Shown here: in pieces, positions 1-49,910 of the stretch
Layout: every line of letters starts with the position of its first letter
How positions within the stretch are numbered: the stretch's first letter is position 1
Virus record (IMG/VR): IMGVR_UViG_3300037418_001222
Reading direction: 5' to 3' (one strand)
Source of the DNA: a virus
Lineage: Duplodnaviria > Heunggongvirae > Uroviricota > Caudoviricetes
DNA length: 49,910 nt
Notes under the pieces: model-generated
Seen by the model: the letters and a program-made list of their open reading frames with translations, nothing else
Told to the model about the DNA's origin: nothing
Database searches by the model: none
Position numbers and translations under genes: made by a program

Positions 1-48
1 ATGAATACTATCTACCTTTGAAACCCCACTAGGATTATATCCATGTGA

Positions 49-471
49 TCAAGAATTGTCAAGGGAATTCTTGAGTCGTAACTGGGCCGCCTCCCAGATT
101 GGAAGATTCTTAATTCCCTCTTTCCTAAGAGCATCGAGAAGTTCAGACCTCTTAATTAGTGCTGTATATCTCTCAATAGTAATGCTTATCTTCTTTGGTG
201 GTGGATTCTCACTTCGAGACTTCTTGTTATTACAGCCCGCGCAGAGAAGTTGGTAATTATCCTCTTCGTCAGAACCACCCATACCTCTTGAGATGATATG
301 ATCTACCGTAGCCTGATCCTGCCACCTCAATCCTTCTAGTGGATAGATGTGCATTTCCTTTCCACACTTTCGACAGTGTGGATCCTTTCTCCATTCCACC
401 ATTCGCCAAGCAAACTGCTTGTAGGTCTTCATCATCCTACGACGATGACCCTCATTCTCATAGACTATCAT
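49..471 (-). CDS. HNH endonuclease
   Basis: CRKCG ... TVDHIISRGMGGSDEEDNYQLLCAGCNNKK, a classic HNH/McrA zinc motif. Confidence 0.9.
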   Translation of the reverse strand: MIVYENEGHRRRMMKTYKQFAWRMVEWRKDPHCRKCGKEMHIYPLEGLRWQDQATVDHIISRGMGGSDEEDNYQLLCAGCNNKKSRSENPPPKKISITIERYTALIKRSELLDALRKEGIKNLPIWEAAQLRLKNSLDNS

Positions 472-652
472 TTATATACTTTCTATACTCCTCCCAACCA
501 TACTCTGTCAACAACGCGGTTCCAAGAGTCCAAAAAACAGGAGACGGGAACTCATGGTGTATCAATTCAAGATATTGTGCATAGAATCGTTTATGCTGTT
601 GTTTTGAATTTGATGCTAATAGAATTAGTCTCTTTCTTCGAAGTGGAGTCAT
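458..652 (-). CDS. hypothetical protein
   Basis: 64-aa ORF overlapping both neighbours in operon fashion. Confidence 0.55.
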   Translation of the reverse strand: MTPLRRKRLILLASNSKQQHKRFYAQYLELIHHEFPSPVFWTLGTALLTEYGWEEYRKYINDSL

Positions 653-1842
653 TTTGAAACTACTCTTATCAAGACAGTGTTTTCGTTCATTCTCTCTTGG
701 AGCTTTTGATCACTACCTCGTACGTTTTTCAAGAAAGTTCGAAGTGTTACCTTTCCTGCACCCTGTAGATCCTTTAGTACAGTTTCTACATCTTTAGCTC
801 TGAGCTTCTTAGTGTGCGATGTCACTGGATCATAGTTAGTGATCGCCGTTCTATGAACATCTAGCCCAGCTGGATCGGTAGTTCTGAACACCGAGAGCTG
901 ATTATACTTTACGTTGAATGTCCATAACTCGACAGCTCCAAGTATTCTAACCGGCTGAACCGACTGAATCTTGTTCATACTATCAAATTGAAGGTACTTG
1001 AAGTCCTTTAGCTTCTTCTCGGCCGTGATTGGCTTCTTAGCCCTTGGCTTTCGTTCTTTCTTAGAATTGTTGACGTACTGCTCTAGATCCTCTACGATCA
1101 TAACATAGAATCCATAGAGCTTCTTCAATTGATCCTTGGTATAGGAGGAGTATCCTTCCTTTAACTGTTCATCGATTTTCTCTTTATTTACGATGCCGTT
1201 AAATGCTTCCTCGATCTCAAGAAGCTGAGGGTTGTAGACTTCAATCATCCTCTTCACCATTCCAGACTGAACTTCATTTACCTGCAACCAGGTATACATA
1301 TTGAAGTTAGTCTTCCAGGTGGTGATAAACTCGTCTACATTCTCCTCGATTTCACAGAGTAGATTGTCAAGAATAGTAGCGTTCTTGTCTGGAACTACTA
1401 CTTTCTCCTTGGGCTTTGTCTCCTCTTCTTCTGCTCCAATCTTATCAGACTTAGAATAGTCTCTATTAAGCAGAGTCTTCAGTCTATCTTCAAAGAATTT
1501 TTTGGCCGACTCTGGAAGAACTGCTCCTCTTGACCACATTCGTGCCTGCCAACAGATAGTTGACGCGCCCTTAAGCCAATTATCTGGAACATTACGAAGC
1601 TTCTTAAGATCCGAGTCCCTACCCGTATTCTTTAGATACGTGTGAAGATATTCCTTCCCTTCTTTATAGTCACACATGTAGTTATACCATGCGAGTGCCG
1701 AATGATACTTGGTTTGTGACAGTTCTTTAGAAGTGAAGATTGGTTCCTCACCACAATACTTTCTGTTAATGAGGTATTGTTCAGTCTTAGACTTCTTTTG
1801 AGACTTCTGCTTGATCTTAATTAGTGCTGGTCTACGTGCCAC
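649..1842 (-). CDS. conserved hypothetical protein of T4-like phages
   Basis: 397-aa ORF (ALAWYNY near the N-terminus, C-terminal RMNENTVLIRV) resembling a recurrent T4-like phage family; sigma70-like promoter upstream. Confidence 0.75.
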   Translation of the reverse strand: MARRPALIKIKQKSQKKSKTEQYLINRKYCGEEPIFTSKELSQTKYHSALAWYNYMCDYKEGKEYLHTYLKNTGRDSDLKKLRNVPDNWLKGASTICWQARMWSRGAVLPESAKKFFEDRLKTLLNRDYSKSDKIGAEEEETKPKEKVVVPDKNATILDNLLCEIEENVDEFITTWKTNFNMYTWLQVNEVQSGMVKRMIEVYNPQLLEIEEAFNGIVNKEKIDEQLKEGYSSYTKDQLKKLYGFYVMIVEDLEQYVNNSKKERKPRAKKPITAEKKLKDFKYLQFDSMNKIQSVQPVRILGAVELWTFNVKYNQLSVFRTTDPAGLDVHRTAITNYDPVTSHTKKLRAKDVETVLKDLQGAGKVTLRTFLKNVRGSDQKLQERMNENTVLIRVVSK

Positions 1843-1881
1843 TTAATTCTTTCTAACAAAACTTAAGAATAGCTGGCAATA

Positions 1882-1929
1882 TAAAGCCAGACTAGGCCAT
1901 TATATATCCTAGTCTGGCTTTAAAGTAAA
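1882..1929 (-). promoter_or_regulatory. sigma70-like early promoter embedded in a 15-bp perfect inverted repeat
   Basis: minus strand TTTACT-17-TATATA(AT); TAAAGCCAGACTAGG / CCTAGTCTGGCTTTA flank the -10 box. Confidence 0.6.
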
Positions 1930-1998
1930 TATTTTCTTTTTTCGCACTTATAAGTAATTAGAATTACAAGGCATAATTCCATTACAAAACATGGAATT

Positions 1999-2757
1999 TT
2001 AGCTAGCCTTGAAGTGGACCTTCAGATCGTGCACCAGCTTATCCCAGTTAAGATGGTTAGGTGCGGTCTTACTTACTTGATCAATCCAGTCGAGTGATAG
2101 ACAGACATAAGCCTCATCCATATACTTCTTCTGCCATGACCACGTCATCTTAAGAGGGGCTCCCCAGGTAATGCAAGTTAGTGTGTTGGCATCATATCCC
2201 ATGATTGGAACAGCATGACCTCCCCAAGAACCGGGTTCCGAGTTTGGTCCGTGAACAACACTCCAAATGGTTTGGTCCTGTGCAGAGATAGGAAGAGCTA
2301 CGCCGGTATATACTGCTCCAAATAGATACGTCGCGAGTTTCATCTGATACTCACTATGCACCTCTACAATAGCATATGAGTCGATCTTATGCCCACCAAA
2401 ACCGTGAGTCATCCAGTAGTGAAGAACATCTGTCTCTACTGCACCCTGATCAGTTGCAGGATTACTTGGTGTATAACCAGTGATTGCAGAATATGCTTCA
2501 ACAATAGTATTATCCGAAAGGACTACCTCATGATTCTGAGCGAACTTGGTCCATGACTGAATCATGTGTCCTGCTGCAGCGCAAGTGCAGTCACCTAGCT
2601 CGTCATTCTTCATCATTCCCCAGTCTTTGATAGCTGAGAAATAATCTAGAGTTGCTGGAACAGCAATACTCTCATCAGGTAGATACGACGCAAGAGTGAG
2701 CGTTCCCTCGCGATGGACGGGCGCTAGCTTTCCGAGTTTACGATTTTGTAGTTCCAT
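1999..2757 (-). CDS. papain-like (C1A-type) cysteine peptidase
   Basis: NDELGDCTCAAAGH catalytic Cys, GGHAV catalytic His, ITWG motif; TAAATA late-type promoter upstream at about 2783-2788. Confidence 0.75.
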   Translation of the reverse strand: MELQNRKLGKLAPVHREGTLTLASYLPDESIAVPATLDYFSAIKDWGMMKNDELGDCTCAAAGHMIQSWTKFAQNHEVVLSDNTIVEAYSAITGYTPSNPATDQGAVETDVLHYWMTHGFGGHKIDSYAIVEVHSEYQMKLATYLFGAVYTGVALPISAQDQTIWSVVHGPNSEPGSWGGHAVPIMGYDANTLTCITWGAPLKMTWSWQKKYMDEAYVCLSLDWIDQVSKTAPNHLNWDKLVHDLKVHFKAS

Positions 2758-2824
2758 AAAACACCTCCGTTATGTACGAAGATATTTATGGAATGGCGTT
2801 TGTTATGAAGAGATTATTTGTTTG

Positions 2825-3046
2825 TTAAATTACTTGATGAGTCTCTGCATAAATCTTGGCCATATGTTCGGCCATTGATACCGCTCTCTCCCATGTTGGC
2901 GCTGGATACCATCTTCCTGACTCAGGAGACCAGACACCACATCCATCATCCCTAGTCCTACACGCGTCATATCGGCCATATAGATCCTCTATATCAGGAT
3001 CAAACGCATAAAAGTGCTTATGCTCGACTACGTTTTGAGGCTTCAT
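2825..3046 (-). CDS. hypothetical protein
   Basis: C-terminal part (from about MKPQNVVEH) of the 2825..3271 frame; the upstream part overlaps the DUF4031 gene. Confidence 0.5.
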   Translation of the reverse strand: MKPQNVVEHKHFYAFDPDIEDLYGRYDACRTRDDGCGVWSPESGRWYPAPTWERAVSMAEHMAKIYAETHQVI

Positions 3047-3284
3047 CCTGCAACTTCCTCCGTTGAGTGGCAACAACTCTCGACTCAACCAGAATAGCTC
3101 CTGCATTGAGCGCGATCTCGTGATTCTTGGGATTAAGATCATAGTGGTTCTTGTGAAACCAACATCTTTTAATTCCATTATCTTCGGCAAACTTGTGGAG
3201 TTCTTCAAAAGAGTCTGCCACCATATGAGCATACTTCTTTTGTTTGTGGGAATGTGCTCTGAGGCGATCAACGTATATCATCAT
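3018..3284 (-). CDS. DUF4031-family protein
   Basis: MIYVD ... HMVADSFEELHKFA..GIKRCWFH..HYDL signature. Confidence 0.8.
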   Translation of the reverse strand: MMIYVDRLRAHSHKQKKYAHMVADSFEELHKFAEDNGIKRCWFHKNHYDLNPKNHEIALNAGAILVESRVVATQRRKLQDEASKRSRA

Positions 3285-3427
3285 TATTGATCGCTCGATC
3301 TAGCTCTACGTATCCTAGAGCAAACCTCTTACAATAGAAGAGATGAACTTCTCGTTCTCTTCCAGAAGTTATCTTCGCCTGTTGCCACTCTACTCTAGCG
3401 GCTCTTTGAAGACCTCTTCTTCCCTCT

Positions 3428-3727
3428 TCAGCATACTGAGATAGCTTGTTCGAATTCTGAGAAGTCTGGAATGTCGTGCATTTCAACCCATCCATGAACA
3501 TCGTCCCACCTCCAATAACACATGTTCGTAATGAATTCTGGTGTCCTGAGGATCTCTAGAGCCTTAACAAGATGTTTACACTCTCGCTTAGTAGCCATGC
3601 AATTGCACGAGTGAATGTCAGGATATATGGTGTATGATGTAACGGGAATAATCGAACCATCCTCCCATTTGCAGCATTCCAGCTTAAGTGGTTGCTTGCT
3701 TAGTAGACGGAAGGTGTAGTAGTTCAT
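3428..3727 (-). CDS. SWIM zinc-finger protein
   Basis: SCNC...ECKH motif. Confidence 0.7.
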   Translation of the reverse strand: MNYYTFRLLSKQPLKLECCKWEDGSIIPVTSYTIYPDIHSCNCMATKRECKHLVKALEILRTPEFITNMCYWRWDDVHGWVEMHDIPDFSEFEQAISVC

Positions 3728-3906
3728 ACGTCATATTCCAATGTAGCATCCATGCTTTGTAGAACGCATGATTTGATCTCTGGATATATTGACTTGCCGC
3801 ACTCTGGACAGTGCGACGGAAGCCTGGGATTCACCCAGCATAACAGAGTTCCACAACACGGAGTATGTAGAAGTCTGAATGGAACGTACTGTCTTTCTCT
3901 TCCCAT
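3724..3906 (-). CDS. small zinc-ribbon protein
   Basis: PCCG...CPECG. Confidence 0.65.
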   Translation of the reverse strand: MGRERQYVPFRLLHTPCCGTLLCWVNPRLPSHCPECGKSIYPEIKSCVLQSMDATLEYDV

Positions 3907-4145
3907 TTTCTTATCATAATAAGAAAATAAGAAAATGTCAACTACGTAATCCTTGAAGCACCTTTAAGACCTCATCGATTACTTTGAGCCGATGCCTCTG
4001 AGCCGGTGTTGGATTGGATCCAACTTTGATTCGATCTCTTTCTGCTTCGTACCGAGAGATGGCATTGTTAACCTTAGCCTTCATATAACAACTCCAAATC
4101 TGAGGGCCAGAGAGGACCTTTTAGAATTTTACAATGAATATACCA

Positions 4146-4373
4146 TCAAGATCCATTTTGCCCTTCTCTGGCCATCTGCGGGCCACGGAGTAACGGATTA
4201 AATCCATTCCCACTGGCTCTCCCTATAGAATAGGCCTCTGAGAGAGCATTGAGTAATTTGTTTGCTCCAATTAAATCTAGACGAAATTCTTTTCCAATGA
4301 TCTTTCCATCCGGTCCTTCGACTGCATAGTGACCACCAACAAGTTCTTCATGAATAGGAACAACTTTATACAT
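4146..4373 (-). CDS. hypothetical protein
   Basis: 75-aa ORF with GGTGAG RBS. Confidence 0.55.
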   Translation of the reverse strand: MYKVVPIHEELVGGHYAVEGPDGKIIGKEFRLDLIGANKLLNALSEAYSIGRASGNGFNPLLRGPQMAREGQNGS

Positions 4374-4384
4374 TGCTCACCTAC

Positions 4385-4413
4385 AAAAAAGGGAGAGCCT
4401 TTCGACTCTCCCC
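4385..4413 (-). terminator. Rho-independent terminator
   Basis: GGGAGAG-loop-CTCTCCC followed by a T run on the minus strand. Confidence 0.75.
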
Positions 4414-4421
4414 AGTTGAGT

Positions 4422-4862
4422 TTAGACAGATTCGCGTTGACGATGTTCTTCACGCTCTGCGTCTGTTCCCCAGCCCTTGAATCCCGGCTTGGGATACGCT
4501 CTGATCGATTCTTCTCCAGGATGTAGACCATTTTCAACGTGCCCACGGAGAATATCGAACATCCGACTGAGAGGATTGTCCTGAACCTCGGCAAAGACGA
4601 GACCATATTTCTTCGACTTAGAGAAGTCGAATCCGATCTCTCCAATTGGAGTTCCTTCCAGCTCCGTGCCGGCGAGGATCTTTTTTACTTCCGGTTCATA
4701 TCGATCATTGATGGACTTCAATTGCTCCTCGGCTCGATTAAAAGCCGAATGAAGCTCCTCGCATATTCGCTGAGTATCGGAGTCCATCTGCTGACGAAGT
4801 TGTACCAACCTTTCGGCTTTTTGGCCGTCGAATTTAATCGAGTTGTCTTGGTAGTCTTTCAC
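4422..4862 (-). CDS. hypothetical coiled-coil protein
   Basis: 146-aa ORF, GTG start with AAGGAG RBS. Confidence 0.65.
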   Translation of the reverse strand: MKDYQDNSIKFDGQKAERLVQLRQQMDSDTQRICEELHSAFNRAEEQLKSINDRYEPEVKKILAGTELEGTPIGEIGFDFSKSKKYGLVFAEVQDNPLSRMFDILRGHVENGLHPGEESIRAYPKPGFKGWGTDAEREEHRQRESV

Positions 4863-4890
4863 CAGTCATACTCCTTGTTGACCCACGCTT

Positions 4891-4924
4891 GAAAATACGG
4901 AGGGTGGGTCGTCCTCCGTATTTC
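4891..4924 (-). terminator. terminator-like hairpin after the DUF932 gene
   Basis: AAATACGGAGG / CCTCCGTATTT inverted repeat. Confidence 0.65.
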
Positions 4925-4927
4925 GTT

Positions 4928-5956
4928 TTAAGCGGTGATCAAGTCAGGAGATTTAGCCGCCTTCTCTACTGCAAGGTTGAGTGCCTTATTCTTCAAAACA
5001 CGATTTGATCCAAACCAAGCGCTCTCGAGTCTGGTTTCATCTGATCGCCCGAGTACGTGATCTGTCATATAAGTGACAACATTTAGTGCCTGCCACCATG
5101 ATCCTTCTTCAAGATCGGCTCCTGGCTGATTGTTGATAAGAGCTAGGGCCATTTGATGATTGCGATGAGGAACATCTGGATTTTTGGATGCATCGCCCTT
5201 GGGAAAGATTTCCGAAAAGTACTCATTGAGCGACTCGTCAGTGAATCGCTTTCCTGCAATAAAATTAGCAGCATCACGATATTCTTCAAGCAACGTATGA
5301 GCGATACCAAGAGTTGCCATAACTCGTTCTGCGTCGAATGGCTTGCGGTGTGAGCTTCTAACGACTTGCTGGTCTATCGTAAGTCCACGACCAATCGCCA
5401 TTGAAAGAGTATTCCAACAAACTACTCTGATGGGAGTAAATCTGATATCAATGGCCTTACCGAATTGATGTGGATTAGTGAACAGTAAGTGAGACTGAAC
5501 CTCATCTTTCTTGCGGCCGACAAAGAAACCATCCTTCACGCGTGCGAGTGCCCATACTAACTGGCCGCCCTTAAGCGATCCAGCTGTGTGCATTTCCATG
5601 TCGCCCTTCATTACGAAGTCCTTGAAGAAATCGAATGCTTCTTCGTTCTGGAGTGGATTCCAATCCGGAGTGACTACATCCAAAATCTTCTGGTCGGATG
5701 AACGTACCAGAGCGCATCGAGGAATTGACACTTTATTGAGATGAGGTCTCATCTCACCAAGACGTTTCATGGGTTCCAAGTGAGGGAGTTGTATGAATGC
5801 TGGAACCTTCTCTACAGTCCAATCAAGATTGGCAGCCTTCAGCATCTGCATCGGAGTGAGGTCGTTTGGAACTTCTTTTCCGAGTCCATGCCATGGTGTT
5901 TCTCCGGCATAGGCCATTGAGGCCTTTCCATTTACAATTTCTAATTCGTGGCTCAT
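4928..5956 (-). CDS. DUF932-family (TIGR03299-type) phage/plasmid protein
   Basis: MSHELE..MAYAGETPWHGLG...LQNEEAFDFF...TAGSLKGG...FTPIRVVCWNTL signature. Confidence 0.9.
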   Translation of the reverse strand: MSHELEIVNGKASMAYAGETPWHGLGKEVPNDLTPMQMLKAANLDWTVEKVPAFIQLPHLEPMKRLGEMRPHLNKVSIPRCALVRSSDQKILDVVTPDWNPLQNEEAFDFFKDFVMKGDMEMHTAGSLKGGQLVWALARVKDGFFVGRKKDEVQSHLLFTNPHQFGKAIDIRFTPIRVVCWNTLSMAIGRGLTIDQQVVRSSHRKPFDAERVMATLGIAHTLLEEYRDAANFIAGKRFTDESLNEYFSEIFPKGDASKNPDVPHRNHQMALALINNQPGADLEEGSWWQALNVVTYMTDHVLGRSDETRLESAWFGSNRVLKNKALNLAVEKAAKSPDLITA

Positions 5957-6038
5957 ATTTGCTTCCCTCTAGATTCTGATATATTCTTATATCACGAAAA
6001 GAAGGAGTTGTAAAGGCTTTTTTATTGTAAGAAACTTA

Positions 6039-6434
6039 CTATTCAGCCTTGGTATTTTGGAGTAGTTGGTTGTTTTCCTTAACCAGACGATGGATATCGT
6101 CTGTTATCTCTAGAAGAGCCTCAGCATCATGATAGGTCTGTTCAAGTTGTTGATCTGACTTAGATGATGATACCTTTTGACCAACCATAATGATGGATAA
6201 GAGAACTAGTTGTAGGAAGGTTTGAGCGATCCATGCAATTAGAGCTCCAGTTCCAGCAGCGATTGCTTGTGGTAAACTGATGAGTGCTAGACCAGCAAAA
6301 ACGTAAGCACACCACATGGTTCCAACCATGTCTGTAATTTTGAGTGCAAGCCAATTATTGAATCCGACAGCATTCACCTTCTTTGGGTGATTTGACTTAC
6401 GCTTTTCGATATGTGGATGTTGCTTGTGTTTCAT
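6039..6434 (-). CDS. DUF1003-like membrane protein
   Basis: ITDMVGTMWCAY, two hydrophobic helices, QTFLQLVLLSIIMVGQ. Confidence 0.75.
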   Translation of the reverse strand: MKHKQHPHIEKRKSNHPKKVNAVGFNNWLALKITDMVGTMWCAYVFAGLALISLPQAIAAGTGALIAWIAQTFLQLVLLSIIMVGQKVSSSKSDQQLEQTYHDAEALLEITDDIHRLVKENNQLLQNTKAE

Positions 6435-6447
6435 CCACTAATTATAA

Positions 6448-6477
6448 AATAATGGGCGATGTTACTCGCCCATTATT
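6448..6477. terminator. bidirectional terminator-like hairpin
   Basis: AATAATGGGCGA / TCGCCCATTATT inverted repeat. Confidence 0.65.
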
Positions 6478-6632
6478 AGTTTCATACTATTTTGTCTAAG
6501 AGTTGATCAAGCTCTTGGTCATATGTTTGACCGGGCTGTCTGCCTCTATGTTCGTTTCGCTCCTCGGGTGATGATCGGTCAAGAGGTCTTACCGGGGTTG
6601 ATGCGATAAGACCTCTCTGACTTACCCGACTG

Positions 6633-7412
6633 TTATCGCCCCCCGGCACCAGCCATTTCTGCCGGCCGACTACGATTCCGGCTTAGTCTTCCATCGAGCC
6701 CAGGATATCGAACTCGCCCTGGCTTGCCGGCCTGTCGCGCCGTCGGATCATCTTGATCTTGAGAGCGGCGGGCGGATTCGAGCTGTTCTGGCCGATTCTG
6801 TTTCAGGCGCCGATCTTTGGTTGGATCAACGACCCTACCGCGATTACCGACTTCTGGTTCATGCTTCGGTTCTGTTCGCATAGGAGGAGTGTTTATTTCT
6901 TCCTTCTGCGAATTTTCCTCGATCATACCACTCCATTGTGGAGATAGAGCCTGAATGTCCAGCTTGAAACAGAGTGGATTTTCGAACTCCGCTCCCTCGA
7001 TCTGAGATCCGTCGAATGTTTCCATCTCCGGGTAAGAAGAGTCCTCGTTTGAGAGGTCCAATTCTACGAAGAGATCGAAAGCTTCGCCCTGATCATCCTG
7101 GAGCCATGTGTTGGTGATGATATGCTGTTGGAAGATACCAGAACCAAACCGGCTATCGAACGTAGCAGACAGTTGAAGATCGATCTTCGTTTTCAACCCA
7201 AATTCTGCGATCGCACGCGAGATATCAGGAAGATAACTCTCTAGTGATCGAGAACCCTGAAACAGCATCGTATCGATGACACCTTCATCCGCCGGCACTA
7301 CATAGATTCGGCTATAATTGCGCCGAATTGTTTCGTTGGCTTCTGGTGAAACAGCTAGGATGCGGCTTACACGATGAATCATCGCATCCTGCCCTTCTTC
7401 TACGGGTTGCAT
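6633..7412 (-). CDS. hypothetical protein with C-terminal D-x-RL-x-x-NR repeats
   Basis: 259-aa ORF with RBS GGAGA and its own promoter; tail repeats DPTKDRRLKQNR and YPGLDGRLSRNR. Confidence 0.7.
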   Translation of the reverse strand: MQPVEEGQDAMIHRVSRILAVSPEANETIRRNYSRIYVVPADEGVIDTMLFQGSRSLESYLPDISRAIAEFGLKTKIDLQLSATFDSRFGSGIFQQHIITNTWLQDDQGEAFDLFVELDLSNEDSSYPEMETFDGSQIEGAEFENPLCFKLDIQALSPQWSGMIEENSQKEEINTPPMRTEPKHEPEVGNRGRVVDPTKDRRLKQNRPEQLESARRSQDQDDPTARQAGKPGRVRYPGLDGRLSRNRSRPAEMAGAGGR

Positions 7413-7510
7413 GATGTTTCTCCAATCATCCTAGGGAGTTAATTCCCCCTAGGATGGAAACATAATTAACACGTAGCTTAACAATTGTAAAGGCAAAAAT
7501 TTAATTAAAT

Positions 7511-8032
7511 TTACGCCACAATCTTAAGCTTCTTTTCTACGTCGAGAAGCTTGGCTGGTTCGAGCTCAATATTTTGTTGAGATTGGACGAACCTATCATA
7601 TAGTCCATATTCCCTGCCATGAGCCTCGATTTCCCATGGTAGATCATAATAGTGGACCTGAGATGGATCAATAGGAACTCCGAACCATCTCATGGTAACT
7701 CCGTCCCAACCAACCTGGCGCTCACCAAATGCCATTTGCTTGACATGAGTCAACTCGTGAGCAAGTCCAATGAGACTCCCTTTGTATGAGAGGTCGCTGT
7801 CCAAGTCTACGTAGAACTTATTTGGACGAAACCTATCGTCCAAATAGCCACAAATAGAATCATTATGAAGATCGTGAGAAAGGTTGGGTATGAGAGTAAC
7901 TTCTACCTCAATTGAATTCATCCTTCCGAGGTCGTTCTTCATTAGGATGTTGAGATAGTATTTTGTAGCATCTCGAATTAGAAGTTGATCCACACCTTTA
8001 CCGACAGGTTTCCCTGCAATTTTTAGTTTCAT
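7511..8032 (-). CDS. zinc metallopeptidase-like protein (HExxH)
   Basis: LAHELTHVKQ ... YYDLPWEIEA, common in T4-like phages. Confidence 0.8.
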   Translation of the reverse strand: MKLKIAGKPVGKGVDQLLIRDATKYYLNILMKNDLGRMNSIEVEVTLIPNLSHDLHNDSICGYLDDRFRPNKFYVDLDSDLSYKGSLIGLAHELTHVKQMAFGERQVGWDGVTMRWFGVPIDPSQVHYYDLPWEIEAHGREYGLYDRFVQSQQNIELEPAKLLDVEKKLKIVA

Positions 8033-8201
8033 AGCGTACGCCTATGCCTAAAAATAGTTATTGGGTCGGCGATGTAATTAGTTGTTGGATCCCCTAGCTA
8101 GTCACCACCAACCAGATGCCGTCTCGTCGTACCCCTTCAGGCGGCATGTAAATCTTATAACATGAAGTCCAGTCGATGTAAACAGGATTTTTTATCCGTG
8201 T

Positions 8202-8879
8202 TTAATTTAAAGTAATCGGTTGGTTTACCATTTGATTAATCTTATCGAGGAAGTCTTTCTTCCTCCTAATAAACACCTGAGGTTTTTCAAAATCTACGCC
8301 AATCAATACGACGATTTGTGGGACGAATAATCCAGTGAGCTCTTCAACCATCATGGCGTATAAAGTTGTTTGAAGAAAGTATCCCTCGATATCCTCTTCA
8401 TTCTTTAGGTTTTTGGCCGTCTTGAAATCGATGATAGACATCAAGTCATCAAACAAACCAAAGCAATCGGCTCTTCCAGCAAGTTTTAGTTTGTTAGACC
8501 AGAGGCCCGTCTCTATTCCTTTTATTACTCGTACACGCGCGCGTAAGACGTTTGCCATATCTTCGGCCATGGACAGATTATTCGGCATCTGACTTCGAGC
8601 ATATTGAGGGTTGCCTAGAATTATTTGTTCAAGAATAGAGTGAACTGCAGTCCCTCTCCTCTTTGCCTGCGTGGAAGTTCTTTCTGCTTGTTCTTCACCT
8701 ACTCGAGATTTCCATTCAGACAACCATGAATTATCAGAAAATTTTGAAAGGAAAGTCGTTACAGATGGATACCTATATCCAGCTGGAGTAACATACCACC
8801 GGCCATTAGGAGTAGTATCTGCGTGAATTTCAGGTAGATCAACCAAGTCTACCTTCCATGGTGTAGTCTTACAAAACAA
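8202..8879 (-). CDS. PD-(D/E)xK Cas4-like exonuclease
   Basis: YPSVTT, RGTAVH, AGRAD, IIDFKT, YFLQ motifs; the usual partner of phage phoH. Confidence 0.85.
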   Translation of the reverse strand: MFCKTTPWKVDLVDLPEIHADTTPNGRWYVTPAGYRYPSVTTFLSKFSDNSWLSEWKSRVGEEQAERTSTQAKRRGTAVHSILEQIILGNPQYARSQMPNNLSMAEDMANVLRARVRVIKGIETGLWSNKLKLAGRADCFGLFDDLMSIIDFKTAKNLKNEEDIEGYFLQTTLYAMMVEELTGLFVPQIVVLIGVDFEKPQVFIRRKKDFLDKINQMVNQPITLN

Positions 8880-9615
8880 TATTCAAGTCATCCTTAGCAT
8901 AGATATATTCACGAACCAATGACGAGCGCACGACGTCTTCTCTCTGAAAGTCTACAAACTCAAACGACTTCATCTTATTAATGATCTTCATGAAGTCCTT
9001 CAATCCATTTCTCTCCTGATCGGTTGAGAAGTCGGACTGTCTGAAGTCTCCAGAGAAGATAATTCGACAGTTCTTACCCACTCTAGTGATAATCGAATCC
9101 AGTTCGTGACCAGTCATATTAGCCATCTCATCAACTACTACTATAGTATCATTGATGGTGATTCCTCTAATGAAGGATGTAGAGATGAATTCGACCACTC
9201 CTCTTCTGGTGAGGGTGTCATATGCGTCACCACGATTAAACAGCTCAGTACAGATAGCACTATATGGAGCTTCGTAGACTGCCGCCTTCTCTTTTTGATT
9301 GCCTGGTAGGAATCCCATCTTACGAACTTCTACTACCGATCTGACGATGACGATCTTTCTTTGATCGGATATTCCAGACAAAATATCTCGAAGCGCGAGA
9401 TACAGAGCTATGAAGCTCTTACCCGTTCCAGGAATTCCGTGAAGTAGTAGGTTCTTTCCCTCGTCCCAAGACTTAAATGCTAGATTCTGGTTCTTAGTTA
9501 GAGGTTTGATATTTGGAATATTGAGACCAAGGTTTGGAGTATTTAGAGCCTCCGCCTCCTGCTGGCGTAGAAGTCTTCTCTCTCTTTTAGTTAGTCTCTT
9601 ATTTTGTGAAGTCAT
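8869..9615 (-). CDS. phoH: PhoH-family ATPase
   Basis: GIPGTGKS Walker A, MGFLPG, SFIRG, VVDE, GDFRQSD, VVRS. Confidence 0.95.
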   Translation of the reverse strand: MTSQNKRLTKRERRLLRQQEAEALNTPNLGLNIPNIKPLTKNQNLAFKSWDEGKNLLLHGIPGTGKSFIALYLALRDILSGISDQRKIVIVRSVVEVRKMGFLPGNQKEKAAVYEAPYSAICTELFNRGDAYDTLTRRGVVEFISTSFIRGITINDTIVVVDEMANMTGHELDSIITRVGKNCRIIFSGDFRQSDFSTDQERNGLKDFMKIINKMKSFEFVDFQREDVVRSSLVREYIYAKDDLNIVL

Positions 9616-9644
9616 CTTTGTTCTCTTTTTATTATGAGACGACT

Positions 9645-9875
9645 TTAAAAAGTATTGATGTTAGACCCTTTTCCAGAACCCTTCTTGATGTCCCGAAGAA
9701 TATCCCGGAATCCTTCGTCCGGCTTCTTTGCATCATTATAGCTCAAGGATGGCACATACTTAAATGTTCTGTGAAGATGAGGGTTATCACTCTTATACTG
9801 GTCGTATTCCGAAATCTTAAGTACGATCTCGAATTCTTCATTTGTCTCAGTGTTTAGAAATGAATATGTTGGCAA
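9645..9875 (-). CDS. conserved T4-like phage protein upstream of phoH (FmdB-like N-terminus)
   Basis: MPTYSF...YKSDNPHL...KPDEGFRDIL, TTG start. Confidence 0.7.
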   Translation of the reverse strand: MPTYSFLNTETNEEFEIVLKISEYDQYKSDNPHLHRTFKYVPSLSYNDAKKPDEGFRDILRDIKKGSGKGSNINTF

Positions 9876-9879
9876 GTCT

Positions 9880-10026
9880 TTATTCCTCGTCGTAATCTGC
9901 TAGAAACTCAATGTCTCTAACCTTTAGAGCTCTATCGAACTTCTTTCTCTTGTGATTCTTTCTTTCAGGAATAGAAGCTTCTTCGTCAGACCAATTATTC
10001 TTGCGAAACTTTTTTATCTGCTTCAT
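9880..10026 (-). CDS. small hypothetical protein (48 aa)
   Basis: read manually: MKQIKKFRKNNWSDEE...DYDEE; fills the gap between neighbours. Confidence 0.55.
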   Translation of the reverse strand: MKQIKKFRKNNWSDEEASIPERKNHKRKKFDRALKVRDIEFLADYDEE

Positions 10027-10435
10027 CTGGAATAAGTCCTGGCCATACTTCGTTGATAACTGTTGGAGTGATACCCTTTGGCAACTTACGCTCTTTTACT
10101 AGACAGAGCAGTTCTGCATCCTTGGGTGCTACTGATTCTAGGATCTGAATGAATAGATTCTCTAGCTTTGGTCTGGATAGATTGTTTCCATTTCCATTGA
10201 CAAAGAGTCTAAGCTTCTTCACTTCGTGATATAGCATATTCTCTTGGTCGAGATATGGTGTGGGAGAATAAGGAGGAGTTCCTTCTGGCAAGTCCCACTT
10301 AATTAATGGATGTAGTGCGTATTGAATAATATCTTGAAGAGACCTTGAATCATTCTTTCTAAGATATTCCACTTTCTCTTCTTTGGTCTTCATCTTAGCT
10401 GCTTTGCCAAGAATTTCGCCAAGTCCCAACTTCAT
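9995..10435 (-). CDS. conserved T4-like phage protein (DUF6433-like)
   Basis: EKVEYLRKNDS...WDLPEGTPPY...LENLFIQILE. Confidence 0.75.
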   Translation of the reverse strand: MKLGLGEILGKAAKMKTKEEKVEYLRKNDSRSLQDIIQYALHPLIKWDLPEGTPPYSPTPYLDQENMLYHEVKKLRLFVNGNGNNLSRPKLENLFIQILESVAPKDAELLCLVKERKLPKGITPTVINEVWPGLIPDEADKKVSQE

Positions 10436-10504
10436 TGTTAATCCTTCATTTTTATATCACGAACTTATGTGACTGATTATTTATGGGACTCGAATTCTGT
10501 ATCA

Positions 10505-10756
10505 TCACTCTGCATCAACGACTATATTGCCTTTAGCCTGATCGATTAATTTGACGAAATCATCTAGAGGAATATCCATCTGTGTGATCTTTCCACACAC
10601 ATTCCATCCGGTCTTCTCATCAATCGAGTCTGTTTCTCGAAGAATGATTCTTACACTGTCACCAAATTGAGTAAAGTTTACGAATGGCGGATAGAAATGA
10701 TATCCATTGTTACCACCTGGAGTGAATGCTGCTAAGTACCGTGAGTCTTTACTCAT
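10505..10756 (-). CDS. hypothetical protein
   Basis: 83-aa ORF, ATGA overlap with the upstream gene. Confidence 0.6.
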   Translation of the reverse strand: MSKDSRYLAAFTPGGNNGYHFYPPFVNFTQFGDSVRIILRETDSIDEKTGWNVCGKITQMDIPLDDFVKLIDQAKGNIVVDAE

Positions 10757-11088
10757 TCTGTTATCTCTCTATATTCTGTGACTTGAACAGCCTTAACTGG
10801 AATGAACCGTTGATAGCAATGAGTTGTTCCATCAACATCAACTTCAATAGTATCAAACCATTCATTGAGTGGTCTAGCAAATAGTATATCACCTTCTAAA
10901 GATGCATCAAATCCAGGTCCACCAATTCTAAAATATAGAATTGAAACGTCATCAATGGCCGTATCAAAAACCACATCATCTACTCTATAAACTCCACCCT
11001 TATAATGCTTCCAAATTTTAGCAATATTATAAAGTTGGTCTCGAGCTGCTTTTAGTTTTTCTTGTATTTCAACAGTAGTTAGTTTCAT
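10753..11088 (-). CDS. DUF1653-family protein
   Basis: WKHYKGGVYRV...FARPLNEWF...QRF. Confidence 0.75.
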   Translation of the reverse strand: MKLTTVEIQEKLKAARDQLYNIAKIWKHYKGGVYRVDDVVFDTAIDDVSILYFRIGGPGFDASLEGDILFARPLNEWFDTIEVDVDGTTHCYQRFIPVKAVQVTEYREITE

Positions 11089-11089
11089 C

Positions 11090-11950
11090 TTAAAATTCCT
11101 GTGCATATTCCATTAGGTGTTTCATACGATTCTTCATTAGATATCCAAAAATCTTATCTCGACCTTTACCGACCTGGGATTCATATTGTTGCATGATCTC
11201 ATCTACGAGCGACTTTGGAGTATGAGATAGATCGATCATCTCTTTATTTCGATAATATCTACGAAGGTTCTCTGCATCATCCCAGACTCCACTCTTCGCT
11301 TGTTTCATTAGAGACTCTAGTCTCTTCTGAGTCATCGCGCTCTGTCGAATTTTCATCACAATAGATGAGTCTTGAGAGAGAACATTTGGAACTCCATCGG
11401 AACCATCCCCACGAAGAATATGTTCTAGTAGATAGTCTTCCGGATTGTTCTCAACTACTTTCTTATTTCGAACTGGATCATATTGATCTACGTTGGTGAA
11501 CCGGTGTAGCTGTTTGAAATCCTTATCGGCAGAAAGAATTAGAATAGGTTCGCTTCCAGGAATATCAGATCCAAACTTGAATACTAGAGTTCCGATGATA
11601 TCATCGGCCTCTGCTCCTTCCACCTCGATAATTCGATATGGGAAGTATTCACGAAGATCATTTCGAACTTCTCTCAAACCAGAATGAATTGCATCCCAAT
11701 CTAGAGCAGACTCATCCTTATCCTTACTTCTGTTTGCTTTATAGTATGGAAATCTAGCCTTACGCCAGGATGATCCTGTATCGCAAGCAATAATCATCTC
11801 GCCATACTTGGTCGTATACTTTTGTCTATAGGACCTGAGCGAGTTCAAGACCATATGCTTCAGCATTGGTAGTTGAATCTCTCCACCAGAGAATCCCATT
11901 TGCATCATGATAGATGCAATCATTACTTGCTGTAGGTCGACAATGACCAT
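11090..11950 (-). CDS. rnh: T4-type RNase H / 5'-3' exonuclease
   Basis: SWRK..FPYYKANR, GAEADDIIG, SADKDFKQL, GDGSDGVPN. Confidence 0.92.
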   Translation of the reverse strand: MVIVDLQQVMIASIMMQMGFSGGEIQLPMLKHMVLNSLRSYRQKYTTKYGEMIIACDTGSSWRKARFPYYKANRSKDKDESALDWDAIHSGLREVRNDLREYFPYRIIEVEGAEADDIIGTLVFKFGSDIPGSEPILILSADKDFKQLHRFTNVDQYDPVRNKKVVENNPEDYLLEHILRGDGSDGVPNVLSQDSSIVMKIRQSAMTQKRLESLMKQAKSGVWDDAENLRRYYRNKEMIDLSHTPKSLVDEIMQQYESQVGKGRDKIFGYLMKNRMKHLMEYAQEF

Positions 11951-12270
11951 TATTGAAAATCCACTTCAATTGATGGTTGGATGTGGAGCTTACCCATGCT
12001 CCAATAGAACAAGTGTTCTGCAATATCTTGGTTGGGATGGTACTTACCACGAACCTTATAGAGGTAAGATCGAATGGACTCTGCTATCAGAGCCAAGTCC
12101 TTAATATATTCCTCTTCATCTAAAGTGTCAATACCTCTTATTTCCATATGATTCATCACTGTATTCATGATGAATAGAAAATCTGATTGAACCGTCTCTC
12201 CAGTGATCTTATCGTCTGGAGATGGAGGAAGACTTCCCCATGGCCCTTGAACTACATTATTGGCTGACAT
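11950..12270 (-). CDS. hypothetical protein
   Basis: 106-aa ORF translationally coupled to rnh. Confidence 0.65.
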   Translation of the reverse strand: MSANNVVQGPWGSLPPSPDDKITGETVQSDFLFIMNTVMNHMEIRGIDTLDEEEYIKDLALIAESIRSYLYKVRGKYHPNQDIAEHLFYWSMGKLHIQPSIEVDFQ

Positions 12271-13261
12271 AAGTGAACATCTTCTTAATCTCTGGAACCT
12301 TCTTATCTGGATTCTCAGCTATGATCTTGGATAGAAGGTGACTCCATTTCTGCGCTGATATAATAGAATTGAATCTATTATCAGCGTACATCTTCATAAA
12401 TTTACTCTTAGCTATAACATCTGGGTCATTCACCAGAGGAATTGCTGAATTGAGTAGATGATAGAGCTTAGTTGCGTGCCGGTTTTCATCCTCTTCAAAC
12501 TGATACATGTAAGTAAATCCGGCCGATGTATCTGGAAGAGCTCCATAGTTAGAATGAATACACATGAGTCCAGCAGACATCGCCTCGATTAAACATAGGC
12601 ACGATGTCTCTGGCCATATCGATGGATATACAAATATATCCCCGTTTCTTCCTAGAAAAGTTCGAATCTCATCATTTGATACTGTTCCATGGTTCGTGAC
12701 TTTTGGATGAGAATTTAGTTTGTCAAATAGATAACGATATTGTTCGTCTCTTTGTTCCCATCCATAAAGCTTGAACGATGAGAATACATCGAGTCTAATG
12801 TTATCGTGTTTCTTACACAGTTCTTCAAAAGCTGCAAATAAAATGTGAAGACCACGATGTGGTGTTGGAGTATAACAGATACGAACTGGCTCATCTTTCT
12901 TTCGAGCCAAACTTGGGTTTATGAAATCGATGGAATTTTCGATTACTTCACAATGCGACCACGGAATACCATAATGATTGATGTAAGCTTGCATCTGCCA
13001 ATTTGAGACAAATACAATTTTATGGAATTTGTTCCACCCTGAGTCTTTTAGTACTTCTGACTCAGGATCACCGGGTAGATCATGACACCATAAGATTCGA
13101 AACTTATCCTCATTAAGTTCTCGAACTCTAGATGGAATGATCTGGAATTGTTCTAGAAGTTCTCTAGGAACAGATCCATTATACAACCTCTCTTGGAGGA
13201 GCTCTGTTCCACCTTTGGAATTTACATTAGTCTCATTGCGTTCAATTAAGTCTTTATTCAT
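12257..13261 (-). CDS. GT4-family glycosyltransferase
   Basis: GGTE, FVSNWQ, YTPTPHRGL, YPSIWPETSCLCLIEAMSAG (ExxxxxxxE). Confidence 0.88.
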   Translation of the reverse strand: MNKDLIERNETNVNSKGGTELLQERLYNGSVPRELLEQFQIIPSRVRELNEDKFRILWCHDLPGDPESEVLKDSGWNKFHKIVFVSNWQMQAYINHYGIPWSHCEVIENSIDFINPSLARKKDEPVRICYTPTPHRGLHILFAAFEELCKKHDNIRLDVFSSFKLYGWEQRDEQYRYLFDKLNSHPKVTNHGTVSNDEIRTFLGRNGDIFVYPSIWPETSCLCLIEAMSAGLMCIHSNYGALPDTSAGFTYMYQFEEDENRHATKLYHLLNSAIPLVNDPDVIAKSKFMKMYADNRFNSIISAQKWSHLLSKIIAENPDKKVPEIKKMFTYVSQ

Positions 13262-13492
13262 CTACCTTCGGATTCCTAACTGCCACTTGATTTGTTCTGA
13301 GCAAATCCACTTTAAGTATTCTTTTCTCTTATGTTCTCTAAGATTAGCATATTCAACTTGAATACTCCAATAATCTACTAATCCTGGTTGTCTATTATAT
13401 TCCTTAGCTACCAGATATAATGCTTTCTCACATCTATCTAATTCTAAGTTAGCATCTTTTACTTCTTGACCAAACCTAGTCCTTGTTATCAT
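13262..13492 (-). CDS. hypothetical protein
   Basis: 76-aa ORF ending in TAG. Confidence 0.5.
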   Translation of the reverse strand: MITRTRFGQEVKDANLELDRCEKALYLVAKEYNRQPGLVDYWSIQVEYANLREHKRKEYLKWICSEQIKWQLGIRR

Positions 13493-13763
13493 TGAGATGC
13501 CATTTCTTGAATAGTGTTTGTTTTCTGATAAATTGTTCGTGAACCATATTAAGTTCTCTATCAGTCAAGTTGTGTTCTGAGAAGAAGTCGAGTGCGGCGT
13601 ATAGATCACCGAGCTCCTCGACTAATTTCTCACGGAGATTTCCACTCCAGTGATTATGATCTCCTCGAGATCCCATTAGCTTACCACCAACCTGAATTAC
13701 TTCACCGGCTTCCTCTAGGAGCTTAGAAAGACCAGCCCATTTCTCGTCACCAATTGCAAACAT
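13476..13763 (-). CDS. MazG-like NTP pyrophosphohydrolase
   Basis: LLEEAGEVIQ...LVEELGDLYA. Confidence 0.75.
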   Translation of the reverse strand: MFAIGDEKWAGLSKLLEEAGEVIQVGGKLMGSRGDHNHWSGNLREKLVEELGDLYAALDFFSEHNLTDRELNMVHEQFIRKQTLFKKWHLNDNKD

Positions 13764-14035
13764 TATACTTCAACGTACTCAATAATAGTTTTTTCGACAG
13801 GTTTAACTTCTTTACATTCGATAGTTTCCCCCTCATAGTCATAAGGGCGCTCATCTTGCTGCTCCGTAGCTCCAACAGAATAACTGGTCTTAAAGAACTT
13901 TCCATCGTATTTAAAAATCATCTCATGAATGACTGACCATCGAGAATGATCTATGATATCATTAGAGATTACTTCATAGTCATCACCATGATCATGATAT
14001 GCCATCTCTAATAGTGCTGTTCTAGGGAACTTCAT
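13763..14035 (-). CDS. hypothetical phage protein
   Basis: SRWSVIHEMIFKYDGKFFKTSYSVGATEQQDE, a recurrent phage family. Confidence 0.7.
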   Translation of the reverse strand: MKFPRTALLEMAYHDHGDDYEVISNDIIDHSRWSVIHEMIFKYDGKFFKTSYSVGATEQQDERPYDYEGETIECKEVKPVEKTIIEYVEV

Positions 14036-14102
14036 ATTCTCTCTTTCTTATGATAAGAAACTTGACGTAAGGACACCAGAAACTTTTTGAGGGAACACTT
14101 TG

Positions 14103-14303
14103 TTACTGGATGAGACCTTGTTCGCGTAGATAATTTTCGGCAATTTGCTTGCCTTGTTCAATAGTATTTGAGACACAGAGAAACTTCTTCTCTGGCTTTC
14201 TGATCATTACGATCCAGCCGCACGTCCCTGTGATGTTCTTGAAGATATCGAACTGACCCTGTGGGTCTTCGTAATGGTAATCAGACTGTTTCTTTAGACT
14301 CAT
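14103..14303 (-). CDS. hypothetical protein
   Basis: about 66-aa ORF. Confidence 0.55.
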   Translation of the reverse strand: MSLKKQSDYHYEDPQGQFDIFKNITGTCGWIVMIRKPEKKFLCVSNTIEQGKQIAENYLREQGLIQ

Positions 14304-14682
14304 GGGTAATATCAATCAAATCATGTTCTCGATCAATGAACTTGTATGAAACCTTAGTCACATAAAAGTTCTCTCGTATATATCCAATCACTTCTTCTGG
14401 AGTAAATGGTGCACAACTATATAGGTCAAATTCAAGAAGCCCCGTTCCGTCTTCGTAATTCCAGATGTGTATTACAGAATTACTTGTTGTAAGAAGAATC
14501 GAAGAAGTGATTCCTTCATTTCCTTCTTCATCACACCATAGAGTTACTGCTGGTGATAGAACCTTCATTCTGACTCTATCTACTAGAGTAGTCATGAAAT
14601 CGTCTACAAACTTAACATCTTGTTTTTGTGGTGGAGATAGAATCTCTGCTCTAACTAACAAATGAAGGTGCGCGGAAGGCAT
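14281..14682 (-). CDS. speD: S-adenosylmethionine decarboxylase-like proenzyme
   Basis: HLHLLVRAE, GNEGIT....TTS, IHIW, FDLYSC (phage-type AdoMetDC). Confidence 0.75.
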   Translation of the reverse strand: MPSAHLHLLVRAEILSPPQKQDVKFVDDFMTTLVDRVRMKVLSPAVTLWCDEEGNEGITSSILLTTSNSVIHIWNYEDGTGLLEFDLYSCAPFTPEEVIGYIRENFYVTKVSYKFIDREHDLIDITHESKETV

Positions 14683-14739
14683 TTCATGAGAACTCCTAGG
14701 AAAGAGTGAATATATCCTAGCGAGTGCTAGTGCACTTAT

Positions 14740-15357
14740 TTATTCACTATTGATAGTTCTCTCAATCTTCTGAAGCCTAAGAATATCAACCGCTAAGTCA
14801 TGAATAGAATTATGCTTGATGAATAGCTTTTCTTCATCTTCATCCAAAGGCATGAATCCATTGACCTTCAATTTGAATTGGAAATTTGCATCAATGTAAG
14901 TTCTAGTGTCTCTAACAAGCCAATATGGAAGAATAAAATCTAGAGCTTCTCTTGACATACAGTCTCTAAAATTTCGATGCAGTAGAATAGGATCAAATGT
15001 ATTAGATCTTGACCACCAGTATGATACCTTTACTTCTTTCAAATATTTGTAAAGATTAGTGCAGAACTCAGCTACCGAAATATCATCTGGAGACGGTTTG
15101 ATCTGCTTGATCGCTTCTTCTCCCTGATCCTTCCACCATTGGAGAGAGTCCTCTCCAATCTTATATCCTTCTCTAACCTGAGAAGCAATATCAAACTTAT
15201 CCATACGAATACTTTGAATTAGTTCCTCAAAGGTGTATGGATTGTCAGATGTAAATCTACTCCAGTCAAATACAAAGTATGAACAGTTCACTACTGGAAC
15301 CGTGAACACATCTTGACCAAGAGTTTCGTAGTCTAAAATAAAATGTAAATTACTCAT
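14740..15357 (-). CDS. dexA: DexA-like 3'-5' exonuclease (DEDDh)
   Basis: FILDYETLG, WWKDQ, WSRSNTFD, RDTRT, HNSIHD. Confidence 0.85.
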   Translation of the reverse strand: MSNLHFILDYETLGQDVFTVPVVNCSYFVFDWSRFTSDNPYTFEELIQSIRMDKFDIASQVREGYKIGEDSLQWWKDQGEEAIKQIKPSPDDISVAEFCTNLYKYLKEVKVSYWWSRSNTFDPILLHRNFRDCMSREALDFILPYWLVRDTRTYIDANFQFKLKVNGFMPLDEDEEKLFIKHNSIHDLAVDILRLQKIERTINSE

Positions 15358-15893
15358 TTAAATCGTTTCTTATATTTTTCTTTCAGATCTCTTTCCTGAG
15401 ATTCTCTATGAGACTTCTTGAACCTTTCAGAAGCCTCCCATATAGCTTTTCTCTCTTTGGCATTAAAGAGCATTTTTCTATCTGAACCATCCCAGATACC
15501 CACATGGTCTTGTCCATTTGATATCCAGACAGATGTTCCATTATTATGACTAATTCTATATTCAGAGAGAGTCCACTTTTGTGGCTCATTATCTAGCGAC
15601 TTTATAATCAGATCAGCTAATGTTTCCTCTTTAACAAGATTATTGTTACTCTTCTGAACAATCGTATCGCACAGTTCCATAGATGGATTGTGACCAAAGA
15701 ACAGTAGTCTAACCTTACTCCAGAATGAGAGTTTCTCTAGTTCAATAGTAACACCATGACACTTAACCTCTGGTTTCTGTTTAGCTCTAGCTATCTTTCC
15801 AAGGTATTCTATCTTAGCTCCATGTTCAAATAGAGTTTCAATATGATCCTTCTTGAAAGGATCAACTAAGCATGATAAAGGATCTTGTGACAT
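15354..15893 (-). CDS. hypothetical protein (paralogue A)
   Basis: 179-aa ORF; C-terminal domain similar to the next gene. Confidence 0.65.
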   Translation of the reverse strand: MSQDPLSCLVDPFKKDHIETLFEHGAKIEYLGKIARAKQKPEVKCHGVTIELEKLSFWSKVRLLFFGHNPSMELCDTIVQKSNNNLVKEETLADLIIKSLDNEPQKWTLSEYRISHNNGTSVWISNGQDHVGIWDGSDRKMLFNAKERKAIWEASERFKKSHRESQERDLKEKYKKRFK

Positions 15894-15905
15894 TGCTTTA
15901 TATCT

Positions 15906-16385
15906 TCAAGAAGACTTTTTAGTCGAAGGATGGGTCCATCTTCTTAGTGCTCTCTGATGAGCTTGTCTTGCTTTATGATCTCTAATACGTTCAAGACATT
16001 TGTTGGCTGCAGAACTAATTCTCTTTTGTTCTTCTACAGAGAGGTATACATCATATTCACCAGAAAGACACACATAATTTCCATTAACATACAGATTAGT
16101 TCCATTAGGGTGCTGAAGGCGCTCACCATGTATCCACTTCCACTTAAGTGGTTCGTTCAATAATGAGTTCTCAATGTGTTCGGCCAGTGTAAGCTCTTTC
16201 TTCACTAGAACTTCTGGTTGATCTGGTGGAACAAAATGCACGTTCTCTTCTCCTATAGGACGAAGCAATTCACTCTCGAGTTGTGTAGCAAATACAGGAG
16301 GCGATGCCGTTTCAGAGCATGCCAAGGTTCTTGAGTTGCTCGATTGAGTCTTTTGCCGACGTGTGAAGGATAAAAGTCCCACCAT
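15906..16385 (-). CDS. hypothetical protein (paralogue B)
   Basis: shares TLA..I..SL.NEP.KW...H.NGT...NG with 15354..15893; start uncertain. Confidence 0.6.
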   Translation of the reverse strand: MVGLLSFTRRQKTQSSNSRTLACSETASPPVFATQLESELLRPIGEENVHFVPPDQPEVLVKKELTLAEHIENSLLNEPLKWKWIHGERLQHPNGTNLYVNGNYVCLSGEYDVYLSVEEQKRISSAANKCLERIRDHKARQAHQRALRRWTHPSTKKSS

Positions 16386-16782
16386 TAGTCTCCCAAGTTT
16401 CTTTGTATTTTGGCCAATCGTCTATAATGATATTGTGATGTGTTGGAACCATGTAATGATACTTGTTTCTTGACTCACAAGTTATCATTGGAATACCAGG
16501 AAAGTTGATCCTTCTCCATAATTGCTTTTGAGGTTGTGACCAATTACCCTGTGGGCATCCGGTTAGAATGATTGGATTTAGATGTCTAACCGCTTCCACT
16601 AGTTCATGAGCATCTTTCATAACTGGAAGATTGACGAAGAAATTCTCGTCACTCATAACTACTTTCCAGAACGCCTTGGCTCCAAACTTATCCTCATATC
16701 CACGAGAAGTCTCACCAGAAATCTCTTCGAATCGAGCGTCAAAGTCGGCTAGAACTCCATCGCAATCTAGAAATAGTTGCAT
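16312..16782 (-). CDS. HAD-family 5'(3')-deoxyribonucleotidase-like protein
   Basis: LFLDCDGVLADF, IILTG, IIIDD. Confidence 0.85.
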   Translation of the reverse strand: MQLFLDCDGVLADFDARFEEISGETSRGYEDKFGAKAFWKVVMSDENFFVNLPVMKDAHELVEAVRHLNPIILTGCPQGNWSQPQKQLWRRINFPGIPMITCESRNKYHYMVPTHHNIIIDDWPKYKETWETNGGTFILHTSAKDSIEQLKNLGML

Positions 16783-17081
16783 TAATTCAGCCTGTCTGTT
16801 CCATCGGTCTGTACGTCGCCAAGAGAAGGCGTGATAACTGTGCTGACGCGCTCGATACGAAATGAGCGCCAGCCAGCATTATCAATATCCCATACACTGA
16901 AGAGACCAGATTCATCTGTTTCTTCAGAATAACGAGGAGCGATAGGTGCTTCACCAGTTACAGAGGACATCAGAGTAGCTTTCATGCGACGCTTAGACCC
17001 ATCCACCTTAGTGAAGTAGAGATCCACTACGTTATTAGCCAGGCGATCAAAGAGTTCTTTACGATTCAGAAGAGCTGCCAT
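16782..17081 (-). CDS. SH3/WYL-like beta-barrel protein (DUF2693-like)
   Basis: FTKVDGSKRRMKATL...VWDIDNAGWRSFR. Confidence 0.75.
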   Translation of the reverse strand: MAALLNRKELFDRLANNVVDLYFTKVDGSKRRMKATLMSSVTGEAPIAPRYSEETDESGLFSVWDIDNAGWRSFRIERVSTVITPSLGDVQTDGTDRLN

Positions 17082-17334
17082 TCATATTCTCCAAGTATTT
17101 GACGAGATCGTCGTGTCCACCAATATATCTTGCAATAGTCTCTGGTGGTGTGTTATCATATAGTTCGATTTGTGGAAAGGTCTTTGCATGGGGAAACAAA
17201 GATAGAAGTTGCTCTCGAGTAAAGTCTTTATTGAGGACCTTCTCCTCGTAATAAAGTCCTTTATTCTCAAGAAGTATCTTAGCCCTAGTGCAGTAGACGC
17301 AATCCGGTTTAGAATAAATCTGAAATACTAGCAT
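17059..17334 (-). CDS. glutaredoxin
   Basis: CVYC active site, TFPQI, YIGG. Confidence 0.92.
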   Translation of the reverse strand: MLVFQIYSKPDCVYCTRAKILLENKGLYYEEKVLNKDFTREQLLSLFPHAKTFPQIELYDNTPPETIARYIGGHDDLVKYLENMNGSSSES

Positions 17335-17364
17335 AATTCTTTATAACATGATTTCCTAAAAATG

Positions 17365-18099
17365 TCAATGGTCATGTGAAGCCTGAAGTGCTAGATCGCC
17401 ACAGATCTTAATCCGATCATTCCTCAGTTGGATGTGATTAGGATCTTTGACATCGATTTGCCCTTCATCATTACACTTCTGAAAGATGTCTTGATAAGAG
17501 TCGTGAACATACTTTACCATGACTTGTGGAGGAGACTCCATCTTCATAGCAAAAGTAAGACACTGATCAAGAGTATAATTTGTATTAGTGTTACACCAAC
17601 GGACTCTAGCATCTCGGCTATACATCATAGTGACCGTCTTAATCCCAGAGTACACCGGAACTCCGACTTTCTGAACAACTACTCGTGGTTCCATATACTG
17701 TTTGGACCAATCCTTACAGAAGTTCAATCGATCCTCTGTACTATTTCCATCAGAATTATGATCCATACAGTAGTCAAACCGAGAGTCCTGAGTATACCTA
17801 ACGGTCTGAGTTAGAACTTCCTTCCCGGTAATCCTGACGATCTTCCTAATAACAGGACGATCTACTGGACGATCTCTATAGACAACTCGAACATTATAGT
17901 CCGGGCTGGGAATAGAATAGATCAAAGCCCAGGAGACGGCTACACCAATGGCGATATGTAGAGACGTGAGTAGAGATCCACTACCTCTACCGGATGCTCT
18001 CGCTGACAGGAAGTTAATGAAGCAACCTAAGATTACCACTCCACATAGAATGGAAATGGGAGTCTTAAGACCGAATAGCCAAACCCAAAGAAATTCCAT
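17365..18099 (-). CDS. membrane-anchored protein with Cys-pair repeats
   Basis: two N-terminal hydrophobic helices and three Cys-pair repeats; GAGGTG RBS. Confidence 0.7.
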   Translation of the reverse strand: MEFLWVWLFGLKTPISILCGVVILGCFINFLSARASGRGSGSLLTSLHIAIGVAVSWALIYSIPSPDYNVRVVYRDRPVDRPVIRKIVRITGKEVLTQTVRYTQDSRFDYCMDHNSDGNSTEDRLNFCKDWSKQYMEPRVVVQKVGVPVYSGIKTVTMMYSRDARVRWCNTNTNYTLDQCLTFAMKMESPPQVMVKYVHDSYQDIFQKCNDEGQIDVKDPNHIQLRNDRIKICGDLALQASHDH

Positions 18100-18159
18100 T
18101 AGTCACCTCACCATGATAATGAAATTAGTATAAACCAGAGTCAGGCAAAAGTAAAATAC

Positions 18160-18194
18160 ATTAATGGCGGGATCAACAGAATCCCGCCATTAAT
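18160..18194. terminator. terminator-like hairpin
   Basis: ATTAATGGCGGGAT / ATCCCGCCATTAAT. Confidence 0.7.
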
Positions 18195-18196
18195 TG

Positions 18197-18406
18197 TTAC
18201 TTATTTTTATTGGTGATCTTAGAGACTTCTGCTTCAGCTTCTTTTGCAAGAGTCTCAGCCTCCGTAACTACTTCTTGTTCGACTTCAGAAGCTATCTCTT
18301 CAACATAAGTTTCAAGAGGTTCATCGGCTGGCTTTGGATGAGCTCTAACCCATTCAAAGGCTAGATAGGCAACGGCACATAATACTACAAAAATAAGGAA
18401 ACCCAT
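18197..18406 (-). CDS. small single-pass membrane protein with acidic tail
   Basis: MGFLIFVVLCAVAYLAF followed by an E-rich helix. Confidence 0.65.
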   Translation of the reverse strand: MGFLIFVVLCAVAYLAFEWVRAHPKPADEPLETYVEEIASEVEQEVVTEAETLAKEAEAEVSKITNKNK

Positions 18407-18426
18407 AATCAATTCTTTCTATTAGT

Positions 18427-18501
18427 TGGTGCTTCTACCCGAGAATCGAACTGGGGATGGCGGGGTACAAATCCGCAGTTTTACCACTAAACTATAGAAG
18501 C
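18427..18501 (-). tRNA. tRNA-Thr(UGU)
   Basis: GCTTCTA/TAGAAGC acceptor, loop TT-TGT-AC, TTCGATT T-loop, ACCA end. Confidence 0.85.
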
Positions 18502-18512
18502 AGAGTAATTAT

Positions 18513-19100
18513 TTATCTTACGTGAGTATACTTTCCATAATCAGGTTCACCGAACTCTTCAAACCTCTTGTTGATTTGTTCTCTAAGTTCTGTGAGTTCA
18601 ATTGGTCTGTAATCGATCTGTTCTACACAAACAGAAAAGTAGAGAGGGTCTGATCTACGAACTTTATATACTTCTCTCTCAACGATATTAGCATGAAGGT
18701 GACCATGAATATTCACTCTCCATCTCTGAGTAATCGACTCTGGATGGAGAGGAACATGAGTAAGAACCATATCCTCTAGAACTCGAACTCCATATATCTC
18801 TTTGAAGTACTGGAGGTAATCTTTTGTCTTAAAGATATCATGGTTCCCACGAACCAATCTCTTACTTCCATTAAGTCGTGAGAGAGTCGATAGATGTTTG
18901 TTGGAGATTACTACGTCTCCAAGGTGATACACCTTATCCTGCTCTCTAACGACTTCATTCCACCTTCGGATCATCTCTTCGTCCATCTCTTGTGCGTTAG
19001 AAAAAGGTCGAAGAGGAGATCCGTCATGACGCTTGAACGTGGTACAACACTTCTCATGTCCGAAGTGAGTATCAGAAATGAAGAAGATATTACCACTCAC
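18513..19100 (-). CDS. calcineurin-like metallophosphoesterase
   Basis: SDTHFGH, LGD, GNHD, THVP, HGHLH. Confidence 0.92.
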   Translation of the reverse strand: MSGNIFFISDTHFGHEKCCTTFKRHDGSPLRPFSNAQEMDEEMIRRWNEVVREQDKVYHLGDVVISNKHLSTLSRLNGSKRLVRGNHDIFKTKDYLQYFKEIYGVRVLEDMVLTHVPLHPESITQRWRVNIHGHLHANIVEREVYKVRRSDPLYFSVCVEQIDYRPIELTELREQINKRFEEFGEPDYGKYTHVR

Positions 19101-19312
19101 TTGAGTCTACCATTCTTAATATTTTCTTCAAAACAGAAGAATAGTTGATCGAACTTAATATCATATAGCTGTTTAAGTCCTAATAGAATGTTGGTCATCT
19201 CATCATGATCTATCTTGTCACTATCACAAACGTGTTCGTAGAGAGAATTAAGATCATTTACGACCTTCCAACACTCCATTATCCTCGATTCAAGATCGAA
19301 TCTATCAACCAT
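19097..19312 (-). CDS. hypothetical phage protein
   Basis: DRFDLESRIMECW...ILLGLKQLYDIKFDQLF, a recurrent family. Confidence 0.7.
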   Translation of the reverse strand: MVDRFDLESRIMECWKVVNDLNSLYEHVCDSDKIDHDEMTNILLGLKQLYDIKFDQLFFCFEENIKNGRLK

Positions 19313-19408
19313 CAATCTTCATCCATTCTGCATGAAGGAACCATTCAATCCACTTATAGAGAGTCTTGAATGGTCCGTCATGAACATATGATGATGTACG
19401 ATATGACA

Positions 19409-20122
19409 TTATGCTACCAATTCTGTTTCTTCTTCGATGTCAACGAACGTAATTCCATCTGGAACACGTTGACGAAAACGAAGTAGGTTATAGTTGCGAA
19501 GAAGACCGCGTTTATGTTCCTCAATAGGAAAGACACCAATGGCGGTCTTCTGATTTCCGATATCCGGCTCTCTGAATACTTTATACTTCGCTTTCATCGA
19601 ATCAAGAACTCTCTCGACCTGTTCGAGTTCTTCAAGATCAGCAACACCACAACATGTGAAGTGAAGATCCTTAGTCTCCTCTTGACTCAGCTCTGTTCCG
19701 AGTTCGAGAGCAACGTGAGCAGTCTGCACAAGCTGATACTCTTCGAAGAGATCTTGTCTCGTGAAAAAGTAGGAATATCTCCTAACCAAACTCCCACCAC
19801 TAATTACCTTAGCAATTTTGTGGTATGTCTCAATTTCCTCTTCAGTAAGAACGTCTTCAATTGGAGAATCGAAGATAGTTTTATGTTGTCCATTCCAAAG
19901 ATATGCTCGAAATAATCCTTTAACAGTATCAAATGGAGCACGCCCATTCGCAAGTTTTGTGGTCTTGGTAACTGGAGTGAAGGCCTTACGAATAAAATGC
20001 TTAGCAATAGCTACCTTATCATCTCCCTTCGCTGCAATGGCCTTTAGAATGCAGAGTTGAGCGTGGTGGAGTGCGGTGTGATTGATACTATTCCTCCAGA
20101 GAGTTACAAAATCATGTTTCAT
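19409..20122 (-). CDS. protein with a C-terminal PTH2-like peptidyl-tRNA hydrolase domain
   Basis: RQDL..YQLVQTAHVA...FREPDIGNQKTAIG, matching phage PTH2-like proteins; extra about 110-aa N-terminal domain. Confidence 0.75.
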   Translation of the reverse strand: MKHDFVTLWRNSINHTALHHAQLCILKAIAAKGDDKVAIAKHFIRKAFTPVTKTTKLANGRAPFDTVKGLFRAYLWNGQHKTIFDSPIEDVLTEEEIETYHKIAKVISGGSLVRRYSYFFTRQDLFEEYQLVQTAHVALELGTELSQEETKDLHFTCCGVADLEELEQVERVLDSMKAKYKVFREPDIGNQKTAIGVFPIEEHKRGLLRNYNLLRFRQRVPDGITFVDIEEETELVA

Positions 20123-20132
20123 TTCTTTAATT

Positions 20133-20213
20133 CCTTAATTCTTGAGTTATATTTTAATGTTCATTTGAAGTAAACTACATTACTCAAGATTAAGGTGGCT
20201 TTAACTAGCGCAT
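20133..20213 (-). promoter_or_regulatory. amber minigene plus RBS-sequestering hairpin upstream of the PTH2-like gene
   Basis: AGAGGA-ATCT-ATG CGC TAG TTA AAG CCA CCT TAA; CCTTAATCTTGAGT pairs with ACTCAAGAATTAAGG, which holds the AAGG of the downstream AAGGA RBS. Confidence 0.65.
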
Positions 20214-20223
20214 AGATTCCTCT

Positions 20224-20436
20224 TTAGATATAGACTGGTTGAACTAGGTTTACTGGAACAATCTCAAGACCGCGTTGGTTCGAAAAGTGTTCATTGATGG
20301 AATTAGCCGCATCACACTTACGATCATAAACTCGAGCTTCTTGAAGTGAGTCTACGAAAGTCATTGGAGAATAGAAAGGACGCTTGCCACCCTTAACGAA
20401 CTTACCATCAGTAGTACGAATAACAAACTTGGACAT
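20224..20436 (-). CDS. hypothetical protein
   Basis: 70-aa ORF. Confidence 0.6.
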   Translation of the reverse strand: MSKFVIRTTDGKFVKGGKRPFYSPMTFVDSLQEARVYDRKCDAANSINEHFSNQRGLEIVPVNLVQPVYI

Positions 20437-20465
20437 AATATATCACTTTAGCATGAATAAATGTG

Positions 20466-20542
20466 TGGCGCGCCTGGTGGGACTCGAACCCACAACGCAT
20501 GCTTTTAGAGAGCACCGCTCTAACCAATTGAGCTACGGGCGC
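20466..20542 (-). tRNA. amber suppressor tRNA (anticodon CUA)
   Basis: GCGCCCG acceptor; anticodon stem GTGCT/AGCAT with loop CT-CTA-AA; GTGGG-TTCGAGT-CCCAC T arm; GCCA end. Confidence 0.85.
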
Positions 20543-20614
20543 GTAAAATGTAAAGGGAAAGTGGTGGACCTAATTGGTCGGAATATACTTCATTTGTATT
20601 ACACCAATAGTTAA

Positions 20615-20692
20615 TGGTCCGGGTGGAGAGATTCGAACTCCCGACATCCTGCTCCCAAAGCAGGCGCGCTAACCAGGCTGCGCTACACCCGG
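20615..20692 (-). tRNA. tRNA-Pro(UGG)
   Basis: canonical cloverleaf, CCTGC-TTTGGGA-GCAGG, ACCA. Confidence 0.93.
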
Positions 20693-20693
20693 A

Positions 20694-21143
20694 CTATTGT
20701 TTTCTTCCAAATATGACAGCTCTATTATCAGAGTACGCTACAATTGGGGCGAAATCAGTGAATGCTTCGAGCTTCTGAACTATATCAGTTCTACAGTCTA
20801 GAACAAAGTTCTGTACGACTAGAACTGCATGTTCTTCTCTAGTGATTAGATCCTTTCCCATGAGCACCCAGATGGTGCTAGAATCGAATCCAGCCGCTAT
20901 AAGAATAGCTCTTCCAAGGATTGCATAATCCTCACAATCACCGGTTTTGAGAGATAGTGTTTCTTCTGGCGATTGCCAGTAGTCTACATCATCTCTCTTG
21001 TATGTGATGTTTCTTCTCATCCATACAATTACTTGTTTAGGAGTTTCAAGACCTTCAATGGGAGATATTCTCTGTGATTCTACTCTAATCCATTTGGGAG
21101 ATAGAGGAGCACCATCAACTGATATCCAACCTTGAAATTCCAA
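20694..21143 (-). CDS. transglutaminase-like cysteine peptidase (BTLCP/C93-like)
   Basis: DYWQSPEETL...GDCEDYAI...HAVLVV...VLD. Confidence 0.82.
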   Translation of the reverse strand: MEFQGWISVDGAPLSPKWIRVESQRISPIEGLETPKQVIVWMRRNITYKRDDVDYWQSPEETLSLKTGDCEDYAILGRAILIAAGFDSSTIWVLMGKDLITREEHAVLVVQNFVLDCRTDIVQKLEAFTDFAPIVAYSDNRAVIFGRKQ

Positions 21144-21163
21144 AGCAAGTCCTCAATTATTTA

Positions 21164-21251
21164 ACGGGCTCTCTTTTTGCTCCAATAGCAAAAGCCTAAA
21201 GCGACTTTTATAGGAATCGAACCTATTATAAGAGTTTGCTGAACAGAGCCC
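21164..21251 (-). ncRNA. Y-RNA-like family member 1 (permuted mini tRNA elbow)
   Basis: GGGCTCT-GTTCAGCAA ... AGAGCCC-GT; cargo ATAGG-TTCGATT-CCTAT T arm, AAAAG/CTTTT stem, GCT-ATTGG-AGC. Confidence 0.75.
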
Positions 21252-21260
21252 AAATTTTAT

Positions 21261-21361
21261 CAGGTTCCCTTTTTTGCAACGGGAATTGAACCCGCAACGT
21301 CTGAGTAAAAGTCAGATGTGTATCCATTACACTTTGCTAAAAGGTTTGATGTAAGGAACCT
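21261..21361 (-). ncRNA. Y-RNA-like family member 2 (CCA-less tRNA-Lys(UUU) body)
   Basis: AGGTTCC-TTACATCAA ... GGAACCT-G; cargo has a D arm, TCTGA-CTTTTAC-TCAGA and GCGGG-TTCAATT-CCCGT. Confidence 0.75.
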
Positions 21362-21400
21362 ATTTTCATACCTTCCGGGAGCTACCCATCTAGTACACTT

Positions 21401-21432
21401 CTATATATACCAAAATTCTAGATTAATGTCAA
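21401..21432 (-). promoter_or_regulatory. sigma70-type promoter
   Basis: TTGACA-17-TATATA(TAG) upstream of ncRNA 2, ncRNA 1 and the two tRNAs. Confidence 0.7.
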
Positions 21433-21441
21433 CTAAAATAG

Positions 21442-21585
21442 TTACAGAGCAAGAGAAAGAATAACCAAGACTACTGTAATCACAATAATAAATGCAGCGA
21501 TAGTCTGATTAGAAGATCTATGAAGATATGCTAGTTCCTCTTTAGATAGTGGAACCGGAGTCTCATCCTCAATGACATTATTCAT
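21442..21585 (-). CDS. small membrane protein
   Basis: MNNVIEDE... with hydrophobic C-terminus. Confidence 0.5.
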   Translation of the reverse strand: MNNVIEDETPVPLSKEELAYLHRSSNQTIAAFIIVITVVLVILSLAL

Positions 21586-21764
21586 CACACAATTTCTAAT
21601 AGCGCCGCAGCACAAGCCAAAAGAACTAACCAAACAGTTAAATCAGTTGGAGCTAGTGAATTGTTCGAAATAAAGAGCCTCTTCACCTTGGTCAGGAAAG
21701 ATAGCTGAGTAAAATCCTCTGGTGTGTTAAGAGGAGATACAATGGAAACTAGAGTCTCAAACAT
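21585..21764 (-). CDS. small membrane protein (59 aa)
   Basis: read manually: MFETLVSIVSPL...VWLVLLACAAALLEIV, GAGG RBS. Confidence 0.5.
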   Translation of the reverse strand: MFETLVSIVSPLNTPEDFTQLSFLTKVKRLFISNNSLAPTDLTVWLVLLACAAALLEIV

Positions 21765-21783
21765 GAAAATCGCCTCACTAATA

Positions 21784-21912
21784 ACAGGTTCGTCTTGTTG
21801 CTACGTGCGCTACCATTACACCAAAGTCCCGCAAAATATGGTGGGACCCCTAGGATTCGAACCTAGACCACGACTATCCAAAAGTATGCAAAAGGGTTGC
21901 TGAATCGAACCT
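21784..21912 (-). ncRNA. Y-RNA-like family member 3 (YrlA-like circularly permuted tRNA domain)
   Basis: AGGTTCG-ATTCAGCAA ... CGAACCT-GT; cargo T arm CTAGG-TTCGAAT-CCTAG, GGGTCCC-ACCA-linker-GGGACTT, D arm GTGT-AATGGTA-GCGC. Confidence 0.82.
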
Positions 21913-21927
21913 AAAACTCAGAATTAA

Positions 21928-21996
21928 TTAAAGGAGATCACGAAGCTTATAACCACCAAACCCGAAAATGGCGGCAGTGAGCAAGAAAGTAATCAT
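21928..21996 (-). CDS. 22-aa hydrophobic peptide
   Basis: AAGGA RBS, MITFLLTAAIFGFGGYKLRDLL. Confidence 0.4.
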   Translation of the reverse strand: MITFLLTAAIFGFGGYKLRDLL

Positions 21997-22030
21997 AGTA
22001 TAGTTTCCTTCACATTTACCTCCATCATAT

Positions 22031-22071
22031 AAAAGTCGGTGGGAGAGCGGAGGTGAGGACCCTCCCACCGA
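22031..22071 (-). terminator. terminator-like hairpin after the DUF2828 gene
   Basis: TCGGTGGGAG ... CTCCCACCGA followed by CTTTT. Confidence 0.6.
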
Positions 22072-22090
22072 GCCGTAATCCTGGGGAGGA

Positions 22091-23509
22091 TTAACGGAAG
22101 TCATACCTCTCGGTCATTACTGTCTTACGCATGATTCCCTCAGGAGTCATGTTGTTCAGGTCCGCAGACAGAACAGACTTCATGATCGATGGGCTGAAAC
22201 CAGAGACTAGAGCAGTTCCAGTTTCATCGAAGGTTACAGGAACATTGCCATGAGCGTTGATGTTCCAGAAGACGATGGCTGGTACTTCATATCCAGCATT
22301 CTCATAATCATTTCTGATCATTTCGACTGCTCGAGCATCAGGACGGCAACAATTGAACTGCATATCCGACATGATTAGAAGTGCGGTTGGCATCTCTTCC
22401 TGAGGAACATCCTTGTCACATGCGACCTGAAGAATCTTCTTAAGAGCCTTCTGGAGGTCGGTACTCATACTCCAGTTAGACTTAGCCATAGTGTTATAAC
22501 GCTGAGACAGAGTTCCCTTAACGGTCACGAACTCAGGAGAGCTGGAGAACGTTAGGAAAACATCTTTAAAGTCACCAGTGTTCTTGCTTGCGCAATATAG
22601 ACCAAGTGACACCGCAACGTCAAGGCATGATACGGTTACACCCTTCGCTCCATAGCCTCCGGCTGGGCAGGTCATAGAACCAGAGACGTCTACTAGAGGT
22701 AGAACACGAGCATCACCAATGTAGTTTGGTAGAGCTTCCCACTGAGCATCGGCCACAGACGAATCACCATACCTAACGGTCTTGATGACGTCATATGGAT
22801 ACACTGCTCCGGCGTTTACCTTCGCAACCTTTGGATCACCCTTCTTCAGAGCGGCCTTCCATGCCTCGAAGTGAGCTGGAGCGTGCTTCTTGAATGCCTT
22901 CGTGTAACGAGACATAGCAAGAGATGGTACGTGATTGAAGTTAATAGCCTCGAACTCACGGTTACACATAAGAGTTTCGACGACCTGAGTTAGAGACACA
23001 AGAGTCTTACGGTACTGCTTAGGTGAGAAGTGCATGAACTCACGGAGTTCGCGAGCTAGAGCACCCTTACGAGGCATCCACTTAGCGCAGAGACCATTTC
23101 CGTCACGCAGAGCATCACGGATTAGACTATATGCGACTTCCTTCACTTCACGAGTAGAGAATACGAGCAAGTCATCCCAACGACCAAGCTCTGGAACCTT
23201 ACGAAGAAGATTCGTCTCAGTCAAGAGGTTTGGCTTAACCTTCTCAAGGTGACGAAGAACGTCACGGAAAAGCTTACGCTCACCGGTGCCCTGGCGCACA
23301 TCTCGACCATGGAGAGCGATACGGACAGCTAGATCGGAATCCTCGATGAGAGCTAGATCGAATAGCTGAGTAATGTCCTTACCACGAGAAGCACCAAGCT
23401 TACCGAATAGATCGACGTTGGCGCGACAGGTAGACTCAAAAGCCTTCATGCCATTGGTGGTACGAGTCTTCTTTGGAGTGTTACGAACTGCATTTGCGAA
23501 AGTAGTCAT
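22091..23509 (-). CDS. DUF2828-family Ro60/TROVE-like protein with C-terminal vWA domain
   Basis: TTNG, RDVRQGTGER, GRWDDL, AKWMPR, VPSLAM; vWA MIDAS DVSGSM, SDMQF, IVFWN, SGFS. Confidence 0.88.
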   Translation of the reverse strand: MTTFANAVRNTPKKTRTTNGMKAFESTCRANVDLFGKLGASRGKDITQLFDLALIEDSDLAVRIALHGRDVRQGTGERKLFRDVLRHLEKVKPNLLTETNLLRKVPELGRWDDLLVFSTREVKEVAYSLIRDALRDGNGLCAKWMPRKGALARELREFMHFSPKQYRKTLVSLTQVVETLMCNREFEAINFNHVPSLAMSRYTKAFKKHAPAHFEAWKAALKKGDPKVAKVNAGAVYPYDVIKTVRYGDSSVADAQWEALPNYIGDARVLPLVDVSGSMTCPAGGYGAKGVTVSCLDVAVSLGLYCASKNTGDFKDVFLTFSSSPEFVTVKGTLSQRYNTMAKSNWSMSTDLQKALKKILQVACDKDVPQEEMPTALLIMSDMQFNCCRPDARAVEMIRNDYENAGYEVPAIVFWNINAHGNVPVTFDETGTALVSGFSPSIMKSVLSADLNNMTPEGIMRKTVMTERYDFR

Positions 23510-23527
23510 TATTAAATCTCCTTTGTA

Positions 23528-23595
23528 ACAGGTTAGTGTTTGTCCGCTAAGACAATCGGAAGTTTTAGCGAGTTTTGTTTTGCTGAAACTAACCC
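23528..23595 (-). ncRNA. Y-RNA-like family member 4
   Basis: GGGTTAG-TTTCAGCAA ... CTAACCT-GT, immediately upstream of the DUF2828 RBS; internal CGCTAA/TTAGCG stem. Confidence 0.75.
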
Positions 23596-23616
23596 ATGAT
23601 TCGTGTAACAGGAGTT

Positions 23617-23676
23617 ACAGGTTCCGTTTTTGGCTTTTTTTCAAGAAAAGTTTGGTTGAGTTGCGGAATGGAACCT
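23617..23676 (-). ncRNA. Y-RNA-like family member 5 (Ser-UGA anticodon stem-loop)
   Basis: AGGTTCC-ATTCCGCAA ... GGAACCT-GT; cargo CTTTT-CTTGAAA-AAAAG. Confidence 0.72.
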
Positions 23677-23692
23677 TTAAATCAAATTATAA

Positions 23693-23862
23693 ACGGGATG
23701 CTGCGCTATTTGGAAGCTGCTCAACCCTGGTTATTTCCTACCAGAAAATATCGTTTCTTTTTGCAGAGCTTACGAGGCTCTTTCTATTACCCGAAGGTAA
23801 TAGAATTTCAAGCGTCTGGTAAAACCCCGAAGGGTTCATGAAAGTTTTGCTGAAATCATCCC
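23693..23862 (-). ncRNA. Y-RNA-like family member 6 (multi-hairpin, Thr-CGU anticodon stem-loop)
   Basis: GGGATG-ATTTCAGCAA ... CATCCC-GT; two C-TTCG-G hairpins, TACCAGA/TCTGGTA stem, AGAGC-CTCGTAA-GCTCT. Confidence 0.75.
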
Positions 23863-23871
23863 TAAAAGTAT

Positions 23872-23947
23872 TGGAGCGGATAGCGAGAATCGAACTCGTC
23901 TCCATGCACGGTTTGGAAGACCGGCTGCATACCCTATGCTTACCCGC
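23872..23947 (-). tRNA. tRNA-Gly(UCC)
   Basis: GCGGGTA/TATCCGC acceptor, loop CT-TCC-AA, U73-CCA. Confidence 0.88.
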
Positions 23948-23959
23948 TCATTAGGATTA

Positions 23960-23990
23960 ACTATATATACTCGTCTCCAATAAATGTCAA
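23960..23990 (-). promoter_or_regulatory. sigma70-type promoter for the tRNA-Gly / ncRNA / DUF2828 unit
   Basis: TTGACA-17-TATATA(GT). Confidence 0.72.
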
Positions 23991-24005
23991 GGAAAAAATT
24001 AAAAC

Positions 24006-24419
24006 TTAAGCTGGAGACTTCTTCTGAAGTTCTTTAAACTCCTCAACCCCGATCAAGCGAGTGCTCTCATGATTTCCAACCTCTCGGACCAGAAACTTAG
24101 AGCTAGTGCATACATATTGCGGAGTAGACTTACGAAGAGGAGTCCACTTAGTATCAACTAGTCCTTCATACAGAAGACGATATTCATATGCAGGAGTGGG
24201 ATCCTTAAGACTCCATCCTAGTGACGCTCCAACACTGTTTCCTCTCCATCCCAGAGCCTCACCGGCCGCATTAAACATATATGCCGTTCCAGCAATCGGA
24301 GACCCGGTGTTTGGATTAATCATTCGACCCTCAAAGAGATGAGCACTCCATCGAACTTCGATCTTAAATCGATTCGTTCCACCATGCTTAACGTATGTTT
24401 TTCCAACTTCAATCTTCAT
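24006..24419 (-). CDS. hypothetical protein
   Basis: MKIEVGKTY N-terminus typical of phage accessory proteins. Confidence 0.65.
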   Translation of the reverse strand: MKIEVGKTYVKHGGTNRFKIEVRWSAHLFEGRMINPNTGSPIAGTAYMFNAAGEALGWRGNSVGASLGWSLKDPTPAYEYRLLYEGLVDTKWTPLRKSTPQYVCTSSKFLVREVGNHESTRLIGVEEFKELQKKSPA

Positions 24420-24436
24420 ATTCAAAAAATCCTTTC

Positions 24437-24700
24437 TTAGTCGATTCTAATCGTATTGCTCTTACCAAAGAGTCCGTAGCCGGAGCATACAACACCTGTT
24501 ACCGGATGACCCGTGGGTCCAACCGCTTTGAATCCAGTATGGATACTATCATTCTTATCACATCCATAGAAACGGAAACCAGTGATCTGAATGTGGGAAT
24601 ACCCGGCTTCAGTGAGCACTCGATTCGTATTCTGTGGATCAGTGAAGCATGCAGACAGAGATAGAGCAGCCGCTATGATTAGTAATGTTCGTTTAATCAT
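24437..24700 (-). CDS. phage lipoprotein
   Basis: signal peptide with lipobox LSAC; GY..I.ITG....C.K.D...TGF.A..P.G..V.GVVC. Confidence 0.75.
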   Translation of the reverse strand: MIKRTLLIIAAALSLSACFTDPQNTNRVLTEAGYSHIQITGFRFYGCDKNDSIHTGFKAVGPTGHPVTGVVCSGYGLFGKSNTIRID

Positions 24701-25241
24701 GACTATATTCCTCGGCAAATGACTTTCCTGGTGTGAGATATACTGTTACGTGATCTCCAAAGATCGCTTCCATTAGATCCTCGTTTTGCTTAATAACTCC
24801 ATGAAAACTTTTACATAGAGAAGCTAGTTCAATATTACGAGGATCTTTTCTCAAGTTTTCAATTTTAGAAATACGCGCACTATAAGTTTGATGTGGAAAT
24901 TTATTGTTCAGGTTTTTCCATCGGCGTAAATTATCCTCAGTGATATCAGTTTCGAATTCGTATTCTGTTCCTTCGTAATTATAAGCATCCATAAGATCAC
25001 TTGGATCAAACTCTTTTAAAAAGAAGAGGTCGCCGATGCTAAATACACACTCTTCTCCGTCATTAAAGTATGGAGTGTATTGATTCCATACCACAGCTTT
25101 GATTTCTGGAGCCGCTTCAAAGAAGCTTTTTGTCATGTCGGTAAACATGGAGCGCATCTTCTCTTGAAATTCAGATGCTACTCTATTGAACTCTTCCTGC
25201 ATTTGTTCTGCAGTCTTTTGAATAGTAGAAAAATCACTCAT
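24693..25241 (-). CDS. hypothetical phage protein
   Basis: WNQYTPYFNDGEECVF...IFGDHV...EEYSHD recurrent family, coupled to the DUF6915 gene. Confidence 0.72.
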   Translation of the reverse strand: MSDFSTIQKTAEQMQEEFNRVASEFQEKMRSMFTDMTKSFFEAAPEIKAVVWNQYTPYFNDGEECVFSIGDLFFLKEFDPSDLMDAYNYEGTEYEFETDITEDNLRRWKNLNNKFPHQTYSARISKIENLRKDPRNIELASLCKSFHGVIKQNEDLMEAIFGDHVTVYLTPGKSFAEEYSHD

Positions 25242-25632
25242 TATCTAGTCCCTCTTTCAGTGGGTGCTGATTACGACCCTTCTCTTCATGACTTCTATGT
25301 GCCATACGGTGCTTCATCGTACCACTCATCCATCCCTCAATAGGAAGCTTTGTAAGCCACCTCTCGATAGATGGAATAAACCCGAGATCTTCGATGATAT
25401 GTTCCTCTACGATGTCTCGTACAGAAACTTCTTTTTGTTCGTGATTAATGATTATTGTTCCAAATACTTGTTCGGCAAGATAGCAACCAAACGCAGAATG
25501 AAGAATAGCTCGGTGACGAATATCTGGCATCGCCATCTTAGTTTGATCTATAAAGTTATGTATTGGAAGGTAGTCGTCTGGAACTCCACCCCATCTCTTA
25601 GCTGATATCTTGGCATGGAGGTAGGGTTTCAT
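25234..25632 (-). CDS. DUF6915-family protein
   Basis: PYLHAKISAKRWGG...IHNFID...RHRAILHS...EEHIIEDLG. Confidence 0.78.
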   Translation of the reverse strand: MKPYLHAKISAKRWGGVPDDYLPIHNFIDQTKMAMPDIRHRAILHSAFGCYLAEQVFGTIIINHEQKEVSVRDIVEEHIIEDLGFIPSIERWLTKLPIEGWMSGTMKHRMAHRSHEEKGRNQHPLKEGLDNE

Positions 25633-25849
25633 CGTTTAATATCAGCCTCACATTTGGTGTTCCACAATCAGGAGTTCTTTCTGTTCCAACTTGAACCCCA
25701 TTTGAGTCGAAGTACCAGGTAGTCTCTGACCAATGTTCATTGGCCCGTCCTATGTACTTTGATCCGTCGAAACTCTCAATAACAAAATAGATATCGATAA
25801 TATAGTTATTGATACTATAACGATACCGTTTTCCTACTTGTACCGTCAT
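25598..25849 (-). CDS. hypothetical protein
   Basis: 83-aa ORF after a TTGACA promoter. Confidence 0.55.
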   Translation of the reverse strand: MTVQVGKRYRYSINNYIIDIYFVIESFDGSKYIGRANEHWSETTWYFDSNGVQVGTERTPDCGTPNVRLILNDETLPPCQDIS

Positions 25850-25904
25850 AGAATTACTCTCTATTGATGGTCATGAATCTAAATTAAATGCCGGAAAATG
25901 TCAA

Positions 25905-26321
25905 CTAGTTTTTTGGCAAATGTGATCTAGTCACCCTTACCATAATCCAAGTATTGTAAAATTCTTCAGGTTTGAACAGAACTTGTTGAGTGAACTGTTC
26001 ATAAGCCTCAAGATAAGAACTCTCTCCAAGAGTCTTACATAAGTGTAAGACTTCTCTCTTAAATTTATGTTTCCCAAGAGTCTCTACATCCTGAGAGAGT
26101 TCTTTATTCGATCCATAATATTCTTTCCAATCACTTTGAACCTTAACTCGCTTCTTCTTTTTCTTGACCGATTTAGTCTTAGTAAAGAAGAGTCGTTTCT
26201 TTCCAATATACTTTCGATTAGTTTCCAAGTTGGTAATTACATACACGAAGGCTTGATAACCATCAACAGTTTCATCTGTGACTGGAGTGTTCTTAATAGT
26301 CCATGGATTCTCATATTCCAT
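25905..26321 (-). CDS. GIY-YIG nuclease-domain protein (short T4-like type)
   Basis: FVYVITNLETNRKYIGKK ... SDWKEYYGS; late-type TAAATA upstream. Confidence 0.85.
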   Translation of the reverse strand: MEYENPWTIKNTPVTDETVDGYQAFVYVITNLETNRKYIGKKRLFFTKTKSVKKKKKRVKVQSDWKEYYGSNKELSQDVETLGKHKFKREVLHLCKTLGESSYLEAYEQFTQQVLFKPEEFYNTWIMVRVTRSHLPKN

Positions 26322-26340
26322 GGACTATTTATTAGTTGTG

Positions 26341-26511
26341 TTAGTCCCTCTTATAACCAACCAAGTTACAAATACTAGCGATGAAGTCGTATGCATTTTC
26401 TATTACGTGATCCATCTGACCAATCGCTTCTTCACAATGGATCTTGTTCTCCTCGATGAACTCTTCACAAAGAGCCCATAGTAGGTCTAGGTCTGAGTCT
26501 CTAAGATTCAT
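26341..26511 (-). CDS. hypothetical protein
   Basis: about 56-aa acidic ORF. Confidence 0.55.
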   Translation of the reverse strand: MNLRDSDLDLLWALCEEFIEENKIHCEEAIGQMDHVIENAYDFIASICNLVGYKRD

Positions 26512-26999
26512 TTCTTGGGTGTCCAATTCGGGTCTAGGCCTTTAACTTCAACTTTATCGTACGTGATCTTCATAGCTGGGTAGTTATCCGGAATAGATCC
26601 TTCATATCCCCACGAGATAGTGATGTGTGGAATATACTCTGGAAAGTCGGACGTAGCTCCATAGTCTCTCTTCAGGTCTGCATTAATGACTTGAAGTTCT
26701 TCTGACTGAACCTGAGCGACTAAGCATCTTCCAAGAGTGCTCTCAAATATCTTCCATCCACAAATGCTTCCTGTAATAGGAAGATCAAAATCGTATTCAT
26801 CTACATCTGGACATGGAGTCTTTGAATAGATAACAGTAGTATGATAGTCATCCTTATCCATTGGCTTTGAGATTCCATTCTCCACCACCCAATCGTATAG
26901 CTTATTCTTATCAGCTTCAGACGGTTTTACATTAACATATGTTCCATGTGAGTGATCGATTTTCTTATCCTCACTGAACAATTCTCTAAATTTAATCAT
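26508..26999 (-). CDS. 2H phosphoesterase, T4 gp57B/Acb1-like
   Basis: two HxT motifs (YHTTVIYS, YIPHITISW) with T4 57B-like spacing. Confidence 0.78.
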   Translation of the reverse strand: MIKFRELFSEDKKIDHSHGTYVNVKPSEADKNKLYDWVVENGISKPMDKDDYHTTVIYSKTPCPDVDEYDFDLPITGSICGWKIFESTLGRCLVAQVQSEELQVINADLKRDYGATSDFPEYIPHITISWGYEGSIPDNYPAMKITYDKVEVKGLDPNWTPKK

Positions 27000-27216
27000 C
27001 TTCATCCTCTTCATTCCAATTTGGATGTAGCTCGTATAGAGCTTCATCGTATGCCGGGTCTTCTCCTAAACACTCGTCCTGAGTATCCCAATCGAATTCC
27101 TCAAATGAGTCGATCAAACCCTTATATATCTCGACACGCTCACCATGATCGAGAACATTATTCTTAATAGACTCAATTACTAAACTAAAGAGTCCACTTC
27201 CACTGGACCATCCCAT
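26992..27216 (-). CDS. hypothetical phage protein
   Basis: MGWSSGS...DWDTQDECLGEDPAYD. Confidence 0.7.
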   Translation of the reverse strand: MGWSSGSGLFSLVIESIKNNVLDHGERVEIYKGLIDSFEEFDWDTQDECLGEDPAYDEALYELHPNWNEEDEDD

Positions 27217-27587
27217 TACCGATTATCTCCGCTTCCTCCGAGCTTTCCTCTTTGCTCTCGGTCTCTTAACTTAGCAATATTCTTCCCTGCAATAGAAGAT
27301 AGATCTGTTCCCAGTTCTCTCGCTGCTGCGGAGAGATACCAGAGAACATCTCCAACTTCTTTTACTAGAAGTTCTCTTCGCTCTTCCGTTAGAGTATTAA
27401 ATGATACTGCATATCTTTCAAATGGTTCTACAAGAGCATCATCACGAAGAGACTTTCCTACGTGTTCTGCTAGCTCTCCAGCCTCACCATTCATCTTGAG
27501 TGCTACATACATTAATCCCAAGGGATTTCCCTGACCAGGATAGATGGCCGTCTTTAGAGACTCACTCTCATATTCTTCAAATGTCAT
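27216..27587 (-). CDS. mazG: MazG-like NTP pyrophosphohydrolase
   Basis: GEAGE, KEVGDVLWY, NIAKLRDR, GSGDNR. Confidence 0.88.
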   Translation of the reverse strand: MTFEEYESESLKTAIYPGQGNPLGLMYVALKMNGEAGELAEHVGKSLRDDALVEPFERYAVSFNTLTEERRELLVKEVGDVLWYLSAAARELGTDLSSIAGKNIAKLRDREQRGKLGGSGDNR

Positions 27588-27763
27588 TTCTTACTTTCTG
27601 ATAAAAATGATTGTGGAACTATTTCGTTCCAACCTTTAGCGAATACATGTTGAACACCGTTCTCATCCTCAACAATCACACCAAATGAGTTTACATCAAC
27701 TACTACAGCCGGAACTTTAGTCTCTACTATAGTAACTTTCTGTCCTATCTCAAAATCATTCAT
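27584..27763 (-). CDS. hypothetical protein
   Basis: MNDFEIGQKV with AAGGAG RBS. Confidence 0.55.
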   Translation of the reverse strand: MNDFEIGQKVTIVETKVPAVVVDVNSFGVIVEDENGVQHVFAKGWNEIVPQSFLSESKK

Positions 27764-27773
27764 TATTCTCTCC

Positions 27774-28838
27774 TTAAAGTTTAAATCCTTTGAATGTTTC
27801 ATTGGTGATGTCATTGTGAACTCCACCAATTGTATAACTCGTAATCTGAGTCTCTTGTGGTGCTACTTGAACCTCAGATCCACCAATCCACTTTGAAGTC
27901 CATGGAAGATTATTCTCCTTAGACTTTGGAACATAGTGAACACCAATAGCATTAGCACACTTCCATGATCGGTGATCCACGAAATCTGAAAGGACCTCTG
28001 CATTCAAACCAAGCATAGATCCATCCCTGAATAGATACTTCGCCCAATCCTTCTCTTGATTAGATACCTCTCTAAAGATCTGCTCTACTTCTTCTTTACA
28101 CTCTTCTGATATTTTAACAAAATCAGGATCACTCTTGGGGAGTGCTCTAATAAGTTGTTGAGTGAAGGCTAAGTGGATGTTCTCGTCTCTAGCGATGAAC
28201 TTAATGATCTTGGCGTTACCTTCCATCTTCTTGAGCTCTGCGAATGCCCACGAGCAAGCAAAAGAAACATAGAATCGAACTCCCTCAAGAGCATTTACAG
28301 CATGAAGACAAAGCCAGAGAGCTTTCTTATGATTATAAGCATTATAACCAGTGCTTCCTCGTGCATCACACAAACGATTATAATTCATCAACTGGAGATT
28401 TGAATAGTATTCTTCGATGTCTCTACGACACGACTGGATTTCTGGAATAGTATCGATAGTATCAAATACTGGAGAAGCATCTGGATAAACGTTCTCGATA
28501 ATGTATTGATATGACCAAGCGTGGATATTCTCTTCAAAGAATTCCCAACACTTCAAGAAGTTTCTAAACTCGGGAATAGAACAAATAGGACCAAATGCTT
28601 CACTTGGAGATGAACCCTGAACAGAATCGAGTAGAATCTGTCTCTTAAGATTAGAGGTAAAGATGTGTTGTTCTGTCTCGGATAGAGATTTAAAGTCCTT
28701 AGAGTCTCTTGATAGTTCCACTTCTTCTGGTTGCCAGAAGAAACCCATTTGTTTCTTAGTTAACTTACGCATCCATGGGTATTTAAGTCTATCAAACCGG
28801 CTCAGAGGAACGTTACCATTAAAGAATATTTTTGTCAT
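27774..28838 (-). CDS. nrdB: class Ia ribonucleotide reductase beta subunit
   Basis: FFWQPEE, LLDSVQ, ENIHAWSY, LEGVRFYVSFA, RDENIH. Confidence 0.96.
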   Translation of the reverse strand: MTKIFFNGNVPLSRFDRLKYPWMRKLTKKQMGFFWQPEEVELSRDSKDFKSLSETEQHIFTSNLKRQILLDSVQGSSPSEAFGPICSIPEFRNFLKCWEFFEENIHAWSYQYIIENVYPDASPVFDTIDTIPEIQSCRRDIEEYYSNLQLMNYNRLCDARGSTGYNAYNHKKALWLCLHAVNALEGVRFYVSFACSWAFAELKKMEGNAKIIKFIARDENIHLAFTQQLIRALPKSDPDFVKISEECKEEVEQIFREVSNQEKDWAKYLFRDGSMLGLNAEVLSDFVDHRSWKCANAIGVHYVPKSKENNLPWTSKWIGGSEVQVAPQETQITSYTIGGVHNDITNETFKGFKL

Positions 28839-28848
28839 TATCTATCAC

Positions 28849-31149
28849 TTAAATCTTACACGAATCACAGGATTCATCTTCATCCTGGGCTATAAACCAC
28901 TCGGTCATCTTCTCGTCTGTCGCTTCCTCACCGGCTGAATCTGCCGTATTCATATAGTAGAGAGTCTTTCCTCCCCACTTGTAATGAAGTAGGAAGTCGG
29001 TCAAGAGTTCTGACATCGGAATCTTACCTTCTAGATAGAACTTTGGATTGTAAGATGTATTGACTGAGATGCACTGGTCGATATATTTTTGAAGAACTGC
29101 CATGATCTTAAGATAACCACGAGGAGATTTCTGATCCCATAAAAGATCATACTTATTCTTTAACTTACGAACTTCTGGAACTACTTGCTTGAGGTGACCA
29201 TCCTTCGATCCCTTAACAGAGACCAGAGCTCGAGGAGGTTCAATTCCATTGGTTGAATTTGATACTTGTGCTGAAGTTTCAGCGGGCATAAGAGCCATGA
29301 GAGTAGAATTTCGAATTCCAAAGTCTCTAAGCATAGATCGTAATTCTTCCCATGGCATGGTGAACTCCGTCTTTCCGGTTAGTTCATCCACTTCCTTGGA
29401 ATACGTGTCGATAGGAAGAATACCATTATGATACTTAGTATCCTTACTTAGAGGACATTGTCCCTTGTCTCTGGCGAGTTCAACTGATGCTCTAATAAGA
29501 TAATACGACCAAGCCTCAGCATAGTCGTCTATAAATCTTAATTGATCTTTAGTTACATCTTGATATGTGATACCATTCTTAGCCAAGAAATACGCAAAGT
29601 TAATGATACCGATTCCCAGTGGCCGTCTATTCATAGTGGATACTTGAGCGGCGATGACAGGATAATCTTGGAAGTCTAACAACTCATCTAGAGCTCTAAC
29701 CAGTAGACGAGCTGGTCTCTTGAAGTCTTCTGGTCTACGGACTCTTCCCCAGTTTTCGGCTGCTAGAGTGCAAAGAGCTATCTCTCCCTCTTTATCGTGT
29801 AGATCATCTAGTGGTTTTGTTGGAAGAGATATCTCTGCGCAGAGATTACTCATTCTAATTGGAGCTCTGTCTGGAAGAAACGCTCCATGAGAGTTAACAT
29901 TATCCACGAACATCGAGTAGATACGACCGGTGTCCTTCCTCTCCTGCATGAAGAGATTGAACAGATCAGAAGCCTTAACTACTTCCTTCTTAATCTTTGG
30001 ATTACGTTCGGCTTCTTCGTATAGTTCTCTGAACTTATCCTGATCCTGAAAGAACGCATCGTATAGTCCTGGAACTGACTTTGGAGAGAATAGAGTGATG
30101 TTTCCATCCTCAATGAGTCTCTCTAACATTAGTCGATTGAATTGGACCCCATAGTCAACGTGTCTAATACGATTGTCTTCTGTTCCCTTATTGTTCTTGA
30201 GTACAAGAAGGGATTGAATTTCGGAATGCCAGATCGGATGATAGATCGTACCTGACCCTCCCCGTACGCCACCTTGAGAACACGACTTGAGAGCTGATAC
30301 AAGAAGCTTGTAGAAGGCAATGTTACCAGTGTGGATAGCATCTCCATTTCGAATAGCCACATCCAAACCACGAAGGTTACCCATACCGAGGCCAATACCA
30401 GCACGATTAGCGACGTACTTAACAGTAGCTCCAGTGGAAGCGATAATAGAATCAAGGGAGTCTCCTACTTCAATTAATACACACGATGAGAATTGTCTCT
30501 TGGGAGTTCTTACTCCAGCCATGATTGGTGTTGGAAGAGAGATATCGAATTCTGAGATGGCATCATACAGATCAGACACCCACTTAAGACGAGAGTTCTT
30601 TTCATAACGGTGGAAGAGAGTAGCGGCGATTAACATAAATGAGACTTGTGGAGTCTCATAGAATTGTTTTGTCTCTCTATTTCTGACTAGATACTTACCA
30701 CGCATCTGTTCCATTCCAGCATAGGCTATCAGGAAGTCTCTGTCATGGTCGATCCACTTGTCCATCTGGTCGAATTCTTCCTCGGTATACCAATCGAGGA
30801 TATCTTCATCGTAGAATCCGGCATCAACTACTCTCTTGACGTGATCATACAAGCGTGGAGGAGTGATCGATCCGTATACGTCCTTACGAAGAGCGTAGTT
30901 TACTAGTCTTCCGGCTACGAACTGATAGTTCGGTGCATCTTCGGTGATCAGTTCATGGGCCGCTTTGATTAGTGCCTCTTGAATATCCGATGTCTTCATT
31001 CCATCGAAGAACTGCATTTGAGTCTTGATCTCGATCTCCGACTCAGATACTCCAGCAATATCCTCACAGGCCCACTGAACTACTCTATGGAGTTTCGATA
31101 TATTTAGCTCTTCTTTTCTTCCATCTCTCTTTGTGACGTTTATCGCCAT
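28849..31149 (-). CDS. nrdA: class Ia ribonucleotide reductase alpha subunit with ATP cone
   Basis: VTKRDG, QFSSCVLI, SNLCAEI, KTLYY, C-terminal CDSCKI. Confidence 0.97.
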   Translation of the reverse strand: MAINVTKRDGRKEELNISKLHRVVQWACEDIAGVSESEIEIKTQMQFFDGMKTSDIQEALIKAAHELITEDAPNYQFVAGRLVNYALRKDVYGSITPPRLYDHVKRVVDAGFYDEDILDWYTEEEFDQMDKWIDHDRDFLIAYAGMEQMRGKYLVRNRETKQFYETPQVSFMLIAATLFHRYEKNSRLKWVSDLYDAISEFDISLPTPIMAGVRTPKRQFSSCVLIEVGDSLDSIIASTGATVKYVANRAGIGLGMGNLRGLDVAIRNGDAIHTGNIAFYKLLVSALKSCSQGGVRGGSGTIYHPIWHSEIQSLLVLKNNKGTEDNRIRHVDYGVQFNRLMLERLIEDGNITLFSPKSVPGLYDAFFQDQDKFRELYEEAERNPKIKKEVVKASDLFNLFMQERKDTGRIYSMFVDNVNSHGAFLPDRAPIRMSNLCAEISLPTKPLDDLHDKEGEIALCTLAAENWGRVRRPEDFKRPARLLVRALDELLDFQDYPVIAAQVSTMNRRPLGIGIINFAYFLAKNGITYQDVTKDQLRFIDDYAEAWSYYLIRASVELARDKGQCPLSKDTKYHNGILPIDTYSKEVDELTGKTEFTMPWEELRSMLRDFGIRNSTLMALMPAETSAQVSNSTNGIEPPRALVSVKGSKDGHLKQVVPEVRKLKNKYDLLWDQKSPRGYLKIMAVLQKYIDQCISVNTSYNPKFYLEGKIPMSELLTDFLLHYKWGGKTLYYMNTADSAGEEATDEKMTEWFIAQDEDESCDSCKI

Positions 31150-31153
31150 CTTT

Positions 31154-31360
31154 TTATTTCCTCTTAACAAATTCATAGCATCTACCTCGCCAATGGAGGT
31201 TTATCTTATCGAAATCGGATGAAAGAAAATCATCCTTTAGATATTCATTAAAGTAGGATTGAGCCGTATACCAAGAGGAGGTTACTTCCTTCTCTCCGTT
31301 CTCAGTGAATCGATCATCACCTCTGAATCGAATAATCTTACACTTAATGATTTTGGACAT
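31154..31360 (-). CDS. hypothetical protein
   Basis: 68-aa ORF between thyX and nrdA. Confidence 0.5.
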   Translation of the reverse strand: MSKIIKCKIIRFRGDDRFTENGEKEVTSSWYTAQSYFNEYLKDDFLSSDFDKINLHWRGRCYEFVKRK

Positions 31361-32024
31361 CCACTACTTCCGTCATCCAGGAGAAGTACTTAACTAGTTC
31401 ATTCCAAGCCGAAGTCGCTATAATCTTATGTTCCTTCTGTGTTCCATTGCCCATACGAAGAGCGCAATAGTGAATCCAACTTCGTAGAGTTCCGGCCATA
31501 TACATTCGAGATACCGTCAGTCCCTCTGGAAGAAAGCATCTCGCCTGTTCCTTAGCAATACCATTATCAATAGCATCCTGATAGAGAGTCATAGCCATAT
31601 TGACTAGAATGTTTTGGTTATTTTCAAACCATTTTTGAGTAACACTATCATCTATTTCGACGGAATTCTGACGGTTCTTTTGATCTTGTAGACGAGCTTC
31701 TCGATTTGTAATGAATCCTAGGTCTGATGTTGGATCGGCGTATCTCTGAGAGAACTCTTGGAAGGAGAAGGAGCGGTGACGAAGAATCTGACGAGCGATG
31801 TCTCTAGTGGTGGTGATCTCCATCGTAACCGATACCATTTCAAACGGACTCCAATGGCTGTTTCTGACCAAGTATTTAAGAAGCCGATCAGACGTCTCGG
31901 TGTTCATCTGGTTTGATGGATTAGATACTCTAGCACAATAGGCTACGAAATCTCCTATCTTCATTGAAGTATTAACCGCGTGAACTAATGGTTGCGTTAA
32001 CGCGACAATCTTAGCTTCGTTCAT
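31344..32024 (-). CDS. thyX: FAD-dependent thymidylate synthase
   Basis: HWSPFE, RQILRHRSFSFQEFSQRY, TQKEH. Confidence 0.96.
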   Translation of the reverse strand: MNEAKIVALTQPLVHAVNTSMKIGDFVAYCARVSNPSNQMNTETSDRLLKYLVRNSHWSPFEMVSVTMEITTTRDIARQILRHRSFSFQEFSQRYADPTSDLGFITNREARLQDQKNRQNSVEIDDSVTQKWFENNQNILVNMAMTLYQDAIDNGIAKEQARCFLPEGLTVSRMYMAGTLRSWIHYCALRMGNGTQKEHKIIATSAWNELVKYFSWMTEVVDVQNH

Positions 32025-33034
32025 ACTCTCTTCCATTCATTCAACTGAAGCTCAGCGTGAAGTCCGCTGAATGTATTTCTATCTATAATCTCTCGCACGT
32101 CACTCGCGGACATTTTTCCATCCGTAATCATTTCATTCACATCTTTCTGTTGAAGACCCTGAGGCCATATACAAACTTTTAATCCGTGCTTGATGCACTT
32201 CTCGATCTTGTTAACCGTCTCTCTGCTTCTGGGCTCATTGTCGAATACCATGATGGAGTTATCGAGGTTGAGATACCTAAGAGTGCTGAATTCAACGCCT
32301 CCAGCAGTAGCGACTCCATTGGGAAGGAACATTGCGTCAATTGGACCTTCGAGAATGTATGATCTTTTCCCCTTGTCGTAATGATCGAGTCCCCACAGCT
32401 TCGGGATTGAACTATCAATCTGCAGCGTAAGATATCTAACGTCTCCTCGAAAATAACGACCCTGAAGCGCATGAAGTCTCTTCTCTCGATTAAGGAACGG
32501 AATGACGAGAGCCGAAGAATCGTGTCGGAGAGCTCGCTCATCGAATTTTCCAGGGATGATCTCGTTACACCAAGCCATGAACTTAGGTGCATAGAATAGT
32601 CTAGAATGAAACGGTGTTGGGATCTGTCTCCCAGCGACATATCTCTTGCAGTAATGGTCTGGAGCAAGTTGGCTCACCTTCTTTAAGTCTTTTAGTGCCG
32701 TTTCTGTGATGAACTTGGGCTTGGTCATCGTCAAGATTGGATCTGGTTCTGACCTAGGTTCATCCATCATCTTGTCGGCCAGATAGTCCGAATATAAGAA
32801 CTCGTCTACTCTCTTCAAGAACTTATAAAAGGCCATCGTACCACAGCCATTGTGACAGTGATATAACCAGTTTCCGTTTTTGATATAGAAGTATCCTCTG
32901 GCCTTACGCTTATCCTTCTCCGAGTCACCACATAGAGGACAGGAGGTATTGTAGAGGGATCCAGATTTTCTCTTGAAGTTTCGGAGCCTAGTTCCGATGA
33001 TATCAATATACTTGGAGTCAATCCAAGTGGACAT
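32021..33034 (-). CDS. gp61: DNA primase (T4 gp61-like)
   Basis: CPLCGDS...HCHNGCG zinc finger, EGPIDAMF, FDNEPR, KDVNEM TOPRIM. Confidence 0.93.
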   Translation of the reverse strand: MSTWIDSKYIDIIGTRLRNFKRKSGSLYNTSCPLCGDSEKDKRKARGYFYIKNGNWLYHCHNGCGTMAFYKFLKRVDEFLYSDYLADKMMDEPRSEPDPILTMTKPKFITETALKDLKKVSQLAPDHYCKRYVAGRQIPTPFHSRLFYAPKFMAWCNEIIPGKFDERALRHDSSALVIPFLNREKRLHALQGRYFRGDVRYLTLQIDSSIPKLWGLDHYDKGKRSYILEGPIDAMFLPNGVATAGGVEFSTLRYLNLDNSIMVFDNEPRSRETVNKIEKCIKHGLKVCIWPQGLQQKDVNEMITDGKMSASDVREIIDRNTFSGLHAELQLNEWKRV

Positions 33035-33100
33035 ATTACTACTACTCAGCTTGTTGGGGATAGCCCATTATACACTAGTTTAGTAGCCTTGTAAAGGAAT

Positions 33101-33703
33101 TTATGCTTTGAAAGCAGGCTTACCAGTTCTGTCTTTAGCTGTAGTAGAACGAACTTTAATTGGAGTCTTCTTGATGATGTGAACCTGATTAGGATGAGTA
33201 ATAATGTAACTCTTCTTTCCGGTATGTTCAAATGCGTTTCTATATGCTAGGGTGTGCACACCCTTTGATCGAATTGCATTAGCCATGTACTGAGTTGCTC
33301 GCATATTCCTGGTTCCGGAATAATCATTCGTTCCATCTTCTTTATGGATCTTCTGTATTGCTGTATAGTGTTGATTATGCTCTTCTTTAGAGAATAAACC
33401 TGAATGATGTAATTGTGATAAGAGGTCGAGATTACCGTGTTCTCCACCATCTCCATTCAAGTGATGAATGTTTCCAGGGCTTAAACGAGCTTTGTAGTGA
33501 GTTCTTTCTCTATAATCTGCGTTGTCTGAAATTTCTTCTGGTTTGCGAGCGTTAGCATACGATCCAACCTGTCTGGCTGCTTTATATGTTCCAAAGTGTG
33601 ACAATGGATGAAAGTGATCGATATTAGGTTCTGGTGAAATATGGTGAACGGTTTCGTGTCCGTTTTGATTCACCTCACTTAATATATCACGAAGACGTTT
33701 CAT
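33101..33703 (-). CDS. putative internal head protein
   Basis: MKRLRDILSE N-terminus, His-rich, within the late operon. Confidence 0.55.
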   Translation of the reverse strand: MKRLRDILSEVNQNGHETVHHISPEPNIDHFHPLSHFGTYKAARQVGSYANARKPEEISDNADYRERTHYKARLSPGNIHHLNGDGGEHGNLDLLSQLHHSGLFSKEEHNQHYTAIQKIHKEDGTNDYSGTRNMRATQYMANAIRSKGVHTLAYRNAFEHTGKKSYIITHPNQVHIIKKTPIKVRSTTAKDRTGKPAFKA

Positions 33704-34200
33704 TAGTGTAGGGCCCAGAGCGTCTCTACTAGCATATGAATGATGAATCCTAGAATAGTTCCACCACCAATTAGAATGTAGGCAAATCTCTCTAGCTTAC
33801 CAACTCTCTTAGTTACTGAATCGAGTTTCTTCTCGATATCAGCCTCAATCTCTGTTCTCATATTTTCCGTCTCATGATGAATGTCTTCCTTAAGATCATC
33901 AACCTTAGTGTGCAGACCTTTGATCTCTGTTAGGATCTCTTTCTGACCATCTGACATCTCTTGACGCAACCTCTGTTCTGTGGAAGACAGGCGAGAGTGA
34001 AGTTGAGCGTCAGCTTCTTTCGACTCCTTAGCATGTTCTTCCTGTGTTTCTAGTCTTTTCTCATGCACTGCGAGTAATTTCGAAACATTCAGAGAAACTT
34101 CGGACATCTTATCAAGCGCAGAATCAAACTTGGAAACCATAACCTCTTGGCCGGCAACCTTCTTTTCAAGATCAATTAAACGGTGATTAACATCAGTCAT
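33703..34200 (-). CDS. coiled-coil protein with C-terminal TM helix (holin candidate)
   Basis: LLAVHEKRL motif, long coiled coil, RVGKLERFAYILIGGGTILGFII. Confidence 0.65.
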   Translation of the reverse strand: MTDVNHRLIDLEKKVAGQEVMVSKFDSALDKMSEVSLNVSKLLAVHEKRLETQEEHAKESKEADAQLHSRLSSTEQRLRQEMSDGQKEILTEIKGLHTKVDDLKEDIHHETENMRTEIEADIEKKLDSVTKRVGKLERFAYILIGGGTILGFIIHMLVETLWALH

Positions 34201-34493
34201 GGGGTTTTCCTAGTTAACATCCTTGCCTTATTTAGAATAACTTTCAATCGTTTTTTTGGAACACCTGGTTCCGAATCTGGGTGTGGTCCGGTTCCAATTC
34301 CCTTAATTGCACCAGATCCAGCATTATTAACTGGAACAGCATCTTCACCCAATGATCTAATTGGAACCACTGCAGACTTTTTAAGTCCTGCTTTCTTTAA
34401 TCTTTTGTGCTCATCATCTGCCTTAGATTTAGTAAGGTGTGACTTAGATACAAATGGTTTACCATTTAAAGATCCAACAATATGATATGCCAT
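34197..34493 (-). CDS. hypothetical late protein
   Basis: EDAVPVNNAGSGAIKGIG...EPGV motif common in T4-like late ORFs. Confidence 0.65.
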   Translation of the reverse strand: MAYHIVGSLNGKPFVSKSHLTKSKADDEHKRLKKAGLKKSAVVPIRSLGEDAVPVNNAGSGAIKGIGTGPHPDSEPGVPKKRLKVILNKARMLTRKTP

Positions 34494-34882
34494 TATAGTT
34501 GCCTCAATGCCGATACTATAGTTTGATCCATTGGAATCGTATCCGTCAAGATCATCTTCTGATTCCTAATTCCATATATTCTGTCCGGTAGAATACTTAA
34601 CTGGAGTAGGAACGGTTTAATATACATAAGGTGCTTATCCAGTTTCAGGAAGAGCATCCTGGTAAGTGGACGAGCACCGAATACATTATTCAATACTATG
34701 AGATGGTTTAGTATAAGTCGTTCTTTTAGATCACCCGTCTCTATATACCTAGTAATTAGCTTCTTAATGTATTTGATTCGATTGATATCCTCATTGAACT
34801 CATCTATAGAGCAACACTGAGGATTATCATAGTGCTTCATCGCATACATAATGAAATTGGAGTCAGTCAGTTTATCGTACAT
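34493..34882 (-). CDS. conserved T4-like late protein
   Basis: NFIMYAMKHYDNPQC...LKERLILNHLIVLNNVFG. Confidence 0.8.
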   Translation of the reverse strand: MYDKLTDSNFIMYAMKHYDNPQCCSIDEFNEDINRIKYIKKLITRYIETGDLKERLILNHLIVLNNVFGARPLTRMLFLKLDKHLMYIKPFLLQLSILPDRIYGIRNQKMILTDTIPMDQTIVSALRQL

Positions 34883-34926
34883 CACTTACACAAAATAAAG
34901 GAGGGAGTATTTCATCCCTCCGAAAA

Positions 34927-35418
34927 TTATAGAGTTGAGTTATTGGCTGACATGCTTGGAACTGTAACAAGAACTTCTGTTTGAACTCTTCCTGCTCTTC
35001 CTCCAAGAACTGGAGTTAGAGTAGCACCGGCTCCAGCACCAGTTGTAATTGTTACTGTAGCACTTGAAACGTTAGTAAATCCCTTACCACCCGAGCTTAG
35101 ATTGACTGCAGTGATTACACCGTTTCCATTAGTAACTACATTAGCAGCAGCATTAACCGTTCCACCAGAGACCTTAACAGTATCTGAGTTAGAATAGCCG
35201 GTTCCAGCAGCAGTGATAGTAAGTGAAGTTACAGGACCGGTTCCGTATTGTACACGAACCCAACCTGGATTTGATGCTTTCTTTCCAGAATGAATCTCGC
35301 CCTTGTCAAGACCCACAACAGTCGTTCCATACAGCTGAACGCCTGTATTTGGACTATCAGGTAGAATCTTATACTTTGGCGCATTATTAGCCTGGTCTTT
35401 AGAACCCCATAGACTCAC
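34927..35418 (-). CDS. putative virion structural protein
   Basis: MSLWG N-terminus, PGWV, Gly/Thr-rich beta repeats (AGTGYS, GGKGFT), GRVQTEVLV; TATAAATA upstream. Confidence 0.7.
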   Translation of the reverse strand: MSLWGSKDQANNAPKYKILPDSPNTGVQLYGTTVVGLDKGEIHSGKKASNPGWVRVQYGTGPVTSLTITAAGTGYSNSDTVKVSGGTVNAAANVVTNGNGVITAVNLSSGGKGFTNVSSATVTITTGAGAGATLTPVLGGRAGRVQTEVLVTVPSMSANNSTL

Positions 35419-35454
35419 GACTGTTCTCCTCTTTTCTTTATTCTATTTATAGGA

Positions 35455-37788
35455 TTAAGAATTTTCGTCTTCTTGCTCTTCTTCAGCTATACCAACAGGC
35501 ATTGCTTTTGAAGCTATCTTATCTACAGCCTTTCTAATTCCATTCGCTCGATTAGCTCTTTTGAAAGTATCGTGCATTCCTCCAGTCATATCTCCCTTAC
35601 CGTACTTCTTCATTGAAGATACGTGGAGATTCTGTTTTGACTTAGAAGCTTTTACCGCATACTTGGTTAGAGTATTTGCTGAGAGTTCATCAATTTGCTC
35701 TTCTTTGATTGCTTTTCCAATCTTTGAGAGAACTTTATCTAGATCTTTCTTCTTCCTAAGAGCAGATACTTCATCGCCCTTTGGATCTTCTAGAGTGATT
35801 TCATTATCATCTACTTTTTTGACAGAAAGATCTTCACTAATGGTTCCCTTGAACCCATCCTTGGTTAGCTTCTTATGAAGATCTGAAGCCTTACCATAAT
35901 GATAGTCAACTACCTTACCCTTGTGAGAGATAAAGTGATGCTTTGGATCATTTGGATGGCGATGGATCGATAGAGCAGCGCCGTGATCATTGGTGTATGC
36001 ACCAACCTTTACTAGCTCATCTAGTTGCTCTACTTCTTCTTTGATTCTACTGATAGCACGGTCAATTCCAGTGTTACGATTCTTAATCTTTCTTAGGTGA
36101 GTCTTCCACTCCTGACGTCCCTCTTCTCTCTCCTTTGGAGTAGCGCCATTCTCCATCTTATTCTTTGCCTGACGACGAAGAGAAGTGGCTTTGATTCTAC
36201 CATCTAAATTCGAACTAACTCCATAATGACGATCCGCATGATCTGGAATTGCTTTCTCGAGATATCTATGAGCAAGATCACTCGAAATCTCATCGATTTG
36301 CTCTTCACTAATGCTCTCATTGTGAGAACCATAGTACGCTCCGAGCGCCATCTTGATACGCTCTTTCTTAGACTTCCCTTTGAACTTAGGATTTTTTGAG
36401 TGAACGAAATCGTGGATCCAGTCTGAAGCAGAAGCACCTGGCCCGAGCCTCTCAATTAGAAAAGGGACTTCGCCTTCTTTGGCTACCTCTTCTCTAGCAA
36501 GCTTCTTCTCTGCTTTTTCAATATTTTGTCTACGATTCTCGGCCTTCCACATATGCTTTTTAGCTTGCCAGTCGTGCTCGTCGTGCTGTCTCTTAGCAAG
36601 ACCCTGATGCATGTTGTCCATTACATCATGAGCATGAGCGGAAGCTTTAGCTTTTGTAATATAGCGACCAAGGAGAGCTTTTGATAGCTCATCGATCTGC
36701 TCGTCTTCAAGGACAGCCTGAACCTCTTCAATAGTTGACTCCTTAAGAGCACCATTTAACTTTGATAGTCTGTGCAGCTCGAGCTTGGCCGTACCATGAG
36801 CATCATCGTAGTCATTAGTCTCGTAGTCGGCTGGCTCGTGATGCTTACCATTGATGAAGAACTTCACGCGATGTGTGTTCCATTCGGAATCTCTATAAAT
36901 CTTGGCGTGGTGATTGCCACAATCTGAATTGATTGTGGCTTTTAGACGCTCTCCACGAGATTCAGCAAGTGTGCGAACTCTCTTGATCATCTCAAGAGCA
37001 GCGCCCTCACCGAATGCAGCCTTCGAGATCTTCTCTTTCTTCTGCTTCTCTGCCATATTAAGACCCTTACGACGATGATCAATCTTCTTACTTAGAGGAT
37101 TGAGTGGTGCCTTCGCTGCCTTGGCATAGCGCACAATAGTTCTGAATGATAGCTCATCGAGCTGTTGCTCTCCAGTGGCTTCTGTCTCTTCGTGCTTAGC
37201 CATTGGTGGTCCTTCATACTGAGGAAGAGCGCGATTACGCTGGTGAGCCTTAATTGCAGACTTTAGAACATCTGGACGTCCCTTCTTACGAGCAGCGTTG
37301 GCTACTTTCTTAAGAGTTTCTGTTGAGAGCTCATCGACCTGCTCGACTTCTTCTTTCTGAGTCTTCTTGTTCATGATATCACGAGCGATGTTATTAATGT
37401 CTCTATCAACTTCACTCTTCTCTCTTGAAGTAGTGGTTAGAACAATCTCTTCTTCCTTAGCAAATTCTGGAGCAGGAACGTGTGGTTCTGGCATTGGAAT
37501 AGCTTCTGGTGAAGAGAGTTCTGGACGGACGGTGATTAGACCATGAGCTGTTGCTCTCTCAAGAACGTCAGCGGCCATCTCCATCTCTCCAGCGGCGACA
37601 GAAATAGAATTTCCTTCTATCTTCGCTGATGGGCATCCAAAGTTCTTGAGGATGTTGAGAGCATGAGTTAGACGCTCCTCTTCAGGAGTCTTAAGTGCTG
37701 GGTTCATGTTATCTGAAGCCTTACTCTCGGTAAGGTTAGACTTAGCCATGATGCTCCTGATAAGGTTCTCAGGTGAACGATAGGTCAT
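35455..37788 (-). CDS. large repetitive putative internal-head polyprotein
   Basis: six (E/Q)Q(I/L/V)DE(L/I)S-type repeats, each followed by a basic module; late promoter. Confidence 0.7.
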   Translation of the reverse strand: MTYRSPENLIRSIMAKSNLTESKASDNMNPALKTPEEERLTHALNILKNFGCPSAKIEGNSISVAAGEMEMAADVLERATAHGLITVRPELSSPEAIPMPEPHVPAPEFAKEEEIVLTTTSREKSEVDRDINNIARDIMNKKTQKEEVEQVDELSTETLKKVANAARKKGRPDVLKSAIKAHQRNRALPQYEGPPMAKHEETEATGEQQLDELSFRTIVRYAKAAKAPLNPLSKKIDHRRKGLNMAEKQKKEKISKAAFGEGAALEMIKRVRTLAESRGERLKATINSDCGNHHAKIYRDSEWNTHRVKFFINGKHHEPADYETNDYDDAHGTAKLELHRLSKLNGALKESTIEEVQAVLEDEQIDELSKALLGRYITKAKASAHAHDVMDNMHQGLAKRQHDEHDWQAKKHMWKAENRRQNIEKAEKKLAREEVAKEGEVPFLIERLGPGASASDWIHDFVHSKNPKFKGKSKKERIKMALGAYYGSHNESISEEQIDEISSDLAHRYLEKAIPDHADRHYGVSSNLDGRIKATSLRRQAKNKMENGATPKEREEGRQEWKTHLRKIKNRNTGIDRAISRIKEEVEQLDELVKVGAYTNDHGAALSIHRHPNDPKHHFISHKGKVVDYHYGKASDLHKKLTKDGFKGTISEDLSVKKVDDNEITLEDPKGDEVSALRKKKDLDKVLSKIGKAIKEEQIDELSANTLTKYAVKASKSKQNLHVSSMKKYGKGDMTGGMHDTFKRANRANGIRKAVDKIASKAMPVGIAEEEQEDENS

Positions 37789-37835
37789 TGTGGTCTCCCA
37801 TTGATTCTTATGTTTATTTATGTAGAGACGAAATT

Positions 37836-38957
37836 CTACTTTTTATTCTTACGGTCTCTTAGGATGGATAGAACCTTTGCCGCATGCTGGTGCTTTCTAG
37901 ATCTATGAAGATGAATGCGCTTCAACTCTGGATCGCGTTCTCTCTTTCCAATCTCTCTACCAGCCTGAGCGTGAGCCGAGTGAAGGAGTTCTCTGTTCTT
38001 CAGATATTCCTTACCCTCGTGTACGTTTAGGTTCTTCTTTAGAAGCTTAACTCTGACGAGTCTCTGATCACGCCACTTATCGGTTAGCTGGTGCTTAGAC
38101 CTACTAATAAACTGTGACGTGTCGTGCTGTGATCTTGGTTTATAGTCTTGCTTCGTGACATATTGTGTCTTATGGAGTCTAGCAAAACCCTTCATCTTAC
38201 GATTCTTACGGTGTCTAACTTCTGGCTTCTTAGTGTCTCTCCAGTGCACGGCAGCAAGATAGGTAGAGGTCTTCAATTCTCTTTCCTGAAGACAGAATTC
38301 TGAGAACGAGACTGACTCTGATATTTCGGCGTGTTTGAACGCAGACTTACGTCCGTGTTCATTCCAGAACTTCACTTTTCCGTGCTTATTCGAAGACTTA
38401 TATCCAGGACCACCTGCAGTCATTATCGGTTGGACATATGCCTTTTTATGTTCTGGATGACGAATCTTTTCTTCTGACACCTCTACTTCTTCCTTTAATT
38501 TTTGTGGAGTAATCTTTCTCTGAATCTTATCGATTAGACGATATCTTCTAGCAGAAATCTTATCGTGTTCATTGGCCTTAGTGGCATGAGATCTGAACGC
38601 TTCATTGTCTCCATTCGCTCGAGCTCTTAAAGCGTTCATTCTAGATCTGAGATATTCGATATCGTGGTGGTGAGCGTCTCCTTGAGCCTTCTCAAAGGCT
38701 GATCTCATTAGTCGAGGAGAGATCTCATCGAGCTGCTCTTCAGAAACATTCTTGTTAAGAAGACGCTCTGCTCTAGCGATTCCAGCCTTTGCCTTCTTAT
38801 GAACTTTAGACTCTTCTGGAGTGTGATCGATTACGTGCTTGGACTTACGAATGTAGTTATGATACGTAGAAGTCGAGAGCTCTGAACACAAAGAAGGGCC
38901 GTCCTCCTGTTCATTAGGAGACACGACCCTATTATATTCTGAGAATTTCTTTATCAT
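37836..38957 (-). CDS. basic putative internal head protein
   Basis: MIKKFSEY start, EQLDEIS repeat, very K/R/H-rich; TATAAATA upstream. Confidence 0.68.
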   Translation of the reverse strand: MIKKFSEYNRVVSPNEQEDGPSLCSELSTSTYHNYIRKSKHVIDHTPEESKVHKKAKAGIARAERLLNKNVSEEQLDEISPRLMRSAFEKAQGDAHHHDIEYLRSRMNALRARANGDNEAFRSHATKANEHDKISARRYRLIDKIQRKITPQKLKEEVEVSEEKIRHPEHKKAYVQPIMTAGGPGYKSSNKHGKVKFWNEHGRKSAFKHAEISESVSFSEFCLQERELKTSTYLAAVHWRDTKKPEVRHRKNRKMKGFARLHKTQYVTKQDYKPRSQHDTSQFISRSKHQLTDKWRDQRLVRVKLLKKNLNVHEGKEYLKNRELLHSAHAQAGREIGKRERDPELKRIHLHRSRKHQHAAKVLSILRDRKNKK

Positions 38958-39306
38958 TCCACACGACTTTAATAAACGTTTATCGTATGGATATTTATAG
39001 ATTTAGAATTCGCTGAAGAACGCCTCGATCTTGCGATCGATATAATGTTCAAGCTGACATGAACTCCAACAGAAGAACATCAGCCCATAGAAGATATCAA
39101 AGAAAAGACTTGTCCAGTTCATAAATCCCTCCTATTCATTCTTTATATCTAAGTTTCTGGTCGAAGTATACCACATTATTAGAGAAACTTGCATTTAATA
39201 TCCAGCTGGCCATATTACCCACCAGAATATGGATTTACATTGAAAACAAGGAAAATACGTTCTCATAAGGGATTGAATTTACAAGGCAGAATTAGGCAAC
39301 GGATAA

Positions 39307-39340
39307 CAAAAAAGGGAGGAATCCCGTTAAGGACCCTCCC
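39307..39340 (-). terminator. Rho-independent terminator
   Basis: GGGAGGGTCC-TTAACG-GGATTCCTCCC followed by a T run. Confidence 0.75.
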
Positions 39341-39350
39341 CAAGATATCA

Positions 39351-39490
39351 TCAGCGCGGACGAGAGGAACCACCACCTGCTCTGAAGAGCGACCTCGTCA
39401 ATTCCTAGATACATTAGCAACTTGCCACTGGGTCTGCAGACCCCAACACGCTGAGAGGAACTCGGAGTGTCAGAATCCGAATCCCTCTGA
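39351..39490 (-). ncRNA. structured late-transcribed ncRNA of unknown family
   Basis: between TATAAATA (39500-39507) and a terminator, no credible ORF, multiple helices. Confidence 0.65.
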
Positions 39491-39499
39491 TAGTACTAT

Positions 39500-39507
39500 T
39501 ATTTATA
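39500..39507 (-). promoter_or_regulatory. T4-type late promoter TATAAATA
   Basis: exact consensus; exact or TAAATA-core copies also precede the 35418, 37788, 38957, 47286 and 2757 genes. Confidence 0.75.
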
Positions 39508-39694
39508 CTAGAATCTCACATTTTTGTAGGAAAAAATCAGGAGTTCTACCATCGAACCCGAATCCAAAATTCAAATTACGAGAGATGACCTTGGCAGTGG
39601 CTTCTGTTAGACCCGTGATGATGTCTTTTACCTCACCATTACTTACTTCAACGACCTTAAACTTATCGTTATCATGATGTACTCGGTAACCCAT
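39503..39694 (-). CDS. hypothetical protein
   Basis: NLNFGFGFDGRTPDFF motif typical downstream of gp41 in T4-like phages. Confidence 0.7.
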   Translation of the reverse strand: MGYRVHHDNDKFKVVEVSNGEVKDIITGLTEATAKVISRNLNFGFGFDGRTPDFFLQKCEILV

Positions 39695-39891
39695 TAACCA
39701 TTCAACTCCTGTTTTGAAGAATAACCAATTGCACTTAGAAAATCTGACGTACTCATCTTTCGAATATCAAATGGATGAACAATCCCTTTAAGATATATGG
39801 ACAGACACTTATCCGTGCTTCCAAATTCGTATATCAATCCGACATCATCGGGATCGAATGTGTGTCCTTGTATGGTTACAAACCTGCTCAT
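39694..39891 (-). CDS. hypothetical protein
   Basis: 65-aa ORF, GAGGAG RBS. Confidence 0.6.
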   Translation of the reverse strand: MSRFVTIQGHTFDPDDVGLIYEFGSTDKCLSIYLKGIVHPFDIRKMSTSDFLSAIGYSSKQELNG

Positions 39892-40034
39892 TTGTTCTCC
39901 TCATTATAACATTTTCGGTGAGTCCATGTCGATTCCTCTGGCCCAAACTCGTTTAGAGGAATGAACTCAAAATGTCCTTCTAGACATTCCTTGTATGACA
40001 TGAACTTACCGCATGAATCACACTTAATAGCCAT
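39888..40034 (-). CDS. small zinc-binding protein (48 aa)
   Basis: read manually: MAIKCDSCGKF...THRKCY. Confidence 0.55.
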   Translation of the reverse strand: MAIKCDSCGKFMSYKECLEGHFEFIPLNEFGPEESTWTHRKCYNEENK

Positions 40035-40038
40035 CTTA

Positions 40039-41454
40039 TTATTTGAAACCATTAAATTTCCCCGGACCTGGATATGCGTTCTCTGGTTTCTTCCATCCTT
40101 CCTCCTCTGCTATTCTCCTTCCCGTCTCACTTCGATCCATTACTGGTCCATCTAGGATGTCCTCCTGAGCCTCCTGCTCTACATCATATAGACGCATCTT
40201 TGCCTTGTGGACTCCAATCACGAATCTCTTGCACTTGTTCTTATCAGCGTATCTGTTCTTAAGTTGCTTGAATAGATATTGACCGAGTTCTGCTAGTTCT
40301 TCGGTTTCCATCACTCCGAGCATCAGATCAGCAGTGGCGGGGAGACCAAATGACTCACTGGTGTCAGAGAGGTCGAGGTCCGAAGAATCGTAACCAGACC
40401 TAGTCGTTTGAGTAGCAGAAACGATAGGAACTCCGAACTCAACCGATAGGCCTCTGAGTTCTTCTGCAATTGCTTTGACGTAAGTGTATGAGTTAACATT
40501 CGATGCGTTGCGTAGTCTTGAACTTGCGCATATGTTAATGTAGTCGACATAAATGATATCCGGTTTGAAGTTTTTCTTAAGTTTCAGTTCATTGATTAGA
40601 TGTCTAAAATGATTTACGTGAGCAGATGCAGTTGGAAACTCTTTGACGATAAGTCTTGATCGAGCCTTCTCCCTAACCTTATCCGCCTTCTTCTTTAGAA
40701 CGGCCAGATCTATATTCTCTAGCTCATCTAGTTCTACGTCTAGAAGATTGCCGTCAATTCTCTTCGAGATCTCCTCTTCGGACATCTCTAAGGTGATGTA
40801 TAGAACATTGTATCCCATTGAGAGGTTGGTAGCCGCCCAGTCACACATAATGAGAGACTTACCAACATTGGTTCCTGCTAGGATAATGTTCAGAGTCTTA
40901 TTGGCTATTCCTCCCTTAGTGATCTTATTGAGTAGTTCGATCGCAAATGGAATCTTATGTATCTTCTTTCGATATGAGATGAATCTCTCTTCAAAATTCT
41001 CTAGATAATCGTGACCAATATTAGTATCGAATGCTATCGATAGAGCATCGGTGAATAGCTGAGGAAGAGATCCTGGTCCCTCTCCTTCCTTAGGATCATC
41101 GAGAATCTCAATTGCCTTACGGACAGCATTATACATCGCCTTCTCTTGACAGAACTTCTCGGTACTCTCCATAAGCCAATCCTGAGATTCAATCGCGTTC
41201 TTATCTAGGCTCTGAACTACTTCCTGAGCCGACTTGAATGTCTCTTCATTTAGATTGTTCTTTTTTCCGAGTTCTACTAATAGAGCTCTGGTAGTAGGAG
41301 GAGCATTAAATTTGGTATAATGCTCCTCGATTAATTCAAGCACTACTCTTTCCGATTTATCATGGAAATATTCGCCCTTGACGAAAGGAAGAACCTTTCT
41401 AGCATATTCCTCATTGTAGACTAAATTATTGATCAGTACTTGTTCAAAATTCAT
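40039..41454 (-). CDS. gp41: replicative DNA helicase (T4 gp41-like)
   Basis: AGTNVGKS, YITLEM, YVDYINIC, SATQTTR, SESFGLPATAD, QLKNRY. Confidence 0.96.
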   Translation of the reverse strand: MNFEQVLINNLVYNEEYARKVLPFVKGEYFHDKSERVVLELIEEHYTKFNAPPTTRALLVELGKKNNLNEETFKSAQEVVQSLDKNAIESQDWLMESTEKFCQEKAMYNAVRKAIEILDDPKEGEGPGSLPQLFTDALSIAFDTNIGHDYLENFEERFISYRKKIHKIPFAIELLNKITKGGIANKTLNIILAGTNVGKSLIMCDWAATNLSMGYNVLYITLEMSEEEISKRIDGNLLDVELDELENIDLAVLKKKADKVREKARSRLIVKEFPTASAHVNHFRHLINELKLKKNFKPDIIYVDYINICASSRLRNASNVNSYTYVKAIAEELRGLSVEFGVPIVSATQTTRSGYDSSDLDLSDTSESFGLPATADLMLGVMETEELAELGQYLFKQLKNRYADKNKCKRFVIGVHKAKMRLYDVEQEAQEDILDGPVMDRSETGRRIAEEEGWKKPENAYPGPGKFNGFK

Positions 41455-41514
41455 TCGCACCTTAGCTTTCTTAAGTCCTGATTATATTATAGTTAGCCAC
41501 AAAAGTAAAGGAAT

Positions 41515-42654
41515 TTAGTCTCTAGGATTTAGAGCCTGAGGTATGATTCCACTACCGGCTTCAGGCATTCTATCATAAATACTTTCATCTTCTTCATCAT
41601 CGAGAACACCAGTTAGATCGATCTCGTCCTGGATCAACTTACCGGTTGGAAGCTTAAAGAGTTCCTCGATATAAGATGAGAAGTTAGTCTTGGTTAGAAG
41701 ATGAGTCCATATCTCAGAGTTAGCCTCGATGTCTGCCTCTCTATACATCTTACCGACCAGTTCTCCGGTGTCTTGATCGACCAATTGATACCAACCAACT
41801 TTCGGTTTAGTGATGTAGTTTCCCGCGAGTGACAGCTCGAGAAGACCAGACCACTTATTGATTCCACCCTTATAGAGAACGGTGATCGGAATCTTTGACT
41901 TCTCTTTGATGAACCTGGACTTATCTACGTTAAGAACGAAATGATATCCATCAATAGTCTTATCGGTCTTTTCCTGCTGACGACCGATAATGAAGATGTT
42001 ATCCGCAGAATAGTAAATTCCCGTACCACCAGATACTACAGCTTTAGAATACATCTCTTGAGTCTGATACGTATGGTTTACTACGATCATTGGAATGTTC
42101 TTGATCGTTAGGTGTGGAGTGACCATTCTGAATAGTGACTTGAGCTGCTTTGCTCTAGTCATGTCAGCCGCGGTATTCTGCTTTAGAGCGTCCTCGACCT
42201 CTTTCTTAGAAGCCAGGTTACCGACTGAGTCGATCATGATCATAACCTCGTCACCACGCTCTAGATTGTCGAGCTGTTGCATCACATCGAACTTAAGCTC
42301 TTCGATGTTAGTGATCGGAGTATGGACTACCTTCTCTGGATCGACTCCTAGAGAAGCAAAGTACGAATCTGGTGATCCGAATTCGGAGTCATAGAACAGA
42401 ATCATTCCATTTGGATAAGACTCTAGGAATGCCGAAGCGGCTAGAAGAGTAAATCCCGTCTTGAAGTGCTTTGATGGTCCGGCAAAGATCGTTAGACCAG
42501 AGGTGATTCCTCCATCGGTCTTTCCGGAGAATGCCACATTGATCATTGGCACTCTAGTTCTGATGATCTTCTTTTGATTATAGATCTTGGATTCGGAGAG
42601 TGGAGCGGTTAGTTTGATCGTTGAATTTTTGAGTAAGCGTTCTTTAAGCGACAT
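41515..42654 (-). CDS. uvsX: UvsX RecA-like recombinase
   Basis: AGPSKHFKT, YDSEFG, DMTRAK, VNHTY, SGGTGIYYSAD. Confidence 0.96.
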   Translation of the reverse strand: MSLKERLLKNSTIKLTAPLSESKIYNQKKIIRTRVPMINVAFSGKTDGGITSGLTIFAGPSKHFKTGFTLLAASAFLESYPNGMILFYDSEFGSPDSYFASLGVDPEKVVHTPITNIEELKFDVMQQLDNLERGDEVMIMIDSVGNLASKKEVEDALKQNTAADMTRAKQLKSLFRMVTPHLTIKNIPMIVVNHTYQTQEMYSKAVVSGGTGIYYSADNIFIIGRQQEKTDKTIDGYHFVLNVDKSRFIKEKSKIPITVLYKGGINKWSGLLELSLAGNYITKPKVGWYQLVDQDTGELVGKMYREADIEANSEIWTHLLTKTNFSSYIEELFKLPTGKLIQDEIDLTGVLDDEEDESIYDRMPEAGSGIIPQALNPRD

Positions 42655-42811
42655 ATGTTTCCTTTAAAATGCAAAGTATTAGTTAGTATTAACATGTTCT
42701 CTCGAAAATGTCAACTACTTATGCGAGCCTAACAGCTTCAACCGGCTACTGCCTGTGGGTCTTTCGGGGTTTCTGGTTTGCTCACGCTACTATAAACCCT
42801 TGTTCGCTATT

Positions 42812-45328
42812 CTAGAAGAATGAATCTAGTGTTGCTTTCTTTTCTGTGTTCCATCCAATCACCGAGATGATCTCGTTCAACGGGTGGAGATAAGTTTTCT
42901 GGAATTGCATGTCATAATCGATGAACCTATCCAGTCCGAATTCCTTTGGAAGAGACGAAGTGATTGCGATCACATTCTCTCGACACGGGTTTGGAACCTT
43001 CAAGTATCCAAACTTAATCTTATCTCCAGAATAGATTGGTTCATATGAAGAGATAAGGTTAAAGTCTTTAATAAGCTTATTGAACACTAGAGATGCTCTG
43101 ACATGAATTGGTGTGGATGGTTTATATACCGAAGCGGCGTCATGATACTTCTCAATCTTATTCACGCCTCGAGGCATTGCTATAGCTTCAAATGGTTTAC
43201 CAACAAACTTACTTCTGAATCCATCAATATACTCATGGAGCTCGTTCTCGGTTCCAGTCATTAAGATCTTGAAGGTCTCCTTCATCGCTTCTCTGACTAT
43301 CTGAGGAGTTGATGGCATTACTGCCTTAATTCCAGTGACCTTGATCTCTGGTTCAGAGAATCGGACTCCCTCAATATCATATGCGTTAAGCATATAGTTC
43401 TTAGCCGCCGTCCAGAGACCACGATCAGCAATAGTCTCTCTCTTCATCTTGAGAGCATTCTTATGTGCGTTTAGATATTCGAATATCTCGGTACACGCAT
43501 TGTTGATTACCTCTTGGATCTTTTCCTTCGCCACTTTATCGAGAAAGTCTACGATCTTCTCTTTCGGCGCACCATTTGGAAACACTGATTTCACTAGATC
43601 ATCGAATGTAACATAGATCGAGTCGGTATCAATTGCGATGACCCGATCCTTATTTGTCTTTAGAATCTTATTGAGATAGTCGTTAACGGCTCTCTCCATC
43701 CATCTAATACACATCTGACCGGTCATGGTGATTGCTTCTGCATTATCTAGATCGAACCACCTGAACCAGAGGTTGGTTAGAGCTCCATAAGCGGCGTTTA
43801 ACTGTTCCTTCTTAGAAAGCTGGCGTCCATTGAACTTAGAATAGATGTTCTCTAGTTCAGTCTTCTTCTCTTTATCCTTTTCATCCTGATACAACTTCTT
43901 ATACTTTGTAGCCTCATCCTTAAGTTTCTTTCTATCAGAATACTTGGACTCCATTAGATACGATAGAAAGCTCTGATGATCTTTTCGATACATGGCTAGA
44001 TTTGTCGCTACTGAAAGATCTCTTCCGTTGGTGAGTTGTTTCCAGTTCAACTTTCCATTTAGAGCCTCGTCTACTGACCAACCCGGAATAAACGGTTTGC
44101 CCATAAACGTATCTGGACCAATGTTAAGAAGCATGATTAAGTGTGGATATAGAGAGTCAAAGTCGAATGACATCACCCAGTCATAAATTCCTGGGATGAC
44201 TTCTTTAACGTGACCTCCAACCAAACTCCTGTCCATGTGCTTAACATCTTTAGGAGGAACACAGATGCCCTGATCCAATAGAAAGTTATGAATGATAACG
44301 TCCCACTGCTTCACTGTGGCTAGAGTATCAACATAGTTCACCTTGGCATCATAGGACATGTAGAAGATGCCCTCGATGAACTTGTTCTTCTGTTCAATCT
44401 TATCAACTAGTTCAGCGTCATGGATGTTGTATTCATAGAATTTCTGAGGATCTTTGACATAGAGCTCGAAGAGATCTTCGTACTCCGAGTAATCGATCTT
44501 CTTCTCGCCAAGTTCTTTATGAGCTATTGTGTTGAGCTTCCAATCCTCGGAGTTCTTCTCTTTAGAGAACTTCCTGTATACCTGAGGGTAGTCTAGAATA
44601 GTAACTCCAAGAGGAACATAGACCTGTTCCTCCTTTCCTCTAATGACGATATTTCTTTCATCCATCATACCCCATGGAGAGAGTCGAGCCGCTTGTTCTT
44701 CTCCCATCAAGAGAGTAATTCTATTCACTAGATATGGAATGTCGAAGAACTCAATATGCCATCCTGAAATTACGTCCAGATCAAATTCCTCCCAGACGTC
44801 TAGAAACTTATACAGTAGTTGAGTCTCGTGATCACACTTATTATAGAACGCATTTTCATTTGGAGGGACGAAATCTTTGTATCCAAATACAACTGACTTG
44901 CCATTCTTCCTGAGAGTAATTGCTGTAATTTCGGCATTCGGATTCTTTGGATTAATTCCACCATCCTGCTTAGCCGTTTCGATATCGATATATCCGACAT
45001 TAATCTTTGATATATCAAAATCGATATCTCCTTTATAATTATCGTAGATGTATAGATATACCCAGTCGGTTAGTCCAAAGATATTAAAGTTCTCGATTCC
45101 CTCATATTCCTTAATGAAATCTCGAGCTTCTTTAATTGTAGGAAACCTCATTCTATTTAAAGGCTGTCCTTGAAGAGACTTGAAGTCTGTCTTCTGTCCT
45201 TGTTTAGCTGGAATGAATAGATAAGGTGAATACGGAATCTGACGATGAACTCTATCTCCATTCTCGTCATAACCCCGAACCAGAATCTTTCCACGATTCT
45301 GGTGAACATGTGTATAAAATTTGCCCAT
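42812..45328 (-). CDS. gp43: family B DNA polymerase (T4 gp43-like)
   Basis: DIET exonuclease motif, SFDFDSLYP, KEQLNAAYG, IDTDS, C-terminal clamp-binding LDSFF. Confidence 0.97.
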   Translation of the reverse strand: MGKFYTHVHQNRGKILVRGYDENGDRVHRQIPYSPYLFIPAKQGQKTDFKSLQGQPLNRMRFPTIKEARDFIKEYEGIENFNIFGLTDWVYLYIYDNYKGDIDFDISKINVGYIDIETAKQDGGINPKNPNAEITAITLRKNGKSVVFGYKDFVPPNENAFYNKCDHETQLLYKFLDVWEEFDLDVISGWHIEFFDIPYLVNRITLLMGEEQAARLSPWGMMDERNIVIRGKEEQVYVPLGVTILDYPQVYRKFSKEKNSEDWKLNTIAHKELGEKKIDYSEYEDLFELYVKDPQKFYEYNIHDAELVDKIEQKNKFIEGIFYMSYDAKVNYVDTLATVKQWDVIIHNFLLDQGICVPPKDVKHMDRSLVGGHVKEVIPGIYDWVMSFDFDSLYPHLIMLLNIGPDTFMGKPFIPGWSVDEALNGKLNWKQLTNGRDLSVATNLAMYRKDHQSFLSYLMESKYSDRKKLKDEATKYKKLYQDEKDKEKKTELENIYSKFNGRQLSKKEQLNAAYGALTNLWFRWFDLDNAEAITMTGQMCIRWMERAVNDYLNKILKTNKDRVIAIDTDSIYVTFDDLVKSVFPNGAPKEKIVDFLDKVAKEKIQEVINNACTEIFEYLNAHKNALKMKRETIADRGLWTAAKNYMLNAYDIEGVRFSEPEIKVTGIKAVMPSTPQIVREAMKETFKILMTGTENELHEYIDGFRSKFVGKPFEAIAMPRGVNKIEKYHDAASVYKPSTPIHVRASLVFNKLIKDFNLISSYEPIYSGDKIKFGYLKVPNPCRENVIAITSSLPKEFGLDRFIDYDMQFQKTYLHPLNEIISVIGWNTEKKATLDSFF

Positions 45329-45396
45329 GGGTTCCTTATATCATAAATGACCAAAAATGTCAATGCCTAAATATATTTGAATGAAAGGATATTGTT

Positions 45397-45822
45397 ATGA
45401 CTCCTAGTAAGAATTGCTTATCTCTTATTGAGAGCTTTGAGGGTTGCAAGCTTAAAGCGTATAAGGACCTTCGAGGAATTTGGACTATTGGATACGGACA
45501 TACAAATGGTGTCTATCCTGGTCAAGTCATCACACAACAAGTTGCTGAAGCTCTTCTACAACACGATATTCAGTACGCATCAAGTGTGGTTAACACTCAC
45601 GCCATTCCTTGTACTCAAGGACAATTCGATGCCCTAGTGGATTTTGTCTTCAATCTTGGAGCTGGCAATTTCCTAAGTAGCACTCTTCTAAAAATGCATC
45701 TAGCAAAGAACTATCAGGGGGCCGCCGATCAGTTACTACGATGGGATCATTCAGGAGGTGAAGAAATTCCTGGTCTCTTAAGACGAAGAGAAGCAGAACG
45801 TAAATTGTATTTGGGAGAATAA
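45397..45822 (+). CDS. endolysin, GH24 lysozyme
   Basis: FEG..LKAYKD..GIWTIGYGHT, QFDALVDFVFNLG, GLLRRREAE; TAAATA late promoter upstream. Confidence 0.93.
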   Translation: MTPSKNCLSLIESFEGCKLKAYKDLRGIWTIGYGHTNGVYPGQVITQQVAEALLQHDIQYASSVVNTHAIPCTQGQFDALVDFVFNLGAGNFLSSTLLKMHLAKNYQGAADQLLRWDHSGGEEIPGLLRRREAERKLYLGE

Positions 45823-45823
45823 T

Positions 45824-46204
45824 ATGAAAATCGTGGAATTTATTAGTGGACCATGGGGTGTTCTAATTCAAAAAGCAATTCTGATCCTTCTAGTAGTTGG
45901 ATCGCTCTTCATGATATATAGAGACATCACTGGTCAAGCGACTCAGTCTCAGTATCTAAGAGATCAAACCACTCAACTGGCCCAGCTTCAGAAGGACAAT
46001 CAAGACCTTCAGACCAAGCTAGATAATCTACAAAAGGTTAACACTAGCATTCTCACTAATCTAAATAAAGAGAATCAGAAAGTTATTGAGACTCATGATG
46101 TAGTTACTCATTACATCGAGTCTCCAGAGGCTCAACAGTCTAATGAGCAACCAGTTCCTGATGTAATCAAGAATACGATTGGAATGTTACGTGATCAAAA
46201 GTAA
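45824..46204 (+). CDS. inner-membrane spanin (i-spanin)
   Basis: N-terminal TM helix plus periplasmic coiled coil, directly after the endolysin. Confidence 0.72.
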   Translation: MKIVEFISGPWGVLIQKAILILLVVGSLFMIYRDITGQATQSQYLRDQTTQLAQLQKDNQDLQTKLDNLQKVNTSILTNLNKENQKVIETHDVVTHYIESPEAQQSNEQPVPDVIKNTIGMLRDQK

Positions 46205-46496
46205 GTTTCTATTAATCCTATCGGCGTTTGCCATGACTGGGTGTGGTGTTCATCCTCACTTACAGCCTACAAAAACAGAGTATAGAGTCGTGATGCCGGA
46301 GGATAAGTATTTTTCTGGCTGTGACGTTGTGTCTCTTCCGGATCCGGCTACTCTAACGAATACTCAGGTAGCTCAGTTGATTGTTGACCTAGCAACGGTT
46401 AATAAGGTTTGCCATAATAATAACAAAGCTATACATGATTATCTAATTGCTGCTCAGAAAGAGCTAGCTAAGAAGAACTCTGCTGTTAAGAATTAA
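46191..46496 (+). CDS. outer-membrane lipoprotein spanin (o-spanin)
   Basis: GTG start, lipobox AMTGC, Pro-rich segment, overlaps the i-spanin end. Confidence 0.72.
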   Translation: MIKSKFLLILSAFAMTGCGVHPHLQPTKTEYRVVMPEDKYFSGCDVVSLPDPATLTNTQVAQLIVDLATVNKVCHNNNKAIHDYLIAAQKELAKKNSAVKN

Positions 46497-46672
46497 CGCA
46501 TATCTACAAGGCGTCCAAGTGTATCTATTGCTCTGCAAGGTACGTTTGGATGCCTCTTCTTTAGATCGTCTAGTCTCTTAGAGATGATCTGAAATACGTA
46601 CACGCACTGACCAGCTGGAATCCAGTTCTGGTTTGGACTCTGATATTGAAGTGTGACGTATCCTACATTCAT
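46493..46672 (-). CDS. hypothetical protein (59 aa)
   Basis: read manually: MNVGYVTLQYQ...CRAIDTLGRLVDMR. Confidence 0.5.
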   Translation of the reverse strand: MNVGYVTLQYQSPNQNWIPAGQCVYVFQIISKRLDDLKKRHPNVPCRAIDTLGRLVDMR

Positions 46673-46680
46673 ACTCTTAT

Positions 46681-47286
46681 TTAGTCACCGTGATAGTCTG
46701 GCCATCCGTTTATGTGACCTAACTCATGACAAGTAATACGAGCATATCCATCTTGTTCAGAATACATGCAAGGGCTTGGAACCTTTATCACATTTTTCTC
46801 TACTGAAATAGTATTGCTCTCAAAATAGATAGTGACGGTGACATTGCTCCTATTACCAAGATATCCACACATCATATTCGCATATTGATCCGTCTTTGGA
46901 TACTGACAGGGATTAGGAAGAGTCATTGTGCGAAAATCTGAAAATGCAAATACGGTTGAACCACAAAATGGTCTACCATTAATTCCTCCATCGGCATTTA
47001 CTTGTTCTGGAGTCTCAAATGTTACTCTGACTCTAGCATCTTTCTGAAATCTTAGTGGAGGAAACGCAGTGTTAAAGTACGTCGCGTGTGGAACATTACG
47101 AGGAAGAGGTGGAGCGCTTGGCGCATACTGATCTGGAAAACAGTTAGGTCGAGATTTTGGATAAACTAGACCAACATCAGTTCCAACCTGATTAAATGAG
47201 GTATGATTTTGGAGTGGTTCGATTGCATATACCGTAGACGAAAAAAGAGCCACTAGGGCTCCGAATAATGCGACTATCTTATTCAT
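46681..47286 (-). CDS. secreted protein with C-terminal HExxH
   Basis: signal peptide, duplicated PxPCxY...YA...C unit, terminal CHELGHINGW. Confidence 0.65.
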   Translation of the reverse strand: MNKIVALFGALVALFSSTVYAIEPLQNHTSFNQVGTDVGLVYPKSRPNCFPDQYAPSAPPLPRNVPHATYFNTAFPPLRFQKDARVRVTFETPEQVNADGGINGRPFCGSTVFAFSDFRTMTLPNPCQYPKTDQYANMMCGYLGNRSNVTVTIYFESNTISVEKNVIKVPSPCMYSEQDGYARITCHELGHINGWPDYHGD

Positions 47287-47321
47287 AGTCATCTCCCTTT
47301 GTGTTCAATTATTTAGGGAGA

Positions 47322-47398
47322 TGGTGTCCTTGGTGGGACTCGAACCCACATACATTCTATTTTGAGCAGAATAGGTTTACCGTTTCCGTCACAAGGAC
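47322..47398 (-). tRNA. tRNA-Leu(CAA), short variable loop
   Basis: TTCTG-CTCAAAA-TAGAA, ACCA end. Confidence 0.85.
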
Positions 47399-47608
47399 TC
47401 AATGTACATTATTGGATTGCAGAATGCTCTACAAAAACCTCTAACAATCTCATCGACTTCATTCTTTTCTTTACCCAGCGGCCATGAGTAATATGAGGAG
47501 ACTCTTTCTTCTCGTCCACATACATTACCCAAGAGTTCTAATTTACGAATAAGCATTATAACCACTCCTATAGTCCGTATGTCTATTCAATACTCTTGGC
47601 ATAATTGA

Positions 47609-47692
47609 TGGTGCCCCTGGTCGGAATCGAACCGACGCGTCTAATGACACAACCACCTCAGGACTGCGCGTATACCTCTTCGCCACAGGGGC
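47609..47692 (-). tRNA. tRNA-Leu(GAG)
   Basis: CAGTC-CTGAGGT-GGTTG, long variable arm, ACCA. Confidence 0.88.
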
Positions 47693-47700
47693 ATTAATAT

Positions 47701-47811
47701 TGGAGCGAAGTGGGGGAATTTAACCCTGTAGAAGATAGGACGTCATCATTCTACCACTACCCGCTACTCAGGTCATGATCCCGAGCGTGCTTACAATTAC
47801 ACTAACTTCGC
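47701..47811 (-). tRNA. atypical 111-nt tRNA-like RNA, anticodon CAU
   Basis: GCGAAGT/ACTTCGC-TCCA acceptor, CTCGGG-ATCATGA-CCTGAG, about 40-nt variable insert. Confidence 0.65.
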
Positions 47812-47812
47812 A

Positions 47813-47887
47813 TGGTGCCGATTGGAAGAATTGAACTCCCGATTCCTGAGTACGAAACAGGTGTGTTACCACTACTACTAAATCGGC
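47813..47887 (-). tRNA. tRNA-Thr(CGU)
   Basis: GCCGATT acceptor, loop TT-CGT-AC, ACCA. Confidence 0.85.
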
Positions 47888-47894
47888 TTGTATT

Positions 47895-47980
47895 TGGTGT
47901 GTGGTGGAGGAGTTGAACCTCAATCTCCGGGATTCATACCGGCGTCTTACCATGCTGTATACCGCTTAGACGACCCACAC
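47895..47980 (-). tRNA. atypical tRNA-like RNA (Phe GAA-like), expanded D-loop
   Basis: GTGTGG/CCACAC-ACCA, 20-nt D-loop, CCGG-TATGAATC-CCGG. Confidence 0.55.
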
Positions 47981-47986
47981 ATTAAC

Positions 47987-48061
47987 TGGTGCTCCTAAGA
48001 GGAATCGAACCTCTTCTCGATCTGTACCAAAGACCGGTGCTACCATTATCACTATAGGAGC
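47987..48061 (-). tRNA. tRNA-Thr(GGU)
   Basis: GGTCT-TTGGTAC-AGATC, ACCA. Confidence 0.9.
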
Positions 48062-48135
48062 ATATGAGGACGGCCAGAGTGCTTAACTGACTTGCAAAAT
48101 AGTATTCCTTTCGAAACACTCATCCTCGTAAAATC

Positions 48136-48210
48136 TGGTGCTCCGTGAAGGAATCGAACCTTCTACCTCCTCTACGTCAAAGAGGAGCTCTACCAGTGAG
48201 CTAACGGAGC
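48136..48210 (-). tRNA. tRNA-Val(GAC)
   Basis: CCTCT-TTGACGT-AGAGG, ACCA. Confidence 0.92.
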
Positions 48211-48213
48211 AAA

Positions 48214-48360
48214 TTGCTGGAGCTTACACCACTCTTCTCTGGCCGGCGTCCTACTTCCAGACCTTCCGCTTTCAAGGCGGCTGTGCTTTGATCATTTACG
48301 ACAATGATCTAGGACTGCTCTTTACAATCGGATTAGTCGTAATCTCCGAAAGTCCAGCAA
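48214..48360 (-). ncRNA. structured RNA between tRNA-His and tRNA-Val
   Basis: TTGCTGGA/TCCAGCAA closing stem with several internal helices. Confidence 0.55.
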
Positions 48361-48365
48361 AACTA

Positions 48366-48443
48366 TGGGGTGTACGACGGGTTTCGATCCCGCTTCTCCG
48401 GTTTCACAGTCCGGCATGTTGAGCCACAATCACTACGTACACC
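48366..48443 (-). tRNA. tRNA-His(GUG)
   Basis: G-1 and C73, CCGGA-CTGTGAA-ACCGG. Confidence 0.9.
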
Positions 48444-48539
48444 ATAAACTGTGCCGAATTCTATCTTACGGATCCACTCCGGATCACCATTGCTGGCATA
48501 GTGCACACCACTTGGGTTTCGGCTTCGTACATATTAAAA

Positions 48540-48616
48540 TGGTCAGGGTGGAAGGAATCGAACCTTCACCTCGGGGGTCCAAGCCACCGATTTCTCACCG
48601 CCTAAACTACACCCTG
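48540..48616 (-). tRNA. tRNA-Pro(UGG), second divergent copy
   Basis: CAGGGTG/CACCCTG, loop CT-TGG-AC, ACCA. Confidence 0.82.
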
Positions 48617-48628
48617 ATTAATTATGTA

Positions 48629-48680
48629 ACAGGAACGTCTTGGTTGTTATAGCAAAACAAAGAGTTGCTGAATCGTTCCT
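48629..48680 (-). ncRNA. Y-RNA-like family member 7 (minimal; Ser-GCU anticodon stem-loop)
   Basis: AGGAACG-ATTCAGCAA ... CGTTCCT-GT; cargo TTGTT-TTGCTAT-AACAA. Confidence 0.75.
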
Positions 48681-48776
48681 CAAACCAAAATTCTGTGTAC
48701 CGAATAACGGATCGGTACCACCCCGAGAAACGGCCGTTTACGGCACCCGTTCCGCCACTTCTCTTTCGAGAAGATC

Positions 48777-48956
48777 TTATTTTCTTTTCTTACGAGACTG
48801 AAGCTTCTTCAAGTTAGAGCGGTAAAGTGCTTCCTTCTTAGCAGAAGTCTCAGAGCTGATACGGCCAGGGTAAACTGGGCGACCAAGCTTTGCAAGATGA
48901 CGAAAGTTATTTGCTGCCTGTTTTCTGCGGCGGCGAGCAGTTCTTGCTACTGACAT
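48777..48956 (-). CDS. 59-aa highly basic protein
   Basis: read manually: MSVARTARRRRKQAANNFRHLAKLGRPVYPGRISSETSAKKEALYRSNLKKLQSRKKRK, AAGGA RBS. Confidence 0.7.
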   Translation of the reverse strand: MSVARTARRRRKQAANNFRHLAKLGRPVYPGRISSETSAKKEALYRSNLKKLQSRKKRK

Positions 48957-49028
48957 TCGTTAAGTTCCTTTCTAGGTTAACCTAACGATGTCCTCCCATA
49001 ACTTCAGTCATTTCATAATCTCCAATAG

Positions 49029-49106
49029 TGGAGCTACGGACGGGACTCGAACCCGCATCGTCCTGCTTGAAAGGCAAGTTTCCTAGACCAATTAGAAGAC
49101 CGTAGC
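49029..49106 (-). tRNA. tRNA-Glu(UUC)
   Basis: CTTGC-CTTTCAA-GCAGG, TCCA. Confidence 0.9.
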
Positions 49107-49115
49107 ATTAAATTG

Positions 49116-49199
49116 TGGTACCAGGAAGGGGACTCGAACCCCTACGCCGGAGGCACGGGCTTCTAAGACCCGCGTGGCTACCAATTACACCATCCTGGC
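49116..49199 (-). tRNA. tRNA-Leu(UAG)
   Basis: CGGGT-CTTAGAA-GCCCG, long variable arm. Confidence 0.92.
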
Positions 49200-49211
49200 A
49201 CATAAACAAAA

Positions 49212-49288
49212 TGGTAGTCCCAAAGGGTCTCGAACCCTCATTTCCGCTGTGAGAGAGCGGTGTCCTAGTCCGGTTAGACGATGGGACC
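49212..49288 (-). tRNA. tRNA-Glu(CUC)
   Basis: CCGCT-CTCTCAC-AGCGG, ACCA. Confidence 0.92.
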
Positions 49289-49297
49289 ACTAACATT

Positions 49298-49384
49298 TGG
49301 TGGGTAGTCTAGGGTTCGAACCTAGCATGAGGTTTAACTCGTCCGCTTTACAGGCGGGTGCCCGTCCACTCAGGCGTACTACCC
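49298..49384 (-). tRNA. tRNA-Tyr(GUA)
   Basis: loop CT-GTA-AA, long variable arm, ACCA. Confidence 0.9.
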
Positions 49385-49393
49385 ATCAAACTA

Positions 49394-49471
49394 TGGAGGA
49401 CCGCCTGGGGCTCGAACCCAACCAAGACGAAGATTAAGAGTCTTCCGCTCTACCTACTGAGCTACCGGTCC
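49394..49471 (-). tRNA. tRNA-Lys(CUU)
   Basis: GAAGA-CTCTTAA-TCTTC, TCCA. Confidence 0.9.
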
Positions 49472-49479
49472 ATTAGAAT

Positions 49480-49510
49480 ATTATATATACAGGTTCTTTA
49501 GAAATGTCAA
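49480..49510 (-). promoter_or_regulatory. sigma70-type promoter of the tRNA cluster
   Basis: TTGACA-17-TATATA(AT), same pattern as at 21401 and 23960. Confidence 0.75.
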
Positions 49511-49731
49511 CAAGAAAACCAAAGAATATCTGTTACTACTTCATCATCGAGTTCACAGATATCAGATGGAGAGAGTTCCTTGGAATCATCAACCTCGCCG
49601 TCAGCAACAGCGAATCCATATCCATCACCGTCATCAACAGCGCCTTCAATATGCATTCCAATGAATTCATAGATGTCAATAAGACGACCAAGATCGAGAT
49701 CTTCTTGAGTGAGTTCCCTAATCATTTCTTC
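49507..49731 (-). CDS. acidic hypothetical protein
   Basis: MIRELTQED..., ATGA overlap with the upstream ORF. Confidence 0.6.
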   Translation of the reverse strand, partial: EEMIRELTQEDLDLGRLIDIYEFIGMHIEGAVDDGDGYGFAVADGEVDDSKELSPSDICELDDEVVTDILWFSC

Positions 49732-49910
49732 TTTCCACCTCCAAATTGAGCTTGCCACTTTGAATCAGAAATAGAAAGTCCCTCTCCAGCGAGAAGAACA
49801 TTCCACATAATCCTTGATATCTCTTTTGAGTTTGGAGCAGCTTCTAAGTCCCGAATAAGCACCATCTTCTTAACGGCCTTAGTCTTGGATGACCTAATCA
49901 ATTCTAGAGA
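49728..49910 (-). CDS. partial hypothetical protein (runs off the window)
   Basis: open frame from the window edge to TGA at 49728. Confidence 0.5.

What the first reader, a model, noticed from the sequence alone, without database searches (positions are those of the whole stretch)
20133..20226. Amber-readthrough minigene switch controlling a peptidyl-tRNA hydrolase gene
Seen: a good RBS (AGAGGA) precedes ATG CGC TAG TTA AAG CCA CCT TAA (M-R-amber-L-K-P-P-stop). The Pro-stop end is the start of the 5' arm (CCTTAATCTTGAGT) of a 14-bp hairpin whose 3' arm (ACTCAAGAATTAAGG) holds the RBS of the PTH2-like gene. An amber-suppressor tRNA is encoded about 250 bp upstream on the same strand. Established: very short ORFs cause peptidyl-tRNA drop-off that needs Pth (lambda bar minigenes), and C-terminal prolines slow termination. 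Inference: termination at UAG leaves the hairpin largely closed, while readthrough (suppressor tRNA present or RF1 limiting) parks the ribosome on Pro-Pro-UAA, melts the hairpin and turns on the hydrolase. This would be a sensor of termination status or suppressor activity.
Basis: partly seen in the sequence, partly recalled or inferred. Interest (0 to 1): 0.9.

Follow-up and report, generated by a model that had tools for sequence, protein, structure and literature searches.

The report
Suppressor-tRNA-gated leader switch in phage
A soil T4-like phage that uses the normal genetic code has a tiny leader reading frame with a UAG stop at codon 3; only when the phage's own UAG-reading tRNA overrides that stop should the ribosome reach a Pro-Pro-stop site, open a hairpin and allow translation of a tRNA-hydrolase-like gene, which gives these unexplained phage "suppressor" tRNAs a conserved target.

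Summary
On the minus strand a Shine-Dalgarno sequence (SD) is followed by ATG CGC TAG TTA AAG CCA CCT TAA. The last Pro codon and the stop begin a 14-bp hairpin whose 3' arm holds the SD of a 237-aa gene. A tRNA(CUA) lies 253 nt upstream.

- **Fold:** the gene's C-terminal half has a PTH2 fold.
- **Leader:** 16 distinct relatives (30-77% protein identity) keep the SD, a short ORF, TAG, 2-8 in-frame codons, Pro-Pro and TAA/TGA. Changes downstream of the TAG are mostly synonymous.
- **Hairpin:** its two arms covary.
- **Distant relatives:** the leader carries R-G/A-P-P, a published ribosome-arrest motif.
- **Decisive point:** the leader's internal stop matches the neighbouring tRNA. It is TAG with CUA in 21 distinct loci and TGA with UCA in 3, from two to three independent switches.
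- **Short homologues:** PTH2-only genes carry TAG inside their first ~10 codons, and 22 of 25 have a tRNA-CUA nearby. Cultured phages XacN1 and RAS14 show ATG AAG TAG.
- **Genetic code:** the genomes use the standard code.

A sigma70-like promoter inside the hairpin loop may bypass the switch. I found no publication. This scan had already noted the same design on other DNA.

The parts
20615..20692 (-). tRNA-Pro(UGG), conserved just upstream of the suppressor tRNA in nearly all close relatives
   Evidence: ARAGORN; Rfam tRNA 66.2 bits
20466..20542 (-). Suppressor tRNA, anticodon CUA (loop CU-CUA-AA), encoded CCA end, discriminator G; amino-acid identity unknown
   Evidence: ARAGORN; Rfam tRNA 63.7 bits; orthologues in 20 of 30 full-length loci; alignment; no close paralogue among the window's 15 other tRNAs
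20224..20436 (-). 70-aa ORF of unknown function between the tRNA and the leader; its TAA lies 10 nt before the leader ATG, so coupling is possible
   Evidence: no Pfam or PHROG hit; small ORFs at the same place in L162, L164, L165
20218..20223 (-). Shine-Dalgarno (AGAGGA) of the leader ORF, 4 nt before its ATG
   Evidence: purine-rich SD-like sequence before the leader ATG in most relatives
20205..20213 (-). Leader part 1: ATG CGC TAG (Met-Arg-amber), the gate codon at codon 3
   Evidence: ATG-NNN-TAG conserved in 11 of 16 close leaders, the rest with 3-8 codons before the TAG or cut by the contig end
20190..20204 (-). Leader part 2, read only after readthrough: TTA AAG CCA CCT TAA (Leu-Lys-Pro-Pro-stop)
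   Evidence: In frame in all 16 leaders across four spacing classes (2, 3, 4 and 8 codons). Third-position bias of changes is (2,1,5) and (1,1,6). Leu CTC/TTA switch. pN/pS 0.62 against 1.30 and 1.04 in the other frames
20182..20195 (-). Hairpin 5' arm (second Pro codon + TAA + 8 nt)
   Evidence: Cognate arm duplex energy -12.0 against -6.6 kcal/mol for non-cognate pairs. TAA/TGA covaries with TTAAGG/TCAAGG
20146..20174 (-). Promoter-like element in the hairpin loop: TTTACT (20174-20169), 17 nt, TATAAC (20151-20146); the predicted start lies inside the 3' arm
   Evidence: TTTAC[AT] or TTGACA with a 17-nt spacer to a TA-rich hexamer in 10-11 of 11 close leaders. Same flavour as intergenic sites at 3945, 18159, 33099, 41513 and 42718. 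Single matches are not significant in the AT-rich loop, and the consensus scan did not call it
20133..20147 (-). Hairpin 3' arm, containing the AAGGA SD (20136-20132) of the PTH2-like gene
19409..20122 (-). 237-aa protein: helical N-domain of unknown fold (about 1-110) plus PTH2-fold C-domain (about 112-215)
   Evidence: AlphaFold model pLDDT 94. Foldseek top 14 hits all PTH2. VIA-align Z 13.5 to 1wn2. 72 homologues. Weak PF01981 hits in 15 of 66 relatives

Best explanation
This is a leader-peptide translational switch whose input is stop-codon suppression by the phage's own tRNA(CUA).

1. Ribosomes start at the leader ATG and meet UAG at codon 3.
2. If RF1 terminates there, the ribosome never reaches the hairpin, and the SD of the PTH2-like gene stays paired: OFF.
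3. If the charged suppressor tRNA decodes UAG, the ribosome translates four more codons and sits on Pro-Pro-UAA, a slow-termination context.
4. In that position its mRNA channel holds the whole 5' arm, so the 3' arm with the SD is single-stranded and the 237-aa gene can be initiated: ON.

Shown by comparison: the leader is translated past the stop, the stop matches the tRNA's anticodon, and the hairpin that pairs the SD is conserved.

Inferred: pausing at Pro-Pro-stop, the direction of regulation, and the enzyme's activity.

A sigma70-like promoter inside the loop probably gives a second, switch-independent transcript that lacks the 5' arm.
For: 1. **Conservation.** Sixteen distinct leaders upstream of homologues of 30-77% identity share the SD, a short ORF, TAG, 2/3/4/8 in-frame codons, CCN-CCN and TAA/TGA. 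The pattern is unique in the window and in a 173.6-kb relative.
2. **Coding signature after the TAG.** Eleven of 16 variable sites are third positions. There are synonymous Pro, Gly, Thr and Ser changes and a Leu CTC/TTA switch. Only this frame is stop-free. pN/pS is 0.62 against 1.30 and 1.04. The first Pro codon is unpaired in most folds, yet CC is invariant and N is free.
3. **Hairpin.** Every one of the 16 sequences pairs the second Pro codon plus the stop with the ..AAGG of the SD. Cognate arms pair at -12.0 kcal/mol against -6.6 for non-cognate arms. The window hairpin has z -4.0.
4. **Anticodon and stop covary.** CUA goes with TAG in 21 distinct loci and UCA with TGA in 3 (L118/115, L052, L049), with no discordant case. 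On the protein tree the UCA cases are sisters of CUA cases (L118/L067 support 100/100; L052/L037 99/94), so there were 2-3 independent switches. The tRNAs of L118 and L067 are orthologues that differ at the anticodon.
5. **Arrest motif.** Distant-clade leaders carry R-G-P-P, R-A-P-P or H-G-P-P after the stop, on the anti-SD arm. RAPP and RGPP are published strong arrest motifs (PMC10951233, PMC12992588).
6. **Direct gating in short homologues.** Twenty-five distinct loci have TAG within about the first 10 codons and no later ATG. Of these, 22 have a tRNA-CUA within 2.5 kb, while the 40 loci without any suppressor tRNA have an ordinary start. This independently says that readthrough means ON.
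7. **Standard code.** gp23 has no internal stops. TAG-interrupted ORF pairs are not enriched (3, against 7 for TGA and 14 for TAA). The TAG is therefore not simply a reassigned sense codon.
Against: - No expression, ribosome-profiling or reporter data exist; only DNA metagenome runs hold the sequence.
- The amino acid carried by the tRNA, and whether a host synthetase charges it, are unknown.
- The window's readthrough peptide is only 7 residues and ends L-K-P-P, not the R-A/G-P-P arrest motif. Any pause rests on Pro-Pro-stop alone and could be brief.
- The hairpin is AT-rich, and in the window its base lies only 12 nt from the TAG, so a ribosome terminating at UAG may fray it.
- If the loop promoter is active, much of the expression would bypass the switch.
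- In the distant clade, CCNCC is also explained by anti-SD pairing.
Confidence: 0.72

Rival explanations
1. The hairpin exists only to discriminate between transcripts, as in T4 genes e, soc and I-TevI. Long transcripts from upstream have the SD sequestered. Transcripts from the promoter in the loop lack the 5' arm and are translated. The small ORF would then be incidental.
For: A TTTAC[AT] or TTGACA element, a 17-nt spacer and a TA-rich hexamer sit between the arms in 10-11 of 11 close leaders, with the predicted start inside the 3' arm. Similar intergenic sites occur elsewhere in the window.
Against: This does not explain the conserved SD + ATG-NNN-TAG, the in-frame Pro-Pro-stop, the synonymous substitution pattern or the TAG/TGA switch that follows the anticodon. 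Five close leaders and the whole distant clade keep the leader and hairpin with no room or match for a promoter. Each promoter match alone is not above shuffles. It is likely an added layer rather than an alternative.
Confidence: 0.08
2. The two-codon ORF is a true minigene that always ends at UAG, like lambda bar. It produces fMet-Arg-tRNA drop-off and so senses or loads peptidyl-tRNA hydrolase capacity. The codons after it are not translated.
For: ATG-NNN-stop with a good SD is the classic minigene layout (own knowledge: lambda bar minigenes are toxic when Pth is limiting), and the regulated gene has a PTH2 fold. The stop at codon 3 is conserved in many lineages.
Against: The frame, amino acids and Pro-Pro after the stop are conserved. 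The stop type follows the tRNA's anticodon. Some leaders have 7-8 codons, or a whole upstream gene, before the stop. Short homologues need actual readthrough to make the protein.
Confidence: 0.07
3. The leader senses host RF1 (or RF2) activity rather than the phage tRNA. When the release factor is depleted or inhibited during infection, near-cognate readthrough opens the hairpin.
For: Suppression and termination compete at the same codon, so any fall in RF1 raises readthrough. prfB is a precedent for an in-frame stop used as a release-factor sensor (own knowledge).
Against: The stop codon tracks the phage tRNA's anticodon in 24 of 24 informative loci, and the tRNA gene is linked on the same strand. 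Without a suppressor, a ribosome waiting at UAG sits too far upstream to open the hairpin. This is best seen as a modulating input, not a separate mechanism.
Confidence: 0.08
4. Chance arrangement, or a structure with another role such as an RNA processing site or a terminator, without regulatory coupling.
For: AT-rich intergenic regions often form hairpins. No T-run terminator or Rfam family was called here, which leaves the element unclassified.
Against: The pattern is expected 0.015 times per window. It is conserved across 30-77% identity with covariation.
Confidence: 0.02

Closest known systems
RAPP/RGPP-type ribosome arrest peptides (ApdA, ApdP, SecM-like) upstream of regulated genes (PMC7897499, PMC10951233, PMC10987492, PMC12992588)
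   Same: A short leader ORF ends in ..Pro-Pro and lies over the 5' arm of a structure that hides the SD of the next gene. Distant relatives of this leader carry the exact R-G-P-P or R-A-P-P motif.
   Different: The arrest site is reachable only after an internal stop codon has been read through by a phage suppressor tRNA, so the input is suppression rather than secretion or insertion activity. The window's own leader ends L-K-P-P-stop (7 residues) and lacks the Arg-Ala/Gly, so any pause would occur at termination.
Translational attenuation of ermC/cat-type genes
   Same: A ribosome held on a leader ORF melts a hairpin that sequesters the downstream SD.
   Different: There is no antibiotic input. 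The gate is a stop codon plus a cognate suppressor tRNA.
prfB (RF2) autoregulation through an in-frame UGA, and TnaC Pro-stop termination stalling
   Same: An early in-frame stop codon (prfB) or a Pro-stop termination site (TnaC) is used as a sensor of the translation-termination state (own knowledge).
   Different: There is no frameshift site, no tryptophan input and no Rho-dependent step. The readout is SD exposure, and the decoder is a phage tRNA.
Engineered amber-gated leader-peptide switches (UAG placed in a trp/tna leader; reviewed in PMC6412442)
   Same: The logic is the same: the downstream gene is expressed only if the leader is translated beyond an inserted UAG by a suppressor tRNA.
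   Different: Those switches are synthetic and act on transcription (rut or terminator). This one is natural, conserved in many phages, and acts on translation initiation.
Stop-codon recoding in phages with phage-encoded suppressor tRNAs (code 15/4; bioRxiv 10.1101/2021.08.26.457843; PMC9523058)
   Same: A phage-encoded tRNA(CUA) or tRNA(UCA) is present, and in-frame stops make expression depend on it.
   Different: These genomes use the standard code. The only conserved in-frame stop found is in this leader, or in the first codons of the PTH2-like gene. That paper does not mention a hydrolase or a leader.
T4 genes e, soc and I-TevI: SD-sequestering hairpin with a promoter between the arms (own knowledge)
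   Same: A promoter-like element lies in the loop, so the shorter transcript would lack the 5' arm.
   Different: Here the element resembles an early sigma70-type promoter, it is missing in many relatives, and the long transcript has its own opening device (the leader).
Lambda bar minigenes
   Same: A two-codon ORF with an SD, and a thematic link to peptidyl-tRNA hydrolase.
   Different: The conserved in-frame continuation shows that the stop is meant to be read through. No toxicity has been tested.

Membership tests
RAPP-like arrest peptides | C-terminal Arg-Ala/Gly-Pro-Pro core at the arrest site | tested here: not met
   The window leader ends Leu-Lys-Pro-Pro-stop. Close relatives end K/Q/G-P-P-stop. 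The motif is met only in distant relatives: RGPP in L037, L004, L102, L050, L056, L065; RAPP in L067, L118, L060, L075, L061.
RAPP-like arrest peptides | Encoded upstream of the regulated gene, with the arrest site overlapping a structure that occludes its SD | tested here: met
   The second Pro codon plus the stop pair with the ..AAGG SD in all 16 folds.
RAPP-like arrest peptides | Demonstrated elongation or termination arrest (toeprint, peptidyl-tRNA accumulation) | not testable with these tools
   No translation data. Only DNA metagenome runs hold the sequence.
Leader-peptide translational attenuator (ermC/cat type) | A short translated leader ORF with its own SD, plus a conserved hairpin pairing the downstream SD, with covariation | tested here: met
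Programmed stop-codon readthrough by a cognate suppressor tRNA | An in-frame stop followed by sequence under coding selection | tested here: met
   Third-position bias, pN/pS 0.62 against 1.30 and 1.04, and only this frame open.
Programmed stop-codon readthrough by a cognate suppressor tRNA | The stop codon matches the anticodon of a co-encoded tRNA | tested here: met
   21 distinct loci CUA/TAG, 3 UCA/TGA, none discordant; 2-3 independent switches.
Programmed stop-codon readthrough by a cognate suppressor tRNA | The readthrough product is detected, or the tRNA is shown to be charged | not testable with these tools
   Needs mass spectrometry, a reporter, or a tRNA charging assay.
PTH2 peptidyl-tRNA hydrolase (PF01981) | PTH2 alpha/beta fold | tested here: met
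   Z 13.5, rmsd 2.1 A, 103 residues to 1wn2. Foldseek top 14 hits all PTH2, TM about 0.7 by target.
PTH2 peptidyl-tRNA hydrolase (PF01981) | Sequence match above Pfam's gathering score | tested here: not met
   No Pfam hit for the window protein at E <= 0.1. Only weak hits (best E 0.0019) in 15 of 66 relatives. The profile finds no PTH2 chain in the PDB by sequence.
PTH2 peptidyl-tRNA hydrolase (PF01981) | Catalytic residues and hydrolase activity on peptidyl-tRNA | not tested
   Family invariants include H136, E185 and D187 in an E-P-D-I-G motif, which may correspond to the PTH2 D-A-G aspartate. No residue-level superposition or assay was done.
Lambda bar-type minigene | SD + AUG + one sense codon + stop | tested here: met
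   AGAGGA-N4-ATG CGC TAG.
Lambda bar-type minigene | Acts by termination or drop-off at its stop (toxic when Pth is limiting) | tested here: inconclusive
   Conserved coding continuation after the stop argues that the stop is read through. Drop-off itself cannot be tested here.
T4-type hairpin with internal promoter | A functional promoter between the arms, giving a transcript without the 5' arm | tested here: inconclusive
   The -35-like block with a 17-nt spacer is conserved in 10-11 of 11 close leaders, but single matches are not above shuffles. The window -10 is TATAAC, and the site was not called by the consensus scan.

The most novel reading that the evidence does not exclude
The suppressor tRNA and the PTH2-fold protein form a closed control loop. 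The enzyme is made in proportion to suppression, and it in turn acts on the suppressor system. It might deacylate the suppressor tRNA, hydrolyse its peptidyl form, or release ribosomes stalled after readthrough, including the one parked on its own leader. Phages that keep the standard code would then hold stop-codon readthrough at a set level. The frequent neighbouring tmRNA gene would belong to the same readthrough-management module.
Probability: 0.25. Interest if true: 0.9.

Novelty: new variant of a known kind. Interest (0 to 1): 0.8.

Why it matters
Many standard-code phages carry amber or opal suppressor tRNAs for which no target is known. For XacN1 the authors read through 18 amber stops and found nothing (PMC5852040).

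This leader, together with the directly gated short genes, gives those tRNAs a conserved and testable target. It ties them to a PTH2-fold enzyme that had been annotated simply as ribosome rescue (PMC7824862).

It would be a natural sensor whose input is readthrough of a stop codon, built from leader-peptide and arrest-peptide parts. It has an engineered counterpart in synthetic biology (PMC6412442).

It may also show an early step on the way to code-switching phages. And it offers a compact natural part for reporting suppression efficiency.

Tried and rejected
- **Close relatives among isolated phages:** megablast of the region matched only the tRNA-Pro. A single-protein scan of viral contigs found nothing; an alignment-based scan was needed.
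- **The window's own genome:** none is held.
- **RNAalifold on MAFFT alignments of the leaders:** it gave 0 pairs because the variable loops misaligned the arms. I replaced it with per-sequence folding and a cognate versus non-cognate arm duplex test.
- **Genome-wide TAG reassignment:** rejected.
- **Other genes gated by ATG-(1-3 codons)-TAG:** no enrichment over TAA/TGA in the window or in the complete relative, and no SD-bearing candidate.
- **Amino-acid identity of the suppressor tRNA:** comparison with the window's other tRNAs found no close paralogue.
- **N-terminal domain:** no convincing fold or feature match.
- **Rfam:** no family at the leader.
- **Terminator reading of the hairpin:** no T-run, and it was not called.
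- **Sequencing runs:** no RNA holder is listed; only two rhizosphere DNA metagenomes hold the stretch.
- **Literature:** searches combining suppressor tRNA, peptidyl-tRNA hydrolase, phage, leader and readthrough found no description of this arrangement.

Full report
**What is in the window.** All genes near the finding lie on the minus strand of what is evidently a T4-like phage. The window encodes a family-B DNA polymerase, UvsX, a DnaB-like helicase and ribonucleotide reductase, and 16 tRNAs. Its contig is about 178 kb, and rhizosphere metagenomes hold it.

Reading 5' to 3' on the minus strand:
- tRNA-Pro(UGG), 20692-20615
- tRNA(CUA), 20542-20466
- a 70-aa ORF ending in TAA at 20226-20224
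- AGAGGA, 20223-20218
- the leader ATG CGC TAG TTA AAG CCA CCT TAA, 20213-20190
- a hairpin whose 5' arm (20195-20182) starts at the second Pro codon and whose 3' arm (20147-20133) contains the AAGGA Shine-Dalgarno sequence (SD)
- the 237-aa gene, with ATG at 20122

The hairpin stretch folds at -17.7 kcal/mol, against -7.4 +/- 2.6 for shuffles; 0 of 200 shuffles fold as well. The complete pattern is expected 0.015 times per shuffled window and occurs once.

**The regulated gene.** The 237-aa protein has no Pfam hit of its own but has 72 homologues. An AlphaFold model built from their alignment is confident (pLDDT 94). Residues about 112-215 have the PTH2 fold: the top 14 Foldseek hits are all PTH2, and VIA-align gives Z 13.5 with rmsd 2.1 A over 103 residues to 1wn2. 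The helical N-domain has no convincing match. "PTH2-like" is thus correct as a fold statement. Activity is not shown, and the sequence does not reach Pfam's threshold.

**Conservation of the leader.** I collected upstream regions of homologues from metagenome and viral contigs. All 16 distinct sequences from homologues of 44-77% identity, and one of 30%, have:
- an SD-like element in most cases
- a short ORF, which is ATG plus one codon in 11 of the 16
- TAG
- then 2, 3, 4 or 8 codons
- CCN-CCN
- TAA or TGA, never TAG

All four spacing classes are in frame. Within the two larger peptide groups (Q-L-x-Q-P-P and x-S-T-G-P-P) the variable sites fall at codon positions 1, 2 and 3 as (2,1,5) and (1,1,6). 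There is a Leu CTC/TTA switch. pN/pS is 0.62 in this frame against 1.30 and 1.04 in the other two, and the other two contain stops. The first Pro codon is unpaired in most folds, yet it keeps CC with a free third base. The codons after the TAG therefore behave as translated sequence.

**The hairpin.** In every one of the 16 sequences the minimum-energy fold pairs the second Pro codon, the stop and the following bases with the bases ending in the AAGG of the SD. The distal stem sequence differs between lineages. Cognate arms pair at -12.0 kcal/mol on average, against -6.6 for arms taken from different phages. The second base of the terminal stop (A or G) covaries with T or C in TTAAGG/TCAAGG.

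MAFFT plus RNAalifold failed on these variable loops, so the evidence comes from per-sequence folds and the arm-swap control.

**The stop codon follows the tRNA.** A suppressor tRNA lies upstream on the same strand in 20 of 30 full-length loci, and most of the others are short contigs.

More distant full-length homologues have a longer leader. It is often a readthrough extension of the upstream ORF, of the form stop-x-x-P-D-T-stop-x-L-x-Y-x-x-(R/H)-(G/A)-P-P. Its CCNCC pairs with the AGGAG SD.

Where the tRNA is CUA, the internal stops are TAG. Where the tRNA is UCA (L118/L115, L052, L049), they are TGA, including both internal stops of L052 and L049.

L118 and L067 are sister phages (support 100/100) with orthologous tRNAs that differ at the anticodon. 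Their leaders read ATG CTT TGA TGT.. and ATG CTG TAG TGT... L052 is sister to the CUA/TAG locus L037 (99/94), and L049 branches separately.

In total there are 21 concordant CUA/TAG loci, 3 concordant UCA/TGA loci, no discordant case, and two to three independent switches. This is the strongest evidence that the leader reads out the phage's own suppressor tRNA.

**Arrest motif.** R-A-P-P and R-G-P-P are published, EF-P-resistant ribosome-arrest motifs found in leaders upstream of regulated genes (PMC10951233; PMC12992588; PMC7897499). [quoted passage not shown] Their presence in the distant leaders, directly on the anti-SD arm, supports the view that the ribosome is meant to stop there.

The window's clade has a reduced form, x-P-P-stop. 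There the pause would occur at termination after a C-terminal proline, a slow step according to established work on E. coli (own knowledge: Hayes, Bose and Sauer 2002; TnaC).

**A broader rule.** Among loci whose homologue matched only the PTH2 domain, 25 distinct genes carry a TAG within about their first ten codons (typically ATG AAG TAG ATT..), with no later in-frame ATG. Of these, 22 have a tRNA-CUA within 2.5 kb. The 40 loci without a suppressor tRNA have an ordinary start.

Cultured phages show it too:
- XacN1 ORF364 is preceded, in frame, by AGAGGA..ATG AAG TAG ACC ATT AAA GCG and then the annotated ATG.
- RAS14 has AAGGAA..ATG AAG TAG in frame with a weak annotated GTG start.

XacN1 is reported to carry two tRNA-CUA genes with no identified target (PMC5852040). 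Direct gating shows independently that the protein is meant to be made when the stop is read through.

**Not a recoded genome.** The window is densely coding under the standard code, and 7 of its 53 long ORFs end in TAG. In the complete 173.6-kb relative:
- gp23 has no internal stops.
- 88% of the genome is covered by standard-code ORFs.
- TAG-joined long ORF pairs (3) are fewer than TGA-joined (7) or TAA-joined (14) pairs.
- No other early-TAG-gated long ORF stands out.

**Geometry and mechanism (inferred).** With CGC in the P site and UAG in the A site, the hairpin base is at +16 from the first P-site nucleotide (12 nt from the T of TAG). In most relatives it is at +22. That is outside, or at the edge of, the mRNA channel.

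With CCU in the P site and UAA in the A site, the 14-nt 5' arm occupies about +1 to +14, which is inside the ribosome. The SD lies about 53 nt downstream of the stop and so is not sterically blocked.

Termination at UAG therefore leaves the SD paired. Readthrough frees it for as long as the ribosome dwells on Pro-Pro-stop.

**An added layer.** The best-conserved part of the loop is GTAGTTTAC. In 10-11 of 11 close leaders, TTTAC[AT] (or TTGACA) is followed after exactly 17 nt by a TA-rich hexamer that abuts the 3' arm. In the window this is TTTACT-17-TATAAC, 20174-20146.

The same flavour (GTAGTTGACA, or TTTACT-17-TATACT/TATAAT) recurs at intergenic sites in the window. A transcript starting there would lack the 5' arm and would be translated without the switch, as in T4 genes e, soc and I-TevI (own knowledge).

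Each single match is not above shuffles in this AT-rich loop. The window's -10 lacks the final T, and the consensus scan did not call it. I put the odds of a real promoter at about even. More distant relatives have no such element.

**Literature and earlier notes.** I found no description of a suppressor-gated leader, or of TAG-gated PTH2 genes. The nearest item is an engineered UAG-containing leader switch (PMC6412442).

After finishing my own analysis I queried this scan's notes. The same design had been reported on other phage DNA several times in the past two days, all untested experimentally. My results agree with those notes.

What this window adds:
- the minimal two-codon / Pro-Pro-stop variant
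- the loop promoter
- a tree showing 2-3 independent anticodon/stop switches
- cultured examples

**Verdict.** It is a new variant of leader-peptide/arrest-peptide control with a new kind of input. What the PTH2-fold protein does, and why it must track suppression, remains open.

Noticed in passing
L102 3566-3888; L049 3153-3539; L055 2330-2722; L036 2586-2966; L075 1122-1434; L047 1110-1484: A tmRNA gene lies directly downstream (in L047, upstream) of the PTH2-like gene in many distant relatives. Suppressor tRNA, leader, PTH2-like gene and tmRNA therefore form a recurring module. No tmRNA was found in this window.
   Followed up: no
window 20615-20692 (-) and relatives: tRNA-Pro(UGG) sits next to the suppressor tRNA in nearly all close relatives, and close to the PTH2-like gene in L067/L118. 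The leader's key codons are Pro-Pro, so Pro-tRNA supply may also influence the pause.
   Followed up: no
L184 (Bxz1 gp154, start 2468) and L185 (Myrna gp84, start 2480): Cluster C mycobacteriophages have ATG TAG or GTG TAG immediately before, and in frame with, the annotated GTG start of their PTH2-like gene. A tRNA-CUA lies 130-300 nt downstream. The SD spacing fits the annotated GTG, so it is unclear whether this is gating.
   Followed up: partly
L182 (RaK2 ORF216, start 1486): An in-frame TAG lies four codons upstream of the annotated ATG. It is preceded by a 33-codon open frame with its own ATG and a TAAGG. This is a possible amber-joined N-terminal extension.
   Followed up: no
L047 2492-3197: In this relative the N-domain (112 aa) ends in stops and the PTH2 domain continues in another frame. 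The gene is either split or frameshifted.
   Followed up: partly
window 48540-48616 (-): ARAGORN reports a tRNA of undetermined type with a two-base 'anticodon' (tg). This is an odd tRNA-like gene within the second tRNA cluster.
   Followed up: no
window 18127-18194 (-): A strong terminator-like hairpin (15 pairs, then a T-run) is followed at once by TTTACT-17-TATACT, with the same TAATGTA.TTTAC context as the loop element of the finding.
   Followed up: partly
window 22091-23509 (-): A DUF2828/DUF7788 (Ro60/vWA-like) gene is conserved upstream of the tRNA-leader-PTH2 block in close relatives, and a metallophosphoesterase and tRNA-Thr(UGU) are conserved downstream. This is a syntenic RNA-maintenance island.
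   Followed up: no
L128 about 2060-2110: A second leader-like unit (ATG ATG TAG ATA CGT AAC AAC TCT CCG TAA, followed by a CTCCG...CGGAG hairpin) precedes a different gene. It lies upstream of a PTH2-only gene that is itself TAG-gated (ATG ACA TAG).
   Followed up: no

What the first reader, a model, noticed from the sequence alone, without database searches (positions are those of the whole stretch)
20466..20542. Amber suppressor tRNA(CUA) in a standard-code phage
Seen: the anticodon stem GTGCT/AGCAT fixes the loop as CT-CTA-AA. The body resembles tRNA-Arg (GCGCCCG, G73) but lacks the Arg determinants A20 and C35. Core genes in the window have no in-frame TAG, and TAG is a real stop for several genes (6039, 13262, 20694, 25905, 37836, 42812), so this is not global recoding. 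Inference: conditional suppression, with the nearby minigene as an obvious local target. The charged amino acid is uncertain (Gln or Lys are common outcomes for G73/U35 suppressors).
Basis: partly seen in the sequence, partly recalled or inferred. Interest (0 to 1): 0.8.

Follow-up and report, generated by a model that had tools for sequence, protein, structure and literature searches.

The report
Stop-reading tRNA gating a phage gene
This soil phage uses the normal genetic code but carries a tRNA that reads the stop codon UAG, and its one conserved target appears to be a tiny upstream leader gene, so that a tRNA-hydrolase-like gene is translated only when the stop is read through, a natural switch I could not find described in the literature.

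Summary
Window 20466-20542 (minus strand) is a canonical tRNA with anticodon CUA and an encoded CCA end. It is not an assembly error: 26 distinct relatives keep CUA while their stems change by compensatory substitutions.

The phage is T4-like and uses the standard code. A complete 173.6-kb relative has 92% coding density, uses TAG as its rarest stop, and has an uninterrupted capsid gene.

In 21 distinct lineages, this tRNA is followed by a ribosome-binding-site-led leader ORF with an in-frame TAG, then a Pro-Pro motif (RAPP, RGPP, IGPP or KPP). A hairpin pairs the Pro and stop codons with the ribosome-binding site of the next gene. In the window the leader reads M-R-UAG-L-K-P-P-stop, and the gated gene has a PTH2 (peptidyl-tRNA hydrolase) fold.

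Relatives of that gene without the tRNA upstream lack the leader (Fisher p = 1.4e-11). Three cultured phages (XacN1, RAS14, Xoo-sp13) put TAG at codon 3-4 of the homologous gene and all encode tRNA(CUA).

The inserted amino acid and the signal being sensed remain unknown. The scan has already noted this module in at least 55 other genomes. I found no publication describing it.

The parts
20466..20542 (-). tRNA with anticodon CUA (anticodon at 20506-20508). It has a canonical cloverleaf, A36-A37-A38, discriminator G and an encoded CCA.
   Evidence: ARAGORN; Rfam 63.7 bits; sequence; covariation across 23 relatives with CTA invariant
20224..20436 (-). 70-aa ORF of unknown function between the tRNA and the leader. 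Its TAA stop directly precedes the leader's ribosome-binding site. It is present as two paralogues in L001 and absent in L002.
   Evidence: no Pfam or PHROG match
20218..20223 (-). Shine-Dalgarno sequence AGAGGA of the leader ORF
   Evidence: sequence
20190..20213 (-). Leader ORF ATG CGC TAG TTA AAG CCA CCT TAA, read as M-R-UAG-L-K-P-P-stop. The in-frame amber codon is at 20205-20207.
   Evidence: sequence; the same design occurs in 21 distinct lineages, always with TAG
20182..20195 (-). 5' arm of the hairpin (CCTTAATCTTGAGT). It begins with the second Pro codon and the leader's stop codon.
   Evidence: MFE fold -20.6 kcal/mol, z = -2.48, 4 of 200 shuffles as good
20133..20147 (-). 3' arm of the hairpin (ACTCAAGAATTAAGG). 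It contains the Shine-Dalgarno AAGGA (20132-20136) of the next gene.
   Evidence: equivalent pairings with different arm sequences in L002, L092, L014, L111, L121 and L122
19409..20122 (-). Gated gene of 237 aa. Residues 1-110 form a helical N-domain with no recognisable fold. Residues 112-216 form a C-domain with a PTH2 (archaeal/eukaryotic-type peptidyl-tRNA hydrolase) fold.
   Evidence: AlphaFold2 pLDDT 90; Foldseek matches to 3erj, 2zv3, 1rlk, 1wn2, 1xty and 1q7s at probability 1.0; VIA 1wn2 Z 13.4, rmsd 2.1 over 103 aa; 72 homologues, all unnamed
20615..20692 (-). tRNA-Pro(UGG), 72 nt upstream on the same strand. It is probably co-transcribed, since no promoter-like site was found on this strand between 21500 and 19300.

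Best explanation
The gene encodes a functional amber-suppressor tRNA. Its conserved job is gene-specific: it licenses translation of the downstream operon, and it does not recode the genome.

Proposed mechanism. A ribosome starts on the short leader (M-R-UAG-L-K-P-P-stop). If release factor 1 wins at the UAG, the ribosome leaves. The hairpin then keeps the Shine-Dalgarno of the 237-aa gene paired with the Pro and stop codons, and the gene stays off. If charged tRNA(CUA) wins, the ribosome reads on to Pro-Pro-stop and pauses there. The pause is expected from a RAPP/RGPP-like arrest motif or from slow termination after proline. The paused ribosome covers the 5' arm, frees the Shine-Dalgarno, and the PTH2-like gene is translated. 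Output therefore tracks amber-suppression capacity, meaning charged tRNA(CUA) relative to RF1.

Shown in silico: the tRNA and its conservation; its strict co-occurrence with TAG-bearing leaders or with TAG at codons 3-4 of the homologous gene; conservation of the peptide after the TAG; the pairing between the Pro/stop codons and the Shine-Dalgarno; and the PTH2 fold.

Inferred: aminoacylation, actual read-through, ribosome arrest, unmasking of the Shine-Dalgarno, and the physiological signal. For the signal I favour either a termination-stress (RF1) sensor or a checkpoint confirming that the phage's own tRNAs are made and charged.
For: (1) The tRNA is real and under selection. CTA is invariant in 23 aligned and 26 distinct relatives, the loop C/U-U-CUA-A-A/C is kept, and 16 of 20 stem pairs show compensatory changes.

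(2) Every one of these loci with enough downstream sequence has a Shine-Dalgarno-led leader with in-frame TAG and a PP motif, 10-400 nt after the tRNA. The same scan with TAA or TGA as the inner stop found only scattered hits without a ribosome-binding site.

(3) Among 44 evaluable loci with a PTH2-like gene, 19 of 19 with an upstream tRNA(CUA) have the leader, against 1 of 25 without. Fisher p = 1.4e-11.

(4) The post-TAG peptide PYDA(I/V)GPP is kept in 13 distinct variants. Changes in the Gly and Pro codons are synonymous, while residues before the TAG vary. TAG is never replaced. L136-L138 carry two in-frame TAGs at conserved positions.

(5) The hairpin arms differ completely between lineages but always pair the PP/stop codons with the next gene's Shine-Dalgarno.

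(6) RAPP and RGPP, seen in L121, L004, L122 and L136-138, are experimentally established arrest motifs (PMC12992588, PMC10951233).

(7) The cultured phages XacN1, RAS14 and Xoo-sp13 have TAG at codon 3-4 of the PTH2-like ORF. In RAS14 there is no ATG between the TAG and conserved residues. All three encode tRNA(CUA) far from that gene. Klebsiella phage RaK2 has neither feature.

(8) No other conserved TAG-interrupted gene was found.
Against: There is no experimental evidence of charging, read-through or arrest. No RNA run holds the locus.

The window's own motif is L-K-P-P, not RAPP or RGPP, so its arrest strength is unknown. The CCN-CCN codons also serve as an anti-Shine-Dalgarno, so part of the conservation of 'PP' may act at the RNA level.

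A sigma-70-like promoter may sit inside the hairpin loop (window, L002, L092, L094). If so, some transcripts would escape the gate.

Four tRNA(CUA) loci (L022, L054, and two in L096) have no adjacent leader. One leader (L139) has no tRNA(CUA) in its 19-kb fragment.

It is not obvious why a phage would tie a hydrolase to a private tRNA. Genes ending in TAG show no extra back-up stops (p = 0.85). That result says nothing either way about how strong suppression is.
Confidence: 0.72

Rival explanations
1. The tRNA's main role is genome-wide or host-directed read-through of UAG. This could sabotage host termination, back up a failing RF1, or counter a defence system. On this view the leader is only a feedback sensor that adjusts a hydrolase to the level of suppression.
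For: About 11-13% of phage genes end in TAG, including the DNA polymerase gene in both the window and G001. In XacN1 the tRNA genes lie 200 kb from the gated gene and are duplicated, with different acceptor stems. In many relatives the module sits beside a phage tmRNA, which suggests a wider role in termination or ribosome rescue.
Against: No conserved read-through product was found. Extensions after TAG are no shorter or longer than after TAA or TGA. The one apparent TAG-ATG fusion, at 13262, is not conserved. The XacN1 authors also found nothing beyond the amber stops (PMC5852040). The only feature that co-varies with the tRNA is the leader or the codon-3 TAG.
Confidence: 0.17
2. The phage uses a partly recoded genome (TAG read as an amino acid in late genes, 'code 15'), and the 50-kb window merely misses the recoded region.
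For: Recoded phages keep replication genes in the standard code and recode their late genes (10.1101/2021.08.26.457843). The window contains only replication and nucleotide-metabolism genes.
Against: The complete relative G001 (173.6 kb, CheckV 100%) carries the same tRNA and leader. It has 92% coding density under table 11, stop usage of TAA 135, TGA 97 and TAG 36, a gp23 capsid gene with no internal stop, and mostly short extensions after TAG.
Confidence: 0.03
3. The tRNA is not used for decoding. It could be a decoy for tRNA-targeting host nucleases or a decaying pseudogene, with the leader's TAG acting as an ordinary stop.
For: The neighbourhood is rich in tRNA mimics and Y-RNA-like elements beside a Ro60-like gene (earlier notes; Pfam DUF2828 and DUF7788).
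Against: The CUA anticodon, the A36-A37-A38 loop and the encoded CCA are conserved through deep divergence. The inner stop is TAG in all 29 distinct leaders or ORF starts, although TAG makes up only about 13% of stops. The in-frame PP-stop and the peptide-level conservation after TAG would be unexplained.
Confidence: 0.05

Closest known systems
Suppressor tRNAs of stop-codon-recoded phages (TAG read as Gln, 'code 15': crAss-like, Lak and others; 10.1101/2021.08.26.457843)
   Same: A phage-encoded tRNA with a CUA anticodon, presumably charged by a host synthetase, that competes with RF1.
   Different: In those phages dozens of late genes carry in-frame TAG. Here the genome uses the standard code, and the only conserved in-frame TAGs are in one regulatory leader (or at codons 3-4 of one gene).
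RAPP/RGPP-type arrest-peptide leaders (ApdA, ApdP, ApcA; SecM with RAGP) that unmask a downstream ribosome-binding site (PMC7897499, PMC10951233, PMC12992588)
   Same: A short upstream ORF ending in an x-(A/G)-P-P motif, followed by a stem that hides the next gene's Shine-Dalgarno. Some relatives carry exact RAPP or RGPP.
   Different: Known examples are released by the secretion machinery pulling on a long nascent chain. These leaders are 7-25 codons long and lie entirely inside the ribosome tunnel. Entry to the motif is gated by a stop codon that needs a private tRNA. The window's motif is LKPP.
Xanthomonas phage XacN1 suppressor tRNAs (PMC5852040)
   Same: CUA tRNAs in a cultured standard-code phage. 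The same tRNA family and the same PTH2-like gene family are involved.
   Different: The authors could not find a target. Here an upstream ATG-AAG-TAG, preceded by a Shine-Dalgarno, is in frame with ORF364. There the gate sits inside the ORF rather than in a separate leader.
bldA tRNA-Leu(UAA) and rare TTA codons in Streptomyces (from my own knowledge, not checked here)
   Same: A dedicated tRNA for a codon that is almost unused, so that a few regulatory genes depend on it.
   Different: The bldA codon is a sense codon with no competing release factor. The targets are ORFs rather than an arrest leader, and the system is cellular rather than viral.
Synthetic switches with TAG in a leader peptide, used in genetic code expansion (PMC6412442, section 6)
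   Same: A TAG placed in a leader peptide makes downstream expression depend on an orthogonal suppressor tRNA.
   Different: Those are engineered and act on transcription through the tna or trp leaders. This one is natural and acts on translation through Shine-Dalgarno masking.

Membership tests
Canonical elongator tRNA (Rfam RF00005) | Cloverleaf structure that scores above the family's gathering threshold, with G18-G19 and the T-loop present | tested here: met
   63.7 bits against 29, model positions 1-71; ARAGORN; 16 of 20 pairs covary
Amber suppressor tRNA | Anticodon CUA in a 7-nt loop with U33 and a purine at position 37 | tested here: met
   Loop CU-CUA-AA; invariant in 23 relatives
Amber suppressor tRNA | Is aminoacylated and inserts an amino acid at UAG in vivo | not testable with these tools
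   Only indirect evidence: peptide conservation and synonymous changes after the in-frame TAG, and in RAS14 conserved residues lying upstream of any start codon other than the pre-TAG ATG
tRNA-Pyl (ARAGORN's label) | Atypical body: 3-nt variable loop, 6-bp anticodon stem, small D-loop without G18-G19 | tested here: not met
   5-nt variable loop, 5-bp anticodon stem, and D-loop AAUUGGUUA with GG. The label reflects the anticodon only.
Stop-codon-recoded phage (code 15) | Many conserved genes interrupted by in-frame TAG, with coding density restored only under the alternative code | tested here: not met
   The window and the complete relative G001 are dense under table 11, and gp23 is intact
RAPP-like arrest-peptide leader | C-terminal R-(A/G)-P-P core | tested here: not met
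   The window has L-K-P-P. Relatives have RAPP (L121), RGPP (L004, L122, L136-138) and IGPP, TGPP, KAPP or KPP. The claim 'works like' stands, but membership for the window copy is not shown.
RAPP-like arrest-peptide leader | Stem-loop that masks the downstream Shine-Dalgarno and is opened by the stalled ribosome | tested here: met
   The predicted hairpin pairs CCT-TAA with the Shine-Dalgarno, z = -2.48. The same logic holds with different arm sequences in more than 8 lineages. Opening by a ribosome was not tested.
RAPP-like arrest-peptide leader | Demonstrated translation arrest | not testable with these tools
   Needs toeprinting or a PURE-system assay
PTH2 peptidyl-tRNA hydrolase (Pfam PF01981) | PTH2 alpha/beta fold | tested here: met
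   Foldseek probability 1.0 to six PTH2 structures; VIA Z 13.4, rmsd 2.1 over 103 aa
PTH2 peptidyl-tRNA hydrolase (Pfam PF01981) | Sequence match to the family model | tested here: not met
   No Pfam, PHROG or PDB sequence hit. The similarity is detectable by fold only.
PTH2 peptidyl-tRNA hydrolase (Pfam PF01981) | Catalytic residues and esterase activity on peptidyl-tRNA | tested here: inconclusive
   Invariant residues Q133, T134, H136 and E185-P186-D187 resemble the PTH2 AQxxHA and DAG motifs as I remember them. No residue-level superposition was done.

The most novel reading that the evidence does not exclude
The tRNA(CUA) and its UAG-plus-arrest leader form a natural, orthogonal sensor of translation-termination capacity, or of the integrity and charging of the phage's own tRNA pool. 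When RF1 fails to outcompete the private tRNA, for example under a host defence or a phage-induced change in termination, the phage switches on a PTH2-type hydrolase. In relatives this would work alongside the adjacent tmRNA to clear stalled peptidyl-tRNAs. That would amount to a virus-encoded termination-stress response built on a reserved stop codon.
Probability: 0.25. Interest if true: 0.9.

Novelty: new variant of a known kind. Interest (0 to 1): 0.8.

Why it matters
Suppressor tRNAs in standard-code phages have been reported as unexplained oddities. The XacN1 paper states that no target could be found. This analysis gives them a specific and testable target.

It points to a mode of gene control not described in the papers I searched: a private tRNA for a stop codon acting as the key to an arrest-peptide riboswitch-like leader.

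It links three active fields: stop-codon recoding in phages, RAPP-type arrest peptides, and phage protection of the translation machinery (tmRNA, PTH2, Ro60/Y RNA).

It may also represent the intermediate stage, a suppressor tRNA kept by selection in a standard-code genome, from which full TAG recoding could evolve.

Finally, it is a natural counterpart of the orthogonal amber switches engineered in synthetic biology. Because the module exists in cultured Xanthomonas and Stenotrophomonas phages, it can be tested directly.

Tried and rejected
(1) I first misread the neighbouring 472-aa gene (22091-23509) as RtcB. Pfam shows DUF2828 and DUF7788, Ro60-like. It still served as a good anchor for finding relatives.

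(2) No close relative exists in the GenBank phage collection by DNA. No whole genome is held for the window.

(3) An exact-pattern search for the tRNA body in IMG/VR found nothing.

(4) Assigning identity by similarity to other phage tRNAs gave inconsistent best hits (Met, Lys, Leu-UAA, Arg), so no parent isoacceptor can be named.

(5) The TAG-ATG junction at 13262/13261 (a 76-aa ORF followed by a glycosyltransferase) looked like a read-through fusion. The upstream ORF has no homologue, and relatives' glycosyltransferases stand alone.

(6) The 7-codon ORF MKYIPTN-TAG between tRNA-Pro and tRNA(CUA) is not conserved. My guess that it is a remnant of the ORF found there in L001 and L002 failed an alignment test, scoring below the shuffled mean.

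(7) I searched for leader variants with a sense codon in place of TAG, to infer the inserted amino acid. There were none among 11 IMG/VR and 8 metagenome matches.

(8) I tested for back-up stops after TAG and found no difference from TAA or TGA.

(9) The RF-1 domain family is absent in G001. One ArfB-like 145-aa ORF occurs in G007 only, so this feature is not general.

(10) A YqeY/GatB-like gene lies near the gated gene in XacN1 and Xoo-sp13 but has no homologue in the window or its relatives.

(11) hhalign between the class A N-domain and the class B gated protein was not significant.

(12) No RNA holder is listed for this locus.

(13) Sequence search of the PDB with the C-domain profile gave nothing. 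Only the fold search worked.

Full report
**Observation.** ARAGORN finds 16 tRNA genes in the window, all on the minus strand. One of them, at 20466-20542, has anticodon cta. The program labels it 'tRNA-Pyl' only because of that anticodon. Rfam's tRNA model matches it end to end at 63.7 bits, against a gathering score of 29.

- a 7-bp acceptor stem with one C6/A67 mismatch
- a D-loop containing GG
- a 5-bp anticodon stem
- the loop CU-CUA-AA
- a 5-nt variable loop
- a canonical T arm
- discriminator G and an encoded CCA

It is an ordinary class I tRNA body and does not have the pyrrolysine architecture. Contigs from two rhizosphere-metagenome runs cover 20100-20644 without any differing letter. 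They may be the source samples, and they are contigs rather than raw reads, so this is weak support on its own.

**Which phage and which code.** The window encodes a family-B DNA polymerase, UvsX, a gp41-like helicase, a gp61-like primase, NrdA and NrdB, a metallophosphoesterase and a Ro60-like DUF2828/DUF7788 protein. It is the replication module of a large T4-like phage with no close cultured relative.

Among called ORFs, the stops are TAA 56, TGA 32 and TAG 11.

The window holds only early genes, and recoded phages recode their late genes. I therefore fetched a complete relative, G001 (173,592 bp, CheckV 100%, 72% identical Ro60-like protein), which carries the same tRNA. Its properties are:
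- 34 tRNAs, one of them CUA
- 92% coding density under table 11
- stops TAA 135, TGA 97, TAG 36
- a gp23 capsid gene without internal stops

Global or late-gene recoding is therefore very unlikely.

**The tRNA is conserved.** Using the Ro60-like and PTH2-like neighbours as anchors, I collected about 130 IMG/VR loci. They contain 26 distinct CUA tRNAs.

In an alignment of 23, the anticodon CTA is invariant and the loop is (C/U)U-CUA-A(A/C). Of the 20 stem pairs, 16 show compensatory double changes. This rules out an assembly error and shows long-standing selection on decoding of UAG.

A36-A37-A38 is the context normally needed for i6A37 modification of tRNAs that read U-starting codons (my own knowledge).

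In contrast, acceptor stems and the discriminator (G, A or U) vary freely. The resemblance of this copy to tRNA-Arg therefore means little. Identity is probably set through the anticodon, or it does not matter much. Similarity to other phage tRNAs points to no consistent parent.

**The target.** The minus strand there reads as follows:
- Shine-Dalgarno AGAGGA
- ATG CGC TAG TTA AAG CCA CCT TAA
- a hairpin whose 5' arm starts with CCT-TAA
- a 3' arm that contains the Shine-Dalgarno AAGGA of the 237-aa gene at 19409-20122

The hairpin folds at -20.6 kcal/mol, z = -2.48.

The decisive result is comparative. L002/G001 has M-N-UAG-Q-L-A-Q-P-P-stop immediately after its tRNA(CUA). Its arms differ in sequence but again pair the Pro/stop codons with the Shine-Dalgarno of the homologous gene.

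A scan of all loci for Shine-Dalgarno-led ORFs with an inner TAG and a terminal PP motif recovered this design in every tRNA(CUA) locus of the family that had enough downstream sequence. The same scan with TAA or TGA as the inner stop gave only scattered hits without a ribosome-binding site.

There are 21 distinct leaders next to a tRNA(CUA). Examples are MR\*FKPP, MR\*NSTGPP, MRNKQL\*QVRGPP, MTNEGIGG\*PYDAIGPPI, MNDKVTTV\*IDLKPP, MTRIRDIPR\*SIRAPP and MKSNQAECW\*TYNYSRGPP. Three lineages have two in-frame TAGs (…I\*(K)(I/V)PDT\*N..YARGPP).

Among 44 evaluable loci with a PTH2-like gene, 19 of 19 with an upstream tRNA(CUA) have the leader, against 1 of 25 without. Fisher p = 1.4e-11. The ungated copies start directly at M-(T)-K-R-Y-A-Y-F-F.

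**The codons after the TAG are translated.** In the PYDA(I/V)GPP subfamily there are 13 distinct variants from IMG/VR and JGI metagenomes. The residues before the TAG vary (GG, TK, AF, TM, VD). The TAG never changes. The differences after it fall mainly on third positions of the Gly and Pro codons. The same holds for A-R-G-P-P in L136 against L137.

All 29 distinct gates use TAG, although TAG makes up only about 13% of stops. The lineages are related, so the nominal 0.13^29 overstates the significance, but the direction is unambiguous.

**Cultured phages.** A tblastn search with the 237-aa protein finds distant homologues in Xanthomonas phages XacN1 and Xoo-sp13 and in Stenotrophomonas phages RAS14 and CM1.

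In XacN1 an ATG-AAG-TAG, preceded by the Shine-Dalgarno AGAGGA, is in frame with annotated ORF364. RAS14 has MK\*TLNKLKNTEQTKGQTILQHGLSV…. Its residues conserved with XacN1 lie upstream of the annotated GTG start, and no ATG lies between them and the TAG. Xoo-sp13 has MKK\*NFNLMK….

All three genomes encode tRNA(CUA), far from the gated gene. Klebsiella phage RaK2 has a homologue with no TAG and has no such tRNA.

The XacN1 paper reported the CUA tRNAs and stated that no target gene could be identified (PMC5852040).

**The gated genes.** The 237-aa protein has 72 homologues, all unnamed. An AlphaFold2 model (pLDDT 90) shows a helical N-domain with no clear structural match. Its C-domain matches archaeal and human PTH2 peptidyl-tRNA hydrolases (Foldseek probability 1.0; VIA Z 13.4, rmsd 2.1 over 103 residues).

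In more distant relatives the two domains are separate, translationally coupled ORFs. A second class of gated gene is a 120-150-aa protein that shares only a KAF(T/I)AG..PY motif with the N-domain.

In many relatives the module follows a phage-encoded two-piece tmRNA. This fits a role in ribosome rescue or peptidyl-tRNA recycling.

**Mechanism.** RAPP and RGPP are established arrest motifs that are refractory to EF-P, and they act with varied upstream sequences (PMC12992588, PMC10951233). Several of these leaders carry exactly those motifs. The window has the weaker-looking LKPP followed by a stop.

The most economical model has three steps. RF1 termination at the UAG leaves the hairpin closed and the gene off. 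Read-through by the private tRNA brings the ribosome to Pro-Pro(-stop), where it pauses on the 5' arm. The pause frees the Shine-Dalgarno. The XacN1 type achieves the same dependence more simply, with a TAG at codon 3.

What the phage gains is not established. The switch is wired so that more suppression gives more hydrolase. That argues for either a sensor of weak RF1 activity (termination stress) or a checkpoint that the phage tRNA set is expressed and charged. It argues against a sensor of tRNA damage.

**Caveats.**
- CCN-CCN also serves as the anti-Shine-Dalgarno sequence.
- A possible sigma-70-like promoter, with the shared motif TGTAGTTTAC, lies within the hairpin loop in the window's subgroup. 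It could produce ungated transcripts (my reading; the consensus scan did not call it in the window).
- A few CUA tRNAs (L022, L054, L096) have no adjacent leader.
- One leader (L139) sits on a fragment without the tRNA.

**Other targets.** I found none. The TAG-ATG junction at 13262 is not conserved. Extensions beyond TAG stops do not differ from those beyond TAA or TGA.

**Known or new.** Searches of the paper library returned recoded phages, arrest peptides, engineered TAG-leader switches (PMC6412442) and the unexplained XacN1 tRNAs. They returned no description of a natural suppressor-gated leader.

The scan itself has noted the same module in at least 55 other genomes, and earlier follow-ups reached the same reading. 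I consulted these notes only after my own analysis, and they agree with it.

**Verdict.** The feature is a new variant built from known parts: a suppressor tRNA, an arrest-type leader, and Shine-Dalgarno masking.

Noticed in passing
L007:7735-8200, L008:8708-9173, L010:6119-6531, L014:5625-5964, L111:1273-1647, L146:2624-3044 (XacN1): Many relatives, and XacN1, encode a permuted two-piece tmRNA (tags such as ANDNDLMDMRLAA) directly upstream of, or close to, the tRNA(CUA) and leader module. ARAGORN and Rfam found no tmRNA in the window.
   Followed up: partly
L146:1470-1545 and 1553-1628 (XacN1, repeated in the other terminal repeat): The two tandem CUA tRNAs of XacN1 are identical in the D, anticodon, variable and T arms. 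They differ completely in the acceptor stem and in the discriminator (A versus G), as if the same decoder were offered to two different charging or processing specificities.
   Followed up: no
window 20146-20174 (minus strand); also L002 about 13100-13135, L092, L094: A possible sigma-70-like promoter lies inside the hairpin loop (window TTTACT-17-TATAAC; L002 TTTACA-17-TATATT; L094 TTGACA-17-TAAGAT), with a shared TGTAGTTTAC. Transcripts starting there would lack the 5' arm and escape the amber gate.
   Followed up: partly
window 47322-47398: The tRNA-Leu(CAA) is only 77 nt long, so it lacks the long variable arm typical of bacterial tRNA-Leu. Similar short 'Leu' tRNAs (CAA, UAA, GAG) recur in relatives.
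   Followed up: no
window 48540-48616: ARAGORN reports a tRNA-like gene with a two-base 'anticodon' (tg), meaning an abnormal anticodon loop. Rfam still scores it at 46.8 bits.
   Followed up: no
window 20543-20614; L001:12265-12531; L002:12692-12948: In L001 and L002 an ORF of roughly 85-90 aa between tRNA-Pro and tRNA(CUA) ends ...HFDF-TAG, 7-8 nt before the suppressor tRNA. The window has only a 7-codon ORF there (MKYIPTN-TAG), with no detectable similarity to it.
   Followed up: partly
window 20694-21143: A transglutaminase-like cysteine peptidase (Pfam Peptidase_C93 / Transglut_core) ends in a TAG stop one base before tRNA-Pro.
   Followed up: no
L142:1893-2336 (XacN1 ORF360); L144:1-148 (Xoo-sp13_324): A small protein annotated 'glutamyl-tRNA amidotransferase' lies 1-2 kb upstream of the amber-gated PTH2-like gene in XacN1 and Xoo-sp13. 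From its size I guess it is YqeY/GatB-tail-like, but I did not check this. It could be a helper for charging tRNA(CUA) with Gln. The window and its relatives have no homologue.
   Followed up: partly
L136:2554-2660: In L136 the leader with two TAGs continues in frame, with no stop, into the N-domain/PTH2-like gene. Full read-through past the RGPP motif would therefore give an N-terminally extended protein.
   Followed up: no
L015:3447-3860 (= L120): This is a variant of the L014 locus in which the 3' half of the tRNA(CUA), the leader and most of the N-domain gene are missing. A run of G's lies nearby. It is either a natural deletion or an assembly defect.
   Followed up: no

What the first reader, a model, noticed from the sequence alone, without database searches (positions are those of the whole stretch)
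21261..21361. Complete tRNA-Lys(UUU) body without CCA, capped by the Y-like stem: candidate anticodon-nuclease decoy
Seen: D arm (GTGT-AATGGAT-ACAC), anticodon arm (TCTGA-CT TTT AC-TCAGA), variable loop and T arm occur in normal order. The acceptor stem continues into the family closing stem and there is no CCA, so it cannot be aminoacylated as encoded. No normal tRNA-Lys(UUU) occurs in this window. Established: tRNA-Lys(UUU) is the target of the anti-phage anticodon nucleases PrrC and PARIS AriB. Inference: a protein-stabilised, non-chargeable decoy or inhibitor; alternatively a precursor matured by RNase P and CCA addition.
Basis: partly seen in the sequence, partly recalled or inferred. Interest (0 to 1): 0.85.

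Follow-up and report, generated by a model that had tools for sequence, protein, structure and literature searches.

The report
Phage tRNA mimic lacking acceptor end
This phage gene looks like a lysine tRNA but is a tRNA-shaped RNA whose amino-acid-carrying end is replaced by a handle that probably docks on the phage's Ro60-like ring protein; the design recurs in many phages beside a normal tRNA with the same anticodon, and most likely serves as bait for bacterial enzymes that attack tRNAs, which nobody has tested.

Summary
The element (minus strand, 21361-21259) is real, but it is not a tRNA-Lys that merely lacks CCA. It belongs to a phage RNA subfamily (27 aligned members): a covarying 7-bp closing stem and CAGCAA handle hold a tRNA body with D, anticodon, variable and T arms in normal order and only a 3-bp acceptor stub. 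It lies 730 nt downstream of a DUF2828 gene whose model matches Ro60. Three syntenic orthologues read UUC, UUU and UUG; the wider set reads mostly UCU; near-identical phages differ by one anticodon base. All four complete relatives also encode a normal CCA-ending tRNA with the same anticodon. Those working tRNAs mostly carry atypical anticodon stems (10/42 bacterial-type 31:39 pair); the mimics do not (16/17). Best reading: a non-chargeable, Ro60-like-protein-bound decoy for host tRNA-targeting defence enzymes (identity about 0.9, decoy function about 0.45, untested). The narrow PrrC/AriB claim is weak: C38 breaks the AriB site and the t6A determinant.

The parts
21259..21361 (-). Whole Y-like tRNA mimic, about 100 nt (true ends not mapped)
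   Evidence: CM R1 100.6 bits (window row was in the training set); fold z -3.08; orthologues L001:6931-7032, L002:7365-7466, L081:8022-8123
21355..21361 (-). Closing stem, 5' strand
   Evidence: 5 of 7 pairs show double changes, 98.9% of cells paired
21262..21268 (-). Closing stem, 3' strand, followed by the invariant G at 21261
21346..21351 (-). Family handle, here CATCAA (consensus CAGCAA), unpaired; inferred binding site of the Ro60-like protein
   Evidence: 25 of 27 members CAGCAA; TTCAGCAA 8 times in window against 2.0 expected
21335..21337 (-). Acceptor stub, 5' strand (tRNA positions 5-7)
   Evidence: a Watson-Crick partner of positions 66-68 lies here in 27 of 27 members; positions 1-4 pair in only 4-8 of 27
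21276..21278 (-). Acceptor stub, 3' strand (positions 66-68), followed by an A-rich linker instead of NCCA
   Evidence: this strand was part of the search pattern
21318..21332 (-). D arm with A14, A15, U16, G18, G19
   Evidence: 4 of 4 pairs with double changes
21300..21316 (-). Anticodon arm; UUU at 21309-21307; A31-U39; C38 at 21305
   Evidence: 5 of 5 pairs with double changes, 100% paired; identical to Bacillales tRNA-Lys arm except position 38
21279..21299 (-). 4-nt variable loop and T arm
21404..21432 (-). TTGACA-17-TATATA promoter-like site; the mimic is the first RNA downstream
   Evidence: 3 such sites in the window, all before tRNA or ncRNA blocks, 0.01 expected; same site before all three orthologues
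21378..21387 (-). Conserved leader motif GGGTAGCTCC, role unknown
   Evidence: kept in L001, L002, L081; otherwise in 1 of 349 loci
22091..23509 (-). DUF2828/DUF7788 (ROT/TROVE-like) gene, 472 aa; inferred partner protein
   Evidence: Pfam; phrog_850 RNA-binding protein; AlphaFold model pLDDT 76 whose 12 best PDB matches are all Ro60 (best E 1e-9, TM 0.56, 16% identity)
21164..21251 (-). Next family member on the same transcript (handle, T arm, two hairpins)
   Evidence: syntenic in L001, L002, L081

Best explanation
A phage non-coding RNA of the CAGCAA-handle (Y-like) family in which the handle replaces the outer acceptor stem of a tRNA. SHOWN by comparison: closing stem, D, anticodon and T stems are kept by compensatory change; the acceptor is cut to 3 bp with no CCA; the RNA travels with the Ro60-fold DUF2828 gene; it coexists with a normal tRNA of the same anticodon; its anticodon switches. 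INFERRED: it is made early from the sigma-70-like promoter, trimmed to about 100 nt, bound and protected by the ring protein through the stem plus handle, and never aminoacylated. It presents an L-shaped D/anticodon/T surface that soaks up host anti-phage enzymes recognising whole tRNA bodies (anticodon nucleases or modifying toxins), as bait or poorly cut competitive inhibitor, while the phage's working tRNAs escape through altered anticodon stems. In this phage clade the loop always starts U34-U35 (Lys, Glu, Gln), so the target is more likely an enzyme acting on that group than one strict for tRNA-Lys. Probability about 0.9 for the identity, about 0.45 for identity plus decoy function.
For: Three syntenic orthologues with the same promoter and neighbours keep all arms but only 3 acceptor pairs in two of them, and read UUC, UUU, UUG. 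A scan of IMG/VR anchored on the T arm and 3' linker only (no handle, D arm or anticodon arm in the pattern) gave 32 hits, 30 of which carry the handle and all arms; of 54 hits in bacterial and archaeal genomes only one is a member. Alignment A2: 96.3% of cells paired, 19 of 24 pairs with double changes, 0 of 500 shuffles, slid controls 30-46%; RNAalifold finds the same four helices unaided. 0 of 27 have CCA; 14 of 27 lack the position 8-9 connector. DUF2828 gene in 13 of 20 mostly fragmentary contigs found without it, 2 of 2 complete ones, against 4 of 117 control loci. 4 of 4 complete genomes hold one mimic and a CCA-ending tRNA with the same anticodon. A31-U39 or C31-G39 in 52 of 55 bacterial tRNA-Lys(UUU)/Arg(UCU), 16 of 17 mimics, 10 of 42 working phage tRNAs. 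Loop is tRNA-like in all: U33 27/27, A37 27/27, U34 24/27 against 44% in phage tRNAs. At least 9, by parsimony 12, anticodon changes; L076 and L212 (94-99% identical flanks) differ at one base of 101, in the anticodon. AriB contacts both anticodon arm and D-loop U16 (PMC12409363), a reason for a whole-body mimic.
Against: Hosts are unknown, so 'bacterial-type' comes from 40 arbitrary genomes, and members are related, so the Fisher P (6e-7) overstates the case. For UCU the mimics' commonest pair (A31-U39, 8/14) is rare in bacterial tRNA-Arg (2/25); their stems look more like tRNA-Lys stems. The window copy has C38, found in no tRNA-Lys(UUU) or Arg(UCU) matched in 40 genomes, and a mutated handle, so this copy may be a poor mimic. 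All published phage tRNA counter-defence works through functional, resistant or abundant tRNAs (PMC11464382, PMC11555353); inhibition by competition is only suggested (PMC12409363). One anticodon-only difference between near-identical phages is a single event.
Confidence: 0.45

Rival explanations
1. Ordinary Y-RNA role: the tRNA fold is a stable tether or gate that links the Ro60-like ring to host PNPase or another nuclease for RNA quality control or repair; the anticodon is incidental and drifts.
For: Y RNAs tether Rsr to PNPase, and D. radiodurans Yrn1 has a tRNA-like domain with an anticodon-position arm (PMC4201824). Phage phiLo Ro60 and its Yrls bind and dampen host PNPase (PMC12135203). 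Ten different anticodons could mean weak constraint.
Against: The loop stays 7 nt with Y32, U33, A37 in all 27, with U34 in 24 and UCU in 13 (3% of phage tRNAs). YrlA tethers do without an anticodon arm. No Rnl2-type RNA ligase in five carrier genomes although controls rang; the Rnl1 search was uninformative.
Confidence: 0.22
2. The mimic targets the translation machinery rather than defence enzymes: a sponge for a synthetase or wobble-modifying enzyme, a CCA-less ribosomal A-site ligand that blocks the stringent response, or a sentinel whose cleavage switches the ring protein on.
For: Real anticodon loops and an intact elbow. U34-U35 loops in this clade are those of 2-thio-modified tRNAs (own knowledge). 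TsaBD reads only the D stem and anticodon loop, not the acceptor (PMC13276492). The neighbourhood holds an amber tRNA and other translation-related genes.
Against: Synthetases and modifying enzymes are conserved targets, which does not explain repeated anticodon switching or the contrast with the working tRNAs. A bound 52-kDa ring would hinder ribosome entry (inference).
Confidence: 0.14
3. Narrow first-reader version: a dedicated bait or inhibitor of the tRNA-Lys(UUU) nucleases PrrC or PARIS AriB.
For: UUU anticodon; arm identical to Bacillales tRNA-Lys except position 38; U16, U39, C40, A41 as in AriB substrates (PMC12409363); UUU arose in three places on the tree. An uncut mimic could still inhibit.
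Against: C38 breaks UAAU and the t6A determinant; L002 has the resistance change A39; the closest orthologue (85% identical partner protein) reads UUC with the same C38, typical of tRNA-Glu, so UUU here may be one point change from a Glu-type loop.
Confidence: 0.08
4. Precursor: RNase P and 3' nucleases release a 73-nt tRNA that receives CCA and works as tRNA-Lys.
For: In this copy 6 of 7 acceptor pairs can form and A73 is the lysine discriminator (own knowledge); L081 also has 6 of 7. M. smegmatis YrlA is cut by RNase P and gains CCA (PMC4201824). Relative G022 encodes a CCA-adding-type enzyme.
Against: Positions 1-4 pair in only 4-8 of 27 members; L001 and L002 cannot form the stem; a 7-bp acceptor is a major RNase P determinant (PMC4201824). 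A8, A4.A69 and C38 make a poor decoder. 15 of 16 window tRNAs and 797 of 821 in related loci encode CCA. A normal tRNA-Lys(UUU) exists in G022.
Confidence: 0.06
5. The family is functional but this copy is decaying.
For: It alone has CATCAA, A8-A9 and a UUU loop with C38.
Against: All 24 family pairs still form, with compensatory changes against its orthologues at 71-74% identity; promoter and leader are intact.
Confidence: 0.05

Closest known systems
Deinococcus radiodurans Yrn1 with Rsr (PMC4201824)
   Same: Terminal protein-binding stem at the acceptor position, with D-like, anticodon-position and T arms inside; gene next to a Ro60-fold protein.
   Different: Yrn1 has a metazoan-type Ro60 helix, a 6-nt loop, no V arm and a doubtful D arm. 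This RNA has a CAGCAA handle, a covarying D arm, a true 7-nt anticodon loop that switches, and a DUF2828 partner with 12-18% identity to solved Ro60 proteins.
YrlA/YrlB Y RNAs (Rfam RF02553; PMC4201824) and Thermus phage phiLo Yrl1/Yrl2 (PMC12135203)
   Same: About 100 nt, stem plus unpaired 5' motif, tRNA-like D and T arms, several RNAs within a few kb of a Ro60-fold gene on the same strand, found in phages.
   Different: YrlA is circularly permuted (T arm before D arm), mimics the acceptor side and lacks an anticodon arm; its motif is GNCGAAN0-1G. No Rfam Y-RNA match here even at E 10.
Phage counter-defence tRNAs: T5 tRNA-Lys(UUU) against PARIS (PMC11464382, PMC12409363), tRNA-Tyr and tRNA-Lys against retron-Eco7 and PrrC (PMC11555353), predicted resistant phage tRNAs (PMC10264068)
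   Same: Phage-encoded tRNA bodies in the arms race with tRNA-cutting defences; strong promoter.
   Different: Those are chargeable tRNAs that replace the lost host tRNA. This RNA lacks the acceptor end, coexists with such a working tRNA and tends to keep the stem pair that working tRNAs have changed.
ROT/TROVE proteins of jumbo phages (PMC7824862)
   Same: Same protein class; proposed platform for RNA repair with a tRNA-like partner.
   Different: No partner RNA is described for the phage proteins in the passage read; carriers tested here lack an Rnl2-type ligase.
Dictyostelium Class I RNAs (PMC7919456)
   Same: Short covarying terminal stem, an 11-nt unpaired motif beside its 5' strand, variable interior, 3' end CUGU (most members here end CUGUU).
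   Different: Eukaryotic, about 60 nt, no tRNA cargo, DUSE promoter. The motif letters are in a figure and could not be compared; no Rfam match.

Membership tests
Functional tRNA-Lys (RF00005) | D, anticodon and T arms with G18G19, U33, purine 37 and T-loop | tested here: met
Functional tRNA-Lys (RF00005) | 7-bp acceptor stem | tested here: not met
   6 of 7 weak pairs here (probability about 0.17-0.23); only 3 bp conserved in 27 members
Functional tRNA-Lys (RF00005) | U8 and A38 (36-UAA-38) | tested here: not met
   A8 and C38; no non-A38 Lys(UUU)/Arg(UCU) match in 40 genomes; 17 of 17 working phage tRNA-Lys have A38
Functional tRNA-Lys (RF00005) | Encoded CCA | tested here: not met
   0 of 27 members; 15 of the other 15 window tRNAs have it
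Functional tRNA-Lys (RF00005) | Processed and aminoacylated in vivo | not testable with these tools
YrlA-type Y RNA (RF02553) | Within 4 kb of a Ro60-fold gene, same strand | tested here: met
   730 nt from the DUF2828 gene; model matches Ro60
YrlA-type Y RNA (RF02553) | GNCGAAN0-1G motif near the 5' end | tested here: not met
   no CGAA in the element; motif is CAGCAA
YrlA-type Y RNA (RF02553) | Permuted order T arm, acceptor-like stem, D arm; no anticodon arm | tested here: not met
   normal order with anticodon arm; no Rfam match
Y RNA in the broad sense | Binds the Ro60-fold protein through its terminal stem region | not testable with these tools
   co-occurrence only
Yrn1-type Y RNA | Binding stem at the acceptor position with arms in tRNA order | tested here: met
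   against PMC4201824
Yrn1-type Y RNA | Metazoan-like Ro60 helix, 6-nt loop, no V arm | tested here: not met
   CAGCAA handle, 7-nt loop, 4-5 nt V loop
AriB substrate (E. coli B185 PARIS) | U36-A-A-U39 with C40|A41, and U16 | tested here: not met
   U16, U39, C40, A41 present but C38; L002 has A39 (PMC12409363). The effect of C38 on AriB is not measured in that paper.
PrrC substrate | UUU anticodon with t6A37 | tested here: inconclusive
   UUU present; C38 predicts no t6A (PMC13276492); modification not measurable here
Dictyostelium Class I RNA | Terminal stem plus adjacent 11-nt motif and CUGU end | tested here: inconclusive
   architecture alike; motif letters not in the text; no Rfam match

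The most novel reading that the evidence does not exclude
Large phages encode a dedicated class of non-chargeable tRNA decoys, held on a Ro60-like ring through a shared handle, that titrate or inhibit bacterial tRNA-targeting immunity; the anticodon is re-aimed by point mutation, and each decoy is paired with a nuclease-resistant working tRNA of the same anticodon.
Probability: 0.4. Interest if true: 0.87.

Novelty: new variant of a known kind. Interest (0 to 1): 0.7.

Why it matters
If true, it adds a second, RNA-based way for phages to beat tRNA-cutting immunity (bait rather than replacement), gives the uncharacterised DUF2828 ring protein (matches in 710 phage records) a ligand and a job, and offers a testable answer to what the tRNA-like domain of Y RNAs is for. 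The anticodons on display (mostly UCU; also UUU, UUC, UUG, UCA) would point to which tRNAs bacterial defences attack in nature. Practically, some members are called tRNAs by ARAGORN (window, L001, L081) and so distort phage tRNA counts and codon-usage arguments. A cultured phage (Stenotrophomonas DLP_6) carries an unannotated variant, so the idea can be tested now.

Tried and rejected
blastn against cultured phages found no homologue of the window element. phmmer against PDB found nothing for the partner, and a single-sequence fold was useless (pLDDT 39); the 55-sequence fold worked. The promoter scanner missed the TTGACA-17-TATATA site because it requires T at the last position. A scan for CAGCAA upstream of a D arm returned mostly ordinary tRNAs: only one new locus passed the closing-stem test, which shows that the stem is not a by-product of having CAGCAA near a tRNA. 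The first acceptor-pair count picked wrong registers and was redone. Energy models do not favour the 3-bp stub and RNAalifold omits it; it rests on GCA/TGC against GTA/TAC covariation. The Rnl1 search rang in no control and proves nothing. Paper searches for DUF2828 with RNA, Y RNA with phage, and phage tRNA decoys found no description of this RNA; subscription journals are not covered. No complex prediction was sent, because that tool does not score RNA partners.

Full report
1. The observation. The element lies on the minus strand at 21361-21259 of a T4-like phage window (DNA polymerase, UvsX-like and helicase genes). D arm, anticodon arm (UUU), 4-nt variable loop and T arm are in normal order; ARAGORN calls tRNA-Lys and Rfam tRNA scores 57.3 bits. 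It is the only one of 16 ARAGORN tRNAs in the window without encoded CCA. A 7-bp stem closes the whole RNA (z -3.08, 0 of 200 shuffles). The acceptor helix is imperfect (A4.A69, three terminal U-A pairs with about 0.17 pairing probability) and position 8 is A. An internal loop holding the motif CATCAA separates the acceptor from the closing stem. And the lack of a normal tRNA-Lys(UUU) is probably a window-edge effect: the tRNA array at the window's end has the same order as in the complete relative G022, where tRNA-Lys(UUU) with CCA follows 1.4 kb after tRNA-Lys(CUU), beyond the point where the window stops.

2. Surroundings. The RNA is the first one after a TTGACA-17-TATATA site, of which the window has three, all before tRNA or ncRNA blocks (0.01 expected). 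730 nt upstream ends a 472-aa DUF2828 gene. Its model from a 55-sequence alignment (pLDDT 76) has Ro60 proteins as its 12 best PDB matches (best E 1e-9, TM 0.56, 16% identity). Several neighbouring small RNAs share the same type of stem and the motif TTCAGCAA (8 in the window, 2.0 expected). ROT/TROVE proteins are noted in jumbo phages as likely RNA-repair platforms with a tRNA-like partner (PMC7824862).

3. Orthologues decide the anatomy. The two closest relatives by partner protein (L001, 85%; L002, 72-76%) and a third found by pattern (L081) have the element at the same place, after the same promoter and a conserved leader motif, before the same next RNA and tRNA-Pro. All have the CAGCAA handle. 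Their anticodons are UUC, UUU and UUG. L001 and L002 cannot form acceptor pairs 1, 2 or 4; L081 forms 6 of 7 but has a one-base connector.

4. A subfamily. A scan of IMG/VR with a pattern covering only the T arm, the 3' stub and the end of the closing stem gave 32 hits; 30 carry the handle, D arm and anticodon arm, none of which was in the pattern. The same scan of 185,579 prokaryote genomes gave 54 hits and one member, so the RNA is viral. In an alignment of 27 members 96.3% of cells pair, 19 of 24 pairs show double changes, no shuffle of 500 reaches this and slid controls give 30-46%; RNAalifold recovers closing, D, anticodon and T helices unaided. Related sequences can beat such shuffles, and the inner T-stem pairs were fixed by the pattern, but the D, anticodon and closing stems were not. 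Acceptor positions 5-7 have a partner in all 27; positions 1-4 pair in 4 to 8 of 27; none has CCA; 14 have no connector between stub and D stem. The partner gene is on 13 of 20 mostly fragmentary contigs found without using it, and on both complete ones, against 4 of 117 control loci. Looser variants with other linkers occur in further loci and in the cultured Stenotrophomonas phage DLP_6, unannotated, with anticodon UUC. This rejects the reading as a precursor for the family and makes it unlikely (about 0.06) for this copy.

5. What the anticodon arm says. The loop is always 7 nt with U33 and A37; U34 occurs in 24 of 27 against 44% in ordinary tRNAs of these phages, and UCU in 13 against 3% (members are related, so no P value is trusted). 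Ten anticodons need at least 9, by parsimony 12, changes on a weakly resolved tree built without the anticodon. L076 and L212, with 94-99% identical flanks, differ at one base of 101, UCU against UUU. Four complete genomes each have one mimic and also a CCA-ending tRNA with the same anticodon, so the mimic does not fill a decoding gap. The 31:39 pair is A-U or C-G in 52 of 55 bacterial tRNA-Lys(UUU) and tRNA-Arg(UCU) genes, in 16 of 17 mimics, but in only 10 of 42 working phage tRNAs; 13 of 25 working tRNA-Arg also have C38 against 1 of 14 mimics. Changes next to the loop are how phage tRNAs are thought or shown to escape nucleases (PMC10264068; PMC12409363). Working copies look as if they avoid recognition and the mimics do not, which is what a bait predicts. 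Caveats: hosts are unknown, and the UCU mimics' commonest pair is that of bacterial tRNA-Lys, not tRNA-Arg.

6. The PrrC/AriB claim. The window arm equals the Bacillales tRNA-Lys arm except for C38. No tRNA-Lys(UUU) or Arg(UCU) with another base than A at 38 was matched in 40 genomes, whereas C38 is common in tRNA-Glu and is shared with the UUC and UUG orthologues. AriB targets share U36-A-A-U39, and A39, as in L002, abolishes cleavage (PMC12409363). t6A needs 36-UAA-38 (PMC13276492), and PrrC is reported to need t6A. So neither UUU copy in this clade looks like a cleavable PrrC or AriB substrate, though an uncut mimic could inhibit. What the clade keeps is U34-U35, the Lys/Glu/Gln group with 2-thio wobble bases (own knowledge), which includes the RloC target tRNA-Glu (own knowledge). 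AriB's contact with D-loop U16 shows why a whole body could be a better bait than a bare hairpin.

7. Mechanism. Shown: structure under selection, loss of the acceptor end, linkage to the Ro60-fold gene, coexistence with working tRNAs, anticodon switching. Inferred: early expression, binding to the ring through stem and handle, no charging, titration of host tRNA-targeting defence enzymes. I put the identity at about 0.9 and identity plus decoy function at 0.45. Rivals: a generic Y-RNA tether for PNPase or repair (0.22; five carriers lack an Rnl2-type ligase), a sponge, sentinel or ribosome ligand (0.14), a Lys-specific PrrC/AriB bait (0.08), a precursor (0.06), a decaying copy (0.05).

8. Relation to what is known. 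It works like a Y RNA beside a Ro60-fold protein and has the topology of D. radiodurans Yrn1, but fails the YrlA tests (no GNCGAAN0-1G motif, not permuted, no Rfam match) and differs from Yrn1 in handle, D arm and true anticodon loop. It is not a functional tRNA by acceptor, U8, A38 and CCA. Known phage counter-defence tRNAs are chargeable replacements (PMC11464382, PMC11555353). I found no paper on the RNA. Earlier notes of this scan describe the CAGCAA family and bare anticodon hairpins on this and other genomes; these are unchecked leads, not support, and none of those shown describes the acceptor-less whole-body form.

9. Verdict. Observation partly confirmed, interpretation partly supported. 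A new variant of the Ro60/Y-RNA kind: a real and widespread non-chargeable tRNA mimic with a plausible, untested anti-defence role. Interest 0.70.

Noticed in passing
window 21378-21387 (-); L001:6906-6915, L002:7340-7349, L081:8139-8148: Leader motif GGGTAGCTCC between the promoter and the mimic is kept in all four syntenic phages while flanking leader bases differ; otherwise in 1 of 349 loci. Possibly a processing or antitermination signal.
   Followed up: partly
L350:16928-17021 (KU682439.2:104927-105020): Cultured Stenotrophomonas phage DLP_6 carries an unannotated handle-plus-tRNA-body RNA with anticodon UUC and a DUF2828 gene 9.5 kb away: a ready test system.
   Followed up: partly
L202:3228-3330, L204:11617-11719, L220, L014:4708-4801, L015: Several mimics display UCA, which would read the opal stop or selenocysteine codon; unexplained.
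   Followed up: no
working tRNAs in L001-L080, L204-L232, L287-L294: Working phage tRNA-Lys(UUU) have G31-C39 in 14 of 17 and tRNA-Arg(UCU) have C38 in 13 of 25, both rare or absent in the bacterial sample: a candidate escape signature against unknown nucleases.
   Followed up: partly
window 20466-20542 (-); L001:7538, L002:7955, L294:8155, L291:7679, L293:409: An amber (CUA) tRNA is syntenic in the close relatives and common in DUF2828-carrying phages.
   Followed up: no
G022:C1:106533-106901: The complete relative encodes a CCA-adding/poly(A)-polymerase-family protein (PF01743) although all 33 of its array tRNAs encode CCA; it may repair trimmed 3' ends.
   Followed up: no
window about 23870-23950 (-): A tRNA-Gly(UCC)-like gene with CCA after the promoter at 23990 is missed by ARAGORN and Rfam (odd D arm, longer variable region), while its orthologues in L001 and L002 are called normally.
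   Followed up: no
window 48540-48616 (-): ARAGORN calls a tRNA with an unreadable anticodon ('tg'); the syntenic gene in G022 is tRNA-Pro(UGG).
   Followed up: no
window 21784-21913 and 21164-21251 (-): Two circularly permuted (T arm first) members of the same handle family flank the mimic and are syntenic in L001 and L002.
   Followed up: partly
L036:889-1004, L037:1197-1318, L039:4697-4818, L045:4792: Other architectures on the same handle: an extra 5' hairpin before a tRNA body (UGU, AAU), and an RNA that starts with a bare UAU anticodon arm followed by T arm, stem and D arm.
   Followed up: no
L239:1556-1659: The only member among prokaryote genomes sits on a 20-kb contig of an Aquiluna MAG, near a tRNA-like hit; probably phage DNA binned with the MAG, and at most a weak host hint.
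   Followed up: no

What the first reader, a model, noticed from the sequence alone, without database searches (positions are those of the whole stretch)
21784..21912. Circularly permuted tRNA elbow with internal ACCA (YrlA-like) on a non-canonical handle
Seen: the order is T arm, 3' acceptor strand GGGTCCC-ACCA, an 8-nt linker, 5' acceptor strand GGGACTT, D arm, with the anticodon arm replaced by the family stem. It looks like the 3' half of one tRNA gene, a spacer and the 5' half of the next. Member 1 (21164..21251) is a reduced version of the same topology. Established: this permutation is the hallmark of bacterial YrlA Y RNAs. It independently supports the Ro60-like assignment and suggests origin by capture from a tandem tRNA array.
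Basis: partly seen in the sequence, partly recalled or inferred. Interest (0 to 1): 0.75.

Follow-up and report, generated by a model that had tools for sequence, protein, structure and literature searches.

The report
Permuted tRNA mimic with encoded CCA
This phage gene encodes a small RNA shaped like a tRNA written in rotated order and clamped by a stem that probably docks on the phage's Ro60-like protein. It follows a known plan, the bacterial YrlA Y RNAs, in a widespread phage variant that keeps a built-in ACCA end and so may be cut open like a real tRNA precursor.

Summary
On the minus strand (21913..21784) a 7-bp stem plus AUUCAGCAA encloses a T arm, GGGUCCC-ACCA, an 8-nt linker, GGGACUU and a D arm. 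A covariance model built without this window scores it 73 bits (E 5e-15); real tandem tRNAs here score 18 bits or less.

It belongs to a large phage RNA family encoded beside DUF2828/DUF7788 genes, whose predicted fold matches Ro60. Covariation supports every helix (95% of cells paired, against about 44% when partners are slid).

The plan is YrlA-like, but Rfam YrlA gives no hit and the Ro-binding motif differs. The anticodon arm is not simply replaced: relatives carry a 5-bp/7-nt anticodon-like hairpin there, which is degenerate here.

- R-CCA sits exactly at positions 73-76 in 16 of 98 members, against 1.5 expected.
- It is kept in orthologs whose acceptor stems have turned over.
- It comes with U-1 and G+1.

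I infer RNase P opening and trimming to a CCA end, as shown for Mycobacterium smegmatis YrlA. This is untested here.

I found no parent tRNA and no support for recent capture.

This scan has already met the family, and one rotated CCA-bearing mimic, on other DNA.

Verdict: new variant of a known kind.

The parts
21784..21913 (-). Whole RNA element, about 130 nt: 5' UAGG... to ...CCUGU 3'
   Evidence: R2 (built without the window) 73.1 bits, E 4.9e-15. R1 82.3 bits. The element fills the gap between minus-strand ORFs 21928-22104 and 21585-21764.
21906..21912 (-). Handle, 5' strand AGGUUCG
   Evidence: Pairs 7/7 with 21786-21792. The handle helix is 98.1% paired across 69 family members, and all 7 pairs show changes on both sides.
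21897..21905 (-). Family motif A-UUCAGCAA. Inferred docking site for the Ro60-like protein.
   Evidence: Exact TTCAGCAA at 21897-21904. The motif is invariant in alignment A1. The docking role is inference by analogy with the 5'-strand motif of Y RNAs (PMC4201824).
21871..21887 (-). Degenerate anticodon-like ('V') hairpin AUACU-UUUGGAU-AGUCG, with a 3-bp core
   Evidence: It aligns to the 5-bp/7-nt CU-NNN-AA hairpin of relatives. It is not significant on its own: ARAGORN still calls a tRNA in 66% of trials when this segment is replaced by random window DNA.
21850..21866 (-). T arm CUAGG-UUCGAAU-CCUAG
   Evidence: Read directly. The T helix is 99.7% paired in the family.
21843..21849 (-). Acceptor 3' strand GGGUCCC (tRNA positions 66-72)
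   Evidence: Pairs 7/7 with 21824-21830. The acceptor helix is 95.9% paired and all 7 pairs covary. Orthologs keep the pairing with other sequences.
21839..21842 (-). Encoded A73-C-C-A
   Evidence: R-CCA lies at exactly this offset in 16 of 98 members, against 1, 1 and 0 at neighbouring offsets (binomial p 3.6e-12). All 15 true tRNA genes in the window encode CCA.
21831..21838 (-). Linker UAUUUUGC. Predicted to be removed: RNase P is expected to cut between 21831 and 21830.
   Evidence: The linker differs in length and sequence in orthologs while ACCA is kept. The cleavage is inferred from M. smegmatis YrlA (PMC4201824).
21824..21830 (-). Acceptor 5' strand GGGACUU (tRNA positions 1-7)
21807..21821 (-). 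D arm GUGU-AAUGGUA-GCGC, preceded by U8 G9
   Evidence: The D helix is 97.4% paired. UGGUGUAAUGGUAGCAC is shared with the closest subfamily.
21786..21792 (-). Handle, 3' strand CGAACCU, followed by GU
   Evidence: The ...CCUGU end is conserved in the family.
22091..23509 (-). Presumed protein partner: 472-aa DUF2828+DUF7788 protein with a Ro60 (TROVE+vWA) fold
   Evidence: Pfam E-values 9e-24 and 3e-44. Foldseek top 12 hits are all Ro60/TROVE: 9kop, 9l5y, 2nvo, 1yvp; E 2e-9 to 1.5e-4; TM 0.43-0.58. The model has mean pLDDT 70.7.
21164..21252 (-). Member 1: a reduced, closed version of the same plan
   Evidence: R2 40.0 bits, E 3e-7. Its ortholog L119:5040-5130 carries GCCA after the acceptor strand.

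Best explanation
The element is a Y-RNA-like partner RNA of the phage's Ro60-like (DUF2828/DUF7788) protein. It belongs to a widespread phage family defined by a 7-bp terminal stem, the motif xUUCAGCAA and a ...CCUGU end.

Its cargo is a circularly permuted tRNA body: a remnant anticodon-like hairpin, a T arm, a 7-bp acceptor helix and a D arm. The covariation and the conserved elbow nucleotides point to a tRNA-like L-shape; no three-dimensional model was made.

It belongs to a minority 'open' class that encodes R73-CCA followed by a short AU-rich linker. Most likely RNase P cuts 5' of G+1 (between 21831 and 21830) and exonucleases trim the linker back to ACCA. That would give a two-piece, CCA-ended tRNA mimic held together by the acceptor helix and the handle, as happens to Mycobacterium smegmatis YrlA.

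The mimic then presents a tRNA elbow and acceptor end to some tRNA-binding host or phage factor, as tether or decoy, while docked on the ring protein.

Shown here: the structure, family membership, gene linkage, and the enrichment and conservation of CCA.
Inferred: transcription, protein binding, cleavage and function.
For: Family and structure
- A model built without the window scores the element 73.1 bits, against 18.2 or less for tandem tRNAs.
- In 69 distinct members 95.3% of cells are paired, against 38-46% with slid partners. 25 of 28 pairs change on both sides.
- RNAalifold on 5 orthologs predicts the same helices on its own.

Synteny
- Orthologs lie just downstream of the Ro-like gene in L119 (85% protein identity), L120 and L066.

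Linkage to the protein gene
- 160 model hits fall in 80 loci fetched by the protein.
- 16 of 51 loci found by the RNA alone hold the gene within the fetched DNA, against 3 of 49 controls.
- The protein has a Ro60 fold.

The CCA
- R-CCA sits exactly at positions 73-76 in 16 of 98 members (p 3.6e-12), across at least 8 D-arm types.
- It is kept in WIN, L119, L135 and L066, whose acceptor stems and linkers have diverged.
- The CCA class is enriched for U-1 (11/16 against 27/82) and for G+1 (11/16 against 31/82, Fisher p 0.03), and always has a purine at 73.
- All 15 true tRNAs in the window encode CCA.

Precedent
- M. smegmatis YrlA has a 7-bp acceptor stem. It is cut by RNase P in vitro and in vivo and ends in CCA (PMC4201824; 10.1101/312249).

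Elbow
- D-loop GG goes with T-loop UUC in 70 members and D-loop AG with T-loop UGC in 4 of 4.
Against: - There are no expression, binding or cleavage data.
- N-1 in this element is C, not the preferred U.
- The close ortholog L120 and most of the family (82 of 98) have closed loops without CCA, so an open end is not needed for the family's core function.
- The MFE is no better than shuffles.
- Rfam YrlA does not match.
- In the one experiment on this protein family, Bas63 gp130 alone, without its RNAs, countered the Ppl defence in T7 (PMC11482910). The RNAs may therefore be dispensable for that activity.
- The covariation alignment was fitted to the model, which favours the structure.
- The four 18:55 covariants are probably one evolutionary event.
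Confidence: 0.6

Rival explanations
1. Same family and same tRNA mimicry, but the acceptor helix stays closed. The 12-nt ACCAUAUUUUGC stretch is simply a hairpin loop, and R-CCA is either a loop-borne recognition element (for example for an enzyme that reads CCA) or a slowly decaying relic of a tRNA ancestor.
For: - 82 of 98 members, including ortholog L120 and Member 1 of this window, have closed loops of 3-9 nt without CCA.
- S. Typhimurium YrlA is a closed mimic and is not cut (PMC4201824; 10.1101/312249).
- N-1 is C here.
Against: - CCA lies at exactly 74-76 with a purine at 73, together with U-1 and G+1 enrichment. That is the signature of pre-tRNA ends rather than of a loop motif.
- CCA is retained while stems and linkers turned over.
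- All members have the 7-bp stem that made M. smegmatis YrlA an RNase P substrate.
Confidence: 0.3
2. After opening, the CCA end is functional. The two-piece RNA would be aminoacylated, or would serve as bait for enzymes that act on tRNA 3' ends. It would then be a chargeable tRNA body carried by a Ro60-like ring, comparable to the tRNA-like domain of two-piece tmRNA.
For: - The element encodes A73-CCA after a 7-bp acceptor helix starting G1-C72.
- Orthologs L119 and L135 have G3:U70 with A73, the main alanine identity set. The identity rule is from my knowledge of AlaRS.
- The cyano_tmRNA (permuted) model weakly aligns the T arm plus acceptor hairpin.
Against: - The window element has G3-C70.
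- G3:U70 occurs in only 2 of 16 CCA-class members.
- No tmRNA is called and no tag frame is evident.
- The tmRNA score is 9.7-12 bits against a gathering score of 70.
Confidence: 0.05
3. It is a true circularly permuted tRNA gene. Its ends would be joined and its acceptor opened to give a decoding tRNA-Pro(UGG), as for the permuted tRNAs of Cyanidioschyzon.
For: - ARAGORN calls the computationally re-permuted sequence tRNA-Pro(UGG), 74 nt.
- Relatives carry canonical CU-NNN-AA loops.
Against: - The ARAGORN call survives in 66% of trials with a random anticodon segment.
- The anticodon stem here has 3 bp and a UU...AU loop.
- In relatives one body carries GAA, GUA, GCA, ACG, UAG and AUG with a 4-nt variable region. 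That does not fit the isotype rules: bacterial Tyr and Leu tRNAs need long variable arms (from my knowledge).
- The same handle carries non-tRNA cargos.
- A normal tRNA-Pro(UGG) is already present at 20615-20692.
Confidence: 0.03
4. It is a decaying pair of neighbouring tRNA pseudogenes with no function.
For: - The order T arm - CCA - spacer - 5' strand - D arm is what two adjacent tRNA genes give.
- The Rfam YrlA model itself picks up the real tRNA-Pro/suppressor pair at 20493-20670 (25.7 bits).
Against: - The two acceptor strands are complementary to each other and covary.
- No 5' half of a first tRNA or 3' half of a second tRNA flanks the element.
- It is conserved at the same position in related phages.
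- It carries the family handle.
Confidence: 0.02

Closest known systems
YrlA (Y RNA-like A; Rfam RF02553), especially the Mycobacterium smegmatis form (Chen et al. 2014, PMC4201824; Wang et al. 2018, 10.1101/312249)
   Same: - A terminal stem that carries the presumed Ro60-binding site.
- Then a 'V' hairpin, T arm, acceptor stem-loop and D arm, which make a circularly permuted tRNA.
- Encoded on the same strand next to a Ro60-fold protein gene.
- The M. smegmatis form has a 7-bp acceptor stem, is cut by RNase P and ends in CCA.
   Different: - No Rfam YrlA hit.
- UUCAGCAA takes the place of GNCGAAN0-1G.
- The partner is a DUF2828/DUF7788 protein with no detectable sequence match to solved Ro60, only a fold match.
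- The full ACCA is genome-encoded. In M. smegmatis the terminal CA is added after cleavage.
- Relatives carry a canonical anticodon-like loop whose triplet varies.
Phage Ro60 with Y-like RNAs: Thermus phage phiLo Ro60 with Yrl1/Yrl2 (PMC12135203; PDB 9KOP, 9L5Y), and Bas63 gp130, a Ro60-like protein that counters the Ppl defence (PMC11482910)
   Same: - A phage-encoded Ro60-fold protein with small RNAs encoded beside it.
- 9KOP and 9L5Y are the best structural matches of the window protein.
- The Bas63 authors guessed that some 'tRNA genes' next to gp130 are Y RNAs.
   Different: - Yrl1 and Yrl2 are described as stem-bulge-stem RNAs with a CGAA motif, not as permuted tRNAs.
- No RNA was characterised for Bas63.
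- Neither paper describes a CAGCAA handle or an encoded CCA.
Circularly permuted tRNA genes of Cyanidioschyzon merolae (Soma et al. 2007, as cited in 10.1101/312249) and two-piece (permuted) tmRNA
   Same: - The 3' half (T arm, 3' acceptor strand) lies upstream of the 5' half.
- The acceptor is opened by RNase P-type processing.
- The pieces are held together by pairing.
   Different: - No splicing-type junction and no sound anticodon arm here.
- No G3:U70 and no tag frame.
- tmRNA models score 12 bits or less.
Class I RNAs of dictyostelid amoebae (Rfam RF01414; Kjellin et al. 2021, PMC7919456)
   Same: This concerns the handle only: a short covarying terminal stem, a conserved ...ACAGCAA motif next to its 5' strand, a variable middle, and ends AAG.../...CUGU. 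Here the ends are UAGG.../...CCUGU.
   Different: - The window gives no RF01414 hit at the gathering score or at E<=10.
- A mycobacteriophage member gives 20.9 bits against a gathering score of 41.5.
- Class I RNAs are 42-65 nt with no tRNA-like cargo, and no Ro-like partner is reported for them.

Membership tests
YrlA (Rfam RF02553) | Score at or above the Rfam gathering threshold (69 bits) | tested here: not met
   No YrlA match at E<=10 on 20300-22200 or on 21770-21930. None at gathering in 16 related loci. A mycobacteriophage relative scores 21.4 bits over part of the model and L171 scores 37.5 bits.
YrlA (Rfam RF02553) | Permuted tRNA plan: T arm, acceptor-like stem-loop and D arm enclosed by a stem formed from the 5' and 3' ends | tested here: met
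   Read directly, drawn by the MFE fold, supported by covariation and by RNAalifold on orthologs.
YrlA (Rfam RF02553) | GNCGAAN0-1G motif near the 5' end (presumed Rsr contact) | tested here: not met
   That position holds AUUCAGCAA. The only CGAA is in the T loop.
YrlA (Rfam RF02553) | Encoded within 4 kb of a Ro60 ortholog and on the same strand | tested here: met
   178 nt downstream of 22091-23509 on the same strand. The protein has a Ro60 fold, but belongs to Pfam DUF2828/DUF7788 rather than TROVE.
YrlA (Rfam RF02553) | Bound by Ro60/Rsr; T- and D-loop modification by TruB and DusA | not testable with these tools
   Needs co-immunoprecipitation and modification mapping.
CAGCAA-handle phage Y-like RNAs (not in Rfam 15; met repeatedly in this scan) | 6-7-bp covarying terminal stem, xUUCAGCAA one base after its 5' strand, ...CCUGU end | tested here: met
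   Model R2, built without the window, scores 73.1 bits.
CAGCAA-handle phage Y-like RNAs (not in Rfam 15; met repeatedly in this scan) | Linkage to a DUF2828/DUF7788 gene | tested here: met
   160 hits in 80 protein-fetched loci. 16 of 51 RNA-fetched loci hold the gene, against 3 of 49 controls. Also found in Mycobacterium phage Wigglewiggle, Escherichia phage HY02 and Bacillus phage PBC2.
Circularly permuted tRNA gene (decoding tRNA after maturation) | A sound anticodon arm after re-permutation | tested here: inconclusive
   ARAGORN calls tRNA-Pro(UGG), but also calls a tRNA in 330 of 500 trials with a random anticodon segment. Only 3 of 5 stem pairs form.
Circularly permuted tRNA gene (decoding tRNA after maturation) | Bulge-helix-bulge junction and a circular intermediate | not tested
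   No formal motif search was run. By eye the terminal stem is a plain 7-bp helix.
Two-piece (permuted) tmRNA | Detected by tmRNA models; G3:U70; tag reading frame | tested here: not met
   ARAGORN finds no tmRNA. cyano_tmRNA scores 9.7-12 bits against a gathering score of 70. The 3:70 pair is G-C.
Dictyostelid Class I RNA (RF01414) | Rfam gathering score of 41.5 bits; 11-nt motif CCUUACAGCAA (as in the RF01414 consensus printed) | tested here: not met
   No hit in the window. The motif shares only CAGCAA. A relative scores 20.9 bits.

The most novel reading that the evidence does not exclude
The R-CCA class may be opened in vivo into two-piece tRNA mimics with free CCA ends, riding on a Ro60-like ring, and the free end may be functional. 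It could be charged: L119 and L135 carry G3:U70 with A73. Or it could act as a tethered decoy or sensor for host enzymes that attack or modify tRNA acceptor ends during infection. That would make this a new kind of phage counter-defence particle, not a passive Y RNA.
Probability: 0.1. Interest if true: 0.85.

Novelty: new variant of a known kind. Interest (0 to 1): 0.55.

Why it matters
What the tRNA-like domain of bacterial Y RNAs is for has been open since 2014. This phage family offers many natural variants of one design: closed or CCA-encoding acceptor ends, and swappable anticodon-like loops. They sit next to a Ro60-fold protein, one member of which has an experimental phenotype (anti-Ppl, PMC11482910).

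The CCA class makes a sharp, cheap prediction: an RNase P cut at a defined bond and a trimmed ACCA end. If that holds, opening of the mimic is a selected feature in phages rather than a peculiarity of M. smegmatis. The next question would be what reads the exposed end.

For annotation, these elements are missed or labelled 'tRNA-Pseudo/OTHER' in phage records.

Tried and rejected
- MFE z-score: 0.07, uninformative.
- ARAGORN on the re-permuted sequence calls tRNA-Pro(UGG). I dropped this as evidence for an anticodon arm because random or shuffled anticodon segments are still called in 66% and 88% of trials.
- Parent tRNA in the window: best 52 of 74 identical, which is background.
- Parent half-tRNAs beside 14 CCA-class relatives: at most 19 of 24-25. 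No sign of recent capture.
- A real tRNA with the same anticodon in the same locus: 7 observed against 4.3 expected. Not significant, and the loci are partial.
- Sequence search of the protein against PDB: nothing. Only the fold search found Ro60.
- Whole genome of the window: not held.
- Cultured phages with a CCA-class element: none found. Eleven loci near DUF2828 genes were scanned. Four full-length permuted elements turned up, in HY02, Wigglewiggle and PBC2, and all are closed. Citrobacter phage Ci1 has a weak 24.5-bit hit with GCCA after a poorly paired stem.
- Supplementary tables of Chen et al. 2014 are not held. I could not check whether CAGCAA-handle RNAs are among their 22 phage YrlAs.
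- Alternative pairing of CACCA with UGGUG (D-arm start): possible here and in L119, but impossible in CCA-class members with other D arms, so I dropped it.
- The hairpin GCAA/UUGC (21899-21888) that RNAalifold draws shows no covariation.

Full report
**What is there**

The element lies on the minus strand, 21913..21784. In order, 5' to 3':
- U, then AGGUUCG (handle)
- A-UUCAGCAA
- a 9-nt spacer
- AUACU-UUUGGAU-AGUCG
- UGGU
- CUAGG-UUCGAAU-CCUAG (T arm)
- GGGUCCC, ACCA, UAUUUUGC, GGGACUU
- UG, then GUGU-AAUGGUA-GCGC (D arm)
- ACGUAGCAACAAGA
- CGAACCU (handle), then GU

The two acceptor strands pair 7/7.

The element fills the gap between minus-strand ORFs 21928-22104 and 21585-21764. It starts 178 nt downstream of the 472-aa gene at 22091-23509. 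ARAGORN and Rfam call no tRNA here.

**Is it more than chance?**

Folding energy says nothing (z = 0.07). The comparative evidence is strong.

- An exact-pattern scan of IMG/VR for TTCAGCAA followed by a T loop returned 118 stretches. Parsing showed a recurring plan: 7-bp handle, motif, hairpin, T arm, 7-bp acceptor hairpin, D arm, A-rich strand, handle, UGU.
- A covariance model built from 21 such sequences without the window scores the element 73.1 bits (E 4.9e-15). It scores Member 1 (21164-21252) 40.0 bits. It scores the real tandem tRNAs of the window 18.2 bits or less.
- On 69 distinct members, 95.3% of cells pair, against 38-46% when partners are slid. All 7 acceptor pairs and all 7 handle pairs change on both sides. 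That alignment was fitted to the model, which favours the structure.
- RNAalifold on five orthologs recovers the same helices on its own.

**Orthologs**

Loci fetched with the neighbouring protein carry the element at the same place.

| Locus | 3' acceptor strand | Connector | 5' acceptor strand |
|---|---|---|---|
| WIN | GGGUCCC | ACCA-UAUUUUGC | GGGACUU |
| L119 (85% protein identity) | GGGCUCC | ACCA-AUCUAU | GGGGCCU |
| L066 | CACCCCG | GCCA-UCUAU | CGGGGUG |
| L135 | CGGUUCC | ACCA-ACUUUAU | GGGACUG |
| L120 (72% protein identity) | CGACCGC | UCUAUUCAU (closed loop) | GCGGUCG |

Sources.

The stems have turned over with compensatory changes, which excludes a pair of decaying pseudogenes. 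R-CCA is kept in four of the five.

**The CCA class**

- Among 98 distinct members with the full plan, R-CCA sits exactly at tRNA positions 73-76 in 16. At neighbouring offsets the counts are 1, 1 and 0. About 1.5 is expected (binomial p 3.6e-12).
- The 16 span at least eight D-arm types.
- Compared with the closed class they have only purines at 73, U at -1 in 11 of 16 (against 27 of 82), G at +1 in 11 of 16 (against 31 of 82, p 0.03), and longer, more AU-rich connectors. These are the marks of bacterial pre-tRNA ends.
- All 15 true tRNA genes in the window encode CCA.
- I found no parent tRNA for the element or for 13 other CCA-class members. The CCA is therefore not a fresh relic of capture.

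**The anticodon position**

In the closest subfamily a 5-bp/7-nt hairpin, UCUUU-CU-NNN-AA-AAAGA, sits between the motif and the T arm. Its triplet varies (GAA, GUA, GCA, ACG, UAG, AUG) on an otherwise constant body.

Orthologs L066 and L135 have similar loops. In the window and in L119 the hairpin is degenerate (3 bp; loops UUUGGAU and UUUAGGA).

ARAGORN calls the re-permuted window sequence tRNA-Pro(UGG). It does the same in 66% of trials with a random segment in that place, so I give this no weight.

One body carrying many anticodons, with a 4-nt variable region, argues for mimicry and against decoding.

**The partner**

- The 472-aa protein matches Pfam DUF2828 and DUF7788 and no PDB sequence.
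- Its predicted structure (mean pLDDT 70.7) has only Ro60/TROVE proteins as its 12 best PDB matches. These include Thermus phage phiLo Ro60, D. radiodurans Rsr and Xenopus Ro60.
- Homologs occur in 710 phage records.
- Linkage to the RNA family is strong in both directions.
- The linkage also holds in cultured phages: Wigglewiggle 71.6 bits, HY02 72.6 bits, PBC2 80.6 bits. The elements in those three phages are closed.

**Comparison with what is known**

- YrlA RNAs are published as circularly permuted tRNAs with closed acceptor loops next to Ro60.
- M. smegmatis YrlA, with a 7-bp stem, is cut by RNase P and ends in CCA.
- An origin from dimeric tRNA transcripts has been proposed (PMC4201824; 10.1101/312249).
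- The handle resembles dictyostelid Class I RNAs instead (PMC7919456).
- Bas63 gp130, a Ro60-like protein of a Felix O1-type phage, counters the Ppl defence even without its RNAs (PMC11482910).

Earlier notes of this scan describe the same handle family in other genomes, and one rotated whole-tRNA mimic with internal CCA. The kind has therefore been met before in this scan.

**Mechanism**

- Shown: the structure, family membership, gene linkage, and CCA enrichment and retention.
- Inferred:
  - transcription with the Ro-like operon;
  - docking of the handle on the ring protein;
  - an RNase P cut at 21831|21830 and trimming to ACCA (about 55-60% likely);
  - presentation of a tRNA elbow and end to an unknown tRNA-binding factor.

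**Verdict**

This is a new variant of a known kind.

Noticed in passing
L119:4581-4708 and L135:2571-2696: These two CCA-class orthologs have G3:U70 with A73 and encoded CCA. That is the classical alanine identity set (from my knowledge). The window element has G3-C70.
   Followed up: partly
L119, L120, L135, L066 compared with the window (D loop 21817-21811, T loop 21861-21855): D-loop GG goes with T-loop UUC in 70 members, and D-loop AG with T-loop UGC in 4 of 4. This looks like covariation of the elbow pair 18:55, though it is probably a single event in one clade.
   Followed up: partly
L008, L024, L027, L033, L035, L085, L101, L107, L118 and others: The closest subfamily keeps one tRNA-like body and one hairpin stem (UCUUU/AAAGA), but the anticodon-like triplet differs: GAA, GUA, GCA, ACG, UAG, AUG. 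Variation concentrated on three bases suggests selection on the displayed triplet.
   Followed up: partly
L199:3535-3581 (Mycobacterium phage Wigglewiggle) and the handles at window 21897-21912, 23580-23600, 48665-48681: The handle (short stem...ACAGCAA/UUCAGCAA, end CUGU) resembles dictyostelid Class I RNAs, which are reported as unique to Dictyostelia (RF01414 20.9 bits; PMC7919456). Other agents of this scan noted the same.
   Followed up: partly
window 22030-22078, minus strand: A GC-rich hairpin (GGUGGGAG...CUCCCACC) followed by CUUUUAUAU lies directly after the stop of the Ro-like gene, inside a 58-aa ORF (21928-22104). It could be a leaky terminator or a processing signal between the gene and the RNA. 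The consensus scan does not list it.
   Followed up: no
window 23872-23949, minus strand: A tRNA-Gly(UCC)-like sequence sits just after a TTGACA-17-TATATA promoter-like site. Neither ARAGORN nor Rfam calls it. It has a short D loop and an enlarged variable region.
   Followed up: no
L200:5012-5125 (Citrobacter phage Ci1, record 77205-77318): A 114-nt feature annotated 'tRNA-Pseudo-AAC / tRNA-OTHER' lies downstream of the DUF2828 gene and overlaps weak family hits. Such elements may be mislabelled as pseudo-tRNAs in phage records.
   Followed up: partly
L040:2485-2850: A viral contig with family members also encodes a permuted, two-piece tmRNA (alpha_tmRNA 119 bits, tmRNA_permuted 106 bits).
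   Followed up: no
L202 (Serratia phage BF), L206 (Listeria phage LP-125): RNA-repair and tRNA-end genes lie within a few kb of the DUF2828 gene: an RNA ligase and a tRNA nucleotidyltransferase in BF, and an RtcB-like ligase in LP-125.
   Followed up: no
window 20493-20670, minus strand: The Rfam YrlA model aligns, at 25.7 bits, to the T arm of the real tRNA-Pro plus the D arm of the next tRNA. This is the tandem-tRNA false positive that Chen et al. warned about.
   Followed up: yes
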